Shown: one piece after another, positions 1 to 64,000 of the stretch
Position numbering within the stretch: the stretch's first letter is position 1
Layout: every line of letters starts with the position of its first letter
Notes under the pieces: model-generated
What the model saw: only the letters and a program-made list of their open reading frames with translations
What the model was told of the DNA's origin: nothing
The model's database searches: none
Made by a program: the position numbers and the translations under genes
Assembly (NCBI GenBank): GCA_029717555.1
Contig: JAMDHS010000021.1
Span: 1 to 64,000 of the forward strand
Direction: 5' to 3'
Length of the DNA: 64,000 nt
DNA from: Peribolospora baueri
Lineage: Eukaryota

Positions 1-587
1 TGATCGTTGTGCTTACATGAGCTCGAAGAGATGGAAAGCCCACTCACTGGAGAGAAGCGCTTCTCGTGCCTGCTTGTTCCTTAGAGCGACCTTATGGACG
101 TTTTCTGCGTGCAATTTCTGTTGAAGAGGTCAGCGCGATGAAACGTGCTGCATCTCGACGCCATATAAGAAGAGACAAGGCGACCAGACGCTTACGTCTG
201 CGACCGGCGTGAAAGAAAAAAAAGACAAACCAGAGCAAGTCAGAGTGGAGCCCTTGCCTTGAAAGGCCAGCTGGTCGCACTCACAGTTTTGCTTGAAGCA
301 CTCCTGAGAACAGAAGAACGAGTCCTTCACGTCGAGCCTGCAGCGACGAGTAGCGTGGCAGAGGGCAGACCTGATGAGCAGGTCTGCACGTCAAGAGGAT
401 GAGGTCCGAAGCGCTCGACGAAGCGCTACCTTTCGCGGCTATTGGAACCCGCTCACTCTTTGCACTTGGGACACTCCAGCCTCGTCGCCGGCTTCCCGCA
501 TCCTTCACTCTTACATATCCGCTCAGCGGGAGTCGCAGGAGTTTTGACCTCGGGGACGGTTGAAGATGATTCGCTGGGTGTCGTCAT
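1..587 (-). CDS. MAP1: Methionine aminopeptidase 1, N-terminal zinc-finger exons (gene continues beyond window start)
   Basis: Exons 587-457, 337-285, 197-196 (2 nt) and 117-48 splice to MTTPSE...CKSEGCGKPATRLECPKCKELDVKDSFFCSQECFKQNYKLHAENVHK. This is the C6H2 zinc finger typical of MetAP1. All introns are GT-AG. Confidence 0.85.
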
Positions 588-1838
588 TTCTGCCAACGAC
601 GACGGCTACTGGACGGGGAATGGAATGGACGATCGATGTACTTGTTGCGAGAGCTCGATGGGCAAGAAGAAAACAGCTGACCGCAGCCGAGTAGCCGAAC
701 AGCCGAACAGCCCACCGAACGCAACTCGATGTCGTTGCCAAGACGCTTCGACCGGCGAAATGGCTACCACTTTGGCGTCCCTGGCTCTGCCAGATGTCTC
801 TCTTGCCTCGATGACTTTTTGTCTCGGTAGCTTCTCAAGAAGCATTATGCAGAGGTGTACGCCTTGGAAGTGCAGGTAAGCTCGTCTTATGTGTGTTCCC
901 CACGCCGGCCTTAACGTGTTCATTCTGACATATGCTTCCTGGGCTTCTCGTTTGCAGGCCCGCTTTGGAGACGGCTCTATGCCTTTTTTCTATGACGAGG
1001 CGGACAGAGCACACACCGTTTGTCTGTCCTCTTGCCGGCTGTTCTGTTGCGTCGACAACCGTGCTATATTTCTCCACCACGTCAGCCAACATCGACTATC
1101 GACAATGACGACAGAAAGGTTCCCAACCGATTGTCCACGGCCGCACCAGTGTCTCCCATCTCCCACGGCTGCTTCTTTGGCCGTCCATCTGCCGCCTGTG
1201 GCTTCTTCACAAGGTCAGTTGGACGACATGAGGATTTCGTCATCACCAGGGCCATCATTGGATTCCTTTTCCTTGGCCTCGGCCGCCCTGTCGCCTGCCG
1301 GCCGTCGGTGAGTTGGCGGACAATTTCAAAGGTGAAAGCGGAAGAATATGAGGGCGGTCGATGAGGACTGAGGGGACTGCGCGTTCACTTGCGACTGCGG
1401 TCCACATGGGACGTGCAATCGTGGAAACGAAGCGCCGACGCAATCAACGCGTAGTACCGAAACGTTACCGAGCTCCTGGGCTCGAGAATGATGCCGCCTC
1501 GCTTACAGCTTTCGCCTTCTTGTCACTTTCTTGCCTCCCTCCGGCGTCTCATACATTCCAATGGCCACGGGCTTGGAATTGCATATCAGGCGGCCTGCGC
1601 TTTATATACACATTCAGGCAAGCAAGATAAAGACCAAGAGAATCCAACGGCGTGACGAGAGGCTGGCGTTCCTTTCATAAAGGCTAGATACGGGGGCGAT
1701 GGACAATTAGAATGATTACAAAAATGTGTGTACGCGGCCAGAGATGGTATCAATGCGAATCGAATGGATAATGACAAGAGGTGAGCAAGGAACCGGACGG
1801 CGATGCAGAAGGTTCAAGTTGTGGTCGTGATCGAGGCG

Positions 1839-4045
1839 TCAGACAAGGCCGTTATACATCTGCCACGGCCAGCCGCCCGCGTTCGCGTCCAGCGCGCCGA
1901 GCAGAGGCACGTTGTGAAGGCGAGGAGCCCCCGGATGAGCGGGAACGTCTTCGCGTGCTGCTACGGAGATATCCACTCCGCCGCTTTGCGTTGCAGCGTT
2001 CCCCATCCCTGCGATGGCGGCGGACGCGGCGGCAAAATCCTCGGGCGTGTGCTGGAAGAGCGACGATGGATGATGCTCGTGCTGCTCGCGTGCGTGCTGC
2101 CGTCGCGGTTGCTGCTGCTGCTGCTGGAAGAGCGATGACGGATGGTGCTCGTGCTGTTGCTGCTGCTGATGGAAGAGCGATGACGGCTGCTCTTGTGTAA
2201 GCTGCCGACGCTGCTGATGGTGATGCTGGTGCTGGAACTGCTCCGAGTCGGCACCTTGGACGGGAGGATAGAAGGCGAACGGAGCGGCTTGTTGGGTGGC
2301 GGCTTGGTCACAAGGCATCGTGGTCAGGCCGAGCGCGCCCCCGTTCGGGATCTCCGGAGTCGAGGTGCTCTGTCTACGACCTTGAGATCCTACGCCATGG
2401 AAGCTGGCTGAGCGCAGAGGAGGAGGAGGCTGACTCAATGACGAAGCATCGACTCCCATGGCCTGGGCAAAACCTCTCTTCTTGCTCTTGGACTGTGGAG
2501 GGCTCAGGTCGCTGTCGTAGCCTTCCAGAGTGTTCCCGCTGCACACCGTAAGCGTGATGGGCCATCCGCTCTCCTCGCCCTCGCCGAGCTCGTCCGGCGC
2601 CTTGTATCGTCCTTGCTGACGAAGACGTTCCTCTTCCCGCGCCACGCGGTAGATGTCCTTGAGAAGTCCAACTCTGCTTGATGGGATGAAGGCCGCCACT
2701 TCGGCAGTAGCCAGTTCAAGACGGGCGATTTGGACGCGGGGAGAGCGGAGGATGGTCATCAACAGGTTAATGCGTTCTGGTGCACGGAAAAGAAGAGCAA
2801 AGTTTCAGCTTTCTTGTACATCCGCTAGGGCAACGAATCCGTCTCAAAGAGCCAACGGCAACGGATTCGCTCACCTGGTTTCATCAAATGGTCCGGCTCC
2901 TTGTGTCGCACGTCCTTGGGCCACCATTCAGGCTTTCCCTCCTCACCCCGGTTGTAAGGGCACCTGGTCTGCTTCTTGGGCTCGATGACCTTGATCCACG
3001 CCTTGGCCACGATCTTGCAGCACAGCTGCTGCAATTGTTTGAACTTGGTTTCGAGGAACGCTGTGCTCTCCGCGGGAGACGCGAGGGTCACCGTGGCCGG
3101 CAGAGGGACAGGGGAATCGACGACAGTGGGAGAGGGCGTGGGAAGGGAGACGGAGTGGGGAGGAAGAGAGATAGGTGAAGGAAGAGATGACGAGCCCATC
3201 GAAAGGGGAGCTGAGAACAGTGGCTTGCCGCCGAAAGGGTCGTCGGGCCCGCCGATCCCAAAACCGCTGAAACGGTCGCTCAAGCCGGTCGTGGGCAGGC
3301 CGGTCGTGGGCAGGCCGGTCGCCTGGCAGGCGAATCCGTCCACATCGCGGAAGGGTGTGCCGAGCACGGACGCGTCGCTTGTGCCCGCCGTGGTGGCCGT
3401 ATCGAGCGGCGGCAAGCCGCCGCCGTCGCCGCCACGCTGGTTATGGTAGAGTGCATTGGCGACGTTTGGATCGATGGGAGTTATCCCAGCGGCCTTTCTA
3501 CGGTGCGCGAGTTTGCGACCGTTGGCCTTGCTGGTGACCTTGGTCGAGGACGGACGACGTTGGGATGAGACCGAAGCGGAAGACGAGGAAGTACTGCGCT
3601 TCGAGGGAGGCGCAGAAACTCCGCCGAACGGACCATCGAACGTGTCGGCACGCACGATCTGCTCGTCGTCGATGGCAGACACGGCGTCATCGTCGTCGTC
3701 GAGATCGGGATCGTCAGCGGCCGGGTCTGCGTCGCCGTCTTCGAGCGCCTTGCGAAGCGCAGCGTCAGTGTTGCCGGCCTTCTTCTCCCTGTCTCTTCTC
3801 ACCACCTCACGCGCCTGCTCGGTTGTGTGGTGATCGAACCACTCGCCGAGAACGCTTTGCAGGGCATCAGATGCATACGTCTCCACCTCTCCGCGGGCGC
3901 TGACCCAGAGGATGGCAAAGTGGGAGCCGTTGATGTAAGCGGCCTTGCCGAGTGCTCGGAGGATCTGATCACGCTTGTTCTTGAAATGACGATGCTGTCG
4001 CGACGGGGACGAGTACGGCTCTATCCGTACGGGGATACGAGGCAT
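1839..4045 (-). CDS. DUF2841 (YDR124W-like) domain protein with N-terminal MADS-box-like segment; putative transcription factor
   Basis: ATG at 4045; exons 4045-2875 and 2776-1839. It contains [60 protein letters not shown], the DUF2841 signature, and a Q/H-rich C-terminus. Confidence 0.85.
2052..2192. repeat. Coding imperfect tandem repeat (3 copies of PSSLF-type units with Q/H tracts)
   Basis: Three copies of ggaagagcga(c/t)ga(t/c)gg separated by (gct)n runs, inside the DUF2841 gene. Confidence 0.8.
3284..3329. repeat. 15-bp coding tandem repeat (TGLPT units)
   Basis: gccggtcgtgggcag twice exactly, plus a third degenerate copy. Confidence 0.85.
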
Positions 4046-5206
4046 GATGGAGAGGTCGACCGTCGCAGACGGTGAATGTATGCGAGTCTGAGACTGACGG
4101 GTGGGGCACAGGTGGAAAGCAGGGTGGGAGAGACTGTAGACCGTGGCTCGGACGGCGCGCTCGTCGGTACGTCGATGAGGAAGGATATGGCGTGGTCCGA
4201 TGGACGAGATGTCTCTCCTGTAGCACCGTGAAGGACAAAGAGGGTTCAGAAGATGGACGGCAACGCTCGTTCGAGGCACGGTGGACGAGAGGGACTGTTT
4301 CGTCCCGCACCTGAGGGCAGCTGGCGAAAGGACGAGGTAACACGAAAGAGGAGACGATAGGTCGACGAGAACGAGGCGGACTTGACGGCTGACGATGGCG
4401 TGCCGGACGGTGCACAGCGTGTGGGTGGGTGATAGGTGGATGGTATCGAAGGACTGCCGTAGAATGCCTGCGAGGCGGAGAAGAGAGAAAGGACACGAGT
4501 GATGGGTCAGGGCGATTGAAGGTGGAGGGACCGTCGGATGAGCGATCGTCGGATGAGAGCGTCGGCCGGGGAGAGATGAACGATGGGCGAGGGAGAGGTG
4601 AATGAGATGGGAGAGGAAGGGTGAGCGCCTGGTTAAGAGAGATGCGACGAGGTCGACCTGTGGGATGGGTCGTCGCGTTCCCTTCCGAATTCCTGGCCTC
4701 GACGTGTTGGGCCGACCAAGGAGGCATGTCAGCAGGCTCGTCGAGCTGGATCGAAAGCGCGCGTTTTGGAAGTTGAACGGGAGCGAGCGCGAAGAAAGTG
4801 GCGGTGGAGGAGAGAATGTCGACGACCGATCGACATTGGCCCGCGGAACGAAACGCTGTATGATGACCCGAGGGGTGATCGAACGGGTGGGGGGAATGGT
4901 GCGGGGCAACGAAAGAGAGAAGGCCGAGGGCTGTGCTGTGCGGCGGTCGTGCCAGTTCGCTGGTGGGCGTGCAATCCAGCCATCCTGGATATGATATGTC
5001 TATCGCCATCGGCTCGTATGTCGATCCCGTGCCAGCCGACGAGCGTGATCAGCGCTGGAGATGGAATGAAGATGAGACAGCCGCCGGCAGCCAGGTGAGT
5101 ACGTAAGCCGGTCGGTCGGGTTAGCCAGCCAGCCTGATGATGATGACAAGAGGAGGCCGGCCTGCGGGGTCGGGGGGTCGCTGGATGCGATCCAGTGCGG
5201 CGACGA

Positions 5207-5231
5207 GATTGATTGATTGATTGATTGATTG
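5207..5231. repeat. (GATT)6 microsatellite
   Basis: Direct reading of the sequence. Confidence 0.95.
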
Positions 5232-7354
5232 CAGTTCTCCGACAGTTCTCCGAGTCGGCCTCGATGCATGCGCCGTTGGTCGGGATGCGAGCGACCAACA
5301 GACGCAAGGAGGGCAGCCCGGTCGGATCTGCTGGAGCGAGCAGAGGCTCAGGCTCGCCATGGCCATCGTCGTCTGTCCGTCCGCCGTCGCGTCAAGGCGG
5401 GTCCACCGACAAGCCGACAAGCGGAGGAACGAGCGGCGGGCTCGCCAAGCAAGGGTGAAAGCGGCATGAGGACGTTGGGCCGGCATCCGCATCGGCATTG
5501 TCGTCGTCGTCGTCGTCGACGTCGACATCCTTTCCGGTCGCCTGACTTGTCTCCACGTCCCCTCTCGTTCCAATACTTGCTCCCGTCCAGGGGCGGCGAC
5601 GCGTATAACGACGACGGCCAAAGCTGGCCGCGGCCCGTCGCCGTCCCATCCGCTTGGACACCTCAAGTCCTGCAACGACGCACAGTTGCCCGCTCTCCCC
5701 GGGAAAGGTGCAGCGGAACGAGTTCGCTTGGCCTTGCTCGGAACGGAGGTCGCTTGTTGTTGCTTGGACTCAGCTCCATCGTCCTCGCTCTTACCCGATA
5801 AACGCGGCCATCGAGCGGCCGGCCTTCTCTCGATCGGCAGGCTGCCGCAGCCCGTGATCGACGTCAAGGTCACCTTCCCCAACACCACCCGTCCCGGCCA
5901 GCCCCGGAGCGAAGATCGACGCCTGCCCACCACATTACGAACCCTGCCACGACCGCGCACGGATAGAAGCAGGAATGGGAAGGTGCGACGAGCGACGAAG
6001 ACGGCGCACCGAAAGGGGCCCAGTCGATGTCCGTTAGCACCGCTCTGTATCTCCATGGAGGCTGAGGAGCGCTCACTCCTTACGCTTTCTCCCTGACAAA
6101 CTGAGAACTAATGAATCCCATTTTGCTAGCCGTATTGACCTAATCGCAGATGTCGCCCGATCATCCCCAGGATAGGGTTCAATTCCGAACGATAATGACC
6201 TCCGTTCAGCGGCCCATTGATCGTGTTCATTTGATAACCGCAGCATCCCATTACACGAACTGTCCATCGCTCAATCATCGCAAAAGGAGGCTCTCTCCCG
6301 GGATAGACAGCTGACGTGGCTGACGGAGTCTTCCGGAGCTGGCTGCTCGCATCTTCATCGATTCTGTCACTGAGTCCAGATTTTCCCTTCTCTCATAGTG
6401 AGCGCTCCCTGCGTAACCGCCAAATCGAATGAACGCCGAGCACGACTTCTTTAAGTGCCTCGATGAGCACAAGTTCAACGCGGACGATGCGTAGTGATCG
6501 TGGCTGCCTCGTTGCAATCCATAGTTATCCTCCCTAGCCGCGCAGTCGAGTCGAGCAAATCTGTTCCCCATCTCTCAGATACGACCTCGCGACTGCACTC
6601 ATCCCTCGGAGCGGCGTGGAGCAAACAACATTTCTCTTAGAAGCTCAACCCACGAGTCAGGCGGTCGCTAGCTCGAACGTGCATCACGGACTCGCCGGCC
6701 CGTCCGTCAACGTCCCTGGGGCGCCAAGGTTTTCTCTCCAGCGGCCGGCGCGTCCACCCGATTGTCACAGACAGTGAGGGCACGCGGTACGTGCCCGCAA
6801 GTACTGCACGGAGGAGATACGAGGGCGATGATGGAGGAGTTTCGCGCCTTATGGCTCACCCACCTTTCCGTTCTTAACCTTCTGGTATGAGCGTGGGTGA
6901 GAGAACAGGCATGATTGGCGTTTCGGTTTGCTTAGTACTCGTGACTGAGGACATGGCGGAAATTTGGAACAGAGCGTTTGGAGGGCCCGCGCTCACTTGG
7001 CATGGCCGCCTGTCCCGTCTTTCCTATCGTACTCTGGGAGGTCACTTCAGACAGGTCATCTCTGGGGAGAAAGAGATGCACGTTCTGTAGCAGTTCTCCC
7101 TCTGCAGATGGACAGCATATTTAATCAGCTCATCCACTTTTCAATGAGGGGAAAAGCGAGATGTGCAAACCCGAGGTTCAGTTTATATGAATAGCCTTCC
7201 CCAAGTGAAACTCAAAAAGGTTGGAGGGTAGAGGTGCAGGGGAAGGATGGTTGGAAGGTAGAGGTGGACGTTAAGGACAGTTCGAATAAGGACCTGGCTG
7301 ACGGCTCATGCCATCGACGCTACCCATTCCGCCCCAGGCGCCGTGTGGGTCCAC

Positions 7355-8776
7355 CTAGAGCTTGTACTGCGTCTTGGGGTACTTGGTCTCGCTCGTGGCC
7401 GCGTCGTCGCAGAAGAAATATGTGTCCCCAGGCTGAGCGGGACGGACACGGCTAGCGGGAAGGCCTTTCTCGGGCTCGTCGAGCACGGTGTGCAGGGTGT
7501 CCTTCTTTCCCTCTCCCGTGGCAACAAAGGCTATGCGATGGGCGTGGTTCAGGACGGGGTAGGTGAAAGTGACGCGCTTCGGCGGCGGCTTGGGGCTGTC
7601 CGTCACGGGCGCCACCCATCTGTCCTCCTCCGTAAGCACTTCGTGTCCCGGAAAGAGCGAGCAGGTGTGTCCATCGGGGCCGATGCCAAGCAGGATGAGG
7701 TCGAAGACCGGGTTACGCACGCTCTCCTTCTGCGCAAAGGCTTGGATGAGCTGCTTTTCGTACTCGTCTGCCACCTCCTCCGGGTCTTCCTCCTGCGTGT
7801 TGATCGTGTGGATCTGCGAACGCTTGAGCTCGGGCACTTTGCTGAAGAACTCATCGTTGCACAGTTTGTAGTTCGAGTCTGGGTGGTCAAGGGGGACGAT
7901 GCGCTCGTCTGCGAAGAAGATATCCCTGTTTGGCGGGGCGAATTGGGGTCAGTGAGCGGTAGGTGCGAGGTGCTTCGTCTGCGAGCACGTGCGAGCGGAA
8001 TATAGATCGGCGACCAAGACCTCGGCAGTACAAATCAAAGAAAAGGTCGATCGAAGGCGGAACTTTCCATCGCAGCCATCTGAGCCGCCATTCAGCGGCT
8101 GTCCTCTAACCCCATTCAACTGCCCGTGCCGATTCCCCTCTACAATCTCCTATCGACCTTTGGAGGGACATCGGTGGAAAAAACTTACCACTTGTCCCAA
8201 CGCAAGCCGTCTTGCTCGCCTTTGCCGACGAGGTACTTTGCAAGAAGCTTGGGCAGCGATCCGCCAGAGATAGCTACGGTGAACTTATCCCTTCTGCCGA
8301 TAGCCTCATTTTGAGCCTGCGAGCATGAAATGGAAAGGCACGCCACGTAGTGAAAAAGCAATGCGAAATAGGGGAAGTATGGGGTGTGAGGATCAAGGGC
8401 GTCATTGAGTACTGATCCGCGAGCGATCTGGCCGTTGTTGTCCTCCACAACGGCCTCGCCCATTCAGTCGTCGCGCCTCCATGCTCATCTCTCCGTCGCT
8501 CGTCGCATATTCATGACCTTGCCCTGGTGTCCCATCGTCCCTTGGATTATGCCTCTGCACTCATCGCATCCTGATGACCATTCCGTCTCTCGTCTCCACC
8601 TCCTTTCCTATTCCCTTCCCCCTCCTCCTCCACCAGCCCCGCTCGGTCCAGCCACGCACGCTCACCTTGACGACGAAATTGGCGAGAGCCTTGGACAAGG
8701 CATCCGAGTCGGGGAAGGAGAAAAGCACGGGCGGCCTAGGCTCGGTGCGCGGCTTGGAGTCGACAGGGACGGACAT
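7355..8776 (-). CDS. SOL3: 6-phosphogluconolactonase
   Basis: Three exons giving MSVPVDSK...[14 protein letters not shown]...[15 protein letters not shown]...[21 protein letters not shown]...[18 protein letters not shown], all PGL motifs. The symbol is by family; the SOL1-4 paralog assignment is uncertain. Confidence 0.93.
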
Positions 8777-9773
8777 GGTGTGGACGAGGGTGTGGTCTTG
8801 CAACGGAGACAGGATCGGCTGGGTGCAGAACGTCGGAGTGCGCGTCCGACGTTAGGTGAGGGTGCGGAAGACGGTTGCTGCAACTGCAGCCGTGGTGACA
8901 CTTGTTGTAGAGACGGAGGGTTGGATCAAGCGCCGAGGAAGGCGGAGCGACGAGGGTGAAGAAAGAGGACTGCTTGCTTGCTTGACAGGCGGATGGTGAT
9001 GGCCGGGTGAGATGCACGCTTTCTTTGGTAGCCGCAACGTCGACTGTTCGATCGTGGGCGGACGAAACGCGATTCGCTGACAGACGCCGAGACGAAGGTC
9101 AAAGACGGGCAAAGACGAGATTGTAATCGGACTAAGGACGTGGTAAGCGCCGGTTTGTAATCCTCCTGCAGACACGCCACCCCTGGAATTAGAGCGACGT
9201 TTACAGCGGCCGTATTCAATTAGCGCACACGCGTTTACCAACCAGCCCGGCTGGCCCGATCGTCTTCTCCGCCACATGGGACCATGTCGCCTGACACCCG
9301 AGTCGAGTCGCTCCTCTCCGTGCCGAGTGCCGAGTGGGATCCCATTTACATCCTACTCGCTCTCCGTTCTCTCCCTTCCCTTACCATATATATGCCCCTG
9401 TCAACGCGCGCCCGACACCCGCACCCGGTGCGAACCCGCGTCCCGACCGGCGCTCGCGTGACCGCAGCGTATGCCTTGCGCGCTGACTCGTTGCCGCAGC
9501 AGCGCCGCTTCGGACCGCAAGGCCAGCCGATCAAATCGTGACGCCACGCTGGACGACGCTCCTTCTTGCCATCATCTTCCACACCAACGACAACCCACCG
9601 CCACACTCACACCTCCCTCACCGCCACCCACCAGCTCGTCACCCCATCCCTCGCCAAGCCACCCACTTGTATTCCTCGCCTCGTCCCTGCATACCTCCCC
9701 CAAGCCGCTCTCTACCCCATTCTCCTCGTTCGCCCCTTCACTTGGAAAGGAAAAGAAAAGAAAGGAAAAGAAC

Positions 9774-11043
9774 ATGTCGACCGACTGGGACAGCAAGACC
9801 GTCAGTGAGTGCCCCAGCCGCCGCTGTCCTTTCTGTCTTCTCTTCTTGTACCTCTTCCCTTCCTTGCGCCAAGCAGATCATCGACCATACATCAAATCCT
9901 GAATGGGCTGATCAAATCGCATTGTAAGGTCGGTGCCACTGACGTATTGCCACACGCATTCTCGTTCCCTTTTGGACTACGGCTCCTCTTTTGCCTCTCC
10001 ATCTAGTTGGTGTGAGTGTTCTGTCCTCTTCCCTTTTTCCTCCAACAGGTCGATCAGACGCTTGCTTGTTTTCGACAACTGATTTCTGTTTGAACCAAAT
10101 TCTCCTCGTCCGTCTTTGATCCATCCTCATGATGCACAACGATCCACTACAGACCAAGACCCGCGGTGGCCAGTCCCTAGGCCAAGGCGGAAGCTCCGCG
10201 TATGACACGGCCAAGAAGGTCGGTGCGATCAAGGAGAACGACCGCAAGGGTGAGTGCTGCGGCCAGTTGAATGCTCTCGTGGAGCTGTGACAGGAGACAA
10301 AAACGGCTTGGGAGGCCCAGGCTCGTTGGATGGGTCGTGCGGATTTGCTGATTCCTTTGCGTACTGATCCCCTTTCGACCTCCACAGCTGCTGCGGGTCA
10401 GAACAAGGCGAGCATTGCCGCTTTTCCTATGTTAGCGTGAAAGCCCTCTCACTGATTTTTGCTTCATTGTTCTGCTCCCTCGGTCCTCATCACATCTACA
10501 GAGCCACTCAGGCCCTGATCACCAGCGAATCGCCAAGCTTGACCGGGAGAACGAGGTGGCGCCGCCGCCCAAGGTCTCTGCGGACGTTGGAAAGGTACGT
10601 TCGGCCTCGAATTTTTATGATTTAGTCCGCCGTTTTCTGATTCTTTCGCCCTTGCACCATTGCAGACCATGATGAAAGCGCGTCAGGAGAAGGGCCTGAC
10701 GCAGAAGGACCTTGGGACGCGCATCAACGAGAAGCCTCAGGTAGTGCGTATTATTGGTTTGCCTGCCTCGTCCTGCGCCTCACCCGTCTCTTCCCTTCTA
10801 ATGTGATCTGCATCCTCTGGTGCTGACCCTACAGATCGGTGACTATGAGGCGGGCCGAGCCGTGCCAAACCCGCAGATCTTGGGCAAGCTCGAGCGGGCT
10901 TTGGGCGTCAAGCTCAGAGGTTCGTTTACGACCCAACGCTTTGCTCACAGTATTCACTCGGTCGCTGACGTTTACCACGTCCCTTCTGCACTTCTCCAGG
11001 CAGAGACATCGGTTTGCCACTGGGCGGACCCAAGAAGAAGTGA
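9774..11043 (+). CDS. MBF1: Multiprotein-bridging factor 1
   Basis: Spliced product [18 protein letters not shown]...[94 protein letters not shown]. It needs a 5-nt exon (10007-10011) and a GC-AG intron (10408-10501). Confidence 0.95.
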
Positions 11044-11510
11044 TGGATAAGGAGTCTTATAGCAATTTGTCCTTGATACACTGCGGGTGGAACGAACGGG
11101 TGGCACCGATTCGTCTAGATAGATAGAAGCAATTGCATGCCCGGTTCAGCTCCTTTCTCCATCCGCTGGCTCCTTCGTGGTCCGTTCGTCTCCTCGATTG
11201 TTCTTTGTCTTTCTCTTAAAAGTCCTCGCTTCGACCGTCGGCCTTCCGCTGTAAACTATTCCCCGCCCCCAGCTTCCTTCACCCTCATCGAGCCCGCCCT
11301 CTGCTTTTTCGCTCCGGCTGGGGAAGTTGACTTCAAATTTGAAAATAATCGGTGCTGTGCGCTGCGCGGCACAGATTTTTTGGGCTACGAAAACAGACTG
11401 GTGGAGAGGGTGCTCACATGGACGATGGATAGCGGCACGGTAACGCTCAGCCATCTATTGAGCCGTCGTCAGATGGCACGCTCCCTTGCACTTGGGATCG
11501 CACCGCCCGT

Positions 11511-12551
11511 TCAACATGCCATCAATGCCGCCAACTCGTCCAAATCCTCCACCACCACGTCCACAAATGCCAATTTGCTCGCCGCCTCTCTGCCTCCGCC
11601 ATCCCCTTCCGACGGTCTACCACATATGAACACGGTAGTCATACCATGCGATTTGGCCGCTTCGAGGTCATACAGATGTGCCGCTACCATGGCGCCTTGG
11701 GAGGGCTTTGCAGAGAGGCCTAGGAGGAAGAGGGAACGGAGATACATTACGGGAGAGGGCTTGAAGGTATTCAGCAGGTCGGCCTGCGACGCCATGGTCA
11801 TGGGAGTGTGGTAAGATTAAAAGCAACCTTTGAATTTATACAAGGCAGATTTGAGCTCACCGTCAGAATGAAGTCCCAGGGAAGGTTTGCATGCTTGGCC
11901 TGAATAGGGGTCGTGTGGGGCGAGATGGAAGAAGGCGAAGCAGGGTATGAACGATTTTGTAATGTCACACCGCTGTTGTCCGGTGACTCACCATGTCCAC
12001 CATGAGCTCGAGATTTCCGTTTGTCAACGCTCCCCTAACATATAAAGACAAGGGGATCGGTGATGACTCGCAGGCCCATGGCATCGCCAGCCGGCGTCGA
12101 GGCTCACTCACACCTTCATCGTAGACTTGAGCCTCTTCAAAGCCGGACATGAATCCTTCCAGCCATCCAGACGGTGCCAGGTCAGATTGAGCCTCTTCAG
12201 GTCCTCCTCATCCCACACGACCTTCAGAGGCCTCCACTCCTCTTCCTCTACCAGCCCTTTCAGGATGTCCAGATGCATCTCATCCACCGTAACATGCCTT
12301 TGACTTGCTTGGTCGCCACCATCGCGGACCTCCCCGCTGAGTTCTCGCGTACGCTGCAAGTAACCTTGTCTCCATGCAATGGCAAATGCATCAAAGTCAA
12401 GGGAGGAAAGCGAAGAAAGATGTGATCCGGAAGGGGTTGAAGAGGAAGAGAGGGCGGCAGAGCGAAGGGCGGAGGAGATGGTGCCCTTCCAGTCCACCAC
12501 GGTACCAAACACGTCAAAAAAGAGCGTCGAGACGAATTCAAGGGGGTTCAT
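11511..12551 (-). CDS. Haloacid dehalogenase type II (HAD-superfamily hydrolase)
   Basis: FFDVFGTVVDW motif I, WHRLDGW, GALTNGN, HANLPWDFIL, FKPSP, MVAAHLYDLEAAK; four exons. Confidence 0.9.
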
Positions 12552-13011
12552 TCCGTTCGTCTTCCTACGTCGCCTGCACGCCGATGTGAAAAGTCGAATA
12601 CAGAGTCAAGGCGATGCCGGCAAGAGCGCGCTCGAGTCGGACGACGTAGCCGTGTGGCGCCCGATCGATCGACTGCAGCGTCGTGTGCTCGTCGTACCAC
12701 GTTCCCGAGCCGGATCGCTCAGTTGGCGAATCACATAACGTATCACGTGCTAGGGAAGATGGCTGGGCTGGGCTCCTCCTGACGAGGTCTGGGCGAGCGG
12801 ACGATCAACGATCAACGAACGACGAAGCCACCGACCGGCTGCCATGCGCTGCTGCCAGCGCCTTCGCGAATGGTGAGGGAAAGAGCATCGGCAGCCTACC
12901 ACCAGCTGGCCTTGATGGACCCACTCGCCGCCAGCTTTTCTTCAACCCCATTCACGGCCCCTCTCAAGCACCTAGTGTCCTCGGCCGATCCACGCAGACC
13001 TGGACGCACGT

Positions 13012-14583
<1,572 letters not shown>

Positions 14584-14889
14584 GACGGTAATCAGATCAA
14601 GCACGAACGACGCCAAAGTAGATGCAGACGCAGGACGCCGGACGTATAGCTCATTCACCGATCGACCCCATATGTCAACATGTATCATTAGCGCACTCGT
14701 CTTCGCGCCCCGTACATACTTTACTGTCACCTCGCATAGTAATTGTCGATACCCCGACCGTTCCGTTGCAATCGCAGATTGTCCCCATCCTTTTTGGCGA
14801 ACCGACGCTTGGCGTGAGCGGGCTCCTTGCTCACGCCACTGCTGAGCAGGCGTCGGCGAGGAATGGACGGTGCCAGCAAGGTATGACGT

Positions 14890-15564
14890 CTAGTGTATGC
14901 TGAGATTACTCTTGTCTTTGCGCCAGTAGTCACCCCTGCTCAGCGCCTTGCCGATGATGCGCAAGGCGTCTCGTACCTCCTGTGCGTGTGCAGATGCATC
15001 CAGACGTTTTTGATTGCGGTCAAGGAACGTGACAGATAAATTAAAAAGAGGCGAGGAGAGAGAGATCGCGCGCGTCAGGCTCGTCGCTGGACAAGAGAAA
15101 GGTCACCGAGGAAGACGGCCATGGCGTGAGACGACGCTCTTTGCAAAGCTGCATGCTCACCGTGCTGCATGGGTGCCAGCTCGTGCCGAACGCGCCGGCG
15201 GAGAGCACGACGAGGCTGGCCGAACCGAGCTCCACGTTGACGTCCTTCTGGGCACGACGACGCCAGACCCGTTCTTGCCGTGAGCACCTGTCATCAGGCG
15301 TCTCGATCAGATAAGATAGGATTCGGGCTTAGGCGTTCGTGTCAGTCGCTCGCAAGCTGCTTGAACGTCGCGGTCGCGGTCGCGAACCAAATACTTTGTT
15401 AATGTTCCTTGACGTGTGCCCGTCCCGGCGTTCTTCCACGGCTCTGCATCTGAATATGATGGCTGGGAAGGGTTGGGCAACACGGGCTGGGCCTTCAGGG
15501 ACTTATAAGCCGTATCTGCTCTGCTCAAGATTCGCACCAGAAGGGAATCTTGCTCGCCGGACAT
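14890..15564 (-). CDS. Possible small spliced hypothetical protein
   Basis: An ATG ORF at 15564, plus downstream segments with donor/acceptor-like sites that can join to ...WHPCST|EVRDALRIIGKALSRGDYWRKDKSNLSIH*. No family recognised, and the first donor is ambiguous. Confidence 0.2.
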
Positions 15565-15733
15565 TGGCTATTTGTTCCCATCTTTCCACTTCCTTCTCCT
15601 CCCGGGCAGCAGACTTACGTCACCATTCCATGCGACAAGGCAACACCCTACAACAACGGCATCGATCACTTGTCAAAGCGCTTTTTCACAAGCGCAGGCT
15701 CATTCGAACGACGACACGTGAATTATGGCATGG

Positions 15734-16974
15734 TTAAACGAGGCGGCGGAAGATGCGGGGGGCGGCGCAGTTGTCGACGCAGTGAAGGAGATGAACTGAC
15801 GGTGGGCAAGATGACGACAGCACGGTAGAGGACACGAAAAAAAGAAAAGCAAAGAGGCAGAGATGTTGGACAGTCGGCAAACGGAGGGTACGGATGCTTG
15901 GAAAGACCCGGAACAAATACGTAGAGCACTCACAGCTATCATGGACGCACCCGCCCAGTTGAGCATGGAATGGACAGGCGGACAGATAAGGAAGGAGAAG
16001 GTGAGCACAAGGATAAGCACTTATTGTGAGAGGCATTCGTGTTCAAGATGCCCGATACTCGTGCCACGGTTCAGCAAGCATGCGACCGGACATATGGTTT
16101 CTGCTGGTACGAGAGCGTGTGCCCTTACCGAAGGCGGAGAGAGACGAAAGGAAAGGCATTCCGGCCCACCCTGCCGGATCCCACCTAACATGGCACACAG
16201 CACGCTAACCCGAGGCCGAAGAGACGCCCGAATACTCACAGTTCCTCAACGCAGTCCTCACCCTTGAAGCCACGACCCTCCTCAATACGCTTTTCGCATT
16301 CCTCGAAGTGGTGCTTGACGGAGGCGCAAGCCTTGGAGTTTTCGCATTCTTGGGTGGCAGTGGAAAAGGCCGTCGAGAGTGCAGCAGGGGCACAAACATT
16401 AAGGGAAAGAAGCGAAAGTATTTGAGCTGACGATAACTCCACGGCCGAGAAACGACGGTACGGTGGAAATTGCTGTCATCGGTTTCGCAAAGGACGTTGT
16501 GCTCGGTCGGACCACATGATCCGCAAAGCCCCCGTCCAGCGACTTTGTGACCAACACATATGACTAGTTGATACTCACCTTCCCTTATGGCGGGGGCGGG
16601 CTGATGCAGAAGACAAATAGCGCACGAAGAAGGAGGCGAAAGGGAAACAGATCAGGGCCGCGCTGAAGAGAGCAGGTCAGACAGCTGGAAGAGAAACCAG
16701 GACGGTCGACACTCACGTCCTCTGGCTCTTCCTCGCCCTCTTCCTCGCCCATCTCCTCCTCACTGCCCCCCAAATCGGCGCCCTTCTCTCCTCCGTTGCC
16801 GCCGCCGTCCGCACTCACTCTCTCCCACGATTCGCTGTCCTCCCCCTCCTTCTCATCGTCCGCGTGGGCAACGGGAAGAACATCGAAGACGAAAGTGGAG
16901 AAGGGGGCGAAAACGGAGTCAGTGTGCGTGACCACGTCACCGGCCGCGCTGTCACTGGAGCTGTTGCTGTGCAT
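15734..16974 (-). CDS. QCR6: Cytochrome bc1 complex hinge subunit 6
   Basis: Exons 16974-16717, 16600-16579, 16348-16240, 15935-15934 (2 nt) and 15795-15734 give an acidic N-terminus then EEPEDPAPAIREECENSKACASVKHHFEECEKRIEEGRGFKGEDCVEELFHLLHCVDNCAAPRIFRRLV*. Confidence 0.93.
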
Positions 16975-17483
16975 GGTGGATCGAGGTGGGAGGGAGGGAA
17001 TGAGTGGGGTGAAGGTATGTCTGTGTTACGTAACGTGCTCCACGCCGCAGAAAGGTAGTATAAGCAGCGCTCTCATTCTGATGGGATCATGGTTACCGAT
17101 GTCCACCATCCGCTGCGTATGGGCTCTCGCCGCTGAAGTCAGGCGTCGTGGCTGCAACGCGCCTTTCGCTCACCATTAGACCGGCTTGAATCGCAAGGGA
17201 AGGACGTCCGAGGTCGTCACCTGGTATCACGCAGGTCTCACAGGCTAAGGAGCCTATAGGCACCGCATTGGAGGCTGGCACTTCTTCCGCCGTTCTCTAC
17301 GCTCGGGACATCCATGAAGAAACGCTGCTTCCTTCAGGCGATGAAGCTCGCCCGACCGCGCCGTCGTTGTCTATTCCAGCCGATCTAGAGCTAGATCTAG
17401 TCCTCTCTATCCGTCACAGCAGAAACCTAAGACGCTGCCTCCGGCTTCCAACTGGCGCCTGCTCTCCTCACCGACCTATAACA

Positions 17484-18656
17484 TCACTCGTAGGCCTCCC
17501 GGATGTTCCGTGAAAGCAACAACTTCGCATGCTTAGGCTCCACAAATATCGCCTTGGCCTCCGCAAGGAGCTTTCCACTCTCGTCCTCGATAGTACCTCG
17601 GACAATGGCTTTGCGACCTTTTGTGCTGACGGGATAGGTTCGGATGACAAGGAATTGGTCGGCAAGGGTCGGGGCTGGTGGAGAATAGGAGGCAGAGAGA
17701 GGCACGCGGTCAATGAGCTGGCAGACGGCACACCCGGCTGCATTTGACTCGCTCACCTCGATAATCCATCTCGAGCCGAGCCGTTACTCCGACGTTCGAG
17801 GGAAGGTTGTAAAAGGCCTAACAGGAAGGAGACGAAAGGTCGCTCGACTTGAGCATAATCCTCCTCTTGCTGCCTTTAACCTGAGCTCTCTAAAGCCATG
17901 TAAACTTACCGTCCTAGCCAACGCCTCGTCGCACAGAGTGGCTAGTAAGCCGCCATGAACGATGCCGTCATGTCCACATAGACTCCTTCCCGCATGGATG
18001 ATCAGCACGCTCTCCCCGGTCAGCCCCTCCTTCCCCGGTTGTCCGTTCTTGGTGAACACTAGTGGCGGCACAGCCAACTTGCCTGGGCCTCTCAGCGAAC
18101 CTGCTGTAAGGCTGTGTTGGAGCTTGGATGGAGGGTAACGAAGGTAGGGCCGGGATTCTTTATAGGCCGGCACAGAAGACGAGGCGGAGAGGGGGTCCGT
18201 CAACGGGTTAGCTCCACGGGCCGCCACCGCTTGGGTGGGCGACTGGGAGGATTGGTCATCGGCAGAAGCTCCCACGGGCGCATCCAACTTCTCCGCCCTG
18301 AGCTTCTTCACGATCGGCAGCGCCTGCAGACGCTCCTCTATGACCTGTGTTTGCGCCCTTCCTTCCTCCGAATCTGCTGGGGGCGAGGGAGGTGCGGGGC
18401 GGGGGTAGACGAGCGTGTAGAGCGCTGGAGGGTAGGCTGTCCCTAACGCGTAGCCCCCTACAAGGCCAGAAGCTAGGAGAAGAAGTCTGGATAGAAGGCC
18501 GGTTCGAGGCGCTGGCGGTGGGGCTGCAGACGACGAGAGAGAACGGCCATTGTAGATTGACGAAGAGCACGGATGTACCGAGCCCGGCAGAAGCAATAAT
18601 CGGCCGGCGCGCATACGTCGTCGCGCGAGCGAGGGCAGGAAAGCAGTGCAGGTCAT
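17484..18656 (-). CDS. Mitochondrial hotdog-fold thioesterase (PaaI/THEM4/FMP10-like)
   Basis: Arg-rich presequence, TM segment, HSLTAGSLRGPGKL, LCGHDGIVHGGLLATLCDEALART|AFYNLPSNVGVTARLEMDYR|APTLADQF...LAEAKAIFVEPK. An alternative ATG lies at 18614. Confidence 0.85.
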
Positions 18657-19238
18657 CGCACAGCAAACTTCAGCGAAAGCGAAAGCGGTAGCGTCAAGCG
18701 AGAGAAAGAGAAGTGAAAGGTTGGGAAGCGAAGGGCGAGCTGCTCTCCAGAAGGGCGATAGGATGGAGGTGGACGAGGATCTTAGGAAGGCAACCTGCCT
18801 CCGGGTTCCGGCGTTCCAGATTCCCCGCTCCGGTGGTCACGTGCTGTTACTAAGCCTCAGACATCGGAGCGGGGGCAACGGATGACCCGAAGCACGGCAT
18901 GAAGCCCGACGAGGTCGCAAGCGCGCCGGTGACTGGAGAGAAAGAATAGATATCGCAGTCTCAAGCTACTCAACCACACCCATCTGCCGAAACTTGCCCA
19001 GTTCGGGTTAGTCACCACCAGTTGGTGGTAACAAGTAACATCATAACAATTCCATTGACAATTCCATTGCGAAAGACGTTACGCAAGATTGCGAGGCGAG
19101 GAAAAACGAAGTAGGCAAGGGTGACAGAGAGAGTAGGAGAGGGGAGGGGAGGGGAGGGGAAACTTGATCAGAGGGCGCCGGAGAGGCTCATGGCTGAACC
19201 TGCCAGGCCCGTCCAAAATTGTCGACCAATATTCTAGA

Positions 19239-21337
<2,099 letters not shown>

Positions 21338-21928
21338 GGTTTCTACGAATGTCCTTTGGTAGTTGAGGGAATGAGAAGAACAGATGATAGTTGCCTAATG
21401 AGGTGTCGCCGGAAAGGGTCGTGGGTAAGGGAGGTGAGTAGTGACAGTGATGGTCGTGGACCAAGCAAGGCGATGGTGGTATGTGATGGCTTTTATTCTC
21501 TTTCCGCGCCTGTCTCGCCGCTTCGGACGTCCATCCATCATCCGCCGCTACTCCTCCGTCTCGTTCTCCGCTCCTCCGCCATCTCTCTCTCTTCGTCGCC
21601 GTCCTTTGGACAGAACGAAACGTTTTGCACAAACGCCATTGCGATGGCGTGCTCGCTGCGGCAACCGGTCGGATGGAGACCGGATCAGTTCTTCTGCGGG
21701 GCGCCCTCGATCACATTGCCGCAGCAGCCAGCGAACGGAACCAAGCGCAAGCTATGTCGTAAATAGCGCAATGTAGACAGACGTACTTGTCAGCCACGAC
21801 GGCGCAGGGTTCCCTAACATCGAGCTTGAGCAGTGTTCGGCGATTGCGCAGAAAATGTCGAGCTCCGCATGTCTTTACACAGCCAGCCTTCCGATTCCAA
21901 TGCGTTCCATGCGATCCACGGCAACCAT

Positions 21929-23493
21929 CTAGAAGCCAGCCAAGAATCGGCCCAACAAGCCCACGAACTTGTCACCGGCATCCAGCATGGGCAAATGTCC
22001 GCTCCCTTCCACGGCCTCGAACGTCGCCTGGCCGCCCTCGGCACGGATCTGCTTGGCGAGCTTTCCGAGCGTCTCGGGCAATTTGCCATCCTTCTTGCCG
22101 GCGATGAGCATGACTTTCTTCTGCTTGAGCGCCGCGACGAGGCCGGCCGAGAGGAGGTCATAGTCCTGCAACGCTCTCGCCCCGCGCTCGAAGCCGTCTA
22201 CCGAGGTATTCTCGATCATGTCCAGTACCACTTTGCCGCACTTGCCCTCAGCCCGGTAATCGCTTCCCTCTGGGAACCAGCGCGAGGCAGTCGCACGCGC
22301 CAGGGCGGGCATGCCATCCTTGCGAGCCAGCGCGATCCGCTCATCCCACGCCGCCTTGTTCGCAGCCGGAGACGCAGGCTGCGTGTCGCACGCGACCACA
22401 GCGTCGCACCGATCCGAGTGACGAAGACCGAAGGCGAGCGCCGTCGCCCCTCCCTGAGACACGCCCACGACGGCTTTGAGCTTCTTGACTCCGAGATGAT
22501 CGAGGAGGATAGCGAGATCATCAGCGAGCTGAGCAATGGTGCAAGGCTCTGCAGGGATGGAAGAGCGACCGTGTCCGCGCTGGTCGTAGACGATCAGGTT
22601 GTACGACTCGCGCAGGGCCGCGAAGGTGGTACGCCAGAGGGAGAGGTCGGTGAGTAGGCTGTTCACAAACGCCAGCCAGGGTTTGTCCGCTCCCGCTACC
22701 GAGATCTGGGCATAGAGTGTTACATCGGCTTTGACGGAGCCCGGAGAAGGAACAGGGACGTAGACGGGGTTGACGGCCGGCTGAGGTAGGAACACCCTAG
22801 CTTTGTCGTCCACGTCAAGAGCGACGAGGAAGCGAGAGACCATGTTGTAGCATGCCACAGTGCTCGTCGCCTCCACCATCTGCTGCTCCACTCCTGCTCC
22901 CTCGTACCCAGCCCTCTTGGCGCTCGACCCGGCCCGCTGAAACTCTTGTTTGAGCTGGTCAAACACCGCATCGGGCACCTTGATCTCCTTCGTCATGGTA
23001 TCTGCAAAGGCTAGCGCTGCTGACTGTAGCGGCGAGAGGGGCTCGGTGGACGCGGAGGAGAGCGGAGAGAGAGGGGTGCGGGTCACATCACCGATCACCG
23101 CCAGCTGGGGGACGGTGAGGCCACCGGCACGCCCGACGTGCTCGTGGTGCTCCCATTCAAAGGTCGCAGAGTTGTGTGCGGCCACGCGAAGGATCTGTCG
23201 GGGTTACCAGTGAAGGAACCAGTCAGACGAGCAGCCGGTCCGTCAGTACGCCCGCTACACGCAGCGCTCGACGATGAGAGACTTACCAGAAGCTCACGGA
23301 GGTCGTCAGTCAAAGAGGTCTTTGTGCGAATGGAGCCCAACAAGCTGTTCCACCCATCAGCGACGGAGGAGGCGTGGAGAAGGGTGCCGTCCAACGGGGT
23401 GATGTCCCTCCCGGAAGCGGCCCTACGCTCGCGGATCCTGTCAGCCACGGCGTCTTCTCCCTTGGGAGGGATGCGGTAGGGGAAACGGGGCAT
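21929..23493 (-). CDS. Fusion of N-terminal AhpD/carboxymuconolactone decarboxylase-like domain and C-terminal 3-oxoadipate enol-lactonase-like alpha/beta hydrolase
   Basis: Exons 23493-23287 and 23194-21929. The N-half has LRELLILRVAAHNSATFEWEHH and VACYNMVSRFLVAL. The C-half has NSLLTDLSLW, YDQRGHGRS, GVSQGG (nucleophile elbow) and GSGHLP. Confidence 0.88.
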
Positions 23494-23809
23494 GTTGCGG
23501 GGGAGGTTGCGACGGAGCGTGGTGGGCAACTGGAGATGGAAGTGAGAGGTGACAGGGATGGAAGACAGCGCATCGGCGGGGTCGGTTGTTGCCCATCATC
23601 TCTAGAATGGTTCTCCCATGGGGAAATGGAGCAGTGCGCGTATACAAACCATGTACATGTACTCGCGTTGATACACTTGAGTGCCCCGATTGCGATCGCC
23701 CTAATCTCGGCAAGCACGATCAGCGCCAGGCTCGCCGCGTCGCGCGAATGTGTCCTTCCATCAGCCTTTCAAAGTCGTCACACACAGATCGTCACCCATT
23801 CTGCAGTCG

Positions 23810-24870
23810 ATGGCTGACCCGTTGGAACAGGGAGAGCACGCGGTGGAGTGGAAGTGAGTCGCAAGGTAGAGCACCGCACTATCGCCGCCGGTCGCTGGTC
23901 CTGACGAAATCTCGATCTGTTTGCCGCTCCTCAGATATCACATGCGCTACGAATGTCAGGAGATCCTACCCTTTCTTTACCTCGGCCCCTCGGAAGCGGG
24001 CAAGTCTCTGCCCACTCTCCTTTCCTTAGGCATCACCTCGATCATTGTTCTCCGCTCCCCTTCCGAGTCCTTCTTCCTCAAACCCCGCTTTCCGGACCGC
24101 TTCGCCTACCTCGTCCTGGACGTGACCGACAATGAGAACGAGAACCTCATCAAGATTTACCCTCGCGCCAAGGAGTTCATATTTGAAACCATGCGTGCTC
24201 AGGGCAAGGTGCTGGTGCACTGCGTTGGAGGGATCAGCAGGGCACCCGCCCTCGTGACCATGTTCTTGATGGAGTACAAGGCGCTGAGCTGTGACGAGGC
24301 GTTTCACTACGTGCAATCGAGGCGGTATTGTGCGCACCTGAGCCCTGTGAGTGCCCACTTGTTTCTCCCTCCATGCTGCTAGGCATCTGTTCTAGATTGT
24401 GGAGCCTTGGTCTTCAATGTTGCTAACTAGTCTGCCCACACGTTTTGCTACTTTCAACGTAGGGATTTTCCATTCAGATGAGGGTGAGCGTACTGCGCCC
24501 TCTCTTTGCCTGACCTTACCGTAATGTCGCTCATCTGCCTGTGTCGGGTGAACTTCTGTCGCGTTTTCTAAAGGAGTTTGAGCCGATTTACAAGGCGGCT
24601 CAAACCATCGCTGGTCGTGCGGACTTGAATGCGCCGCCAGACGAGAGCAAAGCGAGGAGGAAACGAGAAATGGAAATAGACAGGTGAGAAAGTGGCGATG
24701 GTTGTCACCGATGGTCGTCGGTGCGCTTTCGGAGTCTTCATCTGACTTTCGGGCTCATGTTGCGCTTCTTTTGTCTGGCTATCCCCTCCAGTGATGGTGA
24801 GGGCGCACAAACTGAAGTCGCACGTCGAAGACATCTCCCTCCAGAATCCGCAATAGCCGCATCCATGTGA
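23810..24870 (+). CDS. STYX-like dual-specificity protein phosphatase
   Basis: Five exons giving EWKYHMRYECQEILPFLYLGP...KPRFPDRFAYLVLDVTDNENENLI...VLVHCVGGISRA...YVQSRRYC...GFSIQMREFEPIYKA, closely paralleling the STYX sequence pattern. Confidence 0.88.
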
Positions 24871-25590
24871 AATTGAGGTCCTCCCGTTCTTCGACCCCTT
24901 CTCTCCTTCACTTCATCGCGCAAAACTGTCTTGGTTCAAGGCGTTCTCCCGTCTTGCGAGTACACCATACATCTCTTGTTTCGTGGAGCCGGATTCTGCA
25001 AATCCCCACGGCATCAGAGGGTGCCGCCGACGATCAAAACGTCTGCATTGTTGTCCGCACCGCCAAACAAGTCGTCGTTCTGCTTCTTATTTCCTTCTCC
25101 GGGCTTATCCTACCCCAGTTCGCGCCCGCTCTCCCCGTCGTCCGCCCCCCCTTCTCACAGTCCAATCAGCTCTCCACCACTGTATAACTCCGGCACGATC
25201 CACCCTTCCGCGTTCAAGCTCCACATCGAGCGATGCACTTCTCCGAGGACCTTGTTCATCTTTGTCGACATACCCTGTTTTAGTACTTATCCAGCTTGCG
25301 CTCTGGCAAACTGAGTGATCGAACGCAATCCGTGTGCTTTCTCATACAAGGATGATTCGAAGCTCGCACGTGGAAGACTGATAAATGCCAGCCATCACGA
25401 GTGTAAGCATCCGGGGATCGGGAGAGGTCGGTCAAAAGCTCCACATCAACTCCTGCGACGTTCCTCTTCCTCTTCTCTCCGACTCGGCGTCGGTGCGCGT
25501 GCTTGGGTGCGCCTTGTCCTCTTCGTCTTCAAACGTCTCCCTGGCCGCCGACGATCGACGTCCAGCTCGAGACGTATCCCGCTACCGCAG

Positions 25591-26391
25591 ATGTCATCGG
25601 GCTCCAAACCTCCCCCCTCTGGACCCTCTTGGTCCCTGACGAGCTCCCTGCAACGGTCCATCCGCCGCCTCTCTCACTTCCTCCATGTCCGGCTCACCCA
25701 GAATGTTCAACCCCGCCGCGCCGATGTTCAACTGATCGCCTTCGCTTTCTCCACCGGCATGATCGACGCTTTCACCTTTGCCGACATGCAAGTTTTTACG
25801 GCCAACATGACCGGCAACACTGTCTTCCTCGCTCTCGCGGCCGCCTCGGCAGGCGATCGGAACCTGGTCCACGCTGATAGGAGCATCTTGGCGTTGGCCT
25901 GCTTTTGGACGGGGGCGTTTGTGGGAGGACAGATCGGACATCGCGTGGGGCCAAGGAAGAGGTGGTGGTTGCTTCTCAGCTCCCTCATGCAGTCCTTGCT
26001 GCTCCTCGTCTCCGCCATCCTGCTCTACACCCGCGCCTCACGGCCATCAGCAGGCGAGAGCGACGAGTCGGGCATCCTGGGCTTGATCGTGCCCCTCGCG
26101 TTCTCCTTTGGCGCCCAAGCAGCTCTTGCCCGAGGACTCACCATCAACGAGATCCCCACCGTCGTCATCACGTCCGCCTTCGCTGACATTTTCGCCGACA
26201 AGAACCTTTTCCACGCTAATAATCTGGGAAGAAATCGAAGGATGGCGTTCGTCATCACCCTCTTCTTGGGAGCGTTCGTGGGCAGCTGGGTGCTCAAGGA
26301 GGTACACGGAAGCTTGGTGGTGCTTTTGGCGTTCGTGGTCAAGACGGTGGCCGCGACTAGCTTTTGGCTCAATCCTGGGGATGAACCATGA
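25591..26391 (+). CDS. DUF1275/YoaK-family membrane protein
   Basis: Single exon with FSTGMIDAFTF...VFTANMTGNTVFL, FGAQ, IPTVVITSAFAD and NRRMAF, plus several TM helices. Confidence 0.88.
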   Translation: MSSGSKPPPSGPSWSLTSSLQRSIRRLSHFLHVRLTQNVQPRRADVQLIAFAFSTGMIDAFTFADMQVFTANMTGNTVFLALAAASAGDRNLVHADRSILALACFWTGAFVGGQIGHRVGPRKRWWLLLSSLMQSLLLLVSAILLYTRASRPSAGESDESGILGLIVPLAFSFGAQAALARGLTINEIPTVVITSAFADIFADKNLFHANNLGRNRRMAFVITLFLGAFVGSWVLKEVHGSLVVLLAFVVKTVAATSFWLNPGDEP

Positions 26392-28059
26392 AGTACTTCG
26401 CCATCTACCCTCTCACCTCGTTCACTAGATTTTACTTTCTGTCCTATTGCTCCGGCAGACCTCTGGGCACCGTATTCGCTTGCGCCCAAACCTCTCGTCT
26501 CTCCAGGCCGGCGGTTTTTTTCTACACTAATCGGACCCCTCATATTCGAAAGGCGCTCAATATCATAGAACTGCATGCTCGATGACGAGGTGAAGTGCGA
26601 CGCGTGGTTATTACACGAAGTATCGAGCTGATGAGTTTGCCGCGCAGCGTTGGCCACCGCGCCGGCCTTGAACCTCATGACCGGGTGCGTCTTTCTCTGT
26701 CCGCTGGCGCCAGGATGAGCCTGCAGAGAATGTCTCCAAGCTCGCTCACTGACCGGTCGACCATTGGTCCGCAGACACAAGGGCAACCCCTATGCAGCAG
26801 CTGTAAAGGACGAGTTAAACAAGATTGGGTTTCTGCGGGAGGTGTGGGCCAACGTACGTTCGGCCAGGGTGGTAACTTGGGTAAAGTTGGAGGTTTCCAT
26901 TATGGCCATCCTCACGCCATCTTCGGAGAAATTCACCGTGGTCAGCATGCTCCGACAGGGCGTGGCCGATTTGTTGATGAGGCGGCGTGTCCGGTATCCA
27001 AAGTGGACATTCATCTCGGTCGCAAGGGGGCAAGCATTGAGCGATTTTTGGCCGAGGTGGCAATGATGGCCGAAAACAATGGATCACAAGTCCGTCCGCA
27101 TAGTTCGTGACAGGCACGAGCGGGGGAAGAGCGCGGTGCGCAAGTTCATCAGTCACTCTCTCGAGGGACACACCTGGCTGGACCAAGCTCGGGATGAACG
27201 TCTTCTTCCCGTTTGAGCGATTCTGAGTGACGAATGCCAACTTCATTATAATTCCTCGAATCAGTGTCACGTTCGCCAAGATCGGTCTCGACTCTTGTTG
27301 GAAAGTGACGTACGGGGATGTGGGAGGGTTACGTGCCGGGAGCTTTCTAGCTTTGGCTCGAGGTTCACTCACGTATGAGGTTATGAACATCTCGTCATCC
27401 AAGATTCACCAGCGGTGTTGTGATCGCTTGGTCGTAGGCCGCGTAACTCTCGCGGGGGATAATGGCAATTCTCACGAATTTTTTTTCTCCGAGCGATGTG
27501 CAAGGCCTACGCGTCAGGTACGACGAGACGAGGCGGCAGAATCCTCGCTCCGTACTCTCTCGGCTCAGACAGCCCTGCTGAGCAGGACCCATTCCTTAAG
27601 ACGATGCTGAACCCCGGCCATGGGTGGAAGGCGGAGCTGACAAATCAGTCTTTTAAGTTCTGTCATGACTTACACGCAATGTATGATGATCTTATCGGCG
27701 GTGCATCGAAAACTGCAGGAGCGGGGAGACCGTTGTGTGCAGCCTTCTGTGGGTGGGCAAAACGTTAGTTGACGTTACAGGTTACGCGGATTGAAGTGAT
27801 ATCTGATAACACAAAGCCCTTCATCTACGTTCTCAGCGCCGGCTTATCTCGATGTTCTCCATGCCAAGATGAACTCATGGACGTGACGAGAGCCGAGCGC
27901 ACCAAGATCTGCAATTATACGTCCCGATGTCCATTGTCCATTCTACATTCCTCCAACCATGGACCACACGGCAAGTATGATGGGGATAAAAAACAACGTT
28001 GCCCTTCGGGCTGTTGCATATGGACCAATTAGACCAACCCTTCATCGCACAATACCAAA

Positions 28060-29877
28060 TCACCGCACTCTATTGAGCACCTTGTCCGTCAACTGCTCCA
28101 ACGCCACTCTCGCCTCAGACTCAGGGAGGATCTGCAGCGCCTCTCGTGCGAACGAGGCATGCTGAGAGGCCAGTTCGGCGGTGCGTGAGAGCCCCGTTGA
28201 TCGCGAGACGAGGTCGCGCGCCTGGAAGTGAAAATGAGCGAGGTACACAGAGGGCCAAGAGGACGGCATGAGATGGGAGAAGATGAACGGAGGTCGTGAG
28301 CGAGCGAGTCGCCATTAATCACCGTCACCATTGTAACCAATATAGGACGTCGCGATGCAGACTTACCCTCTCAACGTCCCCTTCGCCGGAAAACTTTCTA
28401 GAGATCATCTCTCCCATCTCCGGGTACTCCTCCCACGCATAAAGGGCGGGAGCAGTGGCAAGCCCTAGTCTCAGGTCGGCGCCTTGAGAAGGCTTGCCAA
28501 AGGAAGTGCTCGTGACGGAAAAGTCGAGGAGATCGTCAACGAGCTGACCATGCGATGACAAAGATTGTCAGCCAAAGAAAAATAGAAGAAACCGTCACGC
28601 GATGGGAAAAAAGCCTGAGCGGGTTAAGTGCACGTTACAAGCTCCGTGCTCACCTGAAACGCAATGCCAAGATTCCGACCGTATCCATACGCCGCATCCT
28701 TGACTTTCTCGCCATCCTCCCACCCTTGCCTGAGACCACAGCCACCCAAGATGGCAGCCGCCCTGGCAGATTTCCCTATCAAGCTGGCCGTCTTCAGGTA
28801 CGTCTTCTGCATGTAGTGTTCAAAGATCTCCCTCGTGGGCCCGCTCCTATTAGCGCCCTCCGATCCCGCCTCCCTGGTACCGTTCCAGAACGTGGCAAAA
28901 GAGCTCCGGTTCGGTTTAGGGTTAGCAGACGCCTTAAGTTGCATCACCTCCCCCTCAACGAGATTGGCGATCACTGTTGCCAACAGTTCCACCACCTCGT
29001 TGCTCCCCAGTCGACTCAGCGCGACGGACGCCCGGCCGAGGAGGAAGTCGCCACCGAGGATGGAAAGCTTGTTCCCGAACGCGGCAGGGGCCGAAGGTTG
29101 GCCTCTCCGTTGTTCAGAGGCATCAATCACGTCGTCGTGAAGTAGCGAGGCCACGTGGATCATCTCTGTGATCTCGGCGAGACGCCGCTGGGTGGGCAAG
29201 ATCGGGGTTTGGGAATTGAGGAGTGAGGATGAAGAGGATGAGGAATCGGCGGCGGAGAGTCGTAATCGTCGTCGCTCCTCATCGTGAGGGTTGTAATCGT
29301 TGAGGACGTCCGCAGGGCTCAGGGACTCGTCTACGCCGCCGCCCCATTCATCGCCCGTTCCACTACGTCCCATCGCATATCCGTCATCCACCGCTCTGCT
29401 TCCACTCCTCAATACCTCCTGCCACTGTGGACTGATACCATTGATAGCCTGGCTGATGAGAAGCACAATCAGCGGCCGAATTTGCTTGCCCTCCGCATGG
29501 AAATAGTACTTTGCGATCGTGTCCAGAGAAGGGTGGCCGGAGCCAAGGAGGGAGCGCACGTTGTCTCGGAGAGAGGAAAGCTCCTTGCCGACAAGCTTGA
29601 GGGGGTCGATAGCACCAAACGAAGATGAGGAAGAGGAAACTTGGCCAGAGACTACGGAAGACGCTGCCTTGACGGCTGCCGCCCAGCCCGAGCTGTGTCG
29701 CTTGAAGACGCTGGTGGACGCCGCCTTGGCCGGGTGAGCACAAGGACGAGAAGCAAGTGCCGCCGCGGAAGACGGATAGGCCGGCCGTCTTCCAGGTGCC
29801 CTAGAGGCAGACGACAGGGCAAATCCAATGCCACTGACGGCACTGGCGTGAAGACGACCGGAGGAGGCGGCCGCCAT
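28060..29877 (-). CDS. COQ1: Polyprenyl (hexa/decaprenyl) diphosphate synthase, mitochondrial
   Basis: GKQIRP, EMIHVASLLHDDVID (FARM), GDFLL, LVEGEVMQ, KTASL, GIAFQ|LVDDLLD (SARM), DLRLGLATAP; three exons. Confidence 0.95.
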
Positions 29878-30603
29878 GGTGCTCGTCGTGGTGGACTCGC
29901 GAGCGATGTGAGCGGTTCAGGTCTTCCGTCTATCGTCCTTCGCAGTGATCGGACCGATTCTTCTCGCGCGCTCCGAGTACCGCAGCCTGGAACGAGTCGC
30001 ACAAGCCGGAGCAGATCCCTTATGTCATTTGCTCACGTGACCTTTTTGTTCCCATCTCTTAAATATAAGGTCACTGGACATCATTCCGTCAGTCGGCAAG
30101 CGTTTAGAACGAGCATCGACTGGCTTGCATGCTGTGCTGGGAAGCTTCGCTTTCATGTCGGGCTTGCGTCCTTATCAGACCGGCGTCCTATGCTTGCATT
30201 GTGCACGGTACCAGCTGACCTCATAGGGCGCTCGACTGAAGAGGGCCCGGCTCCGCCCTTGCTCGGGTATTCTAATTTAGGAAGGCCTGGTCAGGGCTCC
30301 TCCACCTCTCCTACCGGTCTTCGGTCGCTGTTACCTGTTCTCGCACCCGCTCTTCCTCGTCATGGAGTTGATGCTCGCTCACGTTTTTCGATTTTCGTGA
30401 AGAAGACGCATCTCGCTGCCTTGAGCTCGAGTTACAGTAGGCCCGGTCGCGCTCCCGGTCAATAACGCTCGCCGTCGAAGAGGTGAGTCCCTGTCCTCAA
30501 AGAATTGGCACACATATTGAGTCGACTCGAACTGCGTTGATGAGCGTCTTCATGACTGGCCAAGGTCACTTCGCCTCTTCCCGCCCCAAGGCCGCACGCG
30601 CCC

Positions 30604-31485
30604 ATGCTGCTGCTTCGCTGTCCTCCAGAGATTGTGGAGATCGTGGTCGAGTTCAGCGTGCTCGACTCGACCAGCATGGGTGCGACGCTGGCGCTTGTCT
30701 CTCGACTCTTTTGCCAGCTCGCCATTCGACACCTCTACAAAGACGTCTCCATTCGCTCCCGCCAGGCCTTTGAGCTCCTCCTCCGTACCGCCGTCTCCCA
30801 ATCCGGGCCGCGTCTCCTCGGTCACACCTGTCACCTCTCCCTGGATTGGTCCCTCTCTTGGAGTCCTCTGCAACCGGGAATAGTCACTTCTTCGGAGATG
30901 GACTCGCTGCTCTCCTCCTGCTCGCCCTTTTCCCTGCGCACCCTCTCTCTCTTTCCGACGGGCAAGGAATCAGGAGCTGGCGCCTTGCAAAACCGCGCCA
31001 TATACTCCCTCCATGGCCTGCAGGAGCTCAGAGCGACTGCCGAGCACGAAGACTTTACTTGCACTCCCCGAGGATGGGCTCGGCTGGAGAAGGTTTGGCT
31101 ACTCATACGCTCCTGGGACCTTGGAAAGCTCTCCCGTTCCCATCGATTCCTATACGCTGTCTTCGGAGGCGGGATGCCCAACATTCGGGAGTTCACCGTC
31201 GCCTTTCGTCATCTCGACGACGTGGACGTCGACTTCCTTACGGACTTCTTGCGCGTCGCGGATGAGGCAGTTCTACATGCGGGTTACTTGGGCTACAACG
31301 AGCATGATGAGTTGGTTCAGAGGAGGTTGCTCATCAGGGTAGTGGGGCTGGGTGGCAAGAAGAGTATCACAGATGCTGAGAAGCGGGCGGCGGAGCGCAT
31401 CGAACTGCATGTCGCGTATCTCGACTTGGCCGGACTGAGCGTCAAGGTGATGTTGATAGATAAGACCCACGTCGCGGGCTGTTGA
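30604..31485 (+). CDS. F-box-like hypothetical protein (paralog A)
   Basis: 293-aa single-exon ORF with N-terminal LRCPPEIVEIVV...LALVSRLFCQLAIRHLY, an F-box-like pattern. Clear similarity to 32073-33041. Confidence 0.7.
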   Translation: MLLLRCPPEIVEIVVEFSVLDSTSMGATLALVSRLFCQLAIRHLYKDVSIRSRQAFELLLRTAVSQSGPRLLGHTCHLSLDWSLSWSPLQPGIVTSSEMDSLLSSCSPFSLRTLSLFPTGKESGAGALQNRAIYSLHGLQELRATAEHEDFTCTPRGWARLEKVWLLIRSWDLGKLSRSHRFLYAVFGGGMPNIREFTVAFRHLDDVDVDFLTDFLRVADEAVLHAGYLGYNEHDELVQRRLLIRVVGLGGKKSITDAEKRAAERIELHVAYLDLAGLSVKVMLIDKTHVAGC

Positions 31486-32072
31486 GCATCGATGCTCGTT
31501 TGGAAATTTCATCCGCACGGTTCCACGGCTGCGTCGGAGACCCTGCAACGCCCGATGTCTGTGTTTTACGAACGCCATCACCGGTCAAACGGTGCGCACT
31601 GATCAGGCTTCACGGCGTGTGTTAACCGGCGCAACCAGTAATTGCATGTCCCTTGTCATCTTCCGCAAAAGGAAAAACCCAACCCTTCCGCGCCGTTCCG
31701 ACCCGTCGCCTGTAGTCAGTCGTCGCCATGGTCCGTCCGGTCCGAGACATTAGTCTTCTATCCATCCACTCCGGTCAGTCTGGCCAGTTCCGCCTGGCTC
31801 GGTCTGCGCACGCGATGCATTCCGACGCGGACGGAATGGCCGCCCAGCAACAGCAGCAGCGCAAACACTTCTTCTTACACCCTGACATCGTCAACCACCC
31901 GCGAGGAAGTTGAGACGAAGGGTTCACGAGGTGAGTGTGGCTTGAGAGGTCAGTGAGGACAAACGTTCGCGTGTTGGTTTCTCTGCTGATGTGCTTGCTA
32001 TCTGCCTAACCTCCTCGTCAGGACGATAGATACCCTCTCCTTCCCGTTCTCCTCCCTAACCAACGCACAACC

Positions 32073-33041
32073 ATGGATCTCTCTCGATTCCCCGTAGAGC
32101 TCATAGAAAAAATCATTCGCGAGGCCGCCTCTATCGACGGCACGACGGCGGCGGCGCTCGCCCGTGTCTCTCGTCCCTTCAATGCGGTGCTCACACATCT
32201 GCTCTACACTTCAGTCATCATTCGCTCAAGAACTTCTCTCGATCTCCTCCTTCGTACGCTCGTCTCTCCCCGCGGCACCTTCCTCCTCAGCAAAGTTCGC
32301 CGACTGGACCTCAGCTGGAATGTCTCCACGGAGCCATTCTCTGTGCAACGCATGGGCCGCCCCCGACGACTTTACACGCCCCACGAGCTCGATCTCCTCC
32401 TGAGCACGTGCAGCGAGAGCCTGGAGGCGTTCGTGAGCTACAGTAACGACAGTACCGCTCCGGCCTTACACAGTCGTGCGCTGTACTCGTGTTCCAATCT
32501 CACCCAACTCCTCGTCAGCGTCGACGGCGCCGGAGGAGCAGAGGACATGGTCCTCGACTGGGCAGGATTCGCCTCCGCCGACGGAGATTCGACAGGTCTC
32601 GGAGCAGAAGCGGACGCGTTCAAGTGTGCCCCAAGACATTGGGGGAGGCTAAAGGTGCTGCAGCTGGTATTCCACTCTGGGGCGGATTTGCGAGGACTAA
32701 TCGAGGCGGATCGATTCCTGGCTGGGCTGTTAAAGGGGACAGTGGCGTGCCCAAGCAAGGTTGAATACCTCATTTTAGCGTTCAAGTCGTTGACCGGCTT
32801 CACGGCGGAGGTGCTTGATGACTTAATCCGAGCGATAGAGCGCTCATGGAGTGGACCTGAGGTCGGATCAGGGCCCAAGGACGAGGAGAAGGGGAAAGTC
32901 AAGACCTTGGCAGTTGTGCTGCTCAAGATGGACCGGACGGATGGAGGCGAAGAAACCTGGGCGGAGCTCAAAAGTGCGGAGGCGCGGAGGGTACAGAGGG
33001 GCAAAGGGGGTGTTCAGATGATCCTGCAAGAAAGGAAGTGA
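32073..33041 (+). CDS. F-box-like hypothetical protein (paralog B)
   Basis: 322-aa single-exon ORF with LSRFPVELIEKII...LARVSRPFNAVLTHLLY. A probable 5'UTR intron lies at about 31931-32021. Confidence 0.7.
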   Translation: MDLSRFPVELIEKIIREAASIDGTTAAALARVSRPFNAVLTHLLYTSVIIRSRTSLDLLLRTLVSPRGTFLLSKVRRLDLSWNVSTEPFSVQRMGRPRRLYTPHELDLLLSTCSESLEAFVSYSNDSTAPALHSRALYSCSNLTQLLVSVDGAGGAEDMVLDWAGFASADGDSTGLGAEADAFKCAPRHWGRLKVLQLVFHSGADLRGLIEADRFLAGLLKGTVACPSKVEYLILAFKSLTGFTAEVLDDLIRAIERSWSGPEVGSGPKDEEKGKVKTLAVVLLKMDRTDGGEETWAELKSAEARRVQRGKGGVQMILQERK

Positions 33042-33280
33042 ATCGCTCGCTCTTTATCGGCGCTACTCGGCAACTCTGGGGATTTTGTTGTATGATATCT
33101 GTCCTGACGAGCCGCTTGCAGCGACGCCGAGCTCGTCTCGACCTATGCTTGGAACAGCATTCACAGGCTACTGGGTGCGTTCACCTCATTCGTACTACAG
33201 TCCAGTAGAAGGGACACAAGCCAGCGCCTGAACGCCACGCTGTTTAATTATCCAAAAAAACCTATGACCATGTCAACTGG

Positions 33281-33773
33281 TCAGTCGACCGAGACACCTT
33301 GGTCCCGGAGGGTGTTTTTCGCCGTGTTGATATCCTGTGGGCAAAAAATGTGTGAACGCCGTTAGGAGAAAGAAACACAGACTGGAAAATAGAAGACAAC
33401 AGTTGCGACAACACACATGCAGCAGCTCTTCATATGCTTCTGGACAATCGCGGAACGTGAAGATGCCCCAGCCCAGATTCCAGAGAAGATATGATCCGAA
33501 GGACACGAGTGCCCACCACGGAAACTGCAAGTGCAAACAGAATGTGTATCAACAAAGAGTCACATATCCAGACCAGGGGCGAAAGGCAGGTTCTTGCCTG
33601 GTTTCCCCCTTTCCGACCCACAGAGTGAGAAGCATTAGTGAACTCACCACGGTCAAGACCTGGCTCTTCTGCTCGTCTCCGACCAGCGGCGTAGGGATGA
33701 CCCCGAGTAGAAGGAGGAGGTATATGGCGGCGAGGATGCCTGCGTTGGCAGCGAACCGGGTTGCCCGGGACAT
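33281..33773 (-). CDS. DPM3: Dolichol-phosphate mannosyltransferase subunit 3
   Basis: Three exons giving MSRATRF...|FPWWALVSFGSYLLWNLGWGIFTFRDCPEAYEELLH|DINTAKNTLRDQGVSVD*. Confidence 0.93.
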
Positions 33774-33971
33774 GACGATGGTTTTCAAGGTAGTTGGAGC
33801 AGAAGTGTAGGTTGCGAGAAGGTCAAGGCAAAGCGCGCCTTGTTGATCACGTGGGGGCCGAACCTCGTTCAGTATTCGTCGATCGGCAAGCCAACCACCA
33901 CTCGTTTTCCCATCCTCGACGCTCTTCTCCCCTCGTTCCCCTCAAGCGCCGGAGATCACCAGGCTTCAAAA

Positions 33972-36900
33972 TGGCGATCATGTCCAACGGCGATTCGGAC
34001 AAGAAGGTGCCGCTTTCCGTCGAGGCGCTCCTTGCCAAGCAGAGAGAGGAGGCTGCAGTGAAGGTGAACCAATGGACACTAAAGTTGCCACTCGTTTTTC
34101 CGCTTCCGTGCTGAGCATCACTTGTCCATTTAACAGCCCAAGTTCCTGACCAAGGCTGAACGAGAGAAGCTTGCACTGGAGCAACGGCAACAGGAGGTTG
34201 CGACCAAGAAGGAGAAGGAGGAGAAAGAGCGAAAGGAGAGGGAGGAGTTTGAGAGAAAGGCTCACGAGGAGGCTCGCAAGAACGATCCTCGTTATCAATC
34301 GAGATGTGAGCAATTGAGTTTTTATTCTCTCTTTTGCTGTTATGAGCGACTCCTGATCCTATCGGCGTGGCTTGCACCATGTACCTGTCCGTGCAGACGA
34401 TGATTCTCGCAGCTCATATTACGATGATCGGGACCGTCACTATAGAGACGGCATCCCGACCGGTCCTCGAGCGGATCGACGCTCAGATGGGCGCTCTTCC
34501 TCTTACCGGGATGATCGCTACCGTGAAGACCGCTACCGGGGCGACCGCTACCGAGATGATCGCCGGCGGGACGACCGATACCGGGACGATCGGTACCGTG
34601 ATGATCGCGACCGGTCCGGGAGGGAGAGAGACAGAGTTTGGGACAAGGACAGGGTCTCTAGCTCTCGCGACGTTTCCTATCGAGCTTCACCCGCGGACGG
34701 CGCTGGCCGGCCGAATGGGCCTTCCAACGGAAGCTCGAAACCCTTGGCCAATGGCAACGGTGCAAAGGAGGAAATTGCACCAGCGACGGAGAAGGAGATG
34801 CAGCTTATCAGGGAGAGATACCTGGGAGGGGAGAGGCAAAAGAAGAAGAAGGCGCGCAAGACAGCGCAGTCCAAGTTCCTGTTTGATTGGGATCAAACCG
34901 AGGACACGACCGACGATGTCAACCCCATCTTCGCTGAAAGCGTTCCCGTGCAGCTCTATGGCAAGGGGCAGGCGGGTGGCGTGGATCCGAGTCTGCGCCC
35001 AGGGGCCATGACGAATGAGCATAGGATGTGAGTTGATTGTTTTACTATTCGTCCTCGGTCCCATCTGCAGTCTTCCTCTACCGTGTCGTTGCTGACCAAG
35101 GCCTTTCCGGCTCTACAGGTCGTCCGTGGACCATGTTGAGGGCAGGCGGCCGAGGAAACACGGTCGAGACGAACGGCATTGGTCGGCAAAGAGGCTGGAG
35201 GAGATGACGGAAAGGGATTGGCGTATCTTCCGCGAAGACTACGCCATCGCAGCGCGAGGTGCTTGTCCATTCTTCTGCTTCCTTTGCTGGATTGATCTTC
35301 GCTGCGGTTGACCGAGACGACCCGGACTTCAATTCTACTTCTTCACAGGCGGCTCCATTCCGCTGCCTTTACGTTCTTGGAAGGAATCGTCCATTCCAGC
35401 ATCTATCCTGGATGTTATCGACCAGATCGGTTACAAGGAGCCTTCGCCAATTCAGCGCCAAGCTATCCCCATTGGCCTTCAAAATCGCGATCTCATTGGC
35501 ATTGCAGAGACAGGTTACCAATTCTCTTTCTCTTCCCTTAATATCGAAGAGTTTTCTTACTTAAAATCGCTGGACCATCTTTCTTTGCAGGATCTGGAAA
35601 GACGGCCTCATTCGTTATTCCCATGCTGGTTTACATCAGTGAACTACCGCCGCTCACCGAAGAGTCCAAGCGTCTCGGCCCTTACGCTCTCATCCTCGCC
35701 CCAACTCGAGAGCTGGCTCAGCAGATCGAAGGCGAGACGAGAAAGTTTGCGTCTGCGCTCGGATACCGATGCGTTTCCATCGTCGGAGGGGTGCGTAGAC
35801 TAGGATCATGGCTGAGTTTGGGACAGGGACGGGAACAGGGACAGGGACAACAGAACTAACGTACCGTCATTTTCCCTCGTCCTACGCACTCGCGGTAGCG
35901 CGCGATCGAAGAGCAAGCGACAAACATGGAAAAGGGAGCGGAGATCGTAATCGCCACGCCTGGTCGTTTGAAGGACTGCATTCAGAGTCACGTGCTTGTG
36001 CTCAGCCAGTGCACGTACGTTGTCATGGATGAGGCAGACCGGATGATTAACCTTGGCTTTGAGGACGTGGTCAACTACATTCTCGACTCGCTGCCCGTCT
36101 CTAACGTCAAGCCCGATACAGACGACGCAGAAGATCCGCTCCGGATGTTGAGGAAGACAGGCGAGGAGAAGGTATCCAAGTACCGCGTGACGAGTTAGTG
36201 AAGCTTCTCTCTACCTCCTCAACGCCGGTCAGCACGAGATCGTTCTGAACCTCTCCTCCTCTTCCTCTTACGCCAGTGCTGTACTCGGCTACTATGCCTC
36301 CGCAAGTCGAGCGTCTGGCGCGGAAGTACCTCCGGCGACCCGCCACGATCACAATCGGTGATAGCGGAGCGGCGGTCGGCACGGTCATGCAGAACGTTGA
36401 GTTCATCAAGTCGGAGGAGAAGAGAAAGTGAGTGCCCAATTTATGTTTCCTGCCCGAATCCTGGCCTTCTGAGCTCGACCTTCCGCGGGCTCAGTGCTCA
36501 CTGGACCCCATACGCTATGACTTCAATTCCTTTAGGGCACGCTTGCTCGAGATCCTGGCCTCAGAGCAGTATGCGCCTCCGATCATCGTCTTCGTCAACC
36601 AGAAGAAAGCAGCAGATATGGTGTCGAAGGATTTGGTCCGTGCTGGCGTGAGTCTGTCTTCCATCGTGCCCAGATATCGATTTGTCGCTGTGTTGTCGAA
36701 TGTTCCTTTTGACACTATTTGTCTTTTCCCTTCCCAAAGTGGAACGCTACGACGCTACACTCTGGAAAGACGCAAGAGCAGCGAGAGCAGTCGCTTCGCG
36801 AGCTGCGCTCGGGGGAAGCTCCTGTGCTCGTGGCAACGGACCTCGCTGGACGCGGTATCGACGTACCGGACGTGTCGCTCGTCATCAACTTTCAGATGTC

Positions 36901-37434
36901 GAACCATATCGAGGCTTACGTCCACCGCATCGGTGGGTCTTCGCTCCAGTTCTCGCTCATATTCGCTCCTCGTTGATTCTTTCGCTTATCAATTTCTTCT
37001 TACATCACTCCCCATAGGTCGTACCGGCCGAGCTGGCAAGACAGGCACTGCGATCACCTTCCTGGCAGACGACGATGACGAGGTCATGTGAGTTGAAACT
37101 CGGGGCTGTGTATGCCAACGTCGCATCCTGGGCGCCATTAGTTGACGTCTCTTTGTTGCCTTTACGTTTTTGTCCCTGCTTCTGCCGTGCTGTGCGCCGT
37201 GCACCTTCCATCTTCACCAGGTACGACCTCAAGCAAGAGATCGGCCGCAGTCCGATCAGCAAGGTTCCCGTCGAGCTGGCAAAGCATCCTTCTGCTCAGG
37301 TAAGTCACCCGGTCCGTTCCGCCTTTAGAGCAGACTGGCAGCCGACTCATGGCCATCCGTTCTCGTCGGCGCCATCGCCTCCTCAGACTCGTATCACTCG
37401 AGAGATGAAGAGGAAGAGAGATGAGGAAGAGTAG
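33972..37434 (+). CDS. PRP28: Pre-mRNA splicing DEAD-box RNA helicase
   Basis: [16 protein letters not shown]-rich region, [69 protein letters not shown]; many introns, all phase-consistent. Confidence 0.96.
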
Positions 37435-37592
37435 CCGAGAAGGATCTGCATGTATTTCCTCCGTCGTTCCATGGAGAAAAGTAGGGTTGCGTGCAAATGT
37501 CACCTCTAAGAAAGCGAGAAGACTGGCTGCGTGTCCGCCGCTCATCACCATCCACTACCACCACCCATCTTCCGGCTCTCTCTTTGCCCCAA

Positions 37593-40537
37593 ATGAGCGC
37601 AGCGCATGCCGTGCCGGCTGGCCAGCAGCTCCGCTTCCGAGGCAACTTGAAGGGATCGGGCGCTGTGAGCACCCCCAAGCCGCCCAGCCAGCGCCATACA
37701 GGCATCTTGCAGGATCAAGTGCGACGGTGAGCGAGCAACGGCGACAGTACCTACAAAGGGCGATGGATGAATGAAGGATCAAAAGGGCTCACGGGTAACC
37801 TGTGCGCCGCTTCCTTGGTTTTGCAACATGCTAGAAGCCAGAGGCCGCCATGGACGCCTTCATTCTCTGTCGCCTTTCGCATCCTCCTCCTCATTCGAGT
37901 GAGCGGGGCCATGTATGCTATCATTTCTGACTGCGATGAGAGTGAGTCAAGCCTGCTTGGTTTTTGTTTTTTTGCTCTTTTCTTCGTCCCTATTCGTGGG
38001 TTCATCCCTCCGGCCCCGGAACGCTGCTGAGATTTTGGCTCCCTTTGGCATACAGCATACAACTACTGGGAGCCTCTCCATTACCTCTACCGCTCCTACG
38101 GTTTCCAGACTTGGGAATACTCACCCGACTACGCCGTTCGCTCTTGGGCGTATTTGCTCTTGCACATTTGGCCCGCTTGGTTGTTGGCTAAAATGACACA
38201 TATGGACAAGGTGCGCTACATAGATTCTTCTGACATCCATATTTTTGGCCGTTTGTGACAGGAAGAGCTGATGTCTCCGCCATTTCTACACGCTTGGGCT
38301 ATAGCGTGCCGTCTTTTTCACCGTTCGCATCACGCTCGCCTTCGTGTCCTCCTTCGCAGAGGCGAAGTTCTATAAGACAGTGGTGGACAGAATGCACAAT
38401 AGGGTGGGGCGGTACATGTTCGTCTTCATGGTTACCAGCGCTGGGATGTGGGCTGCGAGTACGGGTGAGGACGCTTCAGGACGCTGCTGTCTCAAGTCGG
38501 GCAGCTTATCCTCTTTTGCACATTTCGAATGGCTTCGTGGTCTTCGTGGTCTCTTCGACAGCGCTGCTGCCTTCCTCTTTCACCATGTACACCAGCCTCC
38601 TCGCCTTCTCCTACGCCTTTCACCCCGCAACCCTCTCCTCTTCCCAGTCGAAACCCTCTGTGCCCGCGGGTAGCCGGCCGTCGGCGCATATCATCGGCCT
38701 CCTTCTGACACCTCGCCACTCCACGCTCAAGGCCACGTTCTTCTTCGCCCTAGGGGCCTTGGTAGGCTGGCCCTTCAGTATCCTCCTCGCCCTCCCATTC
38801 GTCATTGAGGAGCTCGCGGTGTATGCCGGCGACCGTGTGCAGTCCAGCCAAACTAGTATGTGGATACGGCGGAGATGGGAGCGTTTTGTCGGTGGTATGG
38901 TCATCTCTGGGGGGCTGATAGCGGTCAGTCGTGCTTGGCCCAGTGGTTTGTTCCGGTACATACCTTTCTGACCTTTTCTTGTCTTTGGCGCACGCCCGTG
39001 CTGCAGATCCCTACTATTTTCATCGACTCACTCGCCTATATGCGACCCGTCGTAGCCTCGCTCCAAATTCTTTCTTACAATCTCTTCTCTTCCTCCAGAG
39101 GTGTCGGTCCTACCCTCTACGGCGTCTCTCCGCCATGGTACTACATCCAGAACCTCCTCCTCAATTTCAACTTCGCTCTCCCTCTAGCCCTTATCTCTCT
39201 TCCCGTCCTTATGATCACACGGCGGTACGACTCCAAGCGCCTCGGGTTCATCCTGCGCGATCAGAAGGAAAAGGAGGAGACCAGCGATCCCTTCTTGCTC
39301 CTTGGACTTAGGCTCAGTGGGTTCTACATCTGGCTCGCCGTGTTGAGCATGCAGGCACACAAGGAGGAAAGATTCTTTTTCCCGGCGTACCCGTTGGTCT
39401 GTTTCAACGCCGCCGTGACGCTCTATCTCCTTCGTGGGTTACTCGAGACCGGATACATCCGTGTGACCGAGTCCCCGTACAAGGTACGTTGTGCAGCACC
39501 CAAGTCTCAATTCTTTCAAGTACCGTCGCGGCCCGGGACGCTCACCGCTTTGTATGCGTCACATTTTCCTTCAGGCATCTCGTACAAGGCTATTCTCTGG
39601 GTTCACCTTCCTGATCGTGACCACCATCGCTCTGCTCGGCGCCTCACGTATCATGTCGCAGACGGCGTATTACCACGCCCCCTTTGACGTCGCCCACCAC
39701 TTCCAGACCGAAGAGCTCCCGTATGTCGTCTCTAAAATGTTCCCTGAGGAGCTGATGGCGATGGAAGCGCGCAAAGAAGCGAAACGGCTTGAGGCAGAGC
39801 TCAACCCGCCGAAGTACATCAACAGCAAGTACGATGAGCAAGAACAGGAGGAGCAGATCGGCCTCGCTCCTCTCCAGACTCTGCCAGATGACCGGAGAAT
39901 CCGACTGTGTCTCGGCAAAGAGTGGCACCGCTTCCCGAGCCACTTCCTCGTCCCCGACGGCATCAACGTCGACTTTGTGCGGTCAGAATTCAGAGGCATC
40001 CTGCCAAAACGCTTTGTCGAGCCGAAGGACGCCCCTCAAAGCGTTCGCGCCGGCACAGGGTTCTGGGCCATGTGGCCGGAGCGATGGACAGGCACGAGGG
40101 TTAGGCAGAGCGGGTTCAATGAGAGGAACGCAGAAGAGACGGACCGTTACGTGAGTGGACCGTTTCGCTGCTGGTTCGATCCGCAACTGGTAGCCGTGCA
40201 GCTCAGCGCCGCGGAGGGGCTGAAGGAAGGCTTAAATCGAATCTGGGCTTTTCCCATATCCCAGGTCGATGTCTCCACATGCGATTACCTCATCGACCTC
40301 GACTTTTCCAACCGCTCGTCACCGCCGTCCTCTCCTCTCGAGCCACGGTACGCCGCAGAGCCGTCCAAATGGGAGCGCGTCTTCTCGGTCCCCTTCCTCG
40401 ATGCAAACGAATCCCGCTTCTGGAGCCGCGCCCTTTGGCTTCCGTTGGAGGCGTGGCAGCGGCACAACAGATTTGGAGACTACGTTCTCCTACGGAATAT
40501 GGATAGCGAGAAGCTGAGGTCCGCAGGGGTGGTGTGA
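37593..40537 (+). CDS. ALG9: Alpha-1,2-mannosyltransferase (GT22)
   Basis: ISDCDETYNYWEPLH, GFQTWEYSP, LLPSSFTMY, GWPFS, QAHKEERF, CLGKEWHRFPSHF, CDYLID. Confidence 0.94.
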
Positions 40538-40895
40538 AGGGAGCTGGGAGGGGAGGGGAGGGAGCAAGTGGGTGGTTGCAGTGTATCTTAATGCTGTGCG
40601 GTGCTTCGCTCGTTCTTGGATGGATAAAATATCAGACCGGGTGGAGGAAGACAAGTGCAATCAGTCGCGGACGGCTCTTGTGTGAGGCTGCCCGCCAGGC
40701 AGAGGCGGTCCCGCGCCGACTGCGGCCGATCCCAGGGCCCACCATATCCGTCGGGCGATCTTTCTCCTCCAGCTCTACCATCGCTATCTAAAGCCTACAA
40801 GGTCAGGCAGCTCAATATCGCCTCCTTTGCCGTCTTCATTTCTATTCGGTGGACTCTCACTCCATCTTTGCGCACCTGTTCGCCGCGAGTGAACG

Positions 40896-42259
40896 ATGCA
40901 GATCAGCACGAAGAGGCTGGGGAAGGAGCTCACCGGTGAGCAAACGGGCTCGACGTGCGTCTAGAAATTCTGTTCCTCTGCCTTCATTACCGCACTGTAG
41001 AGTACTTGCGAAACGGGTGTGGTGTCTGGCTTGGATGGATGCAAAGCACTGAGCCATGAACGTCCCCGGTGGACGAACGTGAACTGACACCCGCTCCATT
41101 TGCCGTGCCCTCCCCGCCGTGCTACGTCTCCCATCGCGCTGGCATGCACGCAGAGCTTCAAACAACGGGCCCACCCACGGGGACCAAGATCCTCAAGGCA
41201 GACGATCTTGCAGAATGGCTGTTCTCCATAGAGGTCCTTGGCGAGTCGGTGTTCAAAGGGTGAGTTGAGCGGGCGCGCCAGACTGGCCTGGGCTGACCTG
41301 GAAGGAGGGGCCGCCCCGATCGCTACCCGACTGTGCTTGTCCGACTGGATCTGACAACTTCTTTCCTTCGCGCACTCTGTGTCTTCCTGATTCTCTTTGT
41401 CGCGTCTGTCTCTTCCGTGGACAGGGAAGTCTTTGCGCTCCGATTTCGTTTCACCTCCAACTACCCCTTGGAAGCGCCTGAGGTGGTCTTCCTAACGACC
41501 GATGGCTACACTTCTCCAGAGGTGAGCAGCAGTTGCTCTAGAGAGGGGGGCCTTCACACGCGACGTAAGACGCGAATTGGAAGTTAAAAGGGCTTTCTCA
41601 ATCGTCCTTGTTCTTCATCTTGTCATAAGCACCCACACGTCTACTCGAATGGTCACATATGCGCATCTATATTGGGGCCTGGGTGGTCACCTGTGCTGAA
41701 TACGTTCTCGGGTAAGTTAGGAATGCTGCTCCATTCTTCCTGTAGTGTAACCAGCGTAGACCCAGGTTAACCTCCTTTTTCTTGCCGCTAGTCCTGATCA
41801 CTTTGCAAAGCATGCTGGCGTCGTGTCAGGTGAGCCTCGCGTTGTGCACTCGTTTGCTGCTTCACGTCCACTATGGCCACGTCTTCAGATCGGAGTCCTC
41901 GTTCATCTGTTTTGGCCTGTCGCTTCTCGTACTTACCCGCACGCTCCACAGAAAAAGGAGAGACCACCTGGTGAGGGCGCGGCCACGTCGTCCGCCCATG
42001 GATGTGCTTATGGACCATCATCTCCCTTCCAACTTCCCTCTCCTCAGACAACGACCGATATGTCAAGACGGCGCCACTGTCGCCCAAGCAGACCCGCTTC
42101 GTCTATCATGACGACACGTGAGTGTGCTGCTGCCTTGCACGGCCTTGAGGAAGGCGGAGGGTTTTGAACGCGCCCGGTTTCATCGTCCTGAGAGCTCGTA
42201 TTGACCCATCGCTCTGGCACCCGTTCGCTTTCGCTTGCGTGACCTTGGACAGCGTTTGA
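40896..42259 (+). CDS. UBE2W: Ubiquitin-conjugating enzyme E2 W-like
   Basis: Eight exons giving MQISTKRLGKEL...YPLEAPEVVF...HPHVYSNGHICASILG (HPH variant typical of UBE2W)...TLQSMLASC...DNDRYV...FVYHDDTV*. Confidence 0.88.
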
Positions 42260-42457
42260 GCAGTGGAATCTGACACGGACGTCGTGCCATGTTCCACGCG
42301 TTTCCGCCGGCCCTGCCCCGCCTCGTTCATCGGCGGTGTACGGAGAGCTCTTTTCTTTTTTTCTCCTTTCATCTTGTATAATAGCTGCCATTCTCATCCT
42401 TGATGTACCTTTTGCAAGGTGCGGCGTTGCATACCACCCGTGTGCGTGTCCGTCGTG

Positions 42458-42479
42458 TCAGTCAGTCAGTCAGTCAGTC
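42458..42479. repeat. (GTCA)n microsatellite
   Basis: Direct reading of the sequence. Confidence 0.9.
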
Positions 42480-42562
42480 GGTCGTGGTTCCGCCCTCCTC
42501 CCCTTCGATTTGTCTTGTTGTCGGTTAAAAATACAGGTGAAAATACAAAAGAGCGCGCACGC

Positions 42563-44053
42563 CTAAGCGTTCACTCGACGCACCTCCTCCATCTCCTCCC
42601 GCCGCATCTCCTCTGCCTCCTCGGCCCCATATCCCCACTCCTCGGACGGCTGCAACCGCATGGACTGGTCGATGAGCTTCAAGTACATCTCCGCGATCTC
42701 TTTGGCCCAAGACGCTTGCTCCCTCCACCTCGCCTCGTCCTCCCTTCGCCTCGCCTCCACCCTCCCGCGGTCCGTACCGCCCTCGCCGTCCGTTCGGGGC
42801 CCGTCGTCCGATTCGGAGCCCGACGGGGGCTGCGCATCGACCGAGGATGTGCCTCTGGAGGGTCGCTGACGCGAGGCAGACGTGGCCGACGGACCGCCTT
42901 TGTCAGAGAAGCCAGACCTGGAGCTGGCGTCGGAGTCGGCTTCGGCGTCGGTACCCGTATCCGTCGAGTCGCCGCCCTCGGCCTCGGCAAGCCCCCTCTT
43001 GACCACGCTCGCTGCCCTCTTGCGCTTCGTCCCCGCTCTCGGCCTCCCGACCGTCCGAACGGGCCATCGGAGGACCTTTCCGGCGAGTACGTCGTCGGCC
43101 AGCCGAACGGTCGCCTGGAAATAGGAGCGTGCGTGGGCGAACGTCTGCGGTCCGCGGTCGCGGAGGGCGCGGAGGAGGGCGGGAGTGGGCGGCGATTCGG
43201 TGGACGGGGTGCGGTCTCGGTGGTCTTCGACAAGGACAGAGGAGGAGGAGGGAGCGGACGACGGCTGCTGGCAGAGAAAGAGCTTCAAGAGGCCGGCGTG
43301 GAAGTGAAGGGAAGGATTATAGGAGTAGGGCGTGGAAGGAAGGTAGCTGGATGATGGAGTGAAGGGAAGAAATAATCAGTGCGAGGCGGTCGAGGGGGGG
43401 GCAGAGGCGAGCGACGAGACTCACAGCTCGAGCTCGTCGACGGCCTCGCGTACGCGACCGAGGGAGACGAGCTCGAGGACGAGTTCTTGGAGGATGACTT
43501 GTCGCTGCGGGCGTCCCCGTCGGATCGCAAGCCGGAAGACGAGGATGGGAGAGAGAGAAAGAGAAAGAGAAGAAGCGACGAGCCGACGGATGAGATATGA
43601 AATGTCATACCGGCCTCGCAAACGCAAACGCAAACGCAGCCAGCTCACCTCCTTCTCATGGTGCCTAAACACGGTACGCAAATATTCCGCCCTCCGCCCA
43701 TCGCCCTCCCCCCTCTCCCCCCCTTCCCCCTCCTCCCCCGCTCGAACAACCTCAGCACCAACATTCCAAAGCCCCGGCGCACTAACCTCATGACACCTCA
43801 ACAAAATCCCCAAAGCCCTCTTCGCTCTCCTTTTATCCCTTCTCAAAAGAAAAAGAAGTAAGAGTTCGTGGAGGCGAAGGACGTGGAGACGGCGGAGGGA
43901 GGTGTGGGGGTTGTGAGGGGAGGGTGTGGGGGTGACATGGCGCAGGGCGAAGGATTGGGTGAGGGAGCGGTGGCGGGGGCGTGAGGGAGGGGAGGAAAAG
44001 TGTGGGTGCTGGCGGCGCCCTGCGATCGCCGTCGTCGTCGTCGTCGAGGTCAT
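42563..44053 (-). CDS. Putative RNA polymerase I core-factor subunit RRN11-like helical protein
   Basis: Three exons giving RRLHVLRLHELLLLFLLRRDKRRAKRALGILLR...EAVDELEL|YLPSTPYSYNPSLHFHAGLL. This resembles the Rrn11 N-terminal pattern from recall only. Confidence 0.6.
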
Positions 44054-44670
44054 CACAACGCCGCCCTCGGCTGCTCTCACGTCCGGCGGTGACCGTTACG
44101 AGAGGGGAATGAACGAAACGAGAAAGAAATTAACTGCGGCCGATCCGTCGCGCCTCTTTACGCGCCGGCGACGAAGACTCGTTTGAAGGTCACCCGGACA
44201 TTGCTTTCATTTCTTCCCTCTTTTCGGAAGAATGTTATTCGCGTCAAGGACTAATATAAAGCTAGGACTGACCGGGGAACAGACGGACACGAGAGAGAAG
44301 CCCGATAAACTTGATCTTTCCGCGCATTTACCGTTACCTTTCTACCCGTTCATCCCGATACGAAAAGCGGGCCAGGCGCTCCACCATCCTTCCTCCTGGA
44401 TTCTTCCTTGATCCGTCCCTTCTCTACCAAAACATGACAATCACAAACGCACGTTCGCCCGTGCGTCCCGGGGCTCGTTGAAGCGCGCGCGGTTCGTCTC
44501 GTCGGTTTGTCGACGAATGGCGTGATCGAGGGACGAAAAAAAAAAAGGTCGAGGATAGGGCGGGGACTAGGATAGAAGAGGCTCACGGTGGTCGTTTACG
44601 ATGCCGGCGGTGGCGGCGGACGAATATACTACAGGGCGGCCCGGCGAGACGAGGACGAATGAAGGACGCA

Positions 44671-46811
44671 TCAGAGCTCAGCAAAGACCTGCTCGACCGT
44701 GTCGAGGAGAATGTCGGCGTGGTGGTCGCCGAAGACGAGCATCGGCCGGAGGCGGATGGCCTGTGCGATGAGATGGACGTGGGACGGAGGAAATGGGGGT
44801 CAGTTGCGGTCGGACCTGGGAACGAAGCGGCGTGACCGAAACAGACCTTCTCTCCACACCCTCCCAAATGCACGCCCTTGTTTCTGGCCAGCTTGGCGAA
44901 CCGGTCCCTCTTCTCAGGCGACTCGAGGTCCCAAGCGATAAACGTCCCCTCGTCCTTGCCCCTCAGTCCGAACAGCTTGCCCTCCGCCTTTCCGCCAGGA
45001 GCGGCCATGGAGGCGAGGCTGTCGTAGACCCGAGAGCCGACCTTGGAGACGGTCGAGAGGAGGTTGTCTCGTTCGATCACGCGGATGATCTCGCGCGCCT
45101 GGAGGGCTCGGACCGGGTCGCCGAGCCAGGTGTTGTAGCTGCGCGAGAAAAAAAAAAGGCACAGCGGGAAGAGGCGGGTGTAAGTATGCTCGGGGCGAGA
45201 CGACGGATGATCGTCGCTCGTCGATCCGCTCACTTTCGGTATGGCAGGCTCGGCCGAGTCTCGATGTTGTGATAGAAGCCGGCGGCCTGCATCTTCTTGG
45301 AAAAGGTGACGAAATCGGGAGGCGTCTAAAAGCCGGAAGAAGACGGCGGGGTCAGCCTTTGCAGGCGGCGGGGAAAGGAAGGGGAACGCGCACCTCCAAG
45401 TTCCACTTCTCGTGCGCCCAGAACCTGCCGGTACCTCCGACGCCGGTCTGGACCTCATCGACGATCATGAACACGCCGTGCTTCTCGGTGATCTTGCGAA
45501 GACCTTGGAAGAAGTGGGGGGAAGCGTGATTGTCGCCGCCTTCGGACTGGACGGGCTCGACGATGAGCGCAGCGACTGGGCGGGTTTTCTTGCTGTTGTG
45601 GACGAGGAGACGAGGGCGAGGAACGGTCAGCAAGTCACAGCCATGCGGAGGCGGGCTTCCTGTCGCCATCGCACACGCACGAGTTGACGATCGTCTCCTC
45701 CACGACGGCCAGGGCGTCGTCCTCGGCCTTTCGGTTCTCCCTTTCATGCTGCTCGAAGGGGTATTTGTTCGCCGGCCAGGGCACCGCGGGCCAAGGCATG
45801 GCGGGGATGTCGATCTGACAGGAGAGAAGAAAGGAGATGAGTCGAGTCGCCATTCGCTGCGAGGGAAAGAGTGGGGACGGACCTTGTGGATGTACTTGCT
45901 CCTCGTCGTGCTCAAGCTGCCGAAAAGCCTGCCGTGGAAGGCGGACTGGAAGCTGAGGATGCTAAGATCGGGAGAGCCAGGTGCCTGGTTCTTGAGACAG
46001 GAGGTCATCTCGTCAGGGCTAAAGGCGGTGGAGCCATCGGAGCGCTCGCGGGCTCGGTAAGCCATGAAGGCGGCCTTGTAAGCGGACTCGTTGGCACAGC
46101 TACCGCACATGGCGGTGAAGAGGTGGTGGAGACCATTGGGCTTGACCTTGAGCAAACCGGTCTCGATCCACTCGGCCCATTGGACGGGGGGGAAGCTGCC
46201 AAGGGCGGGTCTGTTGATGGCGGCGATGGCAAACTCATCGGACCGGGCGAGGCGGAGGAGGTCGGGGTGGTTGTAGCCGACGGGGATGGAGGCTGGGCGG
46301 GAGGAAAGGAGAGGCGAGGTCAGCGCCGTTCGACGTGCGACGCTTCTCCCATCTCGTTCGTTCTTTTTTTGTGCAGATCGCTGGCTCGCTCACCGATCTG
46401 AGCAAAGACATCGAGAAGGACGTTGTCGTCGGCGTCGACGAGCCAGTTGCCGTTCGACTTTGCATAGTCTGCGGGAGAGGGGGAGCGAGGGCGAGGGCAG
46501 GGTGAGCGTACGGCGATCGCCGTCGTCCGCCGTTCTTCCTTCGTCCCGTCGCGTCCCGTCGATCGATCGAATCGGGACTCACCGCCGACGAGGACGTGCG
46601 CCCTGGGCTCCTGGAACTGGCCGACGTCTGCGCTGAACTGGGCGGTCCTGGGGCCGGGGACGGAGGCGGTGCGCAGCTGGGGGCGGTGGAAGGCCTCGTC
46701 TGGGAAGGGCTGGGAGAGCGTGGATGAGGCGGCGGGGGTGGCCAAGGACCGGCGGAGGGCGGGCGCGAGGGGTACTCGGCGGCGTGCGACGGAGCGGAGG
46801 AGGGAGGCCAT
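44671..46811 (-). CDS. UGA1: 4-aminobutyrate aminotransferase (GABA-T), with mitochondrial presequence
   Basis: [87 protein letters not shown] (PLP Lys), YNTWLGDP. Confidence 0.96.
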
Positions 46812-47749
46812 GGCTAGGAGAGAGGGTGGTGGTGGTGATGAGGATGGTGGTGAGCAAGGCGGGGCGGCGGGAGGAAGTCGGGCGGGAGGCGGGCAGGCAA
46901 GACAGGCCGTCGTGATCGGCGGCGGTGCTTTTATCGGTCACTCCGTCGTCGTTAATCGTCCGTGGTCCGCGGTCGACGGTCAATCTTGGTCCCAGCTCGT
47001 CGTCGAGCACGGCGACCATCGATCGCATTGCTGCCCTCGTCCGTCGCTCGCCCCGTCGCATTCCGGCCGGCCAATCGCGTAGAGCGGCGGCAAGCCGGCG
47101 ACCGACACGGCTCGCCGTTCCTGGCACTTAGCCTGCTTGTTCTCTCAGAGCGTCCGCGCTCCCGTTTAGCCGCCCGGGACGGGACGAAGGAGAGGTGGGG
47201 GGCGGCGGCAATAAAATGGACGAGGAGGACGGGAGGAACACGACAGAGGGGCGTAGGAAAACGGAGATGGATGGTGGGACAGACGACCACACGTCCTCTC
47301 CGCCGCTCCGTTTCGCAGAATAACGTGACGGCAACGTCTTACGTCTTTAACCGCCTCCCTTCCCTCCCTTTCTCCTACCACGTCGCCGACCTCGTCCCAG
47401 CGCCTAACCCACTCCCTCGGGTCTCCGTCGCTCGCGTCGGCCAACCTTAACCTACTACGCCCTCCGGCCCGAGGTCGAGGCTGATCCCGAGCCCGCGGCG
47501 ACCGGGGTTCGTCGACCGCGTAATCGTCGCCGTCTTCGCCCTCGTCGCTGTCTCCCATCGAGCACCCTCCGCCGCATGGCTCTCACGGAACGGAGACGAG
47601 ACGCACGGCGATCGAATGCGGTCGGAAGCGGGCGGTTCGAGTCGAGTCGAGTCGAGTACAAGCGCAAGTGCGAGCGCATTCGCCACGCGAACGAAAGCGA
47701 CTAGCGCCTAGTTCCCTCCCGGTGACAATAGCGGGTAAGGCTGCAGCGG

Positions 47750-48330
47750 CGGCGGGCACATACGTACATAGATACATACATACCTGCTTAACCTACCTAC
47801 CTACATACACACACACATGTGCACACACAATACCTGGGCGGACGAGGGAGCGTTAAGTGGTAGTTTTTGGCAGTGTAGTATAGTATAGTGAGTGCAAGTG
47901 CAGTGTAAGGGTAGCGTAAGTGGCCGCGTGCATTGCATTGCATGAACGGCATGCCATCCATGACTATGACTGCGACTATGTTTGTAACTGCCGCCTCCGC
48001 CTCCCTCCGTCCGTCCTTCGTAACCCATCCCATCCCATCCCATCCCATCCCATCAGTCCTTCGGCTGCATTGGGTTCGATTCCCCCGCGCCCGGTCGTAG
48101 CCTTTCCTCTCCCGTCTCCCTTCTCCCCCGCTCATGCGTGGCGTGGCGTGGGCACCGCAAGCCACACCGTCGCAGCTCATGGCATCCTCCAGCCCAACCT
48201 CTCTTCCCCTCGCTGCCCCTTGCAGCCCCCTTTCTGTCGTATGTAACGTGCATATGTCTGTATGTATGTATATACACGTGCCCGACCATCCTCCACCCAC
48301 CCCACCCATCCAACCCGTCCAACCTATCCA
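47750..48330. repeat. Low-complexity intergenic tract with several short simple repeats, including (CCCAT)6 at 48024-48054
   Basis: (TACA)/(TACC)/(TAGTA)/(CCCAT) runs read directly from the sequence. Confidence 0.8.
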
Positions 48331-48672
48331 TATCTGCTCCCGTCGTCTTCCCCCGGTCTCCACCCATCGACAAGCGCAGCGCGGCTAAACGGACGACGGC
48401 GGACAAAAAACAAAAAACAGCCAACAAGGATGCATAGATGGGACCAAGAAACCGTCCGTCCGTCTATTTTCGATCGATGCACAACTCGCGTACGCTTCCC
48501 CGACCCCCCCCTCCACCCCGACACGGAAGAAGGATAAAAAAAAAAAGACAATAAGAGTCCAACGCAAGCAAAAGAAAGCGCATGCAAACGAGGCGCCCGG
48601 CCTCATCGGGGTATCAATCATCCACCGTGCCCTCCATCCAACGGACGACGGCATACGAGCCAAAACACCCAT

Positions 48673-51600
48673 CTAGCACGTCTGCCACCCTTCTTGCGTC
48701 AGCCGTTGCTTCGGCCACGGTCGTCCGAACTGCAGGCGCGTTGTGGAAAAGACGAAAGAAAAAAAAAAATTTGGGTCAGGATGTCATCATCAGGGGGACC
48801 CGCCCCGTAACCACTCACGCCTCCCGTCGCCGCCTCGCCCTGCCAGAAGGTGATGTTCGGGTTGTTGTACACCTCCGAATACTGTGTGCCCCGACGACGA
48901 AGCCGAAGCGAGTGAGCAGAACGAAGATGCAAACAAACCGTCGCCTCGGTTTACCTTGTTGATCCAGTCCTTCGTCGGGAAACCTTTAGGATCGCAGCCC
49001 CAGTTGATCGCGTTTTTCGGTTGGTACACTCGGACTGTGCGAGTTCGAACCGACCGATCACCGACCGACGGAGGAGCGAATGAACGGTCAGATCACCAGT
49101 CAACGAACGCCACCATCGTCCCACCACGTCTTCCTTCACTCACTGTAGTCGACCTTCATATGCACCGGGAACGTGAGTTTGGCCCAGCTGACGAACGACA
49201 AAGTTCCGATTTCCATCAGCAAAAACCGCCAAGACCAACGATCTCATATCCATCTACGCGCCATGGGCAGACGGGACCAAGCAAGACTCACTTGGCCGGT
49301 TGAAAGCCGTGTGACATGCCGAGGTTGAACATGATGTACTGGAAGCCCGGTCAAGCCGGTCGCACCCCCACCGGTTCGTCAGCATAAAAAAAAAAAAAAA
49401 AAAGGCGAGGTGGGCTGAAACAAGGCTCACCATGGGCTCCTGAGGGACCGGACGAGCGCTGATGCCGACACGAGCGTCAGCGTCCAGGGCCGCCGAGGTG
49501 ACCCTCCACGACTGTTGACCGTTGTTCTGTCGAAAGGAGAGCGAGCGACCGTCATTCAGTCAAACCGCCGCGATCATGACCCGCTCCGAAACTTCAACAT
49601 CCACTCGCACCCGCTCCCGCCCCCACTCACCAGCCACGTGATGTACCCATTCAAACCAGGCTCGTACTCCACTCCATATCTCGCAAACATCTGGTCCGTC
49701 AGCTGGTAGGCAGAGTTGTTCGCCGGCGCCGTCCCGGATATGGCTTGTTGAAGTGCCGAACCGGTGTACGAGTTCATTTGGGCACCCGGTTGGAGAAATT
49801 CGTAGGCTCCAGGAGTGTTGAGAATGGTGTAGTTCCTGTTGAACGGAGCGAGCCTGAAAGGGGCATCAAGGGTAGTGACGGCGCAAGGAGCACGTCAGCC
49901 CCGGGTTGACACGGATGAGGGGCGAGCGCCTGCCATCGGTCACTCACTGAAGCGACTGAGAGAGAGCGCCGCCGGTCGTCGCGAACGCTTGTGCTTCGAA
50001 AACTGTTTCGAGTTGCCGGGGGAGAGCAGAGGGTGAGTATATGAAACGCCACGCAAGTCGAGACCGGGACAGGGTGAGGCCGGCTCACCGTCAATCTCGG
50101 GCGCGCTCCTGCCAACAAACGTCCCGTCCGGGTTTGTTGGCCCAGGATGGTCCTCGCCGGGGCAGGTGCAAGCAGAGAGCCTTTGTCCGGGCAGATTGCT
50201 GAGAATGGTGCCGTACTGGCCGATGAGCTGCGCGTCGGCGGGAGTCTTGTTGGCGAAGGATTGGTTGGGGAGGACGCCGACGTCGCAGCTGTCGTACGAA
50301 TACGGCCAGAGACCCTGTGGGAGAAGAAAAGCGAAGAGAACGGGGATCGGTCGGTCGGGAGAAAGTGAGGGAGGAGGAGGAGGACAGTCCTCTTACTCAC
50401 GTCTGTCGTCGCACCGTATCCAGCCCTGCCGAGCTGATTTTCAACGCGGGACAGGGGACGTGTGAGCAGGGCGAGACGAGAGAGTCGTAGGTAGCAACGT
50501 AGTACTCACGTTGCCCATCGCCCAGAAAGCGGGCCACAATCCGGAGACGTAGGGGCTGCCGGGCAGTTGGATGGCAGCCCTGAACGAAGAAAGCAAGGCG
50601 AGGTCGAGGTCATGACATGGTCCCCAACAACAAACACGAACCGGTCGGAGCGAATCACGAGCTGACTCACTCCATGTAGCCACCGGTGAAGCAAAACTTG
50701 TTCCAGCTTTGGAGCATGCCGGATTTGAAGTTGAGGTCGTGGCCTTGGCGCTCGTCCATGGTGATGACGAGCGATCCGTTGGAGGTGGTGATCTGGTCGG
50801 GTGTGTACCACTCCGCGTCTTGCGTCGCCCAGTAGTAAAAGTCTGGCGCCTCCCAGTAGGGGTCGTCGCCTGGGTAGAAGGATCGGCCATCGGTGTTGAA
50901 CTCGTCGCTGTAGAGGCGGATGAGGGTCACGACGCGAGACGAGATGGACAGGACAAACGGGAGTGAGCACGGGCGACGTAACGCGTGGACAGATGACAAA
51001 AGATATAGCTCACCTGAAAACAAGCTGGTATTGGGTTTTTCCATCGCTGGAGATTGCAAGATGGCCGACCAGGTAAGAAGCGGTCGAGGCGGATCGCCAA
51101 ACAACATAAAAAGAGACAGACGAGCGGACTCACAAGCCAGTGCGGGTGTACGCTTCTTTTGGGGTGTCACGGTCGACGAGGTCGAACATGTTTGGAACGT
51201 CGGGGACCTGGCCGGTGGAGTTTGCGATCTGTTGATCACGGTGGGCGGGCGAGCGGGTCAGTGAGAGGGTATGAAGGAGGAAGAAAATAGGACACCGTTT
51301 TTTCTTCTCACCAGGCTCGAGTCATGTGAAGTCCTGAAATAGCTCAGGATGGGGTATCCTGCGAAGAGCTGGAGAGGAAGAGATGGGGATGGAAAGGCAG
51401 AGGCATGAACGACGAGAAGGTGGGGCGACTGGGAGGAGGATGGACGACGTGGATTTATGTGCGCACCATGATCAAGCCGCAGCCGAGGATGAGGAGGGAG
51501 CCGAGGTTCATCAACCCCCTGGCGGTGAAGACGGAGCCATTGTCGTCCTTGCCGTCCCTGAGGGCGCGGTCGTCGTCGTCGTCGTCGGGCCCGCTGGTGC

Positions 51601-52063
51601 CGTACTTGGCCATGTCGGGGGGAAGGCGGTAGTTGCTGTGGTAGGAGGACGTGGAGGCCGCCGTTCCGGGGGTGTTGGGGGGCAGGAGATGTGATCGCGG
51701 GGACGTGGGATCCTGAGGCGGGGCGATGTGGTGGAACAAGGTGAGCGTGGGGCATGGAGGGTTGGTGTGCACCTCTTCGGTTCGCTTGGGTTGGCATCAC
51801 TCCGCTGGACTCACCTGCGCACCATAGCCGTCGCGGGAGCCATAGCCGGCGCCAGGCGACCTTGGGCCCGAGCCAGGGCCGGCGGCGGCGGCAGCAGCGG
51901 CGGCTTGGGCGGCGGCGGCAGGATTGCCGCGATAAACCCTGGCGCCCACTTTGGAATCTGAAGGAGGGTGATGGGAGGAGGGCGACACGAGGGGGTCGCT
52001 GGATTGCTGGGCTGCTGCGTTGTTGGCGAAAGGGTAGTACTGTCCGCCTGTGGGAGACGGCAT
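48673..52063 (-). CDS. KRE6: KRE6/SKN1-family GH16 beta-1,6-glucan synthesis-associated protein
   Basis: RGLMNLG...[76 protein letters not shown] (ExDxxE), [20 protein letters not shown]; many short exons. Confidence 0.94.
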
Positions 52064-52661
52064 GTAGAGGGGAGAAGGGAAGGTGGAGAGGTGGGCGGGG
52101 GAGAAAGCGAGGGAGCGGGTGAGCGGGTGAGCGGGTGAGCGGTGAGCGGGCGAGAAAAGTGGCTGGGCGTGGGAGTGAGTGGAGAGAAGGGAGGGTGAGG
52201 GTGAAGGTGGATGAGGATGGAGATGGGCGCAGGGATGGATGATGGATGGTGGATGGAGGAGGAATGGAAAACTGGGCCGACGATGGACGATGGATGGAGG
52301 GCGGGAAATGGGGATCAGCAGATGCGGTGCACGCGGGCGACAGAGGGAGACTGCCAAGAAAGGATTTCCTGCTCGAAAGGGGTTCAGTCAGTTCAGTCGA
52401 GTCCGCAGTCACAAAGAGGAAAAGAGAGAGAGGACGATGCTCAGCTCAGCTCAAGCTCAGCTCAGCTCAGCCCTCCACTCATCTCATCTCATCCCATTCC
52501 ATTCCATTCGCCCCTCACCCGCCCGCCCAGCCTCACATCCACTTCGCCCGCCGGCGTCGGCAGAAGACGACGGGGACGTGGACGCCCAGGACAAACCCGG
52601 TTGGGCAAACTGCCGTCGGCGTGTGGCTCCTGTCGTCATCCATCCCATCCCATCGTGACCA

Positions 52662-52699
<38 letters not shown>

Positions 52700-52706
52700 C
52701 AGACAG
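52662..52706. repeat. (ACAG)n microsatellite upstream of KRE6
   Basis: Direct reading. Neighbouring (GCTCA)n at about 52439-52470 and (GAGCGGGT)n at about 52113-52150. Confidence 0.95.
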
Positions 52707-53305
52707 GCCGGAATGAAGAGACGCTCCGCCTCAAGCCCGGTGCAGTGCAGATCGTCTCAAACCGCCTTAGCCTCGCTCGAACGGCCATCTTCCTCCACCC
52801 TCAGCCGGCCCTAACGGCCACTACGCCGACTATGCCGCGACTTGGGCCAGCGCTTTCCTCTCCCGTCTCTCCCGTCCGTCGATCTAGCTGCCGACCTTGA
52901 TTTCTTCCGTCGCCGCCGACCATCCGTACAAGGACAGACACACCGCACGCTATGACCTCCTCGACCGACACGTCAACGCGACGGCAACAGTAGGGTTACC
53001 AGAATCCCAGTCGTGGCGTCCCTCTCCACCACATATATCTCCGAGTCCACCTTCATTCCTTCCCTTCACCTCCACCGCCTTCTCTCATCCAGACCACTCT
53101 CCCATATACGCTCAGCTAGCTAGCTAGCGCCTTTTTTCTCTTCAACGCTTTCACAGAGAGCATCACGTACGTCGGCTGACCCAGCGCAGCGTGTCCTGAC
53201 CATGTAGACTAGCAACGGTGTCGTGCGTGCGTGCAAGCCTGGTGGACGTACATGCTGCCATGTCGAGCGTGTACACCCGGCGACGATGAAAGCGTGAAAT
53301 AGACG

Positions 53306-53664
53306 GGTCGGATGGGATCGAATACGACCGACGGTCGGTCAGATAGATAGACGGACGGGCCACAGCCTGCGCTGTGGTTGGATTTGCGAAAAGGATACCA
53401 CCCTCCCTTCTCTCCCATCCTTCCTCCTTCCACCTCACGGCTAACCTACGCACCCTTCCTCCCTAAACGCATCTCATATCGCCCGATTGGATTGGTTCGG
53501 ATGGGATCCCATGAAAGAATAGGACCGTCGGTCAGATAGATAGACAGGCAGACGGGCCGATACCTGGCTGTGGTTGGATTTTAAAAAGGATACCACCCTC
53601 CCTTCTCTTCCATCCATCCTTCCTCCCTCCATCTCACAGACACAAACGCACCCTTCCTCCCTAA
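53306..53664. repeat. Imperfect direct duplication (~165 bp x2) of the COX16 stop/3'UTR segment
   Basis: Copies 53306-53466 and 53494-53664 share cggatgggatc, gtcggtcagatagatagac, gctgtggttggattt, aaaaggataccaccctcccttctct and acgcacccttcctccctaa in the same order. Confidence 0.92.
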
Positions 53665-54211
53665 TCCCTCGTCGTTCCCTCCCCCGGCAAGCCCCACTCC
53701 GGCACACCCTCCGGCCTCGGCACCCGCTTGTTCTCCCACTCGTCCAGTTCGTCTGCGTTTGCTTGGAGGCGCTGTAGGGCAAGTGAGGATGGTATGCGTT
53801 AGTTCGGGTTGTGAGTGCAACGGGCCGCACGGAAGGAGGACCCACAAAATACTCTTCCCGGATGTCCACCTTCTTCCTGTTCTTGTTCATGCGCAGCTCG
53901 TCCTCCTTGCTCACCTGGCCGCGAACCGATGGATGGCCAGCCGGGTGGTGGCCGGTGGGAAGTGAGCTGCCGCCCATCATTCTTTCCTTCATCCATCCAT
54001 CAACTCCTTCGTTCGAACGGCTCACCTGCGACACCTTCTGGTCCTGCAACTCGTACCTCGTCTGCGTCAGCGAGCTCAGCGCAAAGCTCGCCCCGACGAT
54101 CGTCACCAGGAACGGCGCACCAAAGAGGAGGACCGGGTGCCGGCGGACGCTCCTCAGGAGCGACCGCGACAAGGGGGACCCGCGGTACGGCTTGGAGGTG
54201 AAGGTGGGCAT
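53661..54211 (-). CDS. COX16: Cytochrome c oxidase assembly protein
   Basis: Exons 54211-54026, 53914-53846 and 53771-53661 give RRHPVLLFGAPFLVTIVGASFALSSLTQTRYE...RKKVDIREEYFRL...DEWENKRVPRP. Confidence 0.93.
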
Positions 54212-54816
54212 CGGCACTGGCGGCAAGAAGAACAAATCGAAAATCCAAGGCCGGGCCGACGGAGGCCGATATTCGAAAAGCGACGGTAATCGGGTTTATA
54301 ATGGCGTCCCGTGGCGCGCCATTACTCCGGCCATTACGCCATTAACGCGCGGCGAGGGTCGGCTGACGTCGTCTCGTCTCGTACGACTTGCCCAATTCGG
54401 CACCTCCGCCCACTCGACGGCGACCGACCCCCCTCCTCGTCCCTCGTCTCCACCCCTCTCCTTCTTCTTTTCCGTCTCTCAACCTTCTCGCCCCTTTCTC
54501 TCCTGCCCACTCTCGTCCTCCTCCTCTCCCTGTTCGCCCACCGCGCGCAGTCCGATCACGGACCCACTTTCGCCCCCGTCACCTCGTCGCCAACCAACGT
54601 GCGGCAACCGTGCCCGTAGTCAGATAACCTGGCCGTCCGTCCGTCCATCGCATTGGCCACCCACCCCTCCGTTCACCTTCACCAAGACCCGGTCCAAGTG
54701 AGCCGCGTATTCGTGTCCATCGCCGCTTGCACGCAACCGCGCCGGCCTCCCTAGTCATCCTCACCGCCTTCCCGCAGCGCAACAGATAATTGACCGACGC
54801 GGGTTCGGATCCGATC

Positions 54817-56718
54817 ATGGGCTTCAAAGACCATCTCCTCCCACAACCACCCTCGTTCGAAAAGAAGAAGCAGTACAAGTTCGGTCACAACCTAGGAGAA
54901 GGAACGTTTGGCGTCGTTAAGCAGGCCACGTGGGTCTCTGCTAAGCCGCCCATCGGCGTGGCTATCAAGGTCATTCCCAAGAAAAATGTAAAGTCAGTCG
55001 CGTCCGTCCAGTTCGTCCGTCCACTTTCCCTGGCGACGTCGGGAGCGAGCCGGCGCCCGCGCCCCCTCTTTGCTCGACTGATTCCTCTCGTTCCATCCGT
55101 TTCTTCTGCTGTCTTTCAGAGGCCATGAGGATATCGTGATGGACGAGATGAACGTCATGAAAGGACTCGATCAGCCTCATATCGGTCAGTGCGCCGAGAG
55201 AAGGATTAGAACGAGCGTTGTGGACCGTTCGCCGTCTAACCCTGTCTTTTCCTTTTCCTTCATCCATCCAGTCAAGTTTCTCGACTGGTTCGAGTCCCGG
55301 GACAAGGTGCGACCCGGCGTCGTCCCATCTGCCACCCCGTCATCCCACGCCGTGCTCATCCTCCTTCCTCTCCTCTCCCACGCCAGTTCTACCTCGTCTT
55401 TGAAGAGGCCACCGGCGGCGAGCTCTTCGAGCGCATCCTCTCCCGAGGCCGCTTTACCGAGGCGGACGCGGTAAAGGTGATCAAAGCGATCCTCTCCGCC
55501 GTCGCCTACTTGCACAAGCACAACATCGTCCACCGCGACCTCAAGCCGGAGAACATCCTATACCGCACCAAGGCCGAGGACGCCAACGTGGTCATCGTCG
55601 ACTTCGGCATTGCCAGACACCTCGAGACCGACGATGAGGTGCTCACTCAGGTCTGTGGCAGCTTTGGTTACGCTGCCCCCGAGATTTTGGAAAAGCGCGG
55701 GCATGGCAAGGCGGTGGATATGTGGAGCTTGGGCATCATCACGTACACCATGTCAGTCGACCTTGGCCTGTCTCGCCGTCGTCGTCGTCGTTCGCTCATC
55801 TGTCGTCATCGTCGCCTTCCTCCCTCACCCTTGTCCACATCAAGGCTGTGCGGATACACCCCTTTCCGATCCGACGACCCTCAAGCGCTGGCAGAAGAGA
55901 CTACTAGGGGCAGGATCGAGTTCCACGAGCGATATTGGAAGAACATCAGCGAGGAGGGTGAGTAAGAGGAAGGTCGTCGCGTAATCCATGATGCACTGCC
56001 TCACGAGCGAGCTGACCTCTTTTTCTTCTCCTTTCCGCCCGCCAGCCAAAGACTTCATCCGCAGTCTCGCACAGGTAGACCCATCCAAGAGGCCCACGGC
56101 GGAAGAGGCGCTCAAACACAAGGTACGCCCCCCGTTCGTCCGTTCACGTCTGACCTGTTCGATTCGGCCACCTGACTGATCGACCAACGGCGTCTCGCCT
56201 CCTCATCATCGTCCCTCTCCGTTTCTCCCTCTCCGTTTCCCCCTTGTCCACCGGTCTTGTAGTGGCTCACGGACCACGACGCGTCGGACAACGTGGACAT
56301 CTCGCTCGGCCTTCGGGAGAACTATCGCAAGCGCTGGCGAACGGCGATCAACGCCGTGCGCGCTTCCACCAAGTTTAACAAGGTTCTCAAAGATAACGCC
56401 GGAGCCGGAGCCGGAGCAGGGCCTGCGGTTGCTCCAGCTGAAGGCGGCGTCGGACGCGCGGCGTCCGGCGGTCTAGTCGCCCCATCGCCTGGCCTGAGCG
56501 TGAGCTCCGGCAGCGGCGAGACCAGTTCGGCGGCGAGCGCGAGGCACAGGAAGCAGGACGCCACACCCAATTCGGGGCGGAACGGCATCGCGGCGGCAGC
56601 GGTTGCGCACGAACCTGAGGAAGAGGACGACGACGAGGGCAGTGAGGGAGGATGGGCTACTGGGGAGGAAGGCGACCTGGACGAAGATGTTCCCGACCAT
56701 CCGTCCCGTCCACAATGA
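54817..56718 (+). CDS. Ca2+/calmodulin-dependent protein kinase (CMK1/CMK2-like)
   Basis: QPPSFEKKKQYKFGHNLGEGTFGVV, VAIK, GGELFERI, HRDLKPEN, DFG, GSFGYAAPE, DMWSLG, and the CaM-binding-like RKRWRTAINAVRA. Confidence 0.95.
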
Positions 56719-57558
56719 TTTGGCCCGGCGAATGCCCACTCTTCCGCCCTCATCATCATCAAGAGCTCCAAGAGCTCATAGCGTGTGTGATGCCTCAGTG
56801 CAATCCAGACGTCCTCTTTCACTGTCGCAGTGGCTCAGAAGGGTCACTAGGTGCGATTCAACGGAGGACGACCGCAGTGTTGGTTTTGCTCCCTGGGGGA
56901 GATAGGTCGGGAACGGAGGCAAGGCTCGGTTCGAGTATTTGCACGGATGACGTGTAGATGACGGTTCGACGGCTCTTCTCGTGCGGTATACCTACTATTT
57001 TCTTTCTTTCTTTTCTTCTCCTTCCCTGCCCACTTTTCCGTTCACATGCTCAATCACTCACCCAAATCCCCTGTATCCGACGTCCTTAACAGGATCATGT
57101 TTCCCCCGCGCGTCGTCTGTGCCGGCCACATGCGCCCTGAGGTAGGCACCATCTTTTCTTGTGTTTTGCTCGCTTGCTCGCTCTCTCTTCCTGTACTGTT
57201 TGCTCTCTTCCTCTTCGTTGGCGATGAACTGCTGGAGCGAACCCCCTCTTGAGTAACGTCCACAGCCTGTCGGTGGTCCGCAGCGAAGCGTGATCGCTGC
57301 GCGGGACCGAAGGCGCGTGGAGTGGAGACGCGTCTGAAGTGACGTGAGAGTGGAAGGGTAAATAAACACTGCTCGCGAAATGAAGTGAGATGAGATAAAT
57401 AAACTCCACCCATCGCTTCTCTCAGCCGATCGATCGATCACCTCTCGAAGCGCTCGCTCGACGATCGAACGAACGAGTAGACTCGACCTCGACTTTCTCC
57501 TCTGTCTCTTCTCATCCTCGCACAGCTTCCCTCGCCCCTCCCTAACCCCCTTCTCGCC

Positions 57559-58985
57559 ATGCCCCCGTCCACCCACCACCGCCCATCCGCCTCCCTCTCT
57601 CTCTTCGATCGCGTCGGCGTCTCCCACCTGACGGGCACCAGTCCCGGCAACGACGACAACCCGTCACGCCCCGAGCTGAGGGCGCAGCTTCGGATTAGGG
57701 ACGCCGAGCTGGAGGAACTCAAGGCTAGGTTGGGCGAGGCGGAGAGGAGGGAGGAAAAGGAGCGGGAGAGGGTTAGGGAGTTGAAGGGAGTGAGTTGGCT
57801 TGTCTGTCTGTCTGTCCGTCCGTCCGTCTATCTATCCGTATCCGCCTTTGTTTGCCCCTTTTGCGTCGCCGTACTGACTTCACATTTCCCCACCCCTCAC
57901 TGCAATTTGCTCCAGAAAGCGGACCGGGCTCTTTCACAGCAACAAGTGACGAGGCTCGAGCGCGAGTTCAACTCACAGGAGGCCATCCTTCAGGGTTTGC
58001 AGAAGGAGTAAGTGAGCAGAACGAGGCGAGGCGGAGCGACCGCGGAGCCGGTTTTCTTCTATCATCGTTTTGCTCACTCCCATTCTCGCCATGTTACTTC
58101 CTTTCCTTCCACGCACACCCATCCATCCGTTATTTCCACTTCCACTTCCACTTCCCCCTCCCCCTCTTCCCCCCATACACTCCCCCTACCAATAGCAACG
58201 AAGACAAGACGATAGCCCTAGAAACGCTTCGCCGGCGCCACAAGACCCTCTCCGACTTTTGCGAGCGCCACTTCGGCGAGGACTGGGAGGCCGTCGTCTA
58301 CGCCGCTCCTTCCAGCAGCGGCGGCGCGGGGGTAGGCGGTGGCGGCGGAAGTGGGTCGACCTCTGCAGCTTTGGCCGTCGCTTCTCCCGGTGCGGTCGGC
58401 GGCGCAACTGGTGTGAATGCCAACATGGGTGTCCTGGGCGTAGGGAGCCCGTTGGTGAGGATCCTGAGCAGCACCTCCCCAAGTCCCGTCAAACGCTCCT
58501 CCCGACCTCCGTTGGTCAGCCCTCTGACGCCGCCGATCTCCTCGGTCGCCGCCGCGATGACCATCGCCGAGGAGTCGGAAGGCGACGGCGAAGCTCAGAG
58601 CGCCAATGACTGGGTTCCTGCAAACGAGACGCTGCCGGTTGTAGACGAGAGTTACGCGGAGGAGACCGAGGTGCCCACTTCCAAAAAGGAAGGCGCCGGA
58701 GAAGGAGCTACCCACCACGTCCTCCCCGACGCGCACGCTGCCGCAACGATCCCCGCGGAGCAGCTCGTGCAACACCTCGTCAATCTTAAACTTCTCGTCC
58801 AAGGCCTCGAGCGCCGTTTGGCGGGACGGCAGACGCTGGCAGAGGAGGGCCTCAAGCGAGCCGAGGAGGCGGAGCGGGAGCTGGAGAAGATGAGGGCGGT
58901 GTGGGAGGCTAGGTTCGGCGACAAGCCGCCCTTGCGTTCGTCTGCCTCTTCCACCTCTGCCGCGAACCCCCTCATCTTAGCTTGA
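57559..58985 (+). CDS. Hypothetical coiled-coil protein
   Basis: Three phase-consistent exons (57559-57789, 57915-58007, 58195-58985). Heptad-rich N- and C-terminal helices flank an S/P-rich linker. Confidence 0.75.
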
Positions 58986-61570
58986 ACGCTTCTAGCGACG
59001 ATGTCACATGGCTTGTTTTACTGCACTGCACTGTTGATACCCTTCCTTCTTCAAGCCAGACACGGTCGCCGCGATGTTCCGTCGACCCCTGTCATCTTTC
59101 CGCAACCCTTTCTTGATACCCTCGACCGTCCGTCACTTTTATCTTTCTAATGAGTAATAAGCCGCCGCCGTCGAGCCTGCGAGAGCAGCCATTGTTGGAA
59201 AAGAGCCGTCAGGATGCGAGTGGGCGAGCCTTGTCCAATAAGTCGGAGTAATATCTGTCCGGCAGAGCGAGAGCAATCTCTTCCAACATGTTGGCCACGC
59301 CAAGATAAAATGCAAAGCAGTATACAGACGGACGTAAAACTCGTCCCTCTCAAAGGCTCACCACGGCGAGCCCAGCGCGAATCGGCCGTGGACGACTTGG
59401 AAAAGGGAGGGGGGTTGACGTCCAACGTCTTCAGCTTTCTTGTTGGCTAGGTTCAAGCATCATACGTCGTTGGAGCGCTTGGACATATGATGGCGTCGGT
59501 TCAACCTTGCACTGCGGCATCGAAGAATAAATATGGTCCCGACAGGGCTCGACAAAGTTCCTTCCGGTATACGTTTACCCACAATCATCCACCAACGCCG
59601 GCGAGGCCACGTCGGTCGTGTTCCGGTCGGTCCTTCTTACTAAGGTCATGCGACATAGATGACCGGAGCGGGCTCTGTGATCTGCTTTTCGATCCTCCCC
59701 ACACTTGCCACACCCTCGCGCCGGATACTCTCCAAACTTTTCCACCAATACGAAGTGGGACGAGACGACGGGAGAGAAGGTATGTTGACAAATCCCGATG
59801 GGAGCGAAACCATTCTCCTTCTGTATCTGCATTCCTCGTGCGAATCAGCGTTCTTTTTTCACCTCACATCTCACATCTCACCACTGCTCATATACAGCTC
59901 TCGACTACGCGGCGTGGACCTGGCTCAGCGCGGAATTTCGACTGGCATTGATGACGTCGTGAAGAGGAAGTGGAGGCAGTGGGACCCGAGCCTGGAGTCC
60001 AATATACCACCTTTCCCAATTAGTCTCCTCGAGCACCCAAAGAACTCGAGGCTCGTCTCTCGCCCATAATCATTTCGGTTCTCCGCTTGAGCACAGGACT
60101 CTACTCGTGCTCCCGCCGGGAAGAGATCCGGCAATCTACCAGGTGATGGCGACCTTGAGTGATCTTGGAGTGCCTGCGGAAAAGCACGAGCTTCTCAGCG
60201 CTCTCTCAAGGGCATGAATATGGTCGCCGGTCGGAATGAATCTTACGACGTGGATCAGGCGGGCCCACGTCACTTAACCAATCCAGCGTCGCTTTTGTCG
60301 GTCGCTTTCTTGCGGTCTTCGGCGATAGATCTTTACCGCCATAGCCTTGCGGGCAGGCCCAAGTCAGGCCGGCGTCTGTCTCCGAATGCAGGCCGATCTG
60401 GCGCTGAGCGCCGCACTGAGCGCCGTAAATCTACACTCAGGGCCGGCGACTCACAGAAGTGCCGGCGGACACCAGCGGAGCGCAGTGCACAAGAAAAAAG
60501 GGGCCCATCGTCCCGCTACGTCTTCCCATTGTTGAAAAGAAACCGGTTACGACGCCAAGTCTGGATTGGGCTTGGAGACGCAAAGCAAAAGGGCGCGCTG
60601 CGTGCCTACATCGGTTCCTTTGGCTTTTTTGACGGCACGGTGTCAAACCCGCCCGCGTGCCAACGTCCGGCCGAGATGCTAGACTTGTTACGGGGCAGGC
60701 TATACACGTTGGCGACGGTCTGGATGATCTTTGAGTGGGCAATTGGGCGCATTGATCAAGGTAAGATGGTTATATTCGGACGGATTTGAGGCGGTGGTCC
60801 AAGGTGAGGAACGAACGACGAAGCGACGTCGACCATGTGCCATTCTGTTTTCTCCACGTAGCACGTCCTGAACGACCGAATTGTAAGCCTAAAACGGTCG
60901 GTCGCCCATGGCCACTCGTCTGGCCGTGACGCATTGAACAGGCCAGGCCTACACACATCCCGACGACGACGCATATCGAGCGGCGGCCTCGCGACGCTCT
61001 ACAAGAATCGTATCGGCCAAGCCCGACGGGCCTTTGTACGCGACGGTCGGTCGGGACGTCAAAATTTCATGCGACCGTCGTCGCCACGGGAGAACTGCAA
61101 AGCGCCTTTTTTTCTCTGATCGCGTCGTCTGCCGTGCTGTTCGCTGGCGTCACAGTCACTCCCGCAGGTCGAGGTCGCGTCGCGGACCACCAAGGGACGC
61201 TCGCGCGAAGGGGACGGATTGGTATTATAATCACAGCCGACCTGCCTACCCGACAAGTTCGTTCGGGACGGAGCGAAAACGCCACCCTCGTCGACGGCCT
61301 TGCGGTGACGAGACCAAGACGACCGACTACTACGGCAGAGGAAGGATGTGTACGCAATCGATCGACTGAGTAAATCGAGATTAAGGTGTGCTGCTCGTCG
61401 ACGCCGCTCATCGGCGAGAAAGATTGGCAAGGAAGGGGAGAGGAAATGAGAGGAACGCTGGCACATCGAGACACGGGGGCTCAAGAGGTAAAAAGATGGA
61501 ATCAAGATATCTGACCCGACCTGGAACCCGGTCCGAATATCGAACGGCGCGGCGCGGGAGGACGTTGCGT

Positions 61571-63999
61571 TCAAATGACGCCTCCACAATTGGGACAAGT
61601 CCAAACGCATCCTTCCGCTTTCTGCCACCTCCCCTCGTCGTCCTGAAACACCCATCCCAATTTCGATGCCTGGTTTTCCACTTGCCAGTTCTTCCTCTTG
61701 CCCTTCTGTCTTCCCTTGCGCTGAGGGCTGCTGAAGACTACATCGTTGGACGCGCCTCGTCCCTCGCCAGATCCTCCTGTGGCGTCGCACCGGTCACGCT
61801 TTCCTGCTCCTGAACCGGAGCGGGGCCTCAATGGGGACTGGAGAGCCGCAACTGCAGCCACTTTGGCGGACCGGGTCGGCGTACGTCTGACTGGCGAGAG
61901 GGCCGCGAGGTTGCGCAGCCGCGAAGAGGCTCGCTTCATCGACGACGTGCCGTCGCCGCTGCCGTTCAAGGCAGCCCGCTCACCCTCCTGCTGCTGCGCG
62001 GCCGGAGCGTGTCCATTCTCGCCCCCTTCGGAGGGTGCCGATGTTGAATCGCCCGCCACCGGTGGTGGCGCCCGAGATTCTTTCCTCCTCCGCTCCCCCT
62101 CCAACTCATCGATCCATTCGTCGATGCCCAAAGACTTTCTCCAATTCTTCCTCAGCCCGCTGCCCTTTTTACCACGTGCGATGCCGTTAACGACATCATT
62201 CACCAGTTCCCTCGCTCGGAAGACCTTCGCGATGTTGCCAGCCACGCGGACGCGAACGGCTTCGCCGGGCTTGGTGGATGAGTAGATCCAACCGCCGCGA
62301 GTGATGGAGGAGCGAGCCAGCTGGAGCAGCTCCGTCGGTAAGGGGCCGCCTGGGGCGTGCTGGTACACATCTGCAGAGTCAGGGAAGAGTCCCTCGTATG
62401 GCGACTGTGCTCCGTCTGTGTTGTCGGCTTGCGCCTTCGTTGAAGAAGGTGCCTCCTCCGTCGTCGTATCAGTAGATAGCCTTGCCTTTTTCGACGGGCG
62501 ATCTTCGCCAGACGCGGGATCCTCGTCGAGTTTGTCGAAATCGGGATGTCCGACGTACGTCAATCGAACGTCTTGCTCCTCGGGCTCATACACGCCCGCG
62601 AGCTCGAAGGCCAGCAAGTCGCGCTTGCGAGAGGGGCGGACGGATCCCTTGAAAGCGAGATAGCCCTGATGCCACCAGGTCTTGCATCCCGGCCGAGGGC
62701 AGTAAACCATGCGGTCTTGCAGAGGGTCGTAGAAGCCTGTGGGGTGAGGCGGTTGATTGCGCTGTGTCGAGAAAGGGCTTAAGTCAGGCTCGCTTCACGA
62801 AAGCGACATCGACCGCCGTGGATGGATCGCTCACGTCGTATCTCCTGCCGACGGCGTTGTACGTGTAGCGCCACCAGTAGCTCGGATTAGGCTCTTCGGC
62901 GTCTTCCGACATTTCGTCGAATTGTACCACATCGGCGACCCCTGTCGTGCGACCGGGTCAGCGAAAAACGAGTGGACGAAGGGAATCGGATGTGAGCGGC
63001 CCGAGGGAGGACGACGAACGCGGCGACTTGCGACACATCAACCTCACCGTCAAAGGTGCGAACGTCGACAATCTGCTCATGGTTCGAATATGCGACCTCC
63101 TTCGCCTCCCGACAGACGCGCACGGCGCTGTCCGAAGCAAACGAACGGCCAGGGTCAGCGAATCCACCTGCCCGGGGAGCACCTTGCGGGTCGAAGAGTT
63201 GTGCAACGACGCTCACTTCTGACCAGACATATCGTCATACTTGTAGTAATACGCAACCTTAAGCCAGCTAGACAATTGAAAAAACGTCGGATGTGCGCTG
63301 AATCCGATTTTCCTCCACCGACGTGCGAAGGGTGGATGCCACGGTCTACTCACACGTAGTCTGACCCTTTGGCGCGGATCTCCCTGACCTTGGCAAGGTA
63401 CAAATCATCTTCGGGGATCTTCACATCTACATCGACGTCCTCGCTGTCCCCTTCTGCGGGCCGGAGAAAAATGTCCTCTCCCACTGTGGACACGTGGCAA
63501 AAGTCAGCGGAGTCGGGTGTTCAAACGAGCGCGTCAGAGGCACCAGCGCTCCGCCGTTTCTCGTCCGGAACGTGGCGCACCCGTGGCCGTGCTCTTCCCG
63601 CAAGTCGACGCGGGTTAGGGGCAAGCGCCGTGGCCGCCGTACGCTGCAGTCGAGGCGCCTTCGGGAAACGCGAGCGGAGTGAAGACTCACGGTGGACCTT
63701 AATGTTGTTATCGGGGACTGTCAAACGCGTGGTCGCCAAGCCATGCATGCGCCGCAAAGTCGTCAGATGGCGATTCATCCGGCTGCGCCAAGGACAGAGA
63801 AAGAGCTAAAGGCGAGCTCGGGCTCACGCATAAAGCTCTTGAATTTGGTCAGTTTCGCAAATTCTTCGGGCGACGGCTTTGGCCGTTCGTCTATTCCTTT
63901 TTCGTCCGCTTGTTCAGCCACCTCGTCGGTGCTCTGGGGGTCCGGATGGCCATTAGTAGAGGCGTGTGGGGCGTTTCCGAGATCCTCGGGGGCGACCAT
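61571..63999 (-). CDS. BAH-domain protein with split, degenerate PHD finger (EPR-1/EBS-like chromatin reader); 5' end may lie beyond the window
   Basis: Spliced BAH HLGEDIFLRP...DDLYLAKVREIRAKGSDYVWLKVAYYYK...EVAYSNHEQIVDVRTFDGVADVVQFDE...YWWRYTY, then YDPLQDRMVYCPRPGCKTWWH and a C-terminal WTCPNC. Confidence 0.8.
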
Positions 64000-64000
64000 T

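Follow-up and report, generated by a model that had tools for sequence, protein, structure and literature searches.

Does the gene that opens the window depend on an internal exon of only two nucleotides? The window, which is the whole stretch of 64,000 nucleotides analyzed here, carries the 5' end of a minus-strand gene within its first 600 bases, with the ATG at 587. A sequence-only reading had pointed to the string CAG|AC|GTAAGC at 200-190 of the minus strand, where the acceptor CAG ends at 198 and the donor G follows at 195, and had proposed that the AC between them is an exon inside a MAP1 zinc finger. We re-read this region on the minus strand and found the coordinates and splice motifs to be correct throughout. 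The resulting layout of the first 587 positions was as follows.

457-587, minus strand: coding part of exon 1, with the N-terminal tail and the first half of the finger (C-x4-C ... C-P-K-C)
338-456, minus strand: intron A, 119 nt, GTGAGC...CTGCAG, phase 2, donor G at 456
285-337, minus strand: exon 2, 53 nt, ...FFCSQECFKQN plus a T that is base 1 of the next codon
198-284, minus strand: intron B, 87 nt, with GTGAGT, CTGAC at 243-239, a T-rich tract at 229-211 and CAG
196-197, minus strand: candidate 2-nt micro-exon AC, bases 2 and 3 of a Tyr codon T|AC
118-195, minus strand: intron C, 78 nt, with a GTAAGC donor, CTGAC at 133-129 and a CAACAG acceptor ending at 118
48-117, minus strand: next exon, 70 nt, starting AAA TTG CAC (K-L-H-A-E-N-V-H-K...) and ending in phase 1
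1-47, minus strand: start of the following intron, GTGAGT at 47; the gene continues past the window edge

The 3' end of exon 2 reads ...TGC TTC AAG CAA AAC T, and the GTGAGT donor starts at 284. Both His ligands are carried by the exon at 48-117, with x4 spacing between them.

A probable MetAP1-type zinc finger split over several exons

In yeast, the zinc finger of Map1 is needed for normal function in vivo and for ribosome association. That the exons of this gene code for a MetAP1-type zf-C6H2 finger was supported by Pfam profile matches and by alignment of exon 2 to human MetAP1. The Pfam zf-C6H2 profile (PF15801) matched exon 1 at profile positions 1-19 (E 8e-4, 19.9 bits) and exon 2 at profile positions 18-38 (18.6 bits), the second match adjoining the first. 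Searched as separate exons, both matches lie below the Pfam cut-off of 30 bits. In the PDB, exon 2 aligned to four sequences of human MetAP1, in the region of the finger; the entries compared for yeast Map1 and human MetAP1 were 8bqd/8bqx, 4iu6, 8p2k and 7sek. Neither exon 1 (44 aa) nor the exon-2 ORF (86 aa) had a match at E <=10 among the longer proteins of a library of 5.8 billion sequences, because the exons are too short for a library of this size and close annotated relatives are missing. We infer the identity as MAP1 from the finger, which is the only part read here for comparison with the yeast and human enzymes; the aminopeptidase (M24A) domain would lie beyond the window.

To compare the finger endings, the PDB was searched with the N-terminus of a cDNA-like MAP1 from a metagenome contig (L011), and three fingers were aligned column by column. 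Yeast Map1 (8bqd_x) reads ...C-Y-E-N-N-Y-K-A-H-K-A-L-H, human MetAP1 ...C-F-K-G-S-W-A-T-H-K-L-L-H and L011 ...C-F-K-K-N-W-A-T-H-K-N-T-H. With AC included, the window reads ...C-F-K-Q-N-Y-K-L-H-A-E-N-V-H. The Tyr formed by T+AC thereby stands on the aromatic column, where yeast Map1 has Tyr and both human MetAP1 and L011 have Trp, and the first His follows 7 residues past the last Cys in all four sequences. The yeast motif N-Y-K-A-H named in the sequence-only reading does match PDB chain 8bqd_x. Further likeness was seen in the Cys pattern, which is the same in the window, yeast Map1 and human MetAP1, in the FCSQECFK core, which is identical to the human one, and in the aromatic residue two positions after K. 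In contrast to both proteins, the residue after the first His of the window is Ala and not Lys.

The L011 contig (1546 nt) is an intronless, cDNA-like MAP1. A frame shift occurs near 1100, beyond which the end of the catalytic domain is read in a different frame. This is probably an assembly error in the record.

The comparison was widened by a scan of metagenome sequences with the pattern C-S/T-Q-E/D-C-F-K-x-N followed by TGK, which gave at least 118 loci. The pattern required TGK after the Asn codon and thus placed Tyr-coding relatives outside its reach. Among the matches listed, 114 loci were informative; two of the others were not MAP1 and two were cut off. The acceptor search demanded x-x-H-x3/4-H, so that the His spacing is partly built in for the intron-bearing loci, but not for the 28 intronless ones. 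The Cys-x7-His spacing was kept in all 114 informative relatives among the matches listed. The claim that AC completes the C6H2 finger therefore holds for the six Cys, the two His and the C-x7-H spacing, all of which are present, but does not extend to the His pair. This is H-x4-H in the window, the second His standing 4 residues after the first and not 3, as compared with H-x3-H in yeast, human and 114/114 informative relatives among the matches listed. The altered spacing could mean relaxed constraint.

Reading frame and splice signals around the AC dinucleotide

In-silico joining gave the frames that had been predicted for the two forms. A direct join of 285 to 117 yields Asn and then TAA, and this skipped form would be a 60-codon ORF and perhaps an NMD target. 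Inclusion of AC yields T+AC = TAC (Tyr), and the frame remains open to position 48. All splice paths of one or two introns, each at least 40 nt long and bounded by GT or GC and by AG, were enumerated. This resulted in 5223 stop-free combinations, and eight of them had GTRAGY-like donors and YAG acceptors. Only one of these eight strong-site paths, intron B followed by AC and intron C, preserves Cys-x7-His and the finger ending. Acceptors at 148 and 105 were tried after the 284 donor and rejected, since stops result. Paths over weak sites that retain the downstream frame were also rejected, the finger spacing being broken in all of them.

The exon had been called obligatory for any functional protein. 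This is too strong, because intron B has a length of 3n without an in-frame stop, and its retention together with removal of intron C stays in frame. What stands is that the AC exon would be required for the normal finger.

Retention of intron B leads directly to a different gene structure, in which only intron C (195-118) is removed, 284-198 is coding and exon 2 extends over 337-196. The 87 nt are a multiple of three and stop-free, and the product is in frame, with 29 additional, unrelated residues placed after the last Cys and before the first His. By our own estimate, a 3n segment is stop-free by chance in about 8% of cases, and little weight can thus be placed on the open frame. Consensus donor, branch site, U-tract and acceptor are all present in the segment, and its translation matches nothing, the Pfam and PDB matches stopping at ...CFKQN. 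It would also break the Cys-x7-His spacing described above for 114/114 informative relatives among the matches listed. We consider this structure very unlikely as the main form of the gene. Retention of intron B may occur as a minor isoform, and the model with intron C only may be the choice of an automatic gene finder.

Both introns next to AC were then judged on their own signals. Donors of the GTRAGY type and CTGAC branch sites are present in both B and C, and both introns end at the first AG past the branch; each is complete alone, with donor, branch site, acceptor and a viable length. Donors were judged by consensus matching, because all relatives have TGG on the exon side, which makes a donor weight matrix built from them useless. 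The branch A of intron C is at 130, 12 nt from the 3' end. The branch A of intron B is at 240, 42 nt from the 3' end, and the U-tract bridges the gap. This distance is rather far and counts against the exon.

Intron lengths were addressed by a crude screen over the whole window. Intron-like candidates of 70-120 nt numbered 21, compared with about 7 expected from block shuffles, and at 140-220 nt there was no excess over shuffles within the window. The screen favours introns of 87 and 78 nt over one intron of 167 nt (284-118).

How often an acceptor and a donor meet at this distance by chance was estimated with the pattern YAGNNGTRAGY. Counting both strands of the 64-kb window (128 kb), 5 sites were found, where shuffles predict 2.64; 15 of 100 shuffles gave 5 or more, and the rate is about 2-4e-5 per position. 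The four other sites in the window were considered as micro-exons and rejected as ordinary exon-donor junctions. Between the 284 donor and the 118 acceptor, 76 positions are admissible when both flanking introns are at least 45 nt long. The chance of finding the pattern within them is ~0.002 by our own arithmetic from the shuffle rates, and rises to roughly 0.01-0.02 when exons of any 3n+2 length up to about 20 nt are allowed. No similar copies of introns A-D were seen within the 64 kb, nor did these introns resemble one another, and the idea of an introner or repeat was rejected.

Taken with the frame and the finger, these signals suggest that AC (197-196, minus strand) is probably a real internal exon of two nucleotides that is used constitutively. 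Introns B (284-198) and C (195-118) would be ordinary short introns of the U2 type, each recognised by intron definition. Their consecutive removal would leave T+AC = TAC between exon 2 and the exon at 117, and the mRNA would encode ...C-F-K-Q-N-Y-K-L-H..., the last part of the MetAP1-type zf-C6H2 finger. That the spliceosome uses both splice-site pairs is what we infer from the sequence. Removal is expected to be sequential, as for stwintrons and in recursive splicing, because U1 on the intron C donor would overlap the intron B acceptor AG, and either order would leave intact signals for the second step. Since recognition in fungi works across the intron, exon definition should be no obstacle to an exon of 2 nt. 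We also considered recursive splicing at a zero-nucleotide exon and rejected it, as two bases part AG and GT and are needed in the mRNA.

The exon might also serve as a switch. If skipping of AC (285 to 117) were regulated, the TAA transcript would be degraded by NMD and levels of MetAP1 would be tuned in this way. The skipped join does give an immediate TAA. Fungi splice mainly by intron definition, however, and exon skipping is uncommon in them. In addition, intron B supplies the first branch site and AG that could be used downstream of the 284 donor, and this speaks for inclusion. A conserved regulatory element did not turn up, and folding of the 201 nt at 300-100 was no better than that of shuffles (z -0.19). 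A precedent is the functional microexon switch of Trichoderma Xlr2, as described in the accessible part of that report (PMC11121469). We hold regulated skipping to be very unlikely, about as much so as coding use of intron B, and what chance it has overlaps with that of the constitutive exon.

Relatives, intron positions and the history of the site

Several genes were identified elsewhere in the window, and the affiliation of the genome was approached through one of them, the alpha/beta-hydrolase.

2825-4999, minus strand: ORF of 724 aa with a YDR124W-like helical bundle domain (PF11001, E 9.5e-30)
21932-23203, minus strand: alpha/beta-hydrolase, an ordinary gene, called 3-oxoadipate enol-lactone hydrolase in some sources; PF02627 is also present in most of its homologues
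25315-26388, plus strand: DUF1275 protein, an ordinary gene
28627-29916, minus strand: polyprenyl synthetase, an ordinary gene

The best named matches of the alpha/beta-hydrolase ORF came from Jaminaea, Violaceomyces, Ustilago, Thecaphora and other Ustilaginomycotina. Identities were 41-51%, with other Basidiomycota at a similar level, and a 100% match to this ORF was not present in the protein library, from which the proteins of the window thus appear to be missing. By these matches the genome reads as that of a basidiomycete, and it is probably allied to the smut lineage, without close annotated relatives. Genes of Basidiomycota are intron-rich.

Two further observations were made on the minus strand. 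At 1840-5000, a repeat region rich in Gln and His closes the gene that lies upstream of the MetAP1-like one. At about 50300-50600, a small exon of 33 nt lies between two GTGAGT introns, and one flanking exon reads ...PAFWAMGN; this gene may resemble those for KRE6/SKN1-type GH16 glucan synthesis proteins.

The metagenome relatives were analyzed for introns at the finger site. Among the matches listed, 86 of the 118 loci (79 distinct) have a Trp codon directly followed by a phase-0 intron and then x-x-H-K/R-x-x-H, and 28 loci have no intron there. Intron length at this site ranged from 45 to 238 nt, with a median of 62 nt, and only one of 73 distinct introns reaches 150 nt or more (238 nt), again among the matches listed. 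The micro-exon layout was found in none of the 114 informative loci among the matches listed, all of which have an intact TGG with one intron or none. The relatives are distant, DNA similarity being confined to exon 2 with at most 91% identity over 35 nt. Intron C lies at the phase-0 position right after the aromatic codon, which is the position seen in 86/118 loci among the matches listed. Intron C is probably old, because this position is common to many relatives. Intron B, two bases upstream, had no counterpart in the relatives among the matches listed, and was probably gained or shifted 2 nt upstream of intron C.

Intron A was compared in the same set. In-silico removal of intron A restores the CxxC-x10-C spacing of the finger. 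The stretch from the CxxC to the pattern match is contiguous in 112 of the 118 loci among the matches listed, with no intron at this point, and intron A appears private to the window relative to the relatives sampled. It splits the finger between C-P-K-C-K-E and L-D-V-K.... Its branch-site candidate is weak: the sole YTRAY match, TTGAC, lies 53 nt upstream of the acceptor needed, and an earlier AG at 384 comes after TTGAC and before the acceptor in use.

The intact TGG of the relatives suggests another history for the site. Two bases may have been lost from a Trp codon (TGG|GT to T|GT), as a pseudogene lesion or an assembly error, so that 284-118 would be one intron of 167 nt. The copy would then be a decaying or redundant MetAP1-like gene and the internal CAG-AC-GTAAGC a coincidence. 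In line with this, AAY TGG|GT stands at the same point in 86/118 relatives among the matches listed. One of the metagenome loci, L063, reads AACTGG|GTGAGTGCG where the window reads AACT|GTGAGTGCG; the next nine bases are shared, which makes for a simple alternative history. The H-x4-H spacing, which deviates from 114/114 informative relatives among the matches listed, points in the same direction, and long introns do occur, as in the relative with 238 nt at the site. However, the loss would need a coincidence of ~0.2% (1-2% with looser criteria), that is, a strong acceptor and a strong donor two bases apart. The same coincidence would have to split the span into two introns of typical length, each with CTGAC, and the two bases would have to happen to code for an aromatic residue. 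Moreover, the six Cys and the two His are all intact, and so is every other splice signal. An error-ridden assembly is argued against by long ORFs with complete Pfam domains elsewhere in the window, and loss of two G from a run of three is an atypical sequencing error. We therefore regard a two-base lesion or error as unlikely.

The two readings differ in a short string. At the exon 2 donor (in 300-100) the window reads AACTGTGAGT, and the TGG-intact counterpart at 285 is AACTGGGTGAGT. If an intact AACTGGGTGAGT were present, 284-118 would be a single phase-0 intron and the micro-exon finding would fall. With an intact TGG, the strong internal acceptor-donor pair would presumably be a harmful decoy.

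For a constitutive AC exon, two histories can be drawn. A new intron B would have been gained two bases upstream of the old intron C, or the Trp codon would have lost GG (compare L063) and the internal cryptic pair would have been recruited. Two strings of intron B recur in L063, GTGAGTGCG at the donor and, in the branch region, TGACTTGCT. Unless this is chance, it hints that the conserved intron is homologous to intron B and not to intron C.

The sequence around AC has some structure of its own. At 180-205 on the minus strand, a 26-nt block, GGTCGC-AGACG-TAAG-CGTCT-GGTCGC, holds the acceptor AG, the exon AC and the donor. It consists of a 6-nt direct repeat around a 5+4+5 palindrome and forms a 6-bp hairpin (-8.4 kcal/mol). 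The ends of intron B are complementary, TGCGACC (279-273) with GGTCGCA (205-199), and a match of 7 nt or more was seen in 0.76% of interior shuffles. On the same strand, GCGACCAG (272-279) is complementary to CTGGTCGC (180-187) near the start of intron C, with a match of 8 nt or more in 0.12% of shuffles. Such pairing of intron ends might help to define a tiny exon. A small insertion that gave rise to both splice sites could have left the block as its footprint; the block was noticed post hoc and its significance is uncertain.

Known tiny exons and the place of the candidate AC exon

Internal exons of this size have been described in another basidiomycete. In the available part of the report on a long-read annotation of Coprinopsis cinerea, 13 internal exons of 1 nt, 57 of 2 nt and 27 of 3 nt are given, the 2-nt exons being found in 50 genes, and omitting exons of <=3 nt creates premature stops in 63 of 89 gene models (PMC12230235). 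Like the AC exon, these exons are flanked by ordinary introns and were missed by standard annotation, as far as that text goes; they rest on long-read cDNA, whereas the AC exon rests on sequence logic (PMC12230235). A keyword search of the literature for a microexon in a fungal methionine aminopeptidase found no report.

A second fungal case is the 1-nt exon in the CYP621A P450 genes of Fusarium (Nelson and Syed 2026; PMC12940212, parts of which were available). Shared with the window are out-of-phase exons in a conserved motif, an apparent intron that is too long, and an AG-N-GT of good consensus (PMC12940212). Nelson and Syed propose, in the same parts, that a base was lost at an exon edge and a cryptic exon was recruited, and this scenario fits the TGG-to-T comparison made here (PMC12940212). 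In contrast to the window, the CYP621A exon has 1 nt instead of 2, and it is conserved in 20 or more orthologues and was checked against an intronless paralogue and SRA reads (PMC12940212). Exons of 2-5 bp in Arabidopsis, Drosophila and humans are cited in that source as well. The ultra-short exon of Arabidopsis APC11 is constitutive and keeps the frame, as proposed for AC; according to the portion of the report at hand, this plant exon differs from AC in having 1 nt and in being experimentally verified (PMC4674806).

Fungal stwintrons are similar to the window in that two U2 introns are in contact and are removed consecutively. In the excerpts available of three reports, the outer intron has its donor, branch site or acceptor interrupted by the inner one, the mRNA keeps nothing between them, and the origin is thought to be insertion of an intron at or next to an existing splice site (PMC5639578, PMC12403724, PMC5587772). 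Introns B and C are unlike this arrangement, since each carries a complete and intact set of signals and two bases are left between them as an exon. A stwintron was thus rejected for the window.

The AC exon may also be seen as one product of a lineage-wide creation or insertion of introns beside existing splice sites, in a deep-branching basidiomycete related to the smuts. Nested twin introns, 0-nt back-to-back introns and exons of 1 and 2 nt would then form a graded series. The 180-205 block and the complementary ends of intron B would fit the footprint of a small insertion or transposon that provided a splice-site pair in one step. We regard this wider scenario as unlikely, slightly more so than the loss of two bases.

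Exons of <=3 nt are already established, including in fungi, and the AC exon adds one more candidate case; it reveals no new mechanism. If the AC exon is real, an essential gene of the housekeeping type, encoding an enzyme that removes Met co-translationally, depends on an exon of two bases. Standard gene finders would truncate the protein at the stop or add 29 foreign residues to the zinc finger. An example from a smut-related basidiomycete would join the short list of exons of <=3 nt. The intron beside the AC exon occupies a widely common and probably old position, and the case would therefore bear on the origin of tiny exons.

What the first reader, a model, noticed from the sequence alone, without database searches (positions are those of the whole stretch)
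15928..15938. Second obligatory 2-nt micro-exon (CT) in QCR6
Seen: the minus strand reads gaTAG CT GTGAGT (exon 15935-15934), inside what otherwise looks like one ~440-nt intron. The upstream exon ends GAG GAA CT and the last exon starts TT CAT CTC. Adding CT gives CTC TTT CAT, i.e. CVEELFHLLHC, the conserved hinge-protein motif. Direct joining frameshifts and removes the last helix and its Cys. Inference: two independent 2-nt exons within 16 kb suggest this genome routinely uses extreme micro-exons, probably via strict intron definition, and may contain many unannotated ones.
Basis: partly seen in the sequence, partly recalled or inferred. Interest (0 to 1): 0.8.

Follow-up and report, generated by a model that had tools for sequence, protein, structure and literature searches.

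The report
Conserved two-base exon in fungal QCR6
A fungal gene for a small respiratory-chain protein stays in frame only if two bases (CT) standing alone between two ordinary introns are kept in the mRNA, and the same two-base exon sits at the same spot in most related fungi, so it is real and old but of a kind already described.

Summary
On the minus strand, TAG|CT|GTGAGT (CT = 15935-15934) lies inside the 444 bases between the third coding exon of a QCR6/UCR_hinge gene (ends 16240) and its last exon (starts 15795). Joining those exons directly shifts the frame. Adding CT gives CVEELFHLLHC, the only compact GT-AG solution my enumeration found.

No RNA run was listed and no genome is held, so there is no transcript proof for this organism. 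The comparative evidence is strong. Of 80 related metagenome loci, 73 carry YAG|NT|GTRNGT at the same codon position. The second base is always T (first base of Phe). The first base varies only as the wobble base of the preceding Leu/Phe/Ile codon. Sixty-one of these loci follow it with a 4-base exon. In one relative, a spliced contig product and an unspliced one differ exactly here.

Two-base exons are already counted in Coprinopsis (57), and one-base exons are described in Fusarium and Arabidopsis. This is therefore a new member of a known kind. Nine of 17 named basidiomycete QCR6 protein records are wrong at exactly this spot.

The scan had earlier noted one-base and 12-base exons elsewhere in this genome, but not this one.

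The parts
16717..16974 (-). Exon A: start codon (ATG 16974-16972) and acidic N-terminal region, ending ...EEPED
   Evidence: the whole five-exon CDS is 453 bases, 150 codons plus one terminal stop. The junction PED|PAPAI matches named homologues such as P0157.
16601..16716 (-). Intron 1 (116 bases), GTGAGT...CAG
   Evidence: Read from the sequence; needed for the open frame.
16579..16600 (-). Exon B, 22 bases (PAPAIRE + first base of E)
   Evidence: located it. Its translation joins exon C as PAPAIREECENSK, matching the homologues' P.I.EEC.
16349..16578 (-). Intron 2 (230 bases), GTGAGT...AAG
   Evidence: Read from the sequence.
16240..16348 (-). Exon C, 109 bases: CENSKACASVKHHFEECEKRIEEGRGFKGEDCVEE + CT
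   Evidence: translation. PF02320 UCR_hinge, 38.7 bits, profile positions 10-44 of 65.
15936..16239 (-). Intron a (304 bases), phase 2 in the Leu codon; GTGAGT...gaTAG; CTCAAC 24 bases before the TAG as a possible branch site (by eye)
   Evidence: An intron at the same position is present in 73 of 80 related loci, and 13 unspliced ORF products end at EEL/EEM.
15934..15935 (-). The 2-base exon CT: third base of Leu (CT-C) and first base of Phe (T-TT)
   Evidence: A homologous N-T exon is found in 73 of 80 loci.
15796..15933 (-). Intron b (138 bases), phase 1 in the Phe codon; GTGAGT...gtCAG
   Evidence: Relatives carry an intron at the same position; it stands alone in L010, L025 and L026.
15734..15795 (-). 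Last exon: TT CAT CTC... = (F)HLLHCVDNCAAPRIFRRLV, stop TAA
   Evidence: translation; it aligns to profile positions 56-74; the equivalent helix is present in solved bc1 subunit 6 structures.

Best explanation
The CT at 15935-15934 is a real, constitutively used 2-base exon of the QCR6 gene (cytochrome bc1 subunit 6, 'hinge protein'). Two ordinary GT-AG introns lie two bases apart: one in phase 2 of the Leu codon after EE, the other in phase 1 of the next Phe codon. The mRNA keeps the C and T between them and reads ...GAG GAA CTC TTT CAT..., that is CVEELFHLLHC.

Shown here: the anatomy, the frame requirement, and the conservation of the same arrangement in relatives.

Inferred: each intron is recognised across itself (intron definition). 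The 3' splice site of the first intron and the 5' splice site of the second are only two bases apart, so they cannot both be occupied at once. The two introns are therefore removed one after the other, in either order. If the upstream intron goes first, this is resplicing at a regenerated 5' site.

The pair of introns is old. It occurs in agaric-like and Malassezia-like relatives. Some lineages have lost the upstream intron precisely, which fused the two bases to the exon before it.
For: (1) Anatomy: TAG|CT|GTGAGT, both donors a perfect GTGAGT, and only one GT-AG solution.

(2) Profile scores: 107.8 bits in one domain with CT. In-frame read-through or other-acceptor models score 80.9-86.5 bits split into two domains. 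Alternative donors score 55.7-82.6. The direct join scores 60.5.

(3) Chance: a strict motif with T as second base arose in 31 of 5000 shuffles of the interval.

Of these, 73 have YAG|NT|GTRNGT at the same codon position: 12 with two introns like the window, and 61 followed by a 4-base exon TCCA/TTCA. Three have only the downstream intron, 2 have no intron here, and 2 contigs are cut. Collapsed at 90% nucleotide identity, that is 40 of 46 clusters. In shuffles of the same regions the strict motif appeared in 12 of 7400.

(5) Coding-type variation: the second base is T in all 73. The first base is A/G after TT in Leu lineages, C/T after TT in Phe lineages, any base after CT, and A/T after AT. 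The introns around it differ in length (29-77 and 41-88).

(6) Intron retention cannot be the conserved answer: the downstream intron reads through open and in frame in 0 of 73 loci.

(7) Transcript-type evidence in a relative: P0018 (Logan contig) and P0153 (ENA contig) share their first 81 residues, including a retained upstream intron. After EDCVEE, P0153 reads into the intron (LYV...) and P0018 reads FFHLAHC....

(8) Intronless relatives (L013, L024) read CTC TTC CAC contiguously.

(9) Precedent: 57 two-base exons in 50 genes of Coprinopsis cinerea, from long reads.
Against: There is no RNA evidence for this organism: no run was listed and read laying could not be used.

The introns here (304 and 138 bases) are much longer than in the relatives (medians 56 and 71), so they are not alignable copies.

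The branch sites are weak matches, picked by eye.

In the window, read-through from CT into the last exon happens to be open and in frame, so a 46-residue insertion isoform cannot be excluded.

In 12 of the 73 loci another compact parse exists without the 2-base exon. Ten of these use a donor two bases downstream that gives the same protein.

My choice among parses favoured consensus splice sites, and the loci are not phylogenetically independent.

GC-AG and AT-AC introns were not enumerated for two-intron models.

The DNA of the P0018 contig could not be seen.
Confidence: 0.9

Rival explanations
1. Only the upstream intron is removed (acceptor at 15936/15935, or the AAG at 15897/15896), and the rest is read through into the last exon. 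The protein would then carry a 34- to 46-residue insertion between EEL and HLLHC.
For:: these models are open and in frame in the window. Gene predictors produce similar products for relatives (P0053, P0062, P0134).
Against:: these models score 80.9-86.5 bits, split into two domains, against 107.8 in one. The inserted stretch is pyrimidine-tract translation. It begins with a perfect GTGAGT. In relatives the same read-through is open and in frame in 0 of 73 loci.
Confidence: 0.04
2. The gene is broken here, either as a pseudogene or through an assembly error of two bases. The real splice is 16240>15795, and the TAG CT GTGAGT is a chance motif.
For: The bare motif is expected about 1.5 times per window by chance. 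No RNA or second assembly was available.
Against: The motif sits at the exact codon position where 73 of 80 relatives have the same arrangement. It supplies exactly the bases that intronless relatives have there. The rest of the CDS is intact: 150 codons with one terminal stop.
Confidence: 0.03
3. The frame is restored by something other than two GT-AG introns: a non-canonical splice site pair, a nested (stwintron-like) intron, RNA editing or a ribosomal frameshift.
For: I did not enumerate GC-AG or AT-AC pairs for two-intron models. Nothing else supports it.
Against: A fully canonical solution exists and is conserved. Each intron has complete ends of its own and no splice-site motif is interrupted. 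Rfam finds nothing in the introns.
Confidence: 0.02

Closest known systems
[quoted passage not shown]
   Same: It is a basidiomycete with internal exons of 2 bases (57 exons in 50 genes), whose omission breaks the frame. It is the same kind of object.
   Different: That paper gives counts, not this gene. The held supplements contain neither 'hinge' nor 'QCR6' (one supplement was too large to be read). No cross-species conservation of a single 2-base exon is described in the passages I saw.
One-base exon of Fusarium CYP621A P450 genes (PMC12940212; abstract and passages read)
   Same: A fungal ultra-short exon between two ordinary introns, inside a conserved motif. It was found by frame logic plus alignment of orthologues, in an intron longer than usual.
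   Different: One base rather than two; an ascomycete P450 rather than QCR6. That case has read-archive transcript support, which this one lacks.
One-base exon of Arabidopsis APC11 (PMC4674806; passages read)
   Same: It is constitutive and needed for the frame. The authors argue that exon definition is impossible and propose intron definition with the two introns removed one after another. That is the mechanism I infer here.
   Different: It is a plant gene and was tested by cDNA and protoplast assays.
Zero-nucleotide recursive splice sites (ratchet points) of Drosophila (bioRxiv 10.1101/006163; search listing and start of abstract only)
   Same: A 3' splice site lies directly beside a 5' splice site inside what looks like one long intron, and removal is stepwise.
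   Different: There nothing stays in the mRNA and the purpose is to subdivide very long introns. Here two bases stay and are coding.
Conserved, often misannotated microexons of plants (PMC8831610; abstract only)
   Same: Exons of 15 bases or fewer that are conserved and missed by annotation.
   Different: Plants, other genes, and no claim about QCR6.

Membership tests
UCR_hinge / QCR6 / UQCRH (Pfam PF02320) | Match to the family profile above the curated cut-off | tested here: met
   exon C alone scores 38.7 bits (cut-off 27.2), E 1.1e-9, profile positions 10-44 of 65.
UCR_hinge / QCR6 / UQCRH (Pfam PF02320) | C-terminal helix with the paired cysteines (..EE[LF]FH..HC...C.AP.[LI]F..L) | tested here: met
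   Met only when CT is included; 107.8 bits, one domain covering positions 13-74 of a 75-column profile built from 36 homologues. The equivalent helix of homologue P0008 aligns to solved subunit 6 chains such as 7rja_H.
UCR_hinge / QCR6 / UQCRH (Pfam PF02320) | Acidic N-terminal region | tested here: met
   Translation of exon A is rich in D/E and ends EEMGEEEGEEEPED, like named homologues. Judged by eye, not scored.
UCR_hinge / QCR6 / UQCRH (Pfam PF02320) | Subunit of the mitochondrial bc1 complex | not testable with these tools
   Needs biochemistry.
Ultra-short (3 bases or fewer) spliceosomal exon | Canonical 3' splice site directly before and canonical 5' splice site directly after | tested here: met
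   TAG|CT|GTGAGT. In relatives: TAG 41 and CAG 32; GTATGT 26, GTACGT 19, GTGCGT 10, GTAAGT 9, GTGAGT 9.
Ultra-short (3 bases or fewer) spliceosomal exon | Required for the reading frame and for a conserved motif | tested here: met
Ultra-short (3 bases or fewer) spliceosomal exon | Conserved at the same codon position in orthologues | tested here: met
   73 of 80 loci and 40 of 46 clusters. Shuffle control: 12 of 7400.
Ultra-short (3 bases or fewer) spliceosomal exon | Present in the mature mRNA | not testable with these tools
   No RNA run was listed. The only evidence is indirect and from a relative: P0018 against P0153.
Ultra-short (3 bases or fewer) spliceosomal exon | A usable branch site in each flanking intron | tested here: inconclusive
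   By eye only: CTCAAC lies 24 bases before the TAG and CTCTAC 30 bases before the CAG. Other introns of the window show CTCGAC, CTCAC and CTGAC.
Zero-nucleotide recursive splice site | AG and GT directly juxtaposed, nothing retained in the mRNA | tested here: not met
   Two bases lie between them and are needed in the mRNA.
Stwintron (intron nested in a splice-site motif of another intron) | The inner intron interrupts the donor, acceptor or branch motif of the outer one | tested here: not met
   Both introns have complete GTGAGT and YAG ends of their own. The definition of a stwintron is recalled; no paper on it was read.

The most novel reading that the evidence does not exclude
The CT exon is one copy of an ancient pair of introns set two bases apart. 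The pair has been kept in QCR6 since before agaric-like and smut/Malassezia-like basidiomycetes diverged. In the agaric-like lineage a third intron turns it into a 2-base exon followed by a 4-base exon, so three introns fall within nine coding bases. In one Malassezia-like relative the flanking introns are only 29 and 41 bases. QCR6 would then be a natural test gene for how an intron-defining spliceosome handles exons shorter than the footprint of its own snRNPs, through obligatory ordered removal. It would also be a ready marker for annotation errors. A bolder and less likely extension is that skipping of the exon is used to throttle complex III assembly.
Probability: 0.6. Interest if true: 0.55.

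Novelty: new member of a known kind. Interest (0 to 1): 0.42.

Why it matters
It shows that a housekeeping respiratory gene depends on an exon of two bases, and that this is a long-kept gene structure across many basidiomycetes and not a one-off.

The practical consequence is annotation. Of 17 named basidiomycete QCR6 protein records that I inspected, 9 are wrong at exactly this spot: FH is missing, YV or CT is inserted, or the last helix is dropped. Many ORF products in large protein collections stop at EEL. Gene finders that cannot place exons of 1-4 bases will keep truncating or distorting such proteins.

The tandem 2-base and 4-base exons, and the lineages that lost one intron precisely, also give clean material for studying intron loss and the order of splicing.

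Tried and rejected
- RNA evidence: the look-up of sequencing runs on window:12000-20000, kind rna, listed no RNA holder.
- Own genome: none is held, so no genome-wide scan and no search for a second QCR6 copy was possible.
I obtained sources and names from the search for homologous proteins instead.
- The other YAG-NN-GTRAGT in the window (50405-50395, minus strand) is inside an ordinary 33-base exon of a KRE6-like gene and is not a 2-base exon.
- Rfam found nothing credible in the gene's introns: best E 0.58, far below gathering scores.
- Single-intron models, alternative donors and alternative acceptors were all enumerated and scored, and all are worse.
- Literature. None of the 15 papers listed (of 362 holding at least two terms) combines QCR6, UQCRH or hinge protein with microexon. 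Phrases for 'two-base exon' found 4 papers, none relevant. 'Recursive splicing' plus Cryptococcus gave 3 papers, none being the preprint that an earlier scan note cites. I therefore found no printed description of this QCR6 exon, but correct public gene models evidently exist.
- Earlier scan notes near this place, or on these words: nothing.

Full report
**What is there.** The minus strand between about 16974 and 15734 carries a five-exon gene.

| Part | Coordinates | Notes |
|---|---|---|
| Exon A | 16974-16717 | ATG and acidic region |
| Exon B | 16600-16579 | 22 bases |
| Exon C | 16348-16240 | 109 bases |
| 2-base exon | 15935-15934 | CT |
| Last exon | 15795-15734 | ends in TAA |

Joined, they give 453 bases: 150 codons and one terminal stop. 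Exon C alone matches Pfam UCR_hinge (PF02320) at 38.7 bits against a cut-off of 27.2, over profile positions 10-44 of 65. The gene is therefore QCR6/UQCRH, subunit 6 of the cytochrome bc1 complex.

**The observation.**
- gaTAG CT GTGAGT lies at 15940-15928.
- Exon C ends GAG GAA CT and is followed by GTGAGT.
- The last exon starts TT CAT CTC after gtCAG.
- The interval between the two exons is 444 bases: 304 + 2 + 138.
- The direct join is out of frame and replaces the last helix with ...SSPSLRRQ....

**Are there other ways to restore the frame?** I enumerated single-intron models.
- With the donor at 16240, only the acceptors at 16019, 15935 and 15896 run into the last exon in frame. They insert 34 to 81 residues.
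- There is no AG between 15896 and 15797.
- Donors further upstream combined with the acceptor at 15795 delete conserved residues.

I then enumerated chains of up to three GT-AG introns with internal exons of 1-8 bases. Exactly one solution for the window yields the motif: CT, CT, introns of 304 and 138 bases, donors GTGAGT and GTGAGT, acceptors TAG and CAG.

Against a profile I built from the last 75 residues of 36 full-length homologues, the models score as follows.

| Model | Bits | Domains |
|---|---|---|
| With the CT exon | 107.8 | one |
| In-frame read-through or other acceptors | 80.9-86.5 | two |
| Alternative donors with acceptor 15795 | 55.7-82.6 | not read out (whole-protein scores only) |
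| Direct join | 60.5 | one, last helix lost |

GC-AG and AT-AC pairs were considered only for single-intron models (GC) or not at all (AT-AC).

**Chance.** The bare motif proves nothing.
- YAG-NN-GTRAGT occurs twice in the window on both strands, against 1.5 expected.
- The other copy, at 50405, sits inside an ordinary 33-base exon.
- A loose AG-NN-GT appears in 2844 of 5000 shuffles of the 444-base interval.
- A strict YAG-NN-GTRNGT appears in 78 of 5000 shuffles, and with T as second base in 31 of 5000.

**Relatives.** No genome is held for the window and no RNA run was listed, so I turned to related DNA.

An alignment of exon C with 18 homologous proteins (A1) was used to scan the metagenome contigs.

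I parsed every locus with the same enumerator.

| Result | Loci |
|---|---|
| A 2-base exon at exactly the window's codon position | 73 |
| — two introns, like the window (L001-L009, L011, L014, L016) | 12 |
| — followed by a 4-base exon TCCA or TTCA and a third intron, phase 2 in the His codon | 61 |
| Only the downstream intron (L010, L025, L026), upstream exon ending TTCT or TTGT | 3 |
| No intron here (L013, L024), reading CTC TTC CAC contiguously | 2 |
| Contig cut (L012, L076) | 2 |

In the 61 loci, three introns fall within nine coding bases. In the three loci with only the downstream intron, the upstream exon ends as if the upstream intron had been lost precisely. L012 still shows TAG|GT|GTAAGT and TAG|TCCA|GTGAGT before its end.

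Collapsed at 90% nucleotide identity, 40 of 46 clusters have the 2-base exon.

All 73 are flanked by TAG (41) or CAG (32) and by GTATGT, GTACGT, GTGCGT, GTAAGT or GTGAGT. The flanking introns have medians of 56 and 71 bases, ranging 29-77 and 41-88. In dinucleotide shuffles of the same regions the strict motif arose in 12 of 7400 and the loose one in 678 of 7400.

**The variation looks like coding sequence.** By cluster:
- The second base is T in every case; it is the first base of the Phe codon.
- After TT the first base is A or G in the 17 clusters whose protein has Leu, and C or T in the 3 whose protein has Phe.
- After CT it is any of the four bases (19 clusters including the window).
- After AT it is A or T, giving Ile (2 clusters).
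- L012, which is cut, shows AT + G, giving Met.

T at the last exon position before a donor is not, as I recall, what splice signals favour; it is what the protein requires.

**Caveats on the comparative result.**
- Where several parses existed I chose the one with the best consensus sites.
- The loci are related to one another.
- In 12 of the 73 loci another compact parse exists without a 2-base exon. Ten use a donor two bases downstream that gives the same protein. Two (L031, L033) are a poor 1-base plus 3-base parse.
- Retention of the downstream intron is not a conserved alternative: its length is a multiple of three in 10 of 73 loci, and it is open in none.

**Evidence from protein collections.** A search of 1.84 billion representatives with homologue P0003 returned 200 proteins at E up to 0.001, of which 150 were listed.

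Many are ORF calls on unspliced eukaryote DNA, so their tails reveal intron positions.
- Thirteen end exactly at EEL or EEM, as the window would (CT|GTGA reads L, stop).
- Others read LYV, LCV or MCV, which is the upstream intron.
- Others read EEFCK, which is TTT T|GTAAG, the downstream intron alone.

A second search gave sources and names.
- P0018 (Logan contig, 912 bases) and P0153 (ENA contig, 903 bases) share their first 81 residues, including translated intron upstream of exon C.
- After EDCVEE, P0153 reads into the intron (LYVCHV...), as locus L007 does.
- P0018 instead continues FFHLAHCALECAAPKLFAKLV.
- The simplest reading is a partly spliced transcript of a Malassezia-like relative in which the 2-base exon has been used. 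I could not see its DNA.

**Public annotation.** Of 17 named basidiomycete QCR6 records that I printed, 8 carry the proper [LMF]FH..HC:
- Tilletiopsis washingtonensis;
- two records of Ustilago trichophora;
- Lentinula lateritia, L. edodes and L. aciculospora;
- Flagelloscypha;
- Collybia nuda.

Nine are aberrant at exactly this spot:
- MYV in two Lentinula records;
- LCT in Moniliophthora roreri;
- FH missing in two L. edodes records, Psilocybe cubensis, Lentinus tigrinus and Panus rudis;
- the whole helix missing in Malassezia pachydermatis.

Correct gene models with these tiny exons are therefore already public, and wrong ones are about as common.

**Who the relatives are.** By best hit among 29 named proteins over about 45 residues:
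- the three-intron loci are agaric-like (60-95% identity for the whole group, which includes three loci without that structure);
- six of the L001-L009 loci best match Malassezia pachydermatis (81%); the other three (L004, L005, L006) best match Tilletiopsis or Ustilago at 68%;
- L010 is identical to Tilletiopsis washingtonensis;
- the window's own model is nearest to Ustilago trichophora at only 64%.

This fits earlier scan notes that call this genome smut-related, which I did not test further. These are rough placements of unnamed contigs.

A review says Malassezia genes contain very short introns (PMC7426719, one passage). That fits the 29- and 41-base introns of L005 and L006.

**Mechanism.**

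Shown:
- two complete GT-AG introns two bases apart;
- the two bases are needed for the frame;
- they are conserved as coding bases.

Inferred:
- Exon definition across two bases is impossible, so each intron must be recognised across itself.
- The 3' site of intron a and the 5' site of intron b are too close to be occupied together, so the introns leave one after the other.
- This is the model proposed for the one-base exon of Arabidopsis APC11 (PMC4674806, Discussion passages). It is in line with the intron-definition model for microexons in work on PRP-40 (PMC8378409, passages).
- The order is unknown. If intron a goes first, the event resembles recursive splicing at a regenerated 5' site.
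- Branch sites are by eye only: CTCAAC 24 bases before the TAG and CTCTAC 30 bases before the CAG.

**Comparison with what is known.**
- The long-read annotation of Coprinopsis cinerea counts 13 one-base, 57 two-base and 27 three-base internal exons (PMC12230235, passages). Its held supplements name neither hinge nor QCR6, and one file was too large to read.
- A one-base exon is described with read support in Fusarium CYP621A (PMC12940212, abstract and passages). That paper cites 2-5 base exons in Arabidopsis, Drosophila and human.
- My searches found no paper linking QCR6 or the hinge protein with microexons, and nothing relevant under phrases for a two-base exon.

The kind is known. The case, its depth of conservation and the tandem 2-base plus 4-base arrangement appear undescribed in the library I could search.

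The probable 'first' 2-base exon is AC at 197-196 on the minus strand.
- It is flanked by a long pyrimidine tract, CAG, and GTAAGC.
- It lies in a MAP1-like gene. The first exon matches zf-C6H2 at E 0.0015, below the cut-off, over profile positions 1-18.
- The direct join there creates TAA. With AC the text reads ...CFKQNYKLH... by my own reading.
- Earlier notes of this scan report one-base exon candidates and a 12-base exon in other pieces of the same genome. I did not check them.

Routine use of very short exons in this genome is therefore plausible, but it was not measured.

**Verdict.** It is a new member of a known kind, of moderate interest, mainly for the depth of conservation and the annotation errors it explains.

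Noticed in passing
window 190-199, minus strand (AC at 197-196); gene about 587 down to below 1: Probable second 2-base exon: ...ttttttctttcacgccggtcgCAG|AC|GTAAGC in a MAP1-like gene with an N-terminal zf-C6H2 finger. The upstream exon ends AAC T. The next exon starts AAA TTG CAC, so the direct join makes TAA, while AC gives N-Y-K-L-H. The gene runs off the window's end.
   Followed up: partly
L015, L017-L080 (61 loci), for example L015 offsets 0-200 after the EE codons: In agaric-like QCR6 genes the 2-base exon is followed by a 4-base exon (TCCA or TTCA) and a third intron. Three introns of about 50-80 bases interrupt nine coding bases (L-F-H).
   Followed up: yes
L005 and L006, first 75 bases after the EE codons: The two introns flanking the 2-base exon are only 29 and 41 bases long, each with a CTGAC/CTAAC-like box. 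If spliced as drawn, these are extremely short fungal introns.
   Followed up: partly
L010, L025, L026: Relatives with only the downstream intron have an upstream exon ending in exactly the two extra bases (TTCT, TTGT), as expected from precise loss of the upstream intron. In L037, L069, L071-L075, L077, L078 and L080 a donor two bases downstream would give the same protein, which is a possible intermediate state.
   Followed up: partly
Proteins P0170, P0171, P0172, P0182, P0183, P0191, P0195, P0196, P0198 (named NCBI records): Nine of 17 named basidiomycete QCR6 records are mis-modelled exactly at the micro-exon site: YV or CT inserted, FH missing, or the last helix skipped.
   Followed up: yes
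window 50395-50405 and 50000-50900, minus strand: The only other YAG-NN-GTRAGT in the window lies inside a normal 33-base exon ([11 protein letters not shown]) of a KRE6/SKN1-like glucan-synthesis gene that has several short exons. The gene name is my reading of the translation and was not tested.
   Followed up: partly
window 16579-16600, minus strand: The same QCR6 gene also has a 22-base exon (PAPAIRE-), so four introns interrupt a 150-codon gene.
   Followed up: yes
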